From: a virus
Lineage: Duplodnaviria > Heunggongvirae > Uroviricota > Caudoviricetes
Direction: 5' to 3' (one strand)
IMG/VR virus record: IMGVR_UViG_2740892421_000017
Location: 1-13,004 of that record
Length of the DNA stretch: 13,004 nucleotides
The notes under the pieces are model-generated. The model made no database searches. It saw only the letters and a program-made list of their open reading frames with translations, and was not told where the DNA came from. How positions within the stretch are numbered: the stretch's first letter is position 1; each line of letters starts with the position of its first letter. Shown here in pieces: positions 1 to 13,004 of the stretch. The translations under genes and the position numbers were made by a program.

Positions 1-10
1 TTTAATGCCT

Positions 11-43
11 CTTAAATTAAAAGGCCGCCATGGGATAGCGGCC
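11..43 (-). terminator. Putative rho-independent terminator/attenuator downstream of yehD
   Basis: Inverted repeat ggccgc(23-28)...gcggcc(38-43); on the minus strand it is followed by a T-run (complement of cttaaattaaaa at 11-22). Sits just 3' of the yehD stop (80-82). Confidence 0.4.
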
Positions 44-79
44 ATGTTTATTACCTGGAGAAACTTACAATTTTATTTA

Positions 80-622
80 TTAATCCTGCGCCACACGCAT
101 AACCAGAGAAGATAACACATCACCTGATTGCACTGAGTTATCTGTCAGTTTCAGGTATTTTGCTTTAAACGGAATAGCATATTGACCTTCCGCTGTTTTA
201 TAACTCTCAATGTTAAAAGGTGCAGAAACATCCAGGACATCGCTGTTATCACCTAAATAGAGATAGTAACCCACGGTATCGTTGCTACTGGCTATCGCCT
301 TATCGTTACCGGTTATTTTATCGTTGGTAATCAACGAGAGTTTTACACCAGCAACTTCTTTCGGGCAGCTAATTTTTAACATGCTGCTGGTTACACCGAC
401 TGCATCATCATAGGTAGAATATTTAGCTTTACCTTCAAAGACAGTGGTTGGTACAGTCGGCATATTAATACTTACTGAATCACCACCCGCTTCGAATTTA
501 CACGGAGATTCTGCAATATTCCCCTTAATAGTTAATGTTCCGGTATCAACGTCTGCAGCAAATACTCCAGCGCTCATAAAAAAAGAAGAAAAGACAGCGG
601 CAGCAATAATTGAACGTTTCAT
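80..622 (-). CDS. yehD: Fimbrial-like (type 1 pilin family) subunit, 180 aa, with N-terminal signal peptide
   Basis: ORF 80..622 (-). N-terminus MKRSIIAAAVFSSFFMSAGVFAADV is a typical Sec signal peptide; the rest resembles fimbrial major subunits. Sequence and gene order (yehD-yehE-mrp-metG) match the E. coli K-12 yeh locus as I recall it. Confidence 0.85.
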   Translation of the reverse strand: MKRSIIAAAVFSSFFMSAGVFAADVDTGTLTIKGNIAESPCKFEAGGDSVSINMPTVPTTVFEGKAKYSTYDDAVGVTSSMLKISCPKEVAGVKLSLITNDKITGNDKAIASSNDTVGYYLYLGDNSDVLDVSAPFNIESYKTAEGQYAIPFKAKYLKLTDNSVQSGDVLSSLVMRVAQD

Positions 623-846
623 AATATGTTCCTTAATAAAATTTATTTTTGGTTGTTAAGAGTCTGTATCTCTTGGAAACAAATTTCTCACATCAAAAAA
701 GTTGCCGCAATGTAAACACATTGTTTTATTGATTTAAAACAAATTAACCATTGCAATATAAATACAACAAATATTTAAGAGTATTAACTATTTATCGCAT
801 CTATCAATTAATGTAGATTTATGTAAATGGTATTGTTGATATCAAT
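623..846. promoter_or_regulatory. AT-rich intergenic region upstream of yehD (probable fimbrial operon promoter/regulatory region)
   Basis: About 220 bp of strongly AT-rich sequence directly upstream of the yehD start on the minus strand. No specific -10/-35 assigned. Confidence 0.35.
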
Positions 847-885
847 AAAAAAGCCGAAATCATTTATATAAATGATTTCGGCTTT
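847..885 (-). terminator. Rho-independent terminator downstream of yehE (bidirectional-capable)
   Basis: Perfect 30-bp palindrome gccgaaatcatttatataaatgatttcggc (853-882), flanked by an A-run (847-852, giving a U-run on the minus strand) and ttt (883-885). Confidence 0.6.
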
Positions 886-914
886 CTAAATGCAATTAAA
901 ATCAGGTTGCCAAA

Positions 915-1196
915 TTAATCGTAGCGATTTAACACGATTCGACGTTTGCTATCGCTACCTGCAACAACCACTTCTGTCGTTACACCTTTGACGGGCGAAG
1001 AAAACAGATGACGGGTGTCAACATTATACGTTAACTGACCACAATGCTGTTGAGGTTGACCATTAACCATAGCCATACTGCATGTTGGGGGACTGATCCT
1101 GCCATTAATCGCTAATGTGGCAGTCTCTGAAGAGAACGCGGGAGAAGCCAATCCATAGGCAAGAAAAATAATTCCTGACAGCCAATACTTATTCAT
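915..1196 (-). CDS. yehE: Small secreted protein of unknown function (YehE-like, DUF2574-type), 93 aa
   Basis: ORF 915..1196 (-) begins MNKYWLSGIIFLAYGLASPAFS (signal peptide). Position between yehD and mrp matches E. coli K-12 synteny. Confidence 0.75.
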   Translation of the reverse strand: MNKYWLSGIIFLAYGLASPAFSSETATLAINGRISPPTCSMAMVNGQPQQHCGQLTYNVDTRHLFSSPVKGVTTEVVVAGSDSKRRIVLNRYD

Positions 1197-1384
1197 TGAA
1201 CGTTATCCCTGTAGTAAAGGTTATGCCTGGATAGAATGAGTGCATAACAAACTATAGCTGTACATCCACTACACAGCCACGAAGGATGATAATGAAGCAT
1301 TGCCTGTACGATCAATCGACTTTGTAGAGTTTCGGACGAAGGTCCGCAGAATATTCGCAGTATTAAATAAGTGTTCATTAATGC

Positions 1385-1428
1385 GGCAAAAACAAATACA
1401 CCGCATCAATATAACATCTCTGCGGTGT
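1385..1428 (-). terminator. Rho-independent terminator of mrp (copy 1)
   Basis: Hairpin acaccgca(1398-1405)...tgcggtgt(1421-1428); on the minus strand it is followed by atttgtttttgcc (complement of 1385-1397). Lies about 30 nt 3' of the mrp stop at 1459-1461. Confidence 0.55.
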
Positions 1429-1458
1429 ATGAAGAATAACCAGAATGGTTAATAGGCG

Positions 1459-2568
1459 TTAGACCGCGCGGAAGGAAATCTCGCCTGGAATGACTTCACC
1501 CTGCCAGTAGAGCTGAGCTGCAACGCGGTCAGCCAGCTGGCGGTAGATAGCGGTAAATTCGCTCTCCGGACGGCTGATAACCGTTGGCGTGCCTTTATCG
1601 AGATCCTCACGTAAGGAGATGTGTAACGGCATCTGCCCCAGCAGCTGTGTGTGGTATTTTTCAGCCAGTTTCTCAGCACCACCGGTACCGAAAATCGGTT
1701 CATGGTGACCACAGTTACTGCAAATATGCACACTCATGTTCTCGACAATACCAAGCACCGGAACCTCGACTTTCTCGAACATCACAATGCCTTTTTTCGC
1801 ATCGATCAACGCGATGTCCTGCGGGGTGGTGACCACGACTGCACCAGTTACTGGAATGTTTTGCGCCAGCGTCAATTGAATGTCACCGGTGCCTGGCGGC
1901 ATATCAAGCACCAGATAGTCGAGATCCGGCCACAAGGTTTCCTGCAACATCTGCATTAACGCCTTGCTCGCCATCGGTCCACGCCACACCATCGCATTGT
2001 CGTCAGTGACCAGATAACCAATTGAATTGGTTGCCAGGCCATGAGACATAATCGGTGCCATATGGGTACCGTCCGGCGAAGTTGGACGCTGATTTTCTGC
2101 GCCCAGCATGGTGGGAATTGATGGGCCGTAGATATCGGCGTCCAGAATGCCGACTTTCGCCCCTTCCGCCGCCAGTGCCAGCGCCAGGTTTACCGCCGTG
2201 GAGGATTTACCCACGCCGCCTTTACCGGAACTGACCGCAATGATGTTCTTCACACCATTAATACCCGGCTGATTCTTCACGCGTTTTAAGGTGGCGATAT
2301 TGTGCGACAGTTTCCAGTCGATAGCTTTCGCCCCGGTGATACGCAGCAGTTCGGCGCTACATTGCTCTTTTAACTCTTCAAACGCGCTATGCCAGACGAA
2401 TGGCATAACCAGTTCCACATGCAACGTGTCGTCCATCCAGGCGACATGGTGCAACGCTTTCAGCGTGGTGAGGTTATGCTTCAGGGTTGGGTGCTGAAAA
2501 TTGGCCAGTGTCCCGGCGACCATTGCGCGCAAGGCTTCTGGTGATTTGGCCTGGGATTGTTCGTTCAT
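1459..2568 (-). CDS. mrp: Mrp/ApbC family iron-sulfur cluster carrier ATPase, 369 aa (copy 1)
   Basis: Translation from the MNEQSQAKSPEALRAMVAGT start contains the deviant Walker A/P-loop SSGKGGVGKSS and the CSNCGH cysteine motif, as in E. coli Mrp/ApbC. GGAG Shine-Dalgarno lies upstream of the ATG at 2566-2568. The ORF-track start at 2598 (MVYLYKKGVG...) was rejected as an upstream extension. Confidence 0.95.
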   Translation of the reverse strand: MNEQSQAKSPEALRAMVAGTLANFQHPTLKHNLTTLKALHHVAWMDDTLHVELVMPFVWHSAFEELKEQCSAELLRITGAKAIDWKLSHNIATLKRVKNQPGINGVKNIIAVSSGKGGVGKSSTAVNLALALAAEGAKVGILDADIYGPSIPTMLGAENQRPTSPDGTHMAPIMSHGLATNSIGYLVTDDNAMVWRGPMASKALMQMLQETLWPDLDYLVLDMPPGTGDIQLTLAQNIPVTGAVVVTTPQDIALIDAKKGIVMFEKVEVPVLGIVENMSVHICSNCGHHEPIFGTGGAEKLAEKYHTQLLGQMPLHISLREDLDKGTPTVISRPESEFTAIYRQLADRVAAQLYWQGEVIPGEISFRAV

Positions 2569-2699
2569 CCCGACTCCTTTTTTGTATAAATAAACCATCA
2601 GCTGATAGTTTACCTGAAGAATATAGAGAAGTACTTACTTAACATTTTCCCATTTGGTACTATCTAACCCCTTTTCACTATTAAGAAGTAATGCCTACT
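2569..2699. promoter_or_regulatory. Divergent mrp/metG promoter region (copy 1)
   Basis: 131-bp AT-rich intergenic region between the divergently transcribed mrp and metG starts. Confidence 0.4.
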
Positions 2700-3621
2700 A
2701 TGACTCAAGTCGCGAAGAAAATTCTGGTGACGTGCGCACTGCCGTACGCTAACGGCTCAATCCACCTCGGCCATATGCTGGAGCACATCCAGGCTGATGT
2801 CTGGGTCCGTTACCAGCGAATGCGCGGCCACGAGGTCAACTTCATCTGCGCCGACGATGCCCACGGTACACCGATCATGCTGAAAGCTCAGCAGCTTGGT
2901 ATCACCCCGGAGCAGATGATTGGCGAAATGAGTCAGGAGCATCAGACTGATTTCGCAGGCTTTAACATCAGCTATGACAACTATCACTCGACGCACAGCG
3001 AAGAGAACCGCCAGTTGTCAGAACTTATCTACTCTCGCCTGAAAGAAAACGGTTTTATTAAAAACCGCACCATCTCTCAGCTGTACGATCCGGAAAAAGG
3101 CATGTTCCTGCCGGACCGTTTTGTGAAAGGCACCTGCCCGAAATGTAAATCCCCGGATCAATACGGCGATAACTGCGAAGTCTGCGGCGCGACCTACAGC
3201 CCGACTGAACTGATCGAGCCGAAATCGGTGGTTTCTGGCGCTACGCCGGTAATGCGTGATTCTGAACACTTCTTCTTTGATCTGCCCTCTTTCAGCGAAA
3301 TGTTGCAGGCATGGACCCGCAGCGGTGCGTTGCAGGAGCAGGTGGCAAATAAAATGCAGGAGTGGTTTGAATCTGGCCTGCAACAGTGGGATATCTCCCG
3401 CGACGCCCCTTACTTCGGTTTTGAAATTCCGAACGCGCCGGGCAAATATTTCTACGTCTGGCTGGACGCACCGATTGGCTACATGGGTTCTTTCAAGAAT
3501 CTGTGCGACAAGCGCGGCGACAGCGTAAGCTTCGATGAATACTGGAAGAAAGACTCCACCGCCGAGCTGTACCACTTCATCGGTAAAGATATTGTTTACT
3601 TCCACAGCCTGTTCTGGCCTG
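2700..3621 (+). CDS. metG: Methionyl-tRNA synthetase, 5' fragment (first ~307 codons), cut off by the N-run
   Basis: Translation [31 protein letters not shown]... carries the class I aaRS HIGH-type motif ([11 protein letters not shown]) and is co-linear with the full-length copy at 10747..12780 as far as ...YFHSLFWP. Sequence after the N-run is unrelated to metG. Confidence 0.9.
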
Positions 3622-3631
3622 NNNNNNNNNN
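3622..3631. other. Run of 10 N: assembly gap / scaffold junction
   Basis: Ten consecutive n characters in the sequence; flanking sequence is unrelated on the two sides (metG on the left, unknown ORF on the right). Confidence 0.95.
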
Positions 3632-3997
3632 ATGTTCGCGGGTGAGTTCGTCCGCAGCGGTGCCAAAAACTACCTTGAGCTGGATTACAACGTCCCTGCA
3701 ATTGGCGATTTCGTCGTTACCATCCAACGCAAAGAAGGTAAGACGCCAGGTGAACGCGTCGCAGAGCTTGAGGCCGTTGTGGATCAGCGTAACGGAGAGT
3801 GTGACCGTTTGATCAGCGAGCTTCATGCACTTCGGGAAGAAAGAATATGCGAGGGTAGTAATACACGTAATGCAGCGGATATCTACTTCCAGTTAGTTGA
3901 GGAATGCCAGATTCCACCAGGTGGCTCTCTTGTCGATTACGTCAGACATTTAATGGCGGAAGTTAACTCCAGCCATAAAGATGGTGAGGTGCGCTGA
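3632..3997 (+). CDS. Hypothetical protein, probably 5'-truncated by the gap (at least 121 aa)
   Basis: ORF begins at the first ATG right after the N-run; contains a predicted coiled-coil stretch (ERVAELEAVVDQRNGECDRLISELHALREER). Its stop overlaps the next start (TGATG at 3995-3999). Confidence 0.5.
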   Translation: MFAGEFVRSGAKNYLELDYNVPAIGDFVVTIQRKEGKTPGERVAELEAVVDQRNGECDRLISELHALREERICEGSNTRNAADIYFQLVEECQIPPGGSLVDYVRHLMAEVNSSHKDGEVR

Positions 3998-4377
3998 TGT
4001 TTGGCATTGATGCACAGCGTATAGCCGCTTTTGCAAAAAGTCCTCTTGATAATCCCTTGTCTCGTAGTGAGCAAATGGCACTGGCAAGGCTTTTTCTTCA
4101 CATTCAAAAACAGGCAGACATTTTCAATAACATGCCTAATCAACCTATTCTGGATGGTCACATCCAGATGGTCATTAACAGTCATGAGAAAGGCTGGGCT
4201 GCAATCGTCCCCTGCACAATTACATACAGGTTGGCGAAAGAGGTTCAAGAGTTTCGAAAAGTCAGTGTCGAATCAGAGTCTACCAAAGCCGCAATAAACA
4301 CTCTTATTCGCATGGGGTTCACATGGGACGGTGGAGCTTACTGGCAAGCACCTCAACCCATTTTATCCGGCAATTAG
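3997..4377 (+). CDS. Hypothetical protein, 126 aa
   Basis: ORF 3997..4377, start overlapping the upstream stop; no family recognised by eye. Confidence 0.55.
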   Translation: MFGIDAQRIAAFAKSPLDNPLSRSEQMALARLFLHIQKQADIFNNMPNQPILDGHIQMVINSHEKGWAAIVPCTITYRLAKEVQEFRKVSVESESTKAAINTLIRMGFTWDGGAYWQAPQPILSGN

Positions 4378-4407
4378 GCGCTACAAATCCTTCTGCATGA
4401 ATAAATA

Positions 4408-4428
4408 AAGGCCATAACTTATGGCCTT
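4408..4428. terminator. Putative hairpin/terminator after the 3632-4377 gene pair
   Basis: Inverted repeat aaggccat(4408-4415)...atggcctt(4421-4428) with A/T-rich flanks on both sides. U-tract is imperfect on the plus strand. Confidence 0.3.
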
Positions 4429-4515
4429 AAATAAATTGTTTTCTACCTTTTCTTATTTGTGAAAATAAACCAGCACTTGGTAGTGCTTATGTAACAGCAA
4501 AGAAGAGAAAAACAC

Positions 4516-4971
4516 ATGAGTAACAAAATCGAAAATCCCGTAGTTCTCATTCACAAGCGCGAGAACCACGACTCCTATGCGGTGGCGATCACCAATGGGA
4601 GTCACGATTTTTACGATGGCCTGCTAATGGCCTCAGTGTCGCCTGATGAGGCAGACAACTCTTTTGCCGTCTTCGCTATGGTTGGTTACTACATGGCTGC
4701 CGAAATTGAGAAGTTGCGGGCGCAAAGAGACGCATTAGCGGCGGAGAATGCAGCCCTGAAAGAATCTGAGCGAGCATTCGATGCGATGTGTGCCGAGGAA
4801 CACGGAGATAATTGGGTTAGCGAATTAACGGAGACTCCAGCCACCGATGCTTTTCTGGCTGAAGTACGTGCGCAGGGCGTGGAGATGTTTGCTGAGTGCG
4901 CATACACACTTGAACATCATGATCACGCAGTAGCCTTCGCCGCTGAGCTTCGCAAAGGAAATAAACAGTGA
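4516..4971 (+). CDS. Hypothetical protein with central coiled coil, 151 aa (possibly Ea22-like prophage early protein)
   Basis: ORF with purine-rich region upstream (agaagagaaaaacacATG). Coiled-coil-like segment AAEIEKLRAQRDALAAENAALKESERAF. First gene of a chain of overlapping ORFs. Confidence 0.6.
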   Translation: MSNKIENPVVLIHKRENHDSYAVAITNGSHDFYDGLLMASVSPDEADNSFAVFAMVGYYMAAEIEKLRAQRDALAAENAALKESERAFDAMCAEEHGDNWVSELTETPATDAFLAEVRAQGVEMFAECAYTLEHHDHAVAFAAELRKGNKQ

Positions 4972-5570
4972 ATGAGATTTACTACCTGACGTTACGTGAA
5001 CGTTATTCACCAAAACCAGCGCCTAAATGCTCTGTTTGTGGCGAGGAAATGTCAATACAGCGCATATCTGGAGCACATGTTGTTTATGCCTGTTCCGGTG
5101 AGGGTGATGACGGATATTTTAAGATAGGGCGTACTTTTGCAGACGAACATTATGAAAAATCACGCGTAACAGTAGTTGATGCTAGTGATCCCGATGTGAT
5201 TGCACTGCTGGACGAACTGGATAAAAGACAGCAACACATCCGACGTCTTGAGCAGGAGAACGTAGAGATGGTCCTAACGCTTGAGAAGCTGCGTGTTGAG
5301 CTTGAGGAGACAAAATCAAAACTCAACGAACAGCGTGAATATTACGAAGGTGTTATCTCGGATGGGAGTAAGCGCATAGCAGAGTTAGAAAGTGATTCTC
5401 AGGCACAAAAGTTAGTTGAAGCAATCATTGTTGCGATAGAAAACGAACAGGAACGTCTTTTTGATGAAGATTACCTAATGGATTCGAAAGAATGCATTGA
5501 CGTAATTCGTGAAGAAGTAAAGCGATGGAATGATTCCCGCGCCGCTGGCATTCGCATCAAAGGAGAGTGA
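4968..5570 (+). CDS. Hypothetical protein, 200 aa, GTG start; N-terminal CxxC...H...C motif plus coiled coil
   Basis: GTG start at 4968 overlaps the upstream TGA (GTGA); AAGGAA Shine-Dalgarno 7 nt upstream. Motif [22 protein letters not shown], then a heptad-like region [39 protein letters not shown]. Confidence 0.6.
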
Positions 5571-5571
5571 G

Positions 5572-5895
5572 ATGACCACATCGCATTCTGCAATTACCCA
5601 GGAAAAAGCCTTCCACATACTCGAACGATTAGAGGCGCTTGCTACGGAGGAGGATATATCCCCGGAGAAACTGGTTGAGTTCAGCCGTGTGATATTGCGT
5701 CGCAAGAACGATATGGAGCGGCTGACATCTGGCGCTCCATCCTTATCAGTCAGGCGAACACTTTGTTGCAGCTTCTGCAACAAATCCCAGTACGCCGTCA
5801 AAAAGTTAATTGCTGGGGACGCCGTTTTCATCTGCGACGAGTGTGTGGATGTGTGCAACAGAATTATCCGGGGAGAGAAAGAGGGATCAGCATGA
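5572..5895 (+). CDS. ClpX-type C4 zinc-finger domain protein, 107 aa
   Basis: C-terminal segment [38 protein letters not shown] closely matches the N-terminal zinc-binding domain of E. coli ClpX ([39 protein letters not shown], from memory). Strong GGAG Shine-Dalgarno 6 nt upstream of the ATG at 5572. The ORF-track start at 5530 lies inside the upstream gene and was rejected. Confidence 0.7.
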
Positions 5896-6422
5896 AATTT
5901 TCCAAATTTTCTGAGTTGGTGAATCGTATTTTGTCCAACAACCACAGCCATCGTCGCGATATGGATGTAACGATCGTTGTTCATTCGCCTGGTCGCATCG
6001 GTTCAACACCATCAGTTGAGGTTCAGTCAATTCAGGCGGGTTTTGATTGGGATGCCGGGCAAGTGATGATTTTTCCAGCACAGCCACTGACCACGCTAAC
6101 ACCAGAGCAGGTTGCTGATATCACTGATAGTGTGCGCAAAGGTCAGTCTTGGCACGCGTATCAGGAATACAAGAAGCATAAAGAGCAGTTGGAAAAATTG
6201 TCGATGGAGTTGGAAGGCGCTAAACAGCGGGAAAAAGATCTGTTTATGGAAAATGTTCGACTTAAGTCAGGTATAGCCGGTCTGATACACCTCGGTATTC
6301 GATATGCGGATGTTGAGGTCATGAAAATTGCTGGAGATGCCCAGCTTTCTACTCCATGCACTGACAGCATCATAAACAGCATTGCAGCAGGCATTTTCAC
6401 CAAAGAGGGGGCAGCACGATGA
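5892..6422 (+). CDS. Hypothetical protein with coiled coil, 176 aa
   Basis: ATG at 5892 overlaps the upstream stop (ATGA); GAGGG Shine-Dalgarno upstream. Coiled-coil-like [35 protein letters not shown]. The ORF-track start at 5763 was rejected as an upstream extension. Confidence 0.6.
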
Positions 6423-6604
6423 GAACACTAGAGGTTCGCGCTGAAGACGTAATCCCTGGTGATGTGCTCATAACATCTAAAGGTCAACAATGTGCGGTTA
6501 AATCTTTTTGGATGGAAAATGACAAAGTGACTCTGTTCGGTACGGATGGTTCCGAAACTGATTATGACTACGACGAATTGCTTGTTGTTGAGAGAGCTGC
6601 CTAA
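6419..6604 (+). CDS. Small hypothetical protein, 61 aa
   Basis: ATGA start/stop overlap with the upstream gene and TAATG overlap with the downstream gene; part of the coupled chain. Confidence 0.5.
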   Translation: MRTLEVRAEDVIPGDVLITSKGQQCAVKSFWMENDKVTLFGTDGSETDYDYDELLVVERAA

Positions 6605-7257
6605 TGACCACCGTTAACAATAAGAAATGCTACCCAAGCGAGAAATATCTTAATGAGCTGATCACCAACATTGAGTTTGCTGCAAGAGCACCAGTTGAAG
6701 TCGTGAGAGCGATTGCAGCAGAGCTACAGAAGCACCGTAAGGCCTATGCCAATACAGCCGCATCTAAGGATGGTTGGATAAGCTGTAGTGAGCGAATGCC
6801 TGTAATTGGCGAGCTAAATTGGAGAACTAGTTTTCCTTTACTGGTTACGTGTGAGATCGGCGTTATACCTGCTTATTACGGCTTTGTGAGCGTTAATGGT
6901 GATAGGCATTATGGCTTTATGGAGAGTCTTAAATACGGAGACGCTAACGGCAACCATCCTCAAACTAATGAATATGGTCTGATTAGCAATGTCACACACT
7001 GGATGCCACTACCAGAACGCCGCAGGAGTCGAACAGTGAATAATGCAGAGTTATTTCAGAAAATATCGGCTCTCGCGACTGAATGCCACGCTATAGCATC
7101 TGAGCTTGATGTTGGCGATGAACGAACCGAGATGTTCGAAATATACAGTGTGCTGCGCAATCTCTGTCGGCGTGGCTACGCCACTCAAGTAGGGCGAATG
7201 ACTAACCCACTACTCTCATCCTGTGATGAGGATGACTCGGATGAGGATGACGAATGA
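6604..7257 (+). CDS. DUF551-like phage protein with acidic C-terminal tail, 217 aa
   Basis: Segment DGWISCSERMP...THWMPLPERR resembles the conserved core of the DUF551 family common in lambdoid prophage early regions (from memory). C-terminus is SSCDEDDSDEDDE. Confidence 0.6.
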   Translation: MTTVNNKKCYPSEKYLNELITNIEFAARAPVEVVRAIAAELQKHRKAYANTAASKDGWISCSERMPVIGELNWRTSFPLLVTCEIGVIPAYYGFVSVNGDRHYGFMESLKYGDANGNHPQTNEYGLISNVTHWMPLPERRRSRTVNNAELFQKISALATECHAIASELDVGDERTEMFEIYSVLRNLCRRGYATQVGRMTNPLLSSCDEDDSDEDDE

Positions 7258-7637
7258 TGCATAAATCAGTAGCCGGTGAGTTTCAGAAGGAAGTCGATAA
7301 TACCACTGATCTATTGGACGATATTTTAAGCATTCTCGCGCTGCTTGAGGCTGGCGATTGGTCAGAACATTGCACTAAAACAGAGCTAGGCGGTCGGCTT
7401 GAAAGAGAGATTACACGACTGATTAGCGATGCCCAAAATGATTTGTCACCTGAGCATCTCCCCTGCGATGTAGTTCTTGTGCCAGGGATGAGGATACACG
7501 AAGGCGTCAGAACGAAAACATTATTAACCGCATTACAGAGAAGAGCCGAACTAAGCTCGCGGATAAAGTTGATGCCATCCAAAATATTTGATGTCGTCAA
7601 ATTTACGCCATCGCAACATACTGAGAGAGATAAATGA
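7254..7637 (+). CDS. Hypothetical protein, 127 aa
   Basis: ORF whose start overlaps the upstream stop (ATGATG) and whose stop overlaps the next start (ATGA). Confidence 0.55.
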   Translation: MMHKSVAGEFQKEVDNTTDLLDDILSILALLEAGDWSEHCTKTELGGRLEREITRLISDAQNDLSPEHLPCDVVLVPGMRIHEGVRTKTLLTALQRRAELSSRIKLMPSKIFDVVKFTPSQHTERDK

Positions 7638-8260
7638 GCACGGTAGCGAAAGATCTCACAGAAGATATTCTCAATAAAATTATTGCTGGTGCAAATACCT
7701 CGCTTGAGCAACTTCTTGCGTTAGCACTGAGAGCCGAACGTCGAGACAGAAATCGTTTTTATGAGCGATTACCAGGGAAGCGACCAGATAGATCGGATGA
7801 AGAAGGTTGCGATATAGACTACATGGAGCCTTCAGAGATTTATCAACTTGGTAAAGATGACGGCTGGAACGCTTATCACGATGCTGTGATGAAGTTGGAT
7901 GAAAAAGTTAAACCTCTTTCTCGACCGGTAGATCACGGTTTCCGCGATAACTGCGAATGCTCTAGTTGCCAGACCACGGCCCGTATTTGTTCCGAATTGA
8001 CAGATAAGTCCAGCCTAATCTACGAAGTTAATGTAGGCGGTAATACATGGGTCGAATGCACAAGAGCTGCATACGTAAGAGCAAAAGACAAGGGTGAATT
8101 AACCAGAGTTGTTACCAATCACCCAAATAATGAGCTTAAAGATCACCAGATTCGAGAACTGGTGAACGAGTTGAGAGATATTGCGGTTCAGTACCACGGA
8201 ACGCAGCAATTGCGGGAGAAGATTGCCAGAGCAGTGAACAACTCAGTCCGTAAAAAATAA
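7634..8260 (+). CDS. Hypothetical protein with cysteine cluster (CxCxxC-x6-C), 208 aa
   Basis: Last gene of the coupled chain. Motif DNCECSSCQTTARICSE suggests a small metal-binding knuckle. Followed by a hairpin at 8278-8302. Confidence 0.6.
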   Translation: MSTVAKDLTEDILNKIIAGANTSLEQLLALALRAERRDRNRFYERLPGKRPDRSDEEGCDIDYMEPSEIYQLGKDDGWNAYHDAVMKLDEKVKPLSRPVDHGFRDNCECSSCQTTARICSELTDKSSLIYEVNVGGNTWVECTRAAYVRAKDKGELTRVVTNHPNNELKDHQIRELVNELRDIAVQYHGTQQLREKIARAVNNSVRKK

Positions 8261-8277
8261 GCAATAGTACGATAAAG

Positions 8278-8302
8278 AGGCCCCATGCTCTTGATGGGGC
8301 CT
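8278..8302. terminator. Putative transcription-terminating hairpin after the operon
   Basis: 9-bp stem aggccccat(8278-8286)/atggggcct(8294-8302) with a 7-nt loop. No clear U-tract on the plus strand, so a rho-independent call is tentative. Confidence 0.35.
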
Positions 8303-8369
8303 GTAGCAACTAGCGTTATGGACGCTGGTTTACGTACTCAATGATCGCTTTGATAATCGCGAACATCGG

Positions 8370-8665
8370 CGGCACGATTTTGAACAGTAAGTTAACCATA
8401 ACAGGCCTCACTTAGTTTTATCGCGCCTAGCTGCAAATACCTTTGGGCTTGCCTTTGCAGTTGCAATATCTGTAGTCGCCAGATACTTACGGCACGATTT
8501 CGAGTTAAGGTAAGGTTTTAGAGTCACCAAAAACCTGGACTTAAATCTTCTTTGAGAACAACGATGTTTAGTAAATGGTCATTATTACCTGGTATGACCA
8601 CTCAACCTTTCTTGATGAATCCAGTACATTCGGTTAATCTTAATTCAGTCGCCAGATACTTATGG
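8370..8665. repeat. Mosaic short direct repeats in a noncoding region
   Basis: Repeat Y, agtcgccagatactta[c/t]gg, at 8474-8492 and 8647-8665. Repeat X, cggcacgattt[t/c]ga, at 8370-8383 and 8490-8503. The first Y copy abuts the second X copy (Y+X composite at 8474-8503). Confidence 0.6.
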
Positions 8666-8671
8666 CTCAGG

Positions 8672-8730
8672 AACAGAGCCGCAAACTCTGTTTCCTTTTA
8701 AAAAGCCCAGCCTAGTCAACTGGGCTTTTT
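8672..8730 (+). terminator. Tandem rho-independent terminators (second one bidirectional-capable)
   Basis: Hairpin aacagag(8673-8679)-ccgcaaa-ctctgtt(8687-8693) followed by tccttttaaaaa; then hairpin agcccag(8704-8710)-cctagtcaa-ctgggct(8720-8726) followed by ttttt (8726-8730) and preceded by an A-run. Confidence 0.6.
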
Positions 8731-9025
8731 AATGTCTATTTTTAACCCAACATACCCTCAATACTGCAACATCAGTGTCTTGCGAATTAAGATAGTGTGA
8801 ATAGATTTTTCATGCAAGTGCATAAGCCTGTGGATAACTCAGGAAGGAAAAAGTGACTTCTGCGCACTTTAGACCGGACAAGGCGTTCGAAAAAGTCAAT
8901 GGGAAGAAAAAATTTGTTAAAAATAACGTTTGTTTGAATTGTATATATTTATGCCTTTCAATAGTTAGCATCTTATTAACATCTTTTTTAAGAGATAGAG
9001 TTCAAAAATATATAGCTTCAATATA

Positions 9026-9045
9026 TACTGTATGTGTATACAGTA
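9026..9045. promoter_or_regulatory. LexA (SOS) box overlapping the putative promoter of the UmuD'-like gene
   Basis: TACTGTATGTGTATACAGTA, a palindromic CTGT-N8-ACAG element matching the E. coli LexA consensus TACTGT(AT)4ACAGTA. Plausible -35 ttcaaa (9001-9006) and -10 tatact (9024-9029); box ends 16 nt before the ATG at 9062. Confidence 0.75.
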
Positions 9046-9061
9046 TTAAGAGGCGAGTATT

Positions 9062-9451
9062 ATGGGCTTCCCTTCTCCTGCGGCGGATTATGCTGAGAGC
9101 CGTATTTCTCTTGATCAGCAGATAATTAGACATCCTTCAGCGACCTACTTCATGAGGGCAGCTGATAGTCATCATCGTGAGGGAATATTACAGGGTGCAT
9201 TGCTGGTGGTCGATTCCTCACTTACCCCGGTTGATGGTTCTCTGCTTGTATGCGCTCTGGATGGGGAATATCGCGTAAAAAGATACCGGAAGTACCCACG
9301 TCAGCATCTGGAGGATTTAAGAACCGGTAAGAAGGAAGCATTGCCAAAGGATGACGATGGATGCACGGGCAGCAATGCCGTGTTTGGTGTGATCACTCAC
9401 ATTATCAACGACGCAAGAAGTGGCGAGTTTGATGATTGTCCCGTGATGTAG
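9062..9451 (+). CDS. UmuD'-like protein (peptidase S24 / LexA C-terminal-domain fold), naturally lacking the N-terminal arm, 129 aa
   Basis: Begins [30 protein letters not shown], aligning with E. coli UmuD from Gly25 onward (...VQC/[29 protein letters not shown]...). In-frame TAA at 9047-9049 excludes an N-terminal extension. AAGAGG Shine-Dalgarno at 9048-9053. Ser/Lys dyad region retained but altered (AADSHH, RVKRY). Confidence 0.75.
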   Translation: [129 protein letters not shown]

Positions 9452-9463
9452 GAGAACTGATTA

Positions 9464-9487
9464 GGCGGTGCAATGCACCGCCTTTTT
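9464..9487. terminator. Bidirectional terminator between the convergent UmuD'-like gene and mrp (copy 2)
   Basis: Stem ggcggtg(9464-9470)/caccgcc(9476-9482) with loop caatg, followed by ttttt (9483-9487); immediately adjacent to the mrp stop codon (9489-9491). Confidence 0.6.
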
Positions 9488-9488
9488 A

Positions 9489-10589
9489 TCACACTGCGCG
9501 GAATGCGATTTCGCCAGGTATTACTTCACCTTGCCAATACATTTGGGCAGCAACGCGATCTGCGAGGTCACGATAAATAGCCGTAAATTCACTATCTGGA
9601 CGACTAATAACGGTTGGTGTTCCGTTATCCAGATCTTCACGAAGAGAGATATGAAGTGGCATTTGGCCTAACAACTGCGTGTTGTATTTCTCGGCCAGTT
9701 TCTCTGCGCCACCGGTGCCAAAAATTGGCTCGTGATGACCGCAGTTACTGCAAATATGCACACTCATGTTTTCGACGATACCAAGTACCGGCACTTCGAC
9801 TTTTTCGAACATCACAATGCCTTTCTTCGCATCGATCAGCGCGATGTCTTGCGGCGTAGTTACCACAACAGCACCAGTTACAGGAATGTTCTGCGCCAGC
9901 GTCAACTGAATATCACCAGTGCCCGGCGGCATATCGAGAACAAGATAGTCCAGATCAGGCCACAATGTTTCCTGCAACATCTGCATTAACGCCTTGCTCG
10001 CCATCGGTCCACGCCACACCATTGCATTGTCGTCGGTGACCAGATAACCAATAGAGTTGGTTGCCAGGCCATGAGACATGATAGGTGCCATGTGAGTACC
10101 GTCAGGTGAGGTTGGACGTTGGTTTTCCGCGCCCAGCATGGTTGGAATTGATGGACCATAGATATCGGCATCCAAAATACCAACTTTCGCACCTTCAGCA
10201 GCCAACGCCAGTGCCAGGTTTACCGCCGTGGAGGATTTACCCACGCCGCCCTTGCCTGAGCTGACGGCGATAATGTTCTTAACGCCATTAATGCCTGGTT
10301 GGTTTTTGACGCGCTTAAGCGTGGCAATGTTGTACGACAGCTTCCAGTCAATAGCCTTTGCGCCAGTGATACGGAGCAGATCACCACTACATTGCTCTTT
10401 CAGGTCTTCAAAAGGCTTATTCCACACGAAAGGCATGATTAGTTCGACATGCAGTGTGTCATCCATCAACGCAACATGGTGTAACGCTTTAAGCGTAGTC
10501 AGGTTGTGTTTCAGGGTTGGGTGCTGAAAATTAGCCAGCGTACCGGCTACCATTGCTCTCAGGGCATCCGGCGATTTGGACTCGCTCAT
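9489..10589 (-). CDS. mrp: Mrp/ApbC family iron-sulfur cluster carrier ATPase, 366 aa (copy 2, diverged ortholog)
   Basis: Translation MSESKSPDALRAMVAGT... with P-loop SSGKGGVGKSS and CSNCGH motif; co-linear with copy 1 but with about 20 amino-acid differences. GGAG Shine-Dalgarno upstream. Confidence 0.95.
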   Translation of the reverse strand: MSESKSPDALRAMVAGTLANFQHPTLKHNLTTLKALHHVALMDDTLHVELIMPFVWNKPFEDLKEQCSGDLLRITGAKAIDWKLSYNIATLKRVKNQPGINGVKNIIAVSSGKGGVGKSSTAVNLALALAAEGAKVGILDADIYGPSIPTMLGAENQRPTSPDGTHMAPIMSHGLATNSIGYLVTDDNAMVWRGPMASKALMQMLQETLWPDLDYLVLDMPPGTGDIQLTLAQNIPVTGAVVVTTPQDIALIDAKKGIVMFEKVEVPVLGIVENMSVHICSNCGHHEPIFGTGGAEKLAEKYNTQLLGQMPLHISLREDLDNGTPTVISRPDSEFTAIYRDLADRVAAQMYWQGEVIPGEIAFRAV

Positions 10590-10746
10590 CCCGTCTCCTT
10601 TATTTTAATTTGCGCAATTGTCGCCTTGTAGTGTACTCCAGCTACGACATTTAATCATTTATGAGAAATGCTGTTATCACATGGCAGACATAAGGCCATT
10701 TTGTTACTATCAAGCCCCTTTTCACTACAAAGAAGTAATGCCTACT
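10590..10746. promoter_or_regulatory. Divergent mrp/metG promoter region (copy 2)
   Basis: 157-bp intergenic region between divergent mrp and metG starts; sequence differs from copy 1 except near the metG start. Confidence 0.4.
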
Positions 10747-12780
10747 ATGACCCAAGTCGCGAAGAAAATTCTGGTGACGTGCGCGCTGCCGTACGCTAAC
10801 GGCTCAATCCACCTCGGCCATATGCTGGAGCACATCCAGGCTGATGTCTGGGTTCGTTACCAGCGAATGCGCGGCCACGAGGTTAATTTCATCTGTGCCG
10901 ACGATGCCCACGGTACGCCGATCATGCTGAAAGCACAGCAGCTTGGTATCACACCGGAGCAGATGATTGGCGAAATGAGTCAGGAACACCAGACTGATTT
11001 CGCAGGCTTTAACATCAGCTATGACAACTATCACTCGACGCACAGCGAAGAGAACCGTCAGTTGTCTGAGCTTATCTATACTCGCCTGAAAGAGAACGGT
11101 TTTATTAAAAACCGCACTATCTCTCAGTTGTACGACCCGGAAAAAGGCATGTTCCTGCCGGATCGTTTTGTAAAAGGCACCTGCCCGAAATGTAAAGCGC
11201 CAGATCAATACGGCGATAACTGTGAAGTCTGCGGCGCAACATATAGCCCGACTGAATTGATCGAGCCGAAATCGGTGGTTTCTGGCGCTACCCCGGTAAT
11301 GCGTGATTCCGAACACTTCTTCTTTGATCTGCCTTCTTTCAGCGAAATGTTGCAGGCATGGACCCGCAGCGGCGCGTTGCAGGAGCAGGTGGCGAACAAA
11401 ATGCAGGAATGGTTTGAATCCGGCCTGCAACAGTGGGATATCTCCCGAGATGCGCCCTACTTCGGTTTTGAAATTCCGAACGCGCCGGGCAAATATTTCT
11501 ACGTCTGGCTGGACGCGCCGATTGGCTACATGGGTTCCTTCAAGAATCTGTGCGACAAGCGCGGCGATACCACCAGCTTCGATGAATACTGGAAGAAAGA
11601 CTCCACCGCCGAGCTGTACCACTTCATCGGTAAAGATATTGTTTACTTCCACAGCCTGTTCTGGCCTGCCATGCTGGAAGGCAGCAACTTCCGCAAGCCG
11701 ACCAACCTGTTTGTTCATGGCTATGTGACGGTGAACGGCGCGAAGATGTCCAAGTCTCGCGGCACCTTTATTAAAGCCAGCACCTGGCTGAATCATTTTG
11801 ACGCTGACAGCCTGCGTTACTACTACACTGCGAAACTCTCTTCGCGCATTGATGATATCGATCTCAACCTGGAGGATTTCGTTCAGCGTGTGAATGCCGA
11901 TATCGTGAATAAAGTGGTTAACCTGGCCTCCCGCAACGCAGGCTTTATCAACAAGCGTTTTGACGGTGTGCTGGCAAGCGAGCTGGCTGACCCTGAGCTG
12001 TACAAAACCTTTACCGATGCCGCTGAAGTGATTGGTGAAGCGTGGGAAAGCCGTGAATTTGGTAAAGCAGTGCGCGAAATCATGGCACTGGCTGACCTGG
12101 CTAACCGCTATGTCGACGAGCAGGCTCCGTGGGTAGTCGCAAAACAGGAAGGTCGCGATGCTGACCTGCAGGCGATTTGCTCAATGGGCATCAACCTGTT
12201 CCGCGTGCTGATGACTTACCTGAAGCCGGTACTGCCGAAACTGACCGAGCGTGCAGAAGCCTTCCTCAATACGGAACTGACCTGGGATGGTATCCAGCAA
12301 CCGCTGCTGGACCACAAAGTGAATCCGTTCAAGGCACTGTATAACCGCATCGATATGAAGCAGGTTGAAGCACTGGTGGAAGCGTCTAAAGAAGAAGTGA
12401 AAGCAGCTGCCGCGCCAGTTACTGGCCCACTGGCAGATGATCCGATTCAGGAAACCATCACCTTTGACGACTTCGCCAAAGTTGACCTGCGCGTAGCGCT
12501 GATCGAAAACGCAGAGTTTGTTGAAGGTTCTGACAAACTGCTGCGCCTGACACTGGATCTCGGCGGTGAAAAACGCAATGTCTTCTCCGGTATTCGTTCT
12601 GCCTACCCGGATCCGCAGGCACTGATTGGTCGTCACACCATTATGGTGGCTAACCTGGCACCACGTAAAATGCGCTTTGGAATCTCCGAAGGCATGGTGA
12701 TGGCTGCCGGTCCAGGCGGGAAAGATATCTTCCTGCTAAGCCCGGATGCTGGTGCTAAACCGGGTCATCAGGTGAAATAA
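10747..12780 (+). CDS. metG: Methionyl-tRNA synthetase, complete, 677 aa
   Basis: Translation from [26 protein letters not shown] contains the HIGH-type motif and KMSKS (GAKMSKSRG) and ends ...[10 protein letters not shown], matching E. coli MetG length and sequence as I recall it. The ORF-track start at 10618 is an upstream extension and was rejected. Confidence 0.95.
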
Positions 12781-12790
12781 TCCCCCTTCA

Positions 12791-12819
12791 AGGCGCTGCA
12801 TCGACAGCGCCTTTTCTTT
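12791..12819 (+). terminator. Rho-independent terminator of metG
   Basis: Stem aggcgctg(12791-12798)/cagcgcct(12805-12812) with loop catcga, followed by tttcttt (12813-12819). Confidence 0.7.
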
Positions 12820-12920
12820 ATAAATTCCTAAAGTTGTTTTCTTGCGATTTTGTCTCTCTCTAACCCGCATAAATACTGGTAGCATCTGCATTCAACTGGA
12901 TAAAATTACAGGGATGCAGA

Positions 12921-13004
12921 ATGAGACACTTTATCTATCAGGACGAAAAATCACATAAATTCTGGGCGGTGGAGCAACAGGGAAACGAGTTGCATATCAG
13001 TTGG
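12921..13004 (+). CDS. molR: WGR-domain protein (MolR-like), first 28 codons only; continues past window end
   Basis: ATG at 12921; translation MRHFIYQDEKSHKFWAVEQQGNELHISW resembles the N-terminus of the E. coli gene downstream of metG (molR/yehH region), from memory. Confidence 0.55.
   Translation, partial: MRHFIYQDEKSHKFWAVEQQGNELHISW

Follow-up and report, generated by a model that had tools for sequence, protein, structure and literature searches.

A ten-base N-run in an Escherichia coli draft contig as the probable mark of a misassembled phage-plasmid segment within metG

The stretch of DNA analysed here carries the mrp-metG locus twice, and one of the two copies is interrupted by a run of Ns. 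This raises the question of which replicon each copy belongs to and whether the two are physically linked. We refer to the whole stretch of 13,004 nucleotides as the window; its sole N-run is exactly 10 bases long and lies at 3622-3631. The first-pass annotation, made from the letters alone, had reported this run, a metG reading frame cut after ...LFWP on its left and a sequence unrelated to metG on its right, and all three are seen in the sequence. It had proposed a scaffold junction or chimeric assembly, with contigs of different strains or species, or contamination or mixing of the sample, among the probable causes.

Replicon origin of the segments around the N-run

The whole window, Ns included, is contained in JRGB01000152.1 (GCA_000754865.1, 48,077 bp). 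The window ends 2 bases short of the end of that record, which falls at 13006 in window coordinates. Since the Ns are found in the NCBI record, they belong to the deposited draft assembly, in which they join segments from different replicons. That they are instead a mask laid by a data pipeline over real bases, hiding a true contiguous junction, is extremely improbable. A few stretches are masked as Ns in one sequence collection, but the same 10 Ns stand in the independently retrieved NCBI record, the gene call on that record runs across them, their position is exactly that of a graph-node end within the longest repeat (described below), and ten bases is by general convention a minimal gap length. 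We found no paper for the JRGB or GCA_000754865 accession.

The segment to the left of the Ns is a chromosomal contig (CL). Many finished E. coli chromosomes match it at 100% identity from end to end, and the annotation of the E. coli chromosome gives its genes. The features up to and across the Ns are:

1-3621, no strand assigned: chromosomal contig CL
80-622, minus strand: yehD
915-1196, minus strand: yehE
1459-2568, minus strand: chromosomal apbC/mrp
2700-3621, plus strand: 5' part of metG, cut after codon 307 (...LFWP)
3528-3621, plus strand: first 94 bases of a 143-bp repeat (R), at the end of the chromosomal contig; these 94 bases are the longest exact match of the two copies
3622-3631, no strand assigned: 10 N, present in the public record; scaffold gap placeholder between the chromosomal contig and the plasmid-derived block
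2700-3812, plus strand: artefactual fusion ORF of 370 aa, found in the ORF list and as a gene call on the public record

The left metG opens at 2700, and its translation ends in ...HSLFWP at 3620, with one base of a further codon at 3621. In the 370-aa ORF, residues 1-307 of chromosomal MetG are followed by XXXX and by part of a plasmid gene translated out of frame. The ORF is annotated as a gene on the public record (L006 8704-9816), where it runs across the Ns and is without a Pfam family. The protein read through the Ns is bogus.

The sequence to the right of the Ns is not metG. It begins in the interior of a 234-aa plasmid gene, from codon 114 and without foreign bases, and the ATG at 3632 encodes a methionine within that gene and does not start it. 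The block that follows (PL) is recognized by its identity to plasmid contigs and circular plasmids, and some of its genes have Pfam matches:

3632-11574, no strand assigned: plasmid-specific block PL, predicted to come from an SSU5-related phage-plasmid
3632-3997, plus strand: 3' part of the 234-aa gene
3997-4377, plus strand: small phage-type accessory gene
4516-4971, plus strand: small phage-type accessory gene
4968-5570, plus strand: Ead/Ea22 gene (Pfam)
5572-5895, plus strand: ClpX-type zinc finger gene (Pfam)
5892-6422, plus strand: small phage-type accessory gene
6419-6604, plus strand: small phage-type accessory gene
6604-7257, plus strand: DUF551 gene (Pfam)
7254-7637, plus strand: small phage-type accessory gene
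7634-8260, plus strand: small phage-type accessory gene (208 aa)
8261-9061, no strand assigned: AT-rich non-coding gap (GC 0.36 over 8501-9000)
9062-9451, plus strand: S24/UmuD-like peptidase gene, 129 aa (Pfam)
9489-10589, minus strand: plasmid-borne apbC/mrp paralogue, 366 aa, 95% amino-acid identity to chromosomal ApbC
10747-11574, plus strand: plasmid-type part of metG

Three independent plasmid contigs (L002, L003 and L004; ~107 kb) match 3632-11717 of the window at 100% identity. Circular E. coli plasmids of 100-120 kb, which carry their own apbC and metG, match the window from 3632 onward at 97-99% identity. In PLSDB, 62 plasmids cover at least 80% of 3632-11668, and the near-identical ones include S. 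sonnei records. The best PLSDB match is pA16EC0554-1, a circular, non-mobilizable IncFIB plasmid of 107,076 bp. The DNA of the block has also been deposited, at 97-99% identity, in 'Escherichia phage' records of ~108 kb (CMS-2020a, PhiR41_1 and Cyrano). A sister plasmid with the same apbC-metG module (L020) matches SSU5 (JQ965645) downstream of metG, at 14500-22034 of its locus, with 73% identity over 75% of 7.5 kb in 7 colinear pieces. Based on the phage records and this colinear alignment, we predict that the element in the window is an SSU5-related phage-plasmid of ~107 kb.

Some features of the block are of interest in their own right. Between the 208-aa gene and the S24 peptidase gene is a non-coding stretch of ~800 bp (8261-9061), AT-rich in its second half. 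Sister plasmids have cargo at this position, an ISL3 transposase in one (L023) and a type I restriction-modification system with a DNA polymerase III theta-like gene in two others (L017 and L018), and it looks like an insertion hotspot. Scans of the window for tRNA genes and Rfam families found no attachment site or RNA gene near the junction or in 8261-9061. The UmuD/HumD-like S24 peptidase gene at 9062-9451 stands alone, with no umuC partner in the window. It resembles humD of phages P1 and SJ46, which are ~83-85% identical to parts of 4405-9450.

Finished genomes separate the two sides of the Ns. The adjacency of the left and right flanks (3621 next to 3632) occurs in 0 of 5,426 finished E. 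coli genomes, and a scan of species-representative genomes for the exact 3621/3632 junction, with N as a wildcard, gave no match. With flanks that come from different replicons and a junction seen in none of these finished genomes, the proposal of a scaffold junction or misassembled join holds. The DNA just right of the Ns (3632-4500) was found 187 times in 185 finished genomes, every time on a plasmid and never on a chromosome, and the 185 carriers are E. coli that also have the chromosomal apbC-metG copy.

These counts bear directly on the idea that the diverged apbC-metG pair came from the chromosome of a second organism, through a mixed or contaminated sample or through contigs of two strains or species being joined. 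The two copies are 86% identical, which is within the range between enterobacterial species, and a second, plasmid-bearing strain is conceivable as a source. The diverged copy, however, sits among plasmid genes and is itself a 100% match to plasmid contigs, each of the 187 finished-genome occurrences of the neighbouring DNA is on a plasmid of an E. coli with the chromosomal copy as well, and 1-3621 and 11669-13004 both fit one chromosome exactly. The diverged copy is that of the phage-plasmid. Such a phage-plasmid is normally co-resident with an E. coli chromosome, and therefore one isolate explains both copies and no second organism is needed. We regard contamination or a mixture as very unlikely here, and this part of the first-pass annotation is not supported.

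The downstream metG and its hidden switch point

The second pair, apbC (mrp) at 9489-10589 on the minus strand and metG at 10747-12780 on the plus strand, lies 6 kb downstream of the Ns. Where the copies can be aligned (1463-3621 against 9493-11668) they are 86.1% identical over 2,185 columns. This overall identity and the plasmid-specific DNA between the copies rule out a recent tandem or segmental duplication, in agreement with the earlier view that the copies are clearly diverged and such a duplication unlikely.

The divergence is uneven. The MetG proteins are 99.0% identical (7 differences) and their genes 91-99% identical at the DNA level, and the ApbC proteins are 95% identical. The intergenic region between apbC and metG, which contains the promoter (10590-10746 against 2569-2699), is only ~57-63% identical and has indels. 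Given this divergent promoter region, the plasmid metG probably has its own regulation.

Two references were set against the right-hand locus: plasmid contig L002 and the chromosome of FORC 064 (L013), which matches the left flank perfectly. The features at the right end of the window are:

10747-12780, plus strand: hybrid metG, 677 aa; codons 1-276 are plasmid-type, and the gene is chromosome-type from its nt 972 onward
11575-11717, plus strand: repeat R, 143 bp identical in chromosomal and plasmid metG, and the switch point, from the exact identities to L002 and FORC 064
11718-13004, no strand assigned: chromosomal sequence (CR) with an exact FORC 064 match, comprising the 3' part of metG, the intergenic region and the first 28 codons of a DUF4132 gene (12921-13004)

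The window is identical to the plasmid over 3632-11717 and to the FORC 064 chromosome over 11575-13004, and the two identities overlap in R. There are 255 informative sites. The first 49 (to 11574) are all plasmid-type and the other 206 (from 11718) are all chromosome-type, with 0 exceptions. There are 0 mismatches between the FORC 064 chromosome and the window after 11668. The window closes with 224 bases of chromosomal DNA that lie downstream of metG, and beyond ~12700 it is unalignable to the plasmids. The protein has the same pattern: of the 7 amino-acid differences between plasmid and chromosomal MetG, the hybrid has the plasmid residue at 112, 151, 275 and 276 and the chromosomal residue at 417, 442 and 522 (PPPPCCC).

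This pattern of sites, 49 plasmid-type and then 206 chromosome-type, indicates that the 'complete' second metG is a chimera with a plasmid 5' part and a chromosomal 3' part, evidently a hybrid made in assembly. The second mrp-metG pair reported earlier is thus present, but its metG is complete only as this plasmid/chromosome chimera. The exact hybrid protein is found on 7 contigs, compared with 993 for the pure plasmid allele. The hybrid metG region is found at 99% identity or more in 0 complete genomes; the best matches, at 98.3-98.7%, are all plasmids.

Break geometry and the paths that could have produced it

The two breakpoints, at the Ns and inside the second metG, coincide with the same repeat. 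The longest exact match between the copies is 94 bp (3528-3621 = 11575-11668). The chromosomal contig, which runs to 3621, and the plasmid block, which runs to 11668, end at the same offset, 94 bases into R. When the piece from 3622 to 11668 (the 10 Ns and 8,037 bp of plasmid DNA) is removed, the remaining 1-3621 and 11669-13004 join into 4,957 bases that match the FORC 064 chromosome exactly.

The contig end at 3621 suggests a de Bruijn assembly with k=95: the last chromosome-specific base is 3527, which would make 3527-3621 the terminal k-mer. Equal stop offsets are also what we would expect if, at k=95, two nodes led into a single node formed by collapse of the repeat. Gaps of <10 bp are said in the Velvet manual to be written as 10 Ns, which would fit k=95 and a 10-N placeholder.

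We consider it very likely that the join is an artefact, in which the collapse of a repeat and a scaffold join stitched a piece of a free phage-plasmid into chromosomal metG. The isolate would have a normal chromosomal yehE-apbC-metG locus and, as an extrachromosomal element, a ~107 kb SSU5-related phage-plasmid with its own apbC-metG. A short-read de Bruijn assembler (k=95) would collapse R into one node with two entries, CL and PL, and two exits, CR and the plasmid sequence to the right (PR). A path threaded from PL through R to CR would give a chimeric contig of 9.4 kb and leave CL stranded 94 bases into R. The scaffolder may then have set the chimeric contig behind CL, either on read pairs of CL with mates in CR or by reference-based ordering, and written the impossible (negative) gap as a minimal placeholder of 10 Ns. 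In the cell, base 3621 would be followed directly by 11669, and 3632-11668 would belong on the plasmid. The value of k, the order of the assembler steps and the free state of the plasmid in the isolate are the parts of this account that we infer.

Collapsed-repeat misassembly is a known kind of error, and the locus has the same signs: a contig end k-1 bases into an exact repeat longer than k, a wrong exit, a minimal N-run, and colinearity that is restored when the block is removed. It differs in its repeat, which is not an IS element or rRNA operon but a 143-bp island of identity in a chromosomal and a phage-plasmid copy of a housekeeping gene that elsewhere diverge by 4-14%. In other drafts, plasmid contigs often end inside the plasmid metG (L007 and L009).

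The break at 3632 is inside the 234-aa gene, and the record ends 86 bases into the DUF4132 gene. A search of the plasmid and chromosome loci found no repeats that explain the start of the plasmid block at 3632 or the record end at 13006. Low coverage or a variant branch is possible behind both.

A real integration was weighed against misassembly. If the plasmid had entered the chromosome by Campbell-type homologous recombination in R, the true order would be CL-R-PR, the plasmid of ~100 kb, and then PL-R-CR, with the Ns standing for most of the plasmid. The right junction (plasmid apbC and metG 5' part, R, chromosomal metG 3' part, DUF4132) is exactly as predicted for such an event. Other drafts have the same join on long contigs, where the upstream plasmid part is ~107-121 kb, about one plasmid length (L014, L016 and L017), and the ~2 kb shared at 86-96% identity, including the 143-bp identical block, would be enough for RecA-mediated recombination. 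The reciprocal junction CL-R-PR is absent, however, and CL is joined to plasmid DNA 8 kb upstream of R. In an integrant, a scaffolder using read pairs would link CL to PR and not to the contig bearing CR. A collapsed repeat yields the same graph with or without integration, and the join alone is no proof of it. Plasmid-specific DNA is on 0 chromosomes in the 185 finished carriers, a count compatible with an integration rate of about 1%, and no finished genome has the hybrid region at 99% identity or more. The record thus has one junction of the right form for a Campbell-type integration (PL-R-CR), but the reciprocal one is absent and the element is extrachromosomal in all finished genomes examined. 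We consider integration unlikely in this isolate.

Two related candidates were tried and rejected. The reciprocal hybrid MetG, with a chromosomal N-terminus and a plasmid C-terminus, is of no use as a marker of integration: it equals a common natural chromosomal allele found on >1,000 contigs and 5-Mb records. An integrative element that carries a replacement gene end was rejected on the absence of an integrase or att structure and on the finding of a plasmid in all finished genomes.

A smaller real event is still less likely than integration of the whole plasmid. An 8-kb plasmid fragment (3632-11668) might lie inside chromosomal metG, for example after integration and deletion, with the Ns hiding a short junction. 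The scaffold geometry fits, with CL and CR flanking the fragment in the same orientation and a small nominal gap, and a contig from another draft (L021) starts with only ~10.7 kb of plasmid before it switches to the chromosome. An illegitimate junction would, however, create unique k-mers, and the right contig should then extend leftward through the junction to reach the end part of R, but it has a clean start within a plasmid gene. The stop of CL at an offset of k-1 in R points to an unresolved graph branch and not to a biological end, and the arrangement is found in 0 of the 5,426 finished genomes. This insertion is highly improbable, and misassembly of a free plasmid is the reading we prefer.

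Known phage-plasmids and similar switches in other drafts

A metG on a phage-plasmid has been published. A passage of PMC12452169 cites it for pWPMR2 of Shigella sonnei (Tam et al., medRxiv 10.1101/2024.10.27.24316207), and bioRxiv 10.1101/2025.09.12.675607 places the metG-bearing element in the SSU5 supergroup. The two sources report the family from S. sonnei and from E. coli of CC131, CC23 and CC73. By that description, pWPMR2 and the SSU5 supergroup are like the element in the window in that an SSU5-type phage-plasmid of Escherichia/Shigella bears an additional gene for methionine-tRNA ligase. Unlike in pWPMR2, the plasmid metG in the window is only a 5' fragment that assembly has fused to chromosomal sequence. 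In all relatives that we saw, a plasmid apbC adjoins metG.

The pECOH89/AnCo-type phage-like plasmids are non-conjugative, ~108-112 kb in size and strongly homologous to SSU5 (PMC3999498, PMC5427194); the pECOH89 type was described in 2014 (PMC3999498). We liken the element to them by SSU5 relatedness. The matches to the window include plasmids of 110,949 bp with ISEcp1-blaCTX-M-15 near apbC-metG, but in contrast to the pECOH89 type there is no resistance gene in the window.

Switches like the one in the second metG occur in other drafts. Six contigs of 53-427 kb (L014, L016, L017, L018, L021 and L023) have phage-plasmid genes upstream of metG and chromosomal DUF4132 genes downstream, with metG at 10001-12034 of each locus. 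In four of them the change from plasmid to chromosome is at R (L014, 380 kb; L016, 427 kb; L017, 217 kb; and L018). In the other two it is somewhere within metG (L021, 317 kb, with 10.7 kb of plasmid at its start, and L023, 363 kb). Two further loci have a double switch in metG (10001-12034): L015 has a chromosome-type patch at ~nt 1143-1570 in a plasmid context, and L028, a metagenome scaffold, has a plasmid-type patch at ~nt 324-1400 with chromosomal context on both sides. These two mosaics could be gene conversion or flips of the assembler path. Recurrent switches are expected from path flips between sequences that are 93-96% identical and have islands of identity, and equally from rare real recombination. 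Contigs break or switch path repeatedly inside metG because of the 143-bp identical island.

The alternative for the whole group is that SSU5-type phage-plasmids do recombine with the chromosome at metG, by occasional Campbell-type integration or by gene conversion through the 143-bp island, and that the present record and the eight loci just described (L014, L016, L017, L018, L021, L023, L015 and L028) are true recombinants. We give this a slim chance. If true, an essential housekeeping gene would be exchanging sequence with its phage-plasmid copy, which has been linked to antimicrobial survival.

There are consequences for users of the public record. The bogus 370-aa ORF is in it, and the hybrid MetG has entered public protein databases as an entry of its own (the 7 contigs above); both should be disregarded. 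Scans of draft genomes for an extra metG, for carriage of phage-plasmids or for 'integrated' phage-plasmids can be misled. The warning of the first-pass annotation that inference across 3622-3631 is unsafe is borne out, as this is a scaffold join of chromosome and plasmid. The second breakpoint, at 11575-11717, which that annotation missed, is equally unsafe to cross. [quoted passage not shown] One isolate with such a phage-plasmid suffices to account for two diverged apbC-metG loci, and contamination is unnecessary.

Follow-up and report, generated by a model that had tools for sequence, protein, structure and literature searches.

An eight-gene array with overlapping stop and start codons is very probably one permutation of independent accessory cassettes in a pECOH89/SSU5-like phage-plasmid

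The window analysed here is the 13,004-nt stretch at positions 1 to 13,004 of IMG/VR virus record IMGVR_UViG_2740892421_000017, and it is a chimera composed of chromosomal sequence, 10 N and phage-plasmid DNA. Eight plus-strand open reading frames, p1 to p8, lie at 4516-8260, all of them present as a sequence-only reading had described. They are listed here with the features that surround them.

3632-3997, plus strand: pA, the last 366 nt (3' end) of an Ead/Ea22-type gene of 705 nt truncated by the N run; conserved left flank.
3997-4377, plus strand: pB, an Eaa-like protein of 126 aa, overlapping pA by 1 nt; conserved left flank.
4408-4487, no strand assigned: a pair of terminator-like hairpins, at 4408-4428 and 4472-4487, within the 138-nt gap preceding p1; their T run lies on the minus side.
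4516-4971, plus strand: p1, 151 aa, with an EaE-like N-terminal part and a coiled coil after it (phrog_492, E 1e-43).
4968-5570, plus strand: p2, 200 aa, Ead/Ea22 family (PF13935), GTG start.
5572-5895, plus strand: p3, 107 aa, a helical N-terminal region of ~60 aa followed by a ClpX-type C4 zinc-binding domain (PF06689).
5892-6422, plus strand: p4, 176 aa, with a phrog_6026 domain at the N-terminus and an Ea22-type coiled coil after it, both from PHROG matches.
6419-6604, plus strand: p5, 61 aa, the most persistent cassette (phrog_15283, E 2e-46).
6604-7257, plus strand: p6, 217 aa, a three-part mosaic of a phrog_6847 N-terminal part, DUF551 and a phrog_4220 C-terminal part of 73 aa.
7254-7637, plus strand: p7, 127 aa, no known domain (phrog_19524, E 3e-88).
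7634-8260, plus strand: p8, 208 aa, with a Cys cluster at C107, C109, C112, C119 and C141 (phrog_21749, E 1e-148).
8278-8302, no strand assigned: a G+C-rich hairpin closing the block, a terminator-like site shared with a convergent small minus-strand gene.

Every junction motif quoted earlier was located at its position: GTGA at 4968, TGAgATG at 5568-5574, ATGA at 5892, 6419 and 7634, TAATG at 6602-6606, and ATGATG at 7254-7259. From p1 to p8 the spacings are -4, +1, -4, -4, -1, -4 and -4 nt, and with a tight junction defined as a spacing of +1 nt or less, all seven are tight. Such a run is unusual among bacterial genes generally. It is normal for this class of region, as overlaps occur at 11 of the 17 junctions in one lambdoid early-left operon, and relatives of the block with other gene sets have 6 of 8 and 8 of 9 tight junctions. 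The tight packing also extends upstream of p1, where pA and pB overlap by 1 nt before the gap with the two hairpins; thus, eight is not a natural unit. These hairpins may be a partial terminator or an RNA-stability element, and the stem of the closing hairpin is retained in pECOH89 with a shorter loop. Because a search for a sigma-70-like promoter on the plus strand upstream of p1 found none, we can only infer the transcription unit, and the array is probably transcribed within a longer co-directional transcript. SD-like sequences precede the start codons of the eight frames, and with one such sequence for each frame, the stop/start overlaps would give a compact termination-reinitiation mode of translation.

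All eight frames are coding; each matches a PHROG family of unknown function, and three reach Pfam thresholds, namely Ead_Ea22 (p2), the ClpX zinc finger (p3), and DUF551 (p6). The domains proposed from the letters alone were borne out: the zinc finger of p3, the DUF551 domain and acidic tail of p6, the coiled coils of p1, p2 and p4, and the Cys cluster of p8. A search of NCBIfam gave no further families among the block proteins, and no family match was obtained for the long minus-strand antisense frames at 5475-5984 and 7283-7711. None of the PADLOC-DB defence models was matched significantly: there were only two weak LmuB matches (E ~3e-4), both to the coiled coil of p2, and the other nine proteins matched nothing.

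Among the coiled-coil proteins, p2 is a true Ead/Ea22 member, scoring 113.3 bits against PF13935 (cut-off 27) over profile positions 2-139 of 139. In contrast, p1 and p4 fall below the Pfam threshold for this family, and what they have in common with it is the coiled coil alone, via phrog_368. Residues 63-151 of p1 match phrog_368, and residues 56-121 are 51% identical to P22 EaE. In 2408 homologues, the N-terminal domain of p4 is joined to a C-terminus of the DUF551 or Ea22 kind, and it also occurs in Pseudomonas and Aeromonas lytic phages; a helix is predicted at residues 71-147 of p4, with pLDDT 79-91 over residues 91-130 in a model that is overall too poor for use. These three proteins may be coiled-coil scaffolds with exchangeable end domains, like lambda Ea22, and the domain shuffling within the block proteins agrees with the published mosaic architecture of Ea22, in which an N-terminus, a coiled coil and a variable C-terminal domain are combined (PMC10834534).

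The remaining proteins show the same modular construction. The DUF551 domain of p6 (residues 57-138) scores 38.1 bits against PF04448 (cut-off 22), and its acidic-tailed C-terminal 73 aa correspond in relatives to a separate 73-aa gene whose start is the GTG at 7036, preceded in p6 by an internal SD sequence, AGGAG. RefSeq annotates the DUF551 portion as pseudogenic in several relatives. A deletion between 7435 and 7925 joins p7 in frame with the C-terminal 60% of the p8 protein in many relatives. The helical C-terminal tail of p8 (~40 aa) is common to many DUF551 proteins, and homologues of p8 match either this tail alone or the C-terminal 60% alone; its structure model is poor (pLDDT 55) and not usable. 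Frequent in-frame fusions and deletions, the RefSeq pseudogene flags, and a relaxed substitution pattern in p6 (11/10/16) would fit decaying, non-functional DNA in which the frames are remnants. We consider this very unlikely, because all eight frames are open, the starts carry SD-like sequences, identical proteins are maintained in both plasmids and prophages, and the 268 variable sites in p1-p8 among close relatives fall 149 times at codon position 3 and 80 times at position 1 against 39 at position 2.

The element that carries the block was identified from its surroundings. Window bases 3632 to ~11550 are 97-100% identical to pECOH89/SSU5-like phage-plasmids of ~107-111 kb (pECOH89 has been described as SSU5-like), and bases 3632-9488 are 97-99% identical to E. 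coli phage-plasmids of ~106-111 kb and to phages, pECOH89, CMS-2020a, Cyrano and PhiR41_1 included. One IMG/VR contig matches bases 3632-11374 at 100% identity and extends leftward into phage-plasmid DNA. The flanks are conserved: the 11 annotated relatives, pECOH89 among them, all have pA, pB and humD at 93-100% identity. More specifically, pA matches phrog_8364 (E 6e-76, profile positions 114-234 of 234), is present in 11 of 11 relatives at 93-98% identity, and is full-length in loci L001 and L017, while pB matches phrog_10451 (E 5e-82), is found in 37 of 38 family loci at 100% coverage, and has a counterpart in phage Cyrano annotated as Eaa-like. On the right, the slot is bounded by humD, then by plasmid-borne apbC and metG; a DUF4942 gene lies on the left side. 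humD is LexA-controlled as part of the SOS response, with a LexA box at 9026-9045, beside the block. The related phage-plasmids of Enterobacteriaceae (such as pECOH89, Cyrano and CMS-2020a) have the same slot in the same humD-apbC-metG neighbourhood and are 97-100% identical over the flanks and most cassettes, but pECOH89 differs in carrying an HD-domain gene and other genes, in lacking p2, and in having p7 and p8 fused. Judged from its flanks and its position in the element, the block occupies the hypervariable slot of a pECOH89/SSU5-like phage-plasmid. In relatives, this slot also takes HD-domain, toprim, and dATP/dGTP-pyrophosphohydrolase-DUF551 genes, and some relatives have blaCTX-M-15 inserted at its edge.

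The gene content of the slot is highly variable. We surveyed 32 family loci spanning pB to humD, out of several hundred available, and found 21 presence/absence patterns of the eight genes, with all eight in one locus only. Full-length copies were counted in 12 loci for p1, 1 for p2, 14 for p3, 17 for p4, 26 for p5, 20 for p6, 14 for p7, and 15 for p8. In a sample of 11 relatives, p2 was full-length in none, p3 was missing in 3, and p7 and p8 were fused in 3. At least 80% of the block was recovered in 8 of 5426 complete E. coli genomes (some piece of it occurs in 2328), in 17 of 582 matching PLSDB plasmids and, at the protein level, in 1 of 478 matching phage records; the exact eight-gene set had a single further occurrence, in an IMG/VR contig. 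Breakpoints recur at 4468/4516, 4750, 4887, 5306-5311, 5380, 5570-5572, 6207-6222, 6620-6626, 6760, 7435 and 7925, and homology to relatives with an inserted HD-domain gene stops at 4468. The window itself combines an L006-type left part with an L004-type right part joined at 5306-5311, a crossover that makes p2 a recombinant of two allele types, essentially unique to this sequence.

These data bear directly on the proposal that all eight proteins belong to one coherent, co-evolving system for host manipulation or defence, with ratios set by translational coupling. The seven tight junctions, the prediction that several products are oligomerising coiled coils, and the linkage of p3 and p4, which occur together in 14 of 14 family loci and in a P1-like plasmid, would be in line with it. 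However, the full set appears once among 32 relatives in 21 patterns, so that the conserved co-occurrence expected of a single operon-encoded multi-protein system was not seen across these loci or the genomes, plasmids and phages. Every gene is also found alone elsewhere, and PADLOC gives nothing beyond coiled-coil noise. Overlapping junctions are kept in relatives where the adjacent genes have been swapped, which indicates the packing style of the region rather than fixed protein ratios, and thus the overlaps are no evidence for a multi-subunit system. The co-occurrence data have already largely refuted this proposal, by the very criterion that the sequence-only reading had set for it, and we regard it as hardly tenable. 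Since p3 is linked to p4 and p7 and p8 usually travel as a pair, small two-gene sub-modules are possible. A P2-like gpA-portal hotspot holds p3 without p4.

The other possibility raised at the outset, that of unrelated morons, agrees with the data, and we are confident that the eight frames represent an arbitrary permutation of accessory-gene cassettes, each independent of the others, in a phage-plasmid hypervariable slot. Single genes or domains of the block occur in the lambdoid exo-xis region, the nin region, a P1-like plasmid and the P2-like gpA-portal hotspot, and single domains also in lytic Pseudomonas, Aeromonas and T4-like phages. In addition, p5 is found in an O157 lambdoid prophage, the identical p7 protein accession is present in a lambdoid prophage, and the p7-p8-humD segment is ~99% identical inside true lambdoid early-left operons, between anti-RecBCD/Ea22 genes and xis-int. 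The cassettes are drawn from the lambdoid/P22 early-left 'ea / exo-xis' gene pool and are exchanged by recombination with co-resident lambdoid, P1-like and P2-like elements; exchange at gene boundaries and at short common stretches in the coiled coils leads to genes being swapped, deleted, and fused in frame. The pool, the exchange with other elements, and the swapping with in-frame fusion can be considered established. Each product is most likely a small oligomer that works singly and binds a protein of the host or of a rival phage, and p3 would titrate the ligands of the ClpX N-domain.

The likeness to the lambda/Stx-phage exo-xis and P22 ea regions (ea22, ea8.5, orf60a-63; eaA-eaI) is considerable, extending to the common families Ead/Ea22 (PF13935), EaE-like, Eaa-like and DUF551, to the one-strand, stop/start-overlapping packing, and to proteins with a mosaic N-terminus, a coiled coil and a variable C-terminal domain. 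Unlike those regions, the block has no flanking recombination genes with xis-int and no pL/N context. The earlier placement in a lambdoid early-left ea block was therefore right about the source of the genes and wrong about the element: neither the window nor its near-identical relatives, plasmids of 107-111 kb, have the location between exo/bet, erf, abc and xis-int, and the carrier is a phage-plasmid, not a lambdoid prophage. Lambda Ea22 promotes lysogeny, and the exo-xis region changes lysogenisation and induction (PMC7093339, PMC3824215, PMC10834534); the pro-lysogenic activity and the tetrameric state come from lambda and Stx-phage Ea22 only (PMC7093339, PMC10834534). By analogy, the block may tune the choice of the element between plasmid prophage and lytic growth, together with host physiology. 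The Ead/Ea22 membership of p2, the shared coiled coil in p1 and p4, and the adjacent SOS-controlled humD point in this direction, but the specificity-conferring C-terminal domains are unlike those of lambda Ea22 and most cassettes are dispensable across the family, so we hold this reading tentatively.

The slot also resembles the phage 'accessory regions' or hypervariability hotspots described by Silas et al. (10.1101/2023.04.06.535777) and in bioRxiv 10.1101/2024.10.15.618418, in which conserved flanks enclose variable small genes that, as here, are of unknown function and exchanged between unrelated phages. Unlike in those regions, no gene of the block has so far been linked to defence or counter-defence. 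A refinement compatible with independent cassettes is that the genes individually serve anti-defence or inter-phage competition, making the slot a counter-defence region. Its architecture is that which defines counter-defence-rich accessory regions (bioRxiv 10.1101/2023.04.06.535777), the same cassettes adjoin anti-RecBCD genes in lambdoid prophages, and relatives insert HD-domain, toprim and dATP/dGTP-pyrophosphohydrolase-DUF551 genes. Nevertheless, no protein matches a characterised anti-defence factor, and the sole homologue with a characterised role, lambda Ea22, modulates development; the refinement is possible but somewhat doubtful.

Within this collection of independent cassettes, p3 deserves separate consideration. 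Its zinc-binding domain (residues 62-102, nt 5755-5877) scores 57.4 bits against PF06689 (cut-off 27) and has 28 of 41 residues (68%) in common with its counterpart in E. coli ClpX (PDB 2ds5, E 1e-14), with the CxxC...CxxC zinc ligands C66, C69, C88 and C91 aligning with the ClpX cysteines. p3 is not a ClpX unfoldase, as it has no AAA+ module and reaches just 40-42 bits against TIGR00382 and PRK05342 (cut-offs 359-371), over model positions 4-48 only. Compared with the ClpX N-terminal domain (PDB 1OVX, 2DS5-2DS8), it shares the four zinc cysteines but lacks the AAA+ ATPase, has a unique N-terminal extension of ~60 aa, and is phage- or plasmid-encoded. As a free-standing ClpX zinc-domain cassette, it occurs in SSU5-like and P1-like phage-plasmids and in P2-like prophages. 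The ClpX domain alone, supplied in trans, inhibits adaptor-dependent degradation by ClpXP (PMC7226468). We speculate, while considering it rather unlikely, that p3 is a mobile-element decoy of this domain that selectively shuts off adaptor-dependent ClpXP proteolysis. It would act either by dimerising with the ClpX N-domain or by competing for the motifs through which adaptors and substrates dock (SspB, RssB, UmuD and lambda-O-type signals), and the outcome might be stabilisation of sigma-S, the neighbouring HumD/UmuD'-like protein, antitoxins or a replication initiator.

The block belongs to a familiar type of mosaic accessory region; it is ordinary, has already been annotated, and as a whole raises no new question. 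Its main value is as a caution, since accessory regions of phages and phage-plasmids are by default packed with chains of overlapping stop and start codons. The locus illustrates clearly how genes flow between lambdoid prophages, which are integrated, and phage-plasmids, which are extrachromosomal, with ~99% identical segments in both. The one worthwhile lead in the block is free-standing p3 as a possible decoy for ClpXP adaptors; if true, p3 would represent a new class of mobile-element anti-protease factor and a useful new mechanism of host takeover.

We found the block to be a hypervariable accessory slot, filled from the lambdoid ea/exo-xis gene pool via recombination at gene boundaries and within common coiled-coil stretches. 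As the sequence-only reading had stated, the block comprises eight plus-strand ORFs at 4516-8260, and the spacings of the seven junctions fall exactly at the overlapping stop/start motifs it had quoted (in order -4, +1, -4, -4, -1, -4 and -4 nt, from the ORF list and the sequence):

4516-4971, plus strand: p1, 151 aa
4968-5570, plus strand: p2, 200 aa, GTG start
5572-5895, plus strand: p3, 107 aa
5892-6422, plus strand: p4, 176 aa
6419-6604, plus strand: p5, 61 aa
6604-7257, plus strand: p6, 217 aa
7254-7637, plus strand: p7, 127 aa
7634-8260, plus strand: p8, 208 aa

An SD-like purine run precedes most of the starts. All eight ORFs match PHROGs of unknown function, mostly several PHROGs on different parts, and among close relatives the 268 variable sites of p1-p8 are concentrated at codon position 3 (149, against 80 at the first and 39 at the second position). 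On the basis of a PHROG match for each and this codon-position bias, the frames are coding. Two long antisense ORFs in the block were rejected as genes because they have no family match. The tight packing extends upstream to the conserved left flank, where the Ead/Ea22-type gene pA (3632-3997) and the Eaa-like gene pB (3997-4377) share 1 nt; between pB and p1 lies a gap of 138 nt that contains two hairpins. We found no sigma-70-like promoter for the block and no promoter-like site ahead of p1; p1-p8 would be read within a longer co-directional transcript. The block ends at a G+C-rich hairpin (8278-8302), which is also the terminator hairpin (8302-8278) of a minus-strand ORF of 27 aa.

The architecture had been said to fit a lambdoid prophage, but the window is not one: from 3632 on it matches at 97-99% both E. 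coli plasmids of ~106-111 kb and the phages CMS-2020a, Cyrano and PhiR41_1. These plasmids include pECOH89, a published SSU5-like "phage-like plasmid" (PMC3999498), and in elements of this family humD, the conserved gene to the right of the block, is directly followed by element-borne copies of apbC and metG. Positions 1-3621 come from the E. coli chromosome and cover yehD, yehE, apbC/mrp and the first 931 nt of metG; ten N follow at 3622-3631. This junction does not show the block's natural surroundings, because an IMG/VR contig 100% identical to 3632-11374 runs on leftward as phage-plasmid DNA. The family's own apbC/mrp (9489-10589, minus strand) and metG (~10747-12780, plus strand) are copies of host housekeeping genes, and the plasmid-type pair has ~86% DNA identity to the chromosomal pair in the window (apbC ~83%; the 5' part of metG from a relative plasmid ~95%). 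The right-hand apbC-metG stretch is plasmid-type up to about 11550, beyond which the sequence is 100% chromosome-type through the 3' half of metG and into the next gene downstream. The switch falls in a stretch of ~400 nt in which the two copies of metG are almost alike, and it coincides with the left contig's end; a second, independent IMG/VR contig has the same plasmid-metG-chromosome junction. The junction reflects either integration of the phage-plasmid at metG by homologous recombination or a repeat-induced misassembly or scaffold join.

Pieces of the block are common and the whole is rare. Among 5426 complete E. coli genomes, 2328 carried some piece of it at the DNA level and 8 carried at least 80% (best 88%); the corresponding numbers were 582 and 17 (best 89%) for PLSDB plasmid records, and 478 and 1 for phage records searched with a concatenated protein query. 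We then scored each protein by tblastn in 38 family loci, 32 of which span pB to humD. While pA and pB are present in essentially all 38 loci and humD in each locus reaching that far, p1-p8 show 21 presence patterns among the 32, and all eight genes occur together only in the IMG/VR contig identical to this part of the window. Full-length genes were counted in 12 (p1), 1 (p2), 14 (p3), 17 (p4), 26 (p5), 20 (p6), 14 (p7) and 15 (p8) of the 32 loci. The idea of a coherent eight-gene host-manipulation system therefore fails on co-occurrence, which the sequence-only reading had itself named as the refuting test. Within the family p3 and p4 are linked in 14/14 loci and linkage of p7 and p8 was also seen, which leaves room for two-gene sub-modules.

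DNA alignments place recurrent breakpoints both at or near gene boundaries (4468/4516, 5570-5572, 6620-6626) and inside genes (4750, 4887, 5306-5311, 5380, 6207-6222, 6760, 7435, 7925). They yield in-frame fusions, for example the p2 N-terminus with the p4 C-terminus and loss of p3, and p7 with p8. The block in the window itself joins an L006-type left part to an L004-type right part (both from relative loci) at 5306-5311. As for DNA repeats able to explain unequal crossing-over inside the window, the block contains just short, chance-level ones; the homology driving exchange is between elements, not inside the window's own copy. Several relatives have pA truncated by an inserted ISEcp1-blaCTX-M-15 unit (e.g. 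NZ_CP095139.1, 1-2482 of that locus), and since this insertion lies at the left edge of the slot, the slot is also the family's ESBL gene acquisition site.

The tight coupling had been taken to mean a module expressed at fixed ratios. In two relative plasmids with other neighbour genes, however, the spacing is at most +1 nt at 6/8 and 8/9 junctions, and 11/17 junctions of a lambdoid early-left operon overlap. The coupling therefore belongs to the region rather than to particular protein partnerships. The alternative of a set of unrelated morons was upheld, as the genes and domains occur independently in several settings: lambdoid prophage early-left operons (between anti-RecBCD/Ea22 genes and xis-int), a nin region, a P1-like plasmid, P2-like prophages (p3 without p4, in the variable slot flanked by gpA and the portal gene) and, as single domains, lytic Pseudomonas, Aeromonas and T4-like phages. 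The p7-p8-humD segment is ~99% identical, with identical protein accessions, in lambdoid early-left operons, and with its intergenic region it is 96-99% identical in chromosomal lambdoid/cryptic prophages at argW and thrW:

Prophage copies of the p7-p8-humD segment
5846-8047 of locus L053 (NZ_AP043621.1)
5994-8191 of locus L054 (NZ_CP190018.1)
11395-13047 of locus L016 (NZ_CP019259.1)

The prophage proteins have the same accessions as the plasmid copies, and this, with the 96-99% identity, is direct evidence that integrated prophages and phage-plasmids have recently exchanged DNA. Chromosomal copies of the p8-humD intergenic region were also considered as marks of phage-plasmid integration at metG and rejected, the three inspected all being lambdoid/cryptic prophages at argW or thrW.

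That intergenic region encodes the unannotated, hydrophobic 27-aa ORF (8311-8400, minus strand; MVNLLFKIVPPMFAIIKAIIEYVNQRP) with its SD (AAGTGAGG). In the pECOH89 copy 9 nt are different (6 third-position changes that are synonymous, V2L, K17E and ATG to GTG), a pattern that indicates purifying selection on a coding gene. The peptide itself matches no family. On the plus strand, a two-hairpin RNA (8652-8733) matches Rfam AgrB at 27.6 bits, below the gathering score of 40; its 5'-terminal 20 nt (8647-8666) are a repeat of 8474-8493 and might base-pair with the 5' UTR of the ORF. Together they suggest a dinQ/agrB-like type I toxin-antitoxin candidate. The region occurs in 115/5426 E. coli genomes, with an annotation in none. 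The adjacent HumD (9062-9451) is a 129-aa UmuD'-like S24 peptidase (Pfam PF00717, phrog_811) whose start corresponds to that of the UmuD cleavage product, and humD looks SOS-controlled, because a near-consensus LexA box just upstream (TACTGTATGTGTATACAGTA, 9026-9045) overlaps a promoter-like site (9001-9029).

At the protein level, the proposed gene families held up, with p2 (Ead_Ea22), p3 (ClpX C4 zinc finger) and p6 (DUF551) above the Pfam thresholds; NCBIfam and PADLOC searches of the block proteins added nothing beyond the ClpX finger. The proteins are mosaics. p4 combines a phrog_6026 N-terminal domain, which in 2408 homologues is linked to a DUF551 or Ea22 C-terminus, with an Ea22-type coiled coil; p6 consists of an N-terminal segment, DUF551 and a 73-aa acidic-tailed module; and the C-terminal ~40 residues of p8 are a tail common to hundreds of DUF551 proteins. 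The p6 module is preceded by an internal SD (AGGAG) and an in-frame GTG at 7036 (residue 145), which in relatives starts a separate 73-aa acidic-tailed gene (WP_001718095.1, phrog_4220). RefSeq labels the upstream DUF551 part a pseudogene in several plasmids, despite the open 217-aa frame there. This architecture matches that published for Ea22, in which the C-terminal domains on a common N-terminus and coiled coil can be exchanged, and DUF551 counts among the "portable" ones (PMC10834534). Searching the PDB with the p4, p6 and p8 sequences gave no match with E <0.3, and AlphaFold2 models of p4 and p8 (mean pLDDT 60 and 55, from alignments of 52 and 55 sequences) were confident only for a predicted coiled-coil helix in p4 and a predicted small beta-alpha unit in p8 (residues ~128-165).

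The p3 finger is identical to the E. coli ClpX zinc-binding domain at 28/41 residues and keeps all four cysteines, and the NCBIfam search found no ATPase module in p3. Researchers have found that the isolated ClpX domain in trans blocks RssB-dependent sigma-S degradation (PMC7226468), which, with the ClpX-like finger and no ATPase, makes p3 a plausible candidate decoy of the ClpX domain. In a literature search we came upon no paper describing ClpX zinc-domain proteins encoded by phages. In many database records p3 homologues are called "carboxylate--amine ligase", probably a propagated misannotation, as their domain content is only a ClpX-type zinc finger.

The block is a known kind of feature, already annotated in many records, and its slot has the same form as the phage "accessory regions" (preprint 10.1101/2023.04.06.535777), which often carry counter-defence genes; no block member matches a known one. 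Each product probably acts alone as a small oligomeric binder, and the Ea22-type members may, like lambda Ea22 (PMC7093339, PMC10834534), shift the lysis/lysogeny or maintenance decision.

Follow-up and report, generated by a model that had tools for sequence, protein, structure and literature searches.

A candidate type I toxin-antitoxin-like cassette, with a small hydrophobic peptide and a divergent antisense RNA, in an SSU5-like phage-plasmid and other enterobacterial replicons

A seemingly empty gap at positions 8303-8852 of the window (the whole 13,004-nt stretch of viral DNA analyzed here) probably holds a compact, previously unannotated type I toxin-antitoxin-like cassette, composed of a candidate membrane toxin and an antisense RNA (Table 1). 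We infer that both genes are transcribed, the ends of the transcripts being placed as follows: a minus-strand mRNA reaching from ~8536 to ~8270 would begin with ~135 nt of structured 5' UTR, encode a hydrophobic peptide of 27 aa and end at its own terminator, and the gene of a small RNA (sRNA) would lie ~110 bp upstream of this mRNA in the divergent direction. A preliminary description had found no credible ORF in the gap and had treated it as noncoding, which is wrong, as a conserved minus-strand ORF of 27 codons lies there. In the window, the element that carries the cassette is an SSU5-like phage-plasmid, of the same type as Cyrano/pLF82 and pECOH89.

Table 1. Features of the cassette, with positions in the window.
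Feature	Position	Strand	Details and basis
Terminator of candidate peptide mRNA (Rho-independent)	8268..8302	-	stem 8302-8278, tail CTTTATCGTA; terminator scan
Candidate toxin ORF, 27 aa, MVNLLFKIVPPMFAIIKAIIEYVNQRP	8316..8399	-	ATG 8399-8397, stop 8318-8316; ORF list and conservation
Partner B of anti-sequence, ORF copy of 14-nt repeat	8371..8378	-	mRNA AUCGUGCC, codons 8-10; predicted to lock RBS hairpin
Shine-Dalgarno sequence GAGG	8406..8409	-	6 nt 5' of ATG, within local RBS hairpin (~8417-8349 including extension); read from sequence
Anti-sequence GGCGCGAU, 5' UTR	8420..8427	-	can pair with either copy of 14-nt repeat
Conserved leader stem-loop CUGCAAA...UUUGCAG	8431..8460	-	helix 5, 99% paired, 11 loci
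Candidate sRNA target, mRNA 5'-GCCGUAAGUAUCUGGCGACU-3'	8474..8493	-	5' UTR, 75-94 nt upstream of ATG, on hairpin (arms 8487-8482, 8470-8465)
Partner A of anti-sequence, 5' UTR copy of 14-nt repeat	8491..8498	-	AUCGUGCC; overlaps 5' edge of sRNA-binding site
5'-terminal hairpin region and candidate toxin promoter	8509..8580	-	hairpin region 8536-8509; low confidence
sRNA promoter-like element TTGATG-17-TAATCT	8612..8640	+	conserved block directly 5' of start of sRNA conservation
Candidate antitoxin sRNA, ~85 nt	8647..8733	+	5' recognition hairpin 8651-8666, stem-loop 8670-8695, terminator 8698-8732

Homologous loci (given L numbers here) were collected by searching viral contigs with the 14-base key AGTCGCCAGATACNT and retaining those with two copies 162-178 nt apart; because this key was used for the search, the conservation of nt 1-13 of the repeat follows from how the loci were collected and is no independent observation. 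The cassette was found in ~14 distinct loci with an overall identity to the window of just 60-66%, belonging to enterobacterial phage-plasmids, plasmids and viral contigs. Its repeats are kept in these loci, in the same order and with a spacing of 162-178 nt. It is present in 115 of 5,426 complete E. coli genomes (~2%) and also in plasmids of Citrobacter, Enterobacter, Klebsiella, Kosakonia and Shigella; in a Citrobacter plasmid it lies directly upstream of the gene of a RepB-family plasmid replication initiator. Some elements bearing the cassette carry CTX-M-15. Every inspected record leaves the cassette unannotated, among them those of a pECOH89-type plasmid and of phage Cyrano/pLF82, the latter from LF82, a Crohn's-associated strain. 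Among the papers listed for type I toxin-antitoxin systems, phage-plasmids and pECOH89, none describes it in title or abstract, and full-text searches with peptide sequence strings gave no match. RNA-seq data exist for Cyrano/pLF82 (GSE154648; PMC9928086).

The 27-aa ORF is kept in all homologous loci, each time with a Shine-Dalgarno sequence. Its pN/pS ratios across loci are 0.0-0.6, with, for example, nine synonymous vs. two nonsynonymous changes against L237, while the ORFs of L217, L237 and L242 differ by 4-6 synonymous changes and by no nonsynonymous ones. These substitution patterns show purifying selection on the ORF across ~14 diverged loci. As in type I systems, the encoded product is a small hydrophobic peptide (<60 aa) of a truly coding ORF. 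Its residues 1-20 are hydrophobic (GRAVY 1.85) to a degree similar to DinQ, TisB and DqlB, whereas the whole peptide (GRAVY 0.86) is less hydrophobic than any of these three and has a central Pro-Pro; in the window, the peptide carrying this PP motif ends in the polar tail EYVNQRP. Comparison of the peptides with NCBIfam, Pfam, PHROGs and PADLOC gave no match, to a toxin family or any other, and exact look-up retrieved the peptide solely as an unnamed or 'hypothetical' protein. The hairpin containing the ribosome-binding site (RBS) is 96% paired over the six single-ORF loci, and no covariation above shuffles was found for it in these six. Some relatives have two tandem paralogous peptide ORFs.

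Our results support one of the explanations offered in the preliminary description, namely a structured small RNA that ends at the terminator hairpins. The segment 8647-8733 has a minimum free energy of -34 kcal/mol (z = -5.6) and is preceded by a conserved promoter-like element. In the consensus structure of the collected homologs 95.8% of cells are paired and four pairs show compensatory changes, and the covariation score was reached by none of 500 shuffles. Our own sRNA model (R1) gives 87 bits for the window sRNA and 83-99 bits for its homologs. The two plus-strand hairpins previously described as tandem terminators are real, but the second one alone is a canonical terminator. The family consensus of the promoter-like element is TTGAAG-17-TAAGCT, with A8647 as the inferred +1; in the window the -10 hexamer is weak (3/6 consensus positions), and the element was not called by the promoter scan. 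Rfam yielded sub-threshold matches only, which differ between loci (AgrB, OrzO-P, RNAI), and therefore we assign the sRNA to no Rfam family: AgrB (RF02891) matches 8652-8733 of the window with 27.6 bits, under the gathering score of 40, and is matched in none of five homologous loci, where OrzO-P and RNAI appear as weak matches (34.2 bits vs. a gathering score of 60 for OrzO-P on L003). The segment 8474-8540 was considered as a second, agrA-like sRNA and rejected, as it is without stem-loop or terminator and occupies the position equivalent to the dinQ target.

The direct repeats are situated where they had been placed before: a 20-nt repeat at 8474-8493 and 8647-8666 (19/20 identical, start-to-start spacing 173) and a 14-nt repeat at 8370-8383 and 8490-8503 (13/14 identical, spacing 120), one copy of each being fused at 8474-8503, where both abut. 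The inverted repeat ctgcaaa/tttgcag was likewise recovered and corresponds to the leader stem-loop of Table 1. The claim that the repeats exceed chance holds for the 20-nt repeat, with two matches in the window vs. 0.00 expected in 200 shuffles, but is marginal for the 14-nt repeat, which by itself is barely beyond chance because three of 200 shuffles equal it, reaching two matches when up to two mismatches are allowed. The search for the 19-mer elsewhere, proposed with the repeats, found no copy in the rest of the window. A DnaA box is located near the direct repeats, at 8829-8837.

Most likely, it is by means of these odd direct repeats that the peptide mRNA and the sRNA pair. The segment 8493-8474 and the 5' end of the sRNA read as a plus-strand direct repeat because they are complementary between the two RNAs; a candidate gene of a complementary small RNA, as known from type I systems, is present, with 19-20 nt matching the leader. 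The predicted duplex has an energy of -38.5 kcal/mol, while shuffled sequences average -18.9 (sd 2.8); the target is the best non-self site in the window. The sRNA and its target change together at two places, from TTA to ATT at positions 14-16 and, in the Citrobacter plasmid, from TC to CT at positions 3-4, and the G.U pair at position 17 is retained in the 22 tabulated loci. When duplex energies were calculated across loci, the cognate pairs were best. The target hairpin itself shows a compensating change at pair 58/80.

The leader of the candidate mRNA is predicted to be bistable, because the 14-nt repeat offers the single anti-sequence (8427-8420) two alternative partners. Constrained folds of the window mRNA gave -60.1 kcal/mol for pairing with the ORF copy (conformer B) and -59.0 kcal/mol for pairing with the 5' UTR copy (conformer A), a gap of ~1 kcal/mol. 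RNAalifold identified a long-range leader helix with the anti-sequence, joining columns 48-54 with columns 119-126, in which 97% are paired; the leader helices reach 97% pairing vs. 35-44% after sliding of their 3' partners. One U.G pair of the anti-sequence helix is possible in the minus-strand RNA only, and since G.U pairs are required, the leader helices could function only as minus-strand RNA. The pairing of conformer B shows a compensatory change in L161/L197, and in L242 a U-to-A change in the upstream AUCGUGCC copy has its counterpart in a U that is inserted into the anti-sequence. Over the six single-ORF loci, covariation of the conformer B helix did not go beyond shuffles, and three of these loci have a central mismatch in it. 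In L217 the conserved leader stem-loop reads CUGCCAA...UUGGCAG, which we read as a compensating change missed by alignment-based counts. In silico blocking of the sRNA site caused no change in the predicted accessibility of the RBS, so that the idea of a switch draws on the stacking and locking of helices and not on the accessibility in the ensemble.

The candidate toxin promoter contains an AT-rich -10-like hexamer, AAGATT, at 8549-8544, and the transcription start is guessed near 8536. In most loci (e.g. L166, L217, L237 and L242) a PWM scan detected a weak AT-rich -10-like hexamer whose end lies ~40-47 nt from one shared reference point, and the consensus scan called no site for a minus-strand toxin promoter. 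No CTG-N10-CAG box resembling a LexA operator was seen by eye in 8411-8700; the only LexA box, at 9026-9045, serves a HumD-like gene. Downstream of the ORF, the GGCCC...GGGCC terminator stem recurs in homologous loci such as L237, where the minus-strand U-run is better. A 40-codon ORF (8530..8408), considered as a mok-like leader peptide, was rejected as it is interrupted in L003.

We propose that the first ~20 nt of the sRNA would pair with the leader site 8493-8474, presented on its hairpin. For the anti-sequence GGCGCGAU, two identical partners would be available, AUCGUGCC beside the sRNA site in conformer A and AUCGUGCC in the ORF in conformer B, and conformer B would extend and lock the hairpin holding the Shine-Dalgarno sequence and the AUG. 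As to the direction of the switch, binding of the sRNA would occupy the upstream copy and drive the leader into the locked conformer, turning translation off, and the sRNA-mRNA duplex would probably be a substrate of RNase III. If the peptide is toxic, the biological role could be that of an addiction module: upon loss of the element the labile sRNA would decay, the peptide would be made and post-segregational killing would follow.

This organization resembles that of dinQ/agrA-agrB of E. coli K-12, where a 27-aa single-helix peptide gene also has one or more divergent sRNA genes of ~82-85 nt upstream on the other strand, and where the sRNAs are likewise laid out as 5' antisense region, stem-loop and terminator. 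In both cases the 5' end of the sRNA and the site in the mRNA 5' UTR form a direct repeat, with ~75-110 nt between the target and the start codon downstream; in K-12, where the sRNA genes are divergent, the direct repeat of 34 nt occurs in three copies and the target is found 74-107 nt before the start codon. According to the published dinQ model, AgrB resets leader structures that exclude each other (PMC5066626), and such alternative leader helices, opening and closing the RBS, are predicted in the window as well. The window thus has the locus architecture of DinQ/Dql-AgrB: a divergent non-overlapping sRNA, a far-upstream 5' UTR site and, as predicted, exclusive leader helices. It differs from dinQ/agrB in having one sRNA gene instead of two, complementarity of ~20 nt instead of 34 nt, one alternative pairing partner inside the ORF, and a location on a phage-plasmid instead of the chromosome; in addition, the LexA operator that marks the toxin promoter of dinQ proper was not seen. 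Experiments have shown that plasmid dqlB/agrB, itself situated in an unannotated gap, acts as an addiction module (PMC12365149); it shares with our cassette the plasmid-borne location in an unannotated gap close to replication functions and a divergent trans-acting sRNA pairing with the 5' UTR, the latter predicted in the window. The same organizational class includes zorO/orzO, tisB/istR-1 and shoB/ohsC, in which a non-overlapping antisense RNA is encoded 5' of the mRNA, 18-21 nt of complementarity lie in a long 5' UTR, and translation of the primary transcript is believed not to occur (PMC8594479, PMC5066626), but there is no sequence relation to the window cassette and the peptides are unrelated. 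In contrast to Hok/Sok-type loci, the sRNA gene of the window does not overlap the inferred mRNA, and no mok-like overlapping leader ORF is conserved.

Given these likenesses, the locus could be a very divergent member of the DinQ/Dql-AgrB family and not a separate family, a possibility that we hold to be rather improbable. Apart from the identical architecture, it is favored by reciprocal weak RNA matches, as Rfam AgrB scores on the window and R1 in turn finds agrB (27.3 bits) and agrA (24.1 bits) of K-12 exactly where they are annotated, besides agrB of pOXA-48 (21.4 bits), and by the stem-loop sequence CAGAGCCGCAAACUCUG, which is similar to CAGAGCCACCAACUCAGG of AgrB. Residues 1-20 of the peptide are 35% identical and 65% similar to pOXA-48 DqlB, with N-terminal M[IV]NLL and the spacing A-x-x-x-A-[VI]-I common to both (7/20 identical). 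However, seven peptide variants did not match NF041472 (DinQ) or NF041473 (DqlB) at E <= 10, with DinQ and DqlB as controls scoring 54 and 73.5 bits, and hhalign gave a probability of 1.3%. Local alignments of the window locus scored 14 with dinQ and 10 with dqlB, no better than the shuffle maxima of 20 and 18, whereas dinQ and dqlB align to each other with 54; nucleotide similarity of the mRNA 5' UTR to dinQ was the criterion used to define the dql genes (PMC5066626). No significant sequence similarity to dinQ/agrB was found for the peptide, the leader or the sRNA, blastn of the region against the 5,426 E. coli genomes did not match dinQ, and the AgrB match is both below its gathering score and missing in other homologs. 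By its architecture and inferred logic, we therefore class the cassette as a putative new family of type I toxin-antitoxin systems like dinQ/agrB and dqlB/agrB.

The module could also be real while its peptide is not a toxin; it would then serve the phage-plasmid as a small membrane protein with a regulatory or accessory task, for instance in modulating a transporter, lysis or exclusion, and the sRNA would do no more than tune its level. The moderate hydrophobicity, the Pro-Pro motif, the polar tail and the lack of a match to any toxin family would agree with this, but we consider it unlikely, since a dedicated divergent antisense RNA, a long structured leader and a locked RBS are hallmarks of type I toxins (PMC5066626, PMC8594479), as are the tandem paralog duplication and the residence on plasmids and prophages by replication or maintenance genes. 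Less probable still is a true or second antitoxin in the form of a cis-antisense RNA that starts from the plus-strand TTTACG-17-GATAAT (8329-8357) in the ORF and overlaps the RBS, like Sib, SymR and Sok. The promoter scan did call this site, together with the homologous site in L237, and the -35 of L004 is even better (TTGACG); but these hexamers coincide with codons for Ile-Ile and Tyr-Val-Asn, whose opposite strand necessarily reads nATnAT and TTnAC, a transcript from here would meet no terminator until 8698, and the stand-alone conserved sRNA gene and its co-varying target would be left unexplained. That the repeats act at the DNA level, either as the repeated protein-binding sites or as the duplicated att/recombination cores of the preliminary description (iterons and operators being examples of the former), is very improbable. 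Their proximity to the DnaA box and, in one plasmid, to the RepB-family initiator gene might suggest it, but in unrelated replicons they keep their order and the 162-178 spacing within one conserved cassette, conservation extends over the intervening sequence with the RNA structure and the peptide-coding part, and the 19-mer occurs nowhere else in the window. Moreover, coordinated changes of both copies preserve a fixed C/T difference, which corresponds to a G.U pair, and the leader helices need the G.U pairs of the minus-strand RNA; this antisense co-variation and strand-specific pairing leave both DNA-level readings unsupported.

Whether the toxin-antitoxin-like cassette is the first representative of a type I family not described so far appears evenly balanced. 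In such a family, a trans-acting sRNA would flip a bistable leader encoded by repeats, whose two identical 8-nt segments compete for one anti-sequence and thereby lock the RBS, and the role would be addiction or exclusion; it would be a family of SSU5-like phage-plasmids, other enterobacterial plasmids and prophages, with two tandem paralogous toxins per mRNA possible. The cassette offers a compact natural case of an RNA switch encoded by a direct repeat, and mosaic direct repeats with terminators in a seemingly empty gap can serve as a signature in the search for such modules. Should the cassette work as an addiction module, it would be a maintenance determinant of SSU5-like phage-plasmids that is missing from the published toxin-antitoxin lists, and would add one more family to the few enterobacterial type I systems with trans-acting sRNAs. 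If the undescribed-family reading is true, the module would help these elements, some of them with CTX-M-15, to persist.

The 801-bp gap between a hypothetical gene and an S24 peptidase gene carries no annotation in any database record inspected. It contains a real, conserved cassette, a candidate toxin ORF on the minus strand and a candidate antitoxin sRNA on the plus strand, which is best explained as a new type I toxin-antitoxin family of the trans-sRNA class. The preliminary description had correctly located the repeats, their abutment at 8474-8503, the inverted repeat at 8431-8460 and the hairpins at 8670-8695 and 8698-8732; its premise of a noncoding region without a credible ORF was wrong, a conserved peptide ORF being present at 8399..8316 on the minus strand.

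Features of the cassette and its flanks (positions in the window)
Feature	Position	Strand	Remark
Hypothetical gene	7634-8260		one flank of the gap
Terminator after the peptide ORF	8302-8278	-	
Peptide ORF MVNLLFKIVPPMFAIIKAIIEYVNQRP	8399..8316	-	conserved ORF
Ribosome-binding site GAGG	6 nt upstream of the ATG of the peptide ORF	-	
Leader 5' hairpin		-	RNAalifold, 11 leaders
Leader target hairpin		-	RNAalifold, 11 leaders
Leader stem-loop CUGCAAA...UUUGCAG	8431-8460	-	the inverted repeat; RNAalifold, 11 leaders
Long-range helix AUCGUGCC + GGCGCGAU	8498-8491 (leader copy of the 14-mer) + 8427-8420	-	RNAalifold
Promoter-like block TTGATG-17-TAATCT	8612-8640	+	conserved, directly upstream of the sRNA
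sRNA	8647-8733	+	three-element predicted fold
sRNA 5' hairpin GCCAGA...UAUGGC	within 8647-8733	+	
sRNA stem-loop	8670-8695	+	
sRNA terminator	8698-8732	+	
S24 peptidase (HumD/UmuD-like) gene	9062-9451		other flank of the gap; preceded by a LexA box

About 88 non-mobilizable plasmids of Escherichia coli, E. albertii and Shigella, for the most part 100-126 kb long and including pECOH89, share the gap at 96-100% identity. Matches were also obtained in the Escherichia phages Cyrano and CMS-2020a; Cyrano is pLF82, an SSU5-like phage-plasmid from strain LF82 (PMC9928086). Of 5,426 complete E. coli genomes, 115 have the cassette, usually on an SSU5-like phage-plasmid; other Enterobacteriaceae carry it too. 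Homologs were collected by scanning viral contigs with the repeat core, keeping those with two copies 162-178 nt apart, and adding plasmid matches. The resulting set comprises about 14 distinct loci (individual loci bear L-numbers), which come from IMG/VR contigs and from plasmids of E. coli, Citrobacter and Enterobacter; overall, its diverged members share only 60-66% identity with the window. As the first 13 nt of the repeat were the search key, invariance there among these loci is ascertained rather than observed.

From about 8810 rightwards the gap is homologous to P1/P7 DNA (8810-9061, approximately 79% identity; labelled "promoter | dnaA box" in a P1 record). A perfect DnaA box, TGTGGATAA (reverse complement of TTATCCACA), is located there at 8829-8837, downstream of the sRNA terminator; this stretch is therefore separate from the cassette question. 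CTGTGGATAA is found again at the equivalent relative position in several homologous loci. A consensus LexA box, TACTGTATGTGTATACAGTA (9026-9045), lies 16 nt upstream of the S24 peptidase (HumD/UmuD'-like) gene, which looks SOS-controlled; the cassette lacks a LexA box of its own. Annotation of identical elements in RefSeq/ENA places an apbC/mrp-like (MinD-family) gene at 9489-10589 (-) and, at 10618-12780 (+), a metG gene for methionyl-tRNA synthetase in full length. The strong hairpin AAAAAAGCCGAAATCATTTATATAAATGATTTCGGCTTT at 848-890, AT-rich and GC-clamped, is probably a bidirectional terminator; it gave spurious sub-threshold Rfam miRNA and snoRNA matches. In L166, L237, L161 and L138, operator-like palindromes (CACTATATGTAGTG, CCACTACATGTAGTGG, TACTACATGTAGGA) follow the sRNA terminator at a distance of about 60-90 nt; they are absent from the window. 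The viral contig of L217 has a full-score match to the gammaproteobacterial sRNA STnc100 (3349-3552 (-); 81.4 bits vs gathering score 47) a few kb from its cassette.

The peptide is retained in all of the approximately 14 loci, and substitutions in its ORF are predominantly synonymous: pN/pS ranges from 0.0 to 0.6, with nine synonymous and two nonsynonymous changes between the window and L237, and four to six synonymous and no nonsynonymous ones among L217, L237 and L242. Residues 1-20 of the peptide are equal in hydrophobicity to those of DinQ, TisB or DqlB. Several loci encode a paralogous second peptide, MALLLLFLKLAHPVTAIITALLGYFKDR, upstream in the same putative mRNA, so that type B and then type A ORFs follow a single leader (L003 2800-2994, L161, L196, L197, L231, L241, L245 and L246). 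The type B ORF of L138/L207 has ATA as its start codon, which suggests inactivation of one copy. A 40-codon leader ORF was rejected as a conserved gene, being interrupted in L003. As the toxin promoter we propose solely a weak AT-rich -10-like candidate near 8549-8544. A promoter-like TTTACG-17-GATAAT lies antisense within the peptide ORF (8329-8357 (+)); a site is called at the homologous position of L237 too, where L004 reads TTGACG. The element might give rise to a cis-antisense RNA covering the ribosome-binding site, or might be a side effect of the Ile-Ile and Tyr-Val-Asn codons.

The preliminary option of a structured small RNA is borne out. The sRNA fold has a predicted energy of -34 kcal/mol (z = -5.6). 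Aligning 12 distinct homologs gave 95.8% paired cells, a figure that falls to 32-64% when the 3' partners are slid, and compensatory changes at four pairs; none of 500 shuffles reached the covariation score. Only one of the supposed tandem terminators holds: the second hairpin terminates the sRNA, and the first is its internal stem-loop. Conservation starts exactly at A8647, behind the promoter-like block (family consensus TTGAAG-17-TAAGCT); as the -10 element is weak, the start site is only inferred.

The repeats connect the two genes. The longer one, of 20 nt (8474-8493 and 8647-8666; 19/20 identical, 173 nt apart), is far above chance (0.00 matches expected, 200 shuffles), while the 14-nt repeat that adjoins it (8370-8383 and 8490-8503; 13/14 identical, 120 nt apart) is alone only marginal, two matches arising in 3/200 shuffles. 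Since the transcripts run in opposite directions, the direct repeat makes sRNA 8647-8666 complementary to mRNA 8493-8474, 75-94 nt upstream of the ATG. This is the best non-self site for the sRNA within the window, with a predicted duplex of -38.5 kcal/mol (shuffled sRNA tails, -18.9 ± 2.8). Where the copies differ (T/C), the duplex has a U.G pair, which is retained in the 22 loci tabulated. Joint changes of sRNA and target are seen at positions 14-16, where the window group has TTA and the other loci ATT, and at positions 3-4, where a Citrobacter freundii plasmid has CT for TC; cross-duplex energies are best for cognate pairs. The target lies on a predicted hairpin whose loop exposes UGGCGACU and whose 3' arm is altered at pair 58/80 in keeping with the substitution at 14-16. 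Duplicated att/recombination cores and repeated protein-binding sites, by which the repeats had also been explained, are judged wrong.

RNAalifold predicted four leader elements, in whose helices 97% of cells pair overall vs 35-44% with partners slid. In the minimum-energy fold of the full window mRNA, GGCGCGAU pairs instead with the 14-mer copy inside the ORF (8378-8371), lengthening the hairpin that contains the Shine-Dalgarno sequence and the AUG. With the leader-copy or the ORF-copy pairing forced, the window mRNA folds at -59.0 or -60.1 kcal/mol, respectively; in other loci the two folds differ by 0-8 kcal/mol. The 14-nt repeat therefore represents two mutually exclusive partners of one anti-sequence. 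This reading finds support in U.G pairs, by which the leader helices exist only in minus-strand RNA, in L161/L197 (anti-sequence GGCACGA, ORF partner UCGUGC) and in L242, whose leader copy has A for U and whose anti-sequence contains a matching U insertion. The ORF-copy helix has a central mismatch in three single-ORF loci; its covariation and that of the ribosome-binding-site hairpin did not exceed shuffles (six loci), and in-silico blocking of the sRNA site left ensemble accessibility of the ribosome-binding site unchanged.

We infer that the cassette is transcribed, that its peptide is toxic and that the switch closes upon sRNA binding. The sRNA site and the leader copy of the 14-mer share CGUGC, so binding would free the anti-sequence to pair with the ORF copy, locking the hairpin and turning translation off; the 20-bp duplex would be a plausible RNase III substrate. 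The same logic was shown experimentally for dinQ, where AgrB sequesters "sequence 2", sequences 3 and 4 close the Shine-Dalgarno hairpin and RNase III cleaves the duplex (PMC5066626).

K-12 dinQ-agrAB shares the anatomy of the cassette: its peptide gene (27 aa) is accompanied by divergent sRNA genes, and its 34-nt direct repeat occurs three times, at the 5' ends of agrA and agrB and, within the dinQ leader, 74-107 nt before the start. In T1TAdb, DinQ/AgrB, Zor/Orz, TisB/IstR1 and ShoB/OhsC belong to this organisational class. All sequence tests of membership failed: the peptides do not match the DinQ or DqlB models (controls, 54 and 73.5 bits), hhalign gave a probability of 1.3%, locus alignments to dinQ (14) and dqlB (10) lie within shuffles (dinQ vs dqlB, 54), and Rfam AgrB matched only in the window (27.6 bits vs gathering score 40). 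Weak signals exist: our covariance model matches agrB (27 bits), agrA (24) and pOXA-48 agrB (21) at or near their annotated coordinates, and peptide residues 1-20 are 35% identical to DqlB. We therefore treat the cassette as DinQ/AgrB-like in its working, not as a demonstrable member; it may be a very distant relative.

Work from 2025 demonstrated that the pOXA-48 dqlB/agrB pair, in an unannotated gap adjoining repA, is a module for post-segregational killing (PMC12365149), and in a Citrobacter plasmid the cassette immediately precedes a plasmid replication initiator gene of the RepB family. Because of this analogy and this neighbour, the cassette likely serves in addiction or stabilisation of the phage-plasmid.

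Follow-up and report, generated by a model that had tools for sequence, protein, structure and literature searches.

A humD orthologue preceded by a LexA operator in an Escherichia coli phage-plasmid, and its predicted role as a ready-made UmuD′ surrogate

A short locus at positions 9001–9487 of a 13,004-nucleotide stretch of viral DNA (hereafter the window, meaning the whole stretch that was analyzed) raises the question of what a UmuD-like protein does when it is encoded with neither a cleavable N-terminal arm nor a neighboring umuC. A sequence-only reading had described the locus as an SOS-controlled orphan gene for a pre-truncated UmuD′ mimic that could act with host UmuC or as a decoy; its coordinates and sequence details for this region proved correct on re-reading. 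Our analysis indicates that the locus is very probably humD, derepressed in the SOS response and encoding a ready UmuD′ surrogate that pairs with host UmuC. The observed basis of this assignment comprises family membership, a truncated start, a conserved operator, a missing umuC partner, and purifying selection.

The locus forms a compact one-gene unit on the plus strand, in which a promoter-like site, a LexA box, a ribosome-binding site, an open reading frame, and a terminator follow one another within 9001–9487. The features are as follows.

9001–9029, plus strand: putative sigma-70 promoter-like site with −35 TTCAAA (9001–9006), a 17-nt spacer, and −10 TATACT (9024–9029); match to the consensus only
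9026–9045, no strand assigned: predicted LexA operator (SOS box) TACTGTATGTGTATACAGTA, two mismatches to the palindromic consensus
9048–9053, plus strand: putative ribosome-binding site AAGAGG, read from the sequence, 8 nt before the ATG and overlapping the TAA at 9047–9049
9062–9451, plus strand: humD coding sequence, ATG start, 129 aa, stop TAG at 9449–9451
9407–9448, plus strand: codons for the HumD-specific C-terminal segment (aa 116–129)
9463–9491, plus strand: predicted intrinsic terminator, a hairpin at 9463–9483 whose 9-bp stem has seven G-C pairs, with a T run after it

Promoter hexamers such as those at 9001–9029 matched twice in the region, compared with 2.3 matches expected by chance; the promoter-like sequence was unchanged save for one base among six related copies, and the last four bases of its −10 hexamer are common to the LexA box. 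The in-frame TAA is followed by four sense codons (GAG GCG AGT ATT) and then by the ATG at 9062. Since this stop is the fifth codon upstream of the start, a longer form of the protein is impossible, as had been claimed. The terminator separates humD from convergent apbC (9489–10589, minus strand), whose stop lies at 9489.

Over residues 1–129 of 129, the product scored 219.8 bits (cut-off, 120) with NF051876, the equivalog model of NCBIfam for HumD ("HumD family translesion DNA polymerase"), and it matched Pfam Peptidase_S24 with an E-value of 1.6e-9. The UmuD subfamily model NF007621 gave 87 bits, below its cut-off of 110, and the LexA model TIGR00498 gave 27.2 bits (cut-off, 110.95), with residues 4–78 aligned to profile positions 91–166, in the C-terminal domain only. 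The best matches among solved structures were UmuD′ (1umu; E-value, 6.7e-23) and full-length UmuD (8gmt_B), and the profile search and alignment proposed earlier thus placed the protein within the S24/UmuD family. In tblastn searches against phage genomes, it was 100% identical to its counterpart in Escherichia phage Cyrano, 91.5–93% identical to HumD of P1, RCS47, D6, and SJ46, and 64–71% identical to N15 gp26, phiKO2 gp23, and the "UmuD-like" proteins of HK639/HK140. It was also identical (100%) to RefSeq WP_000506720.1, which is annotated either as "HumD family translesion DNA polymerase" or as "S24 family peptidase". Given the full-length NF051876 match, the identity to the P1 group, and the RefSeq naming, the window gene is, by its sequence, a HumD orthologue that was already known and named, and the term "orphan gene" does not apply. 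The earlier comparison with P1 HumD was apt, but P1 HumD is more than a precedent for a mimic, as the two proteins are true orthologues at this level of identity. As a gene, the locus therefore has little discovery value: HumD has been known since 1999, a curated family model exists, and the exact protein is in RefSeq.

A protein-database search returned 561 homologues, and many of the best 120 were named HumD. Of these best 120, 100 fell within 126–130 aa (58 had precisely 129 aa), and 105 began with MGFPSPA. In databases, many HumD homologues go by "S24 family peptidase" or by "LexA family transcriptional regulator". Even the curated "HumD family translesion DNA polymerase" is a loose name, since HumD serves as an accessory subunit and is no polymerase. 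At the DNA level, the 801 bases around humD were 99–100% identical in dozens of plasmids of approximately 110 kb from complete E. coli genomes. Plasmid pSTEC409_1, complete at 110,902 bp, was 100% identical to the window across 8700–9500 and 97% identical across 6760–12780. The carrier is an E. coli phage-plasmid of approximately 110 kb, of the Cyrano/pSTEC409_1 type and apparently of the SSU5 group.

The protein begins M-G-F-P-S-P-A. Its Gly2 pairs with Gly25 of UmuD (8gmt_B) and with residue 1 of UmuD′ (1umu_A) and is the equivalent of the first UmuD′ residue, in agreement with the claim that the product starts just after the UmuD cleavage site Cys24/Gly25. With E. coli UmuD′ (PDB ID: 1UMU and 1I4V), the protein has in common the fold family and the N-terminal residue after processing; the two are approximately 44% identical over the domain, and both keep the last beta strand and Lys97. 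E. coli UmuD, in contrast, is a 139-aa precursor that undergoes RecA-stimulated cleavage at Cys24/Gly25, is co-transcribed with umuC, has kept its GDSM motif intact, and does not carry the acidic tail at its C-terminus.

We compared eight stand-alone phage homologues, from P1, Cyrano, phiKO2, N15, HK639, Enterobacter phage MII_001, Hafnia phage yong1, and Aeromonas phage pAEv1818, of which those of yong1 and pAEv1818 were only 46–49% identical to the window protein. None of the eight possessed a cleavable N-terminal arm, and none had an adjacent umuC. Seven started with M/V-GFPSPA, and the pAEv1818 protein started with MGMPKFASPA. The umuD genes located beside umuC in E. coli K-12, phage Oslo, and Klebsiella phage ST846 encode full-length precursors with a Cys-Gly site and an intact GDSM motif.

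The closest characterized relative is HumD of P1 (AAQ14181), described as a shorter UmuD in already activated form (PMC7092418) and annotated in GenBank with the note "functionally complements E. coli UmuD′". Both proteins have 129 aa and are 91.5% identical, with the same start and C-terminal tail, and both genes lie just downstream of a LexA box and have no umuC. The window gene differs from that of P1 in residing on another phage-plasmid backbone (Cyrano/pSTEC409_1 type), in being flanked downstream by apbC-metG rather than phd-doc and upstream by a non-coding stretch of approximately 800 bp rather than the divergent lxr, and in the spacer sequence of its operator. DNA homology between the window and P1 extends from about the LexA box to the stop codon, and the mobile unit therefore appears to be the operator together with the gene. 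N15 gp26, phiKO2 gp23, and the HK639/HK140 proteins, at 64–71% identity, likewise combine a LexA box, a truncated start, an EFDDCPV[ML] tail, and a stand-alone gene, whereas they have Thr at the position of Ser60 and lie near tail-fibre, partition, or integrase genes. McLenigan and co-workers (1999; J Bacteriol 181:7005) are reported to have shown complementation by P1 HumD. In the P1 study, HumD is said to have been poorly expressed and to have complemented well only from a high-copy plasmid, which makes the natural contribution of HumD to mutagenesis uncertain.

Next, we focused on the LexA operator. TACTGTATGTGTATACAGTA was the sole site in the window within three mismatches of the LexA consensus, and no such site arose in 200 shuffles. 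The sequence-only reading had placed a near-consensus LexA box at 9026–9045 over a putative −10 region; the position of the box was exact, and the overlapping −10 element is a match to the consensus only. A CTG-N10-CAG box with two to four consensus mismatches was found 14–44 nt before the start codon in all eight stand-alone phage homologues, and the GenBank records of P1 and phiKO2 annotate it as a LexA-binding site. The description of humD as a LexA-regulated SOS gene (PMC9603915) is in line with these sites. Among near-identical copies of the locus, operator variation was mostly confined to the central spacer (GTGT, GCAT, or ATATAC) while CTGT...ACAG was kept; in one or two copies, the third base from the 3′ end of the operator was also changed (CAGTA to CAGCA). 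Judged by its sequence, this variation pattern is that expected for a LexA site under constraint. The distance from the box to the ATG was 16 nt in the window, compared with 19 nt for P1 humD and 19 nt for E. coli umuD. From this similar spacing, we infer that humD may have originated from umuD by in-frame loss of codons 2–24, with the native control region kept; the spacing is consistent with such an origin.

A minus-strand promoter-like site within 9020–9049 (TTAATA, 18-nt spacer, TATATT) also lies under the LexA box. Such double promoter coverage recalls the divergent LexA-controlled genes P1 lxr and the dinI-like gp22 of phiKO2. The sole candidate for a divergent gene in the window, a minus-strand open reading frame at 8971–8810 (53 aa), had no ribosome-binding site, and the changes in it among relatives were mostly non-synonymous; from its sequence, it is probably not a gene. 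Across the 110.9 kb of pSTEC409_1, only two LexA boxes with up to five mismatches were present, that of humD and TACTGTTTACTTATACAGTA at 2175–2194, which has three mismatches and precedes a frameshifted gene for a tyrosine recombinase by 27 nt.

The C-terminal third of the protein was said to diverge from UmuD. This description fits residues 77–105, which are variable relative to UmuD, but not the regions that follow: the last beta strand is kept (VFGVITHII compared with VFGVVIHVV in UmuD), and a family-specific tail is conserved. The window protein ends in GEFDDCPVM, its segment aa 116–129 was nearly invariant among 46 aligned homologues, and the last 10 residues of this segment run past the C-terminus of UmuD. 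The terminus [DE][FWY]DD.P.. was present in 108 of the best 120 of the 561 homologues, and the extension was absent from the three full-length UmuD proteins encoded beside umuC. The conserved tail thus co-occurs with N-terminal truncation and umuC loss, and it is the only feature that a simple UmuD′ surrogate model leaves unexplained. Its [DE]FDD lies in the same register from the C-terminus as in the tip of E. coli SSB (...MDFDDDIPF-COOH), a post-hoc motif match that might reflect mimicry of the SSB tip, with the tail docking HumD or a HumD–UmuC complex on SSB-tip readers or competing with SSB; we consider this improbable. A literature search for the SSB C-terminal tip together with UmuD returned nothing on a HumD tail. 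Were such mimicry real, the UmuD′ homologues encoded by stand-alone phage genes would have an ability that cellular UmuD′ lacks.

These features of the tail also bear on an alternative in which HumD is mainly a modulator or decoy, titrating UmuC, UmuD, or RecA filaments, or docking through its tail on SSB-interacting proteins, so that host replication and repair would be slowed or redirected to the benefit of the phage. The near-invariant acidic-hydrophobic tail, with [DE]FDD spaced as in the SSB tip (...DFDDDIPF-COOH), and its absence from UmuD proteins encoded beside umuC speak for such a role, and the DnaE and RecA of the phage-plasmid itself would be possible alternative partners. The SSB resemblance is, however, a post-hoc motif match, and P1 HumD, which is 92% identical and carries the same tail, is recorded, in its GenBank note and in PMC7092418, as complementing UmuD′, a positive activity. 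The decoy role raised in the sequence-only reading found no support and runs counter to this record, and we regard a mainly modulatory function as unlikely compared with action as a UmuD′ surrogate.

We also examined the active-site region. The sequence-only reading had described an altered Ser/Lys active site (ASGDSM to AADSHH). The GDSM motif is indeed broken in the window protein, reading AA-DSHH, one residue shorter and with Met replaced by His, but the dyad itself is nominally retained: with a one-residue gap, both HMMER and MAFFT aligned Ser36 with Ser60 of UmuD and Lys73 with Lys97. The enterobacterial HumDs had Ser or Thr at the Ser position, and the Lys was invariant in 46 sequences; in more distant members, Tyr or Gln stood in place of Ser, and Met or Arg in place of Lys. 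On alignment, this drift of the catalytic dyad is what is expected once self-cleavage is no longer required. AlphaFold2 prediction on the 46-sequence alignment yielded a mean pLDDT of 51.8 and a pTM of 0.44, too poor for judging Ser–Lys geometry or tail disorder or for a fold search. Going by some database names, the protein would be an S24 peptidase active in self-cleavage or a regulator of the LexA/CI type, and both the Pfam Peptidase_S24 match and the alignment of Ser36 and Lys73 with the UmuD catalytic dyad are compatible with these names. The whole protein nevertheless corresponds to the C-terminal domain and so has no DNA-binding domain; it starts beyond the region of the cleavage site, which is accordingly absent; other family members have Thr, Tyr, or Gln for Ser and Met or Arg for Lys; and the LexA model scored approximately 27 bits compared with a cut-off of approximately 111. 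A peptidase or regulator is thus highly improbable.

The absence of a umuC partner from the window, noted earlier, was borne out: tblastn with K-12 UmuC gave a best E-value of 3.2 in the window, and the downstream gene is the convergent apbC. The same query gave a best E-value of 0.92 in the complete pSTEC409_1, and no Y-family polymerase was present among the 128 annotated features of this plasmid. The umuDC operon is normally present in E. coli. Since pSTEC409_1 has neither a UmuC homologue nor a Y-family polymerase, the polymerase partner of HumD would have to be host UmuC. The dN/dS relative to P1 humD was 0.05 (Nei–Gojobori; 43.8 synonymous and 12.2 non-synonymous differences), and by this measure humD is under strong purifying selection. 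A functionless, decaying umuDC remnant that has lost its 5′ end and umuC would account for the missing N-terminal arm, GDSM motif, and umuC neighbor, but is effectively refuted, with hardly any probability left to it, by this dN/dS, by the lengths and MGFPSPA starts counted above among the best 120 of 561 homologues, by the conserved operator, ribosome-binding site, and terminator, and by the recurrence of the same architecture in unrelated phage backbones.

The genomic context of humD was composite. Positions 1–3621 of the window represent E. coli chromosome, carrying a yehD-like fimbrial gene, then mrp/apbC, and then metG up to its nucleotide 930; 3622–3631 are ten Ns; and 3632 to about 11,000 is phage-plasmid DNA encoding ea22/eaa-type genes with no assigned function, humD, the plasmid apbC, and the start of metG. 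This second metG is a hybrid, being identical to the plasmid for approximately 400 nt, then showing 10–25 differences per 250 nt, and becoming chromosome-like from about 11,010. The last 224 bases after the metG stop (12781–13004) are chromosomal and occur in 5424 of 5426 E. coli genomes. Either the phage-plasmid integrated in a Campbell-type event, through homologous recombination inside metG, or the draft assembly is chimeric, and the sequence pattern fits both; the same metG junction was not found in any complete E. coli genome of the collection. The phage-plasmid carries full-length apbC and metG, window 9489–12780 corresponding to pSTEC409_1 46491–49782. Its apbC and metG share approximately 83% and 94–95% DNA identity, respectively, with the chromosomal copies in the same window, which gives the element approximately 2 kb that is homologous to the chromosome of its host.

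The humD module also occurs in a chromosome. In E. coli strain EC17CM6, the stretch at 10993–13190 contains the same two upstream genes, the intergenic region, and humD for an identical protein (WP_000506720.1), and the module adjoins the integrase and excisionase genes of a lambdoid prophage that lies at tRNA-Thr, close to proA. Lambdoid prophages and Cyrano/pSTEC409_1-type phage-plasmids therefore exchange this module. Elsewhere in pSTEC409_1 (7887–15454 and 25704–32375), we found genes for DnaE, RecA, NrdAB, thymidylate synthase, DfrA51, and DNA ligase as well as several tRNAs, and HumD may meet the phage-encoded RecA and Pol III alpha besides the host versions. DfrA51 ties the element to the SSU5 group (PMC12217456).

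The stretch of approximately 800 bp upstream of humD (8262–9061) was never annotated and was 90–100% conserved in 120 E. coli records, with an almost invariant core at 8412–8711. The 20-nt sequence AGTCGCCAGATACTTAYGGC is directly repeated in it, at 8474 and at 8647. The stretch also holds a bidirectional terminator at 8709–8726 and a promoter-like site at 8329–8357, and its fold z-score was −2.5. An Rfam scan of 8200–9520 produced sub-threshold matches only, the best being AgrB-like at 8652–8733 with 27.6 bits compared with a gathering score of 40. A small RNA or small protein may be encoded here.

Based on these data and on the P1 orthologue, we propose the following course of events for humD as a supplier of ready UmuD′. 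In an unstressed cell, host LexA would occupy the operator at 9026–9045, over the −10 element, and keep the gene off. DNA damage would activate RecA and lead to self-cleavage of LexA, whereupon humD would be transcribed as a single-gene message ending at the hairpin 9463–9483. Removal of Met before Gly would leave the same N-terminus as that of UmuD′ (Gly25), and HumD would thereby bypass the slow RecA-dependent cleavage that usually delays UmuD activation. A HumD dimer would then join host UmuC in a Pol V-like translesion polymerase. In this scheme, LexA repression, dimerization, binding to UmuC and RecA filaments, and UmuD′ complementation are carried over by analogy from the P1 orthologue. 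The outcome would be higher damage tolerance and increased mutagenesis of both host and phage DNA during the SOS response. The cassette of operator and truncated gene is common to at least four kinds of temperate phage, namely P1-like, Cyrano/pSTEC409_1-type (SSU5-group), N15-like, and lambdoid.
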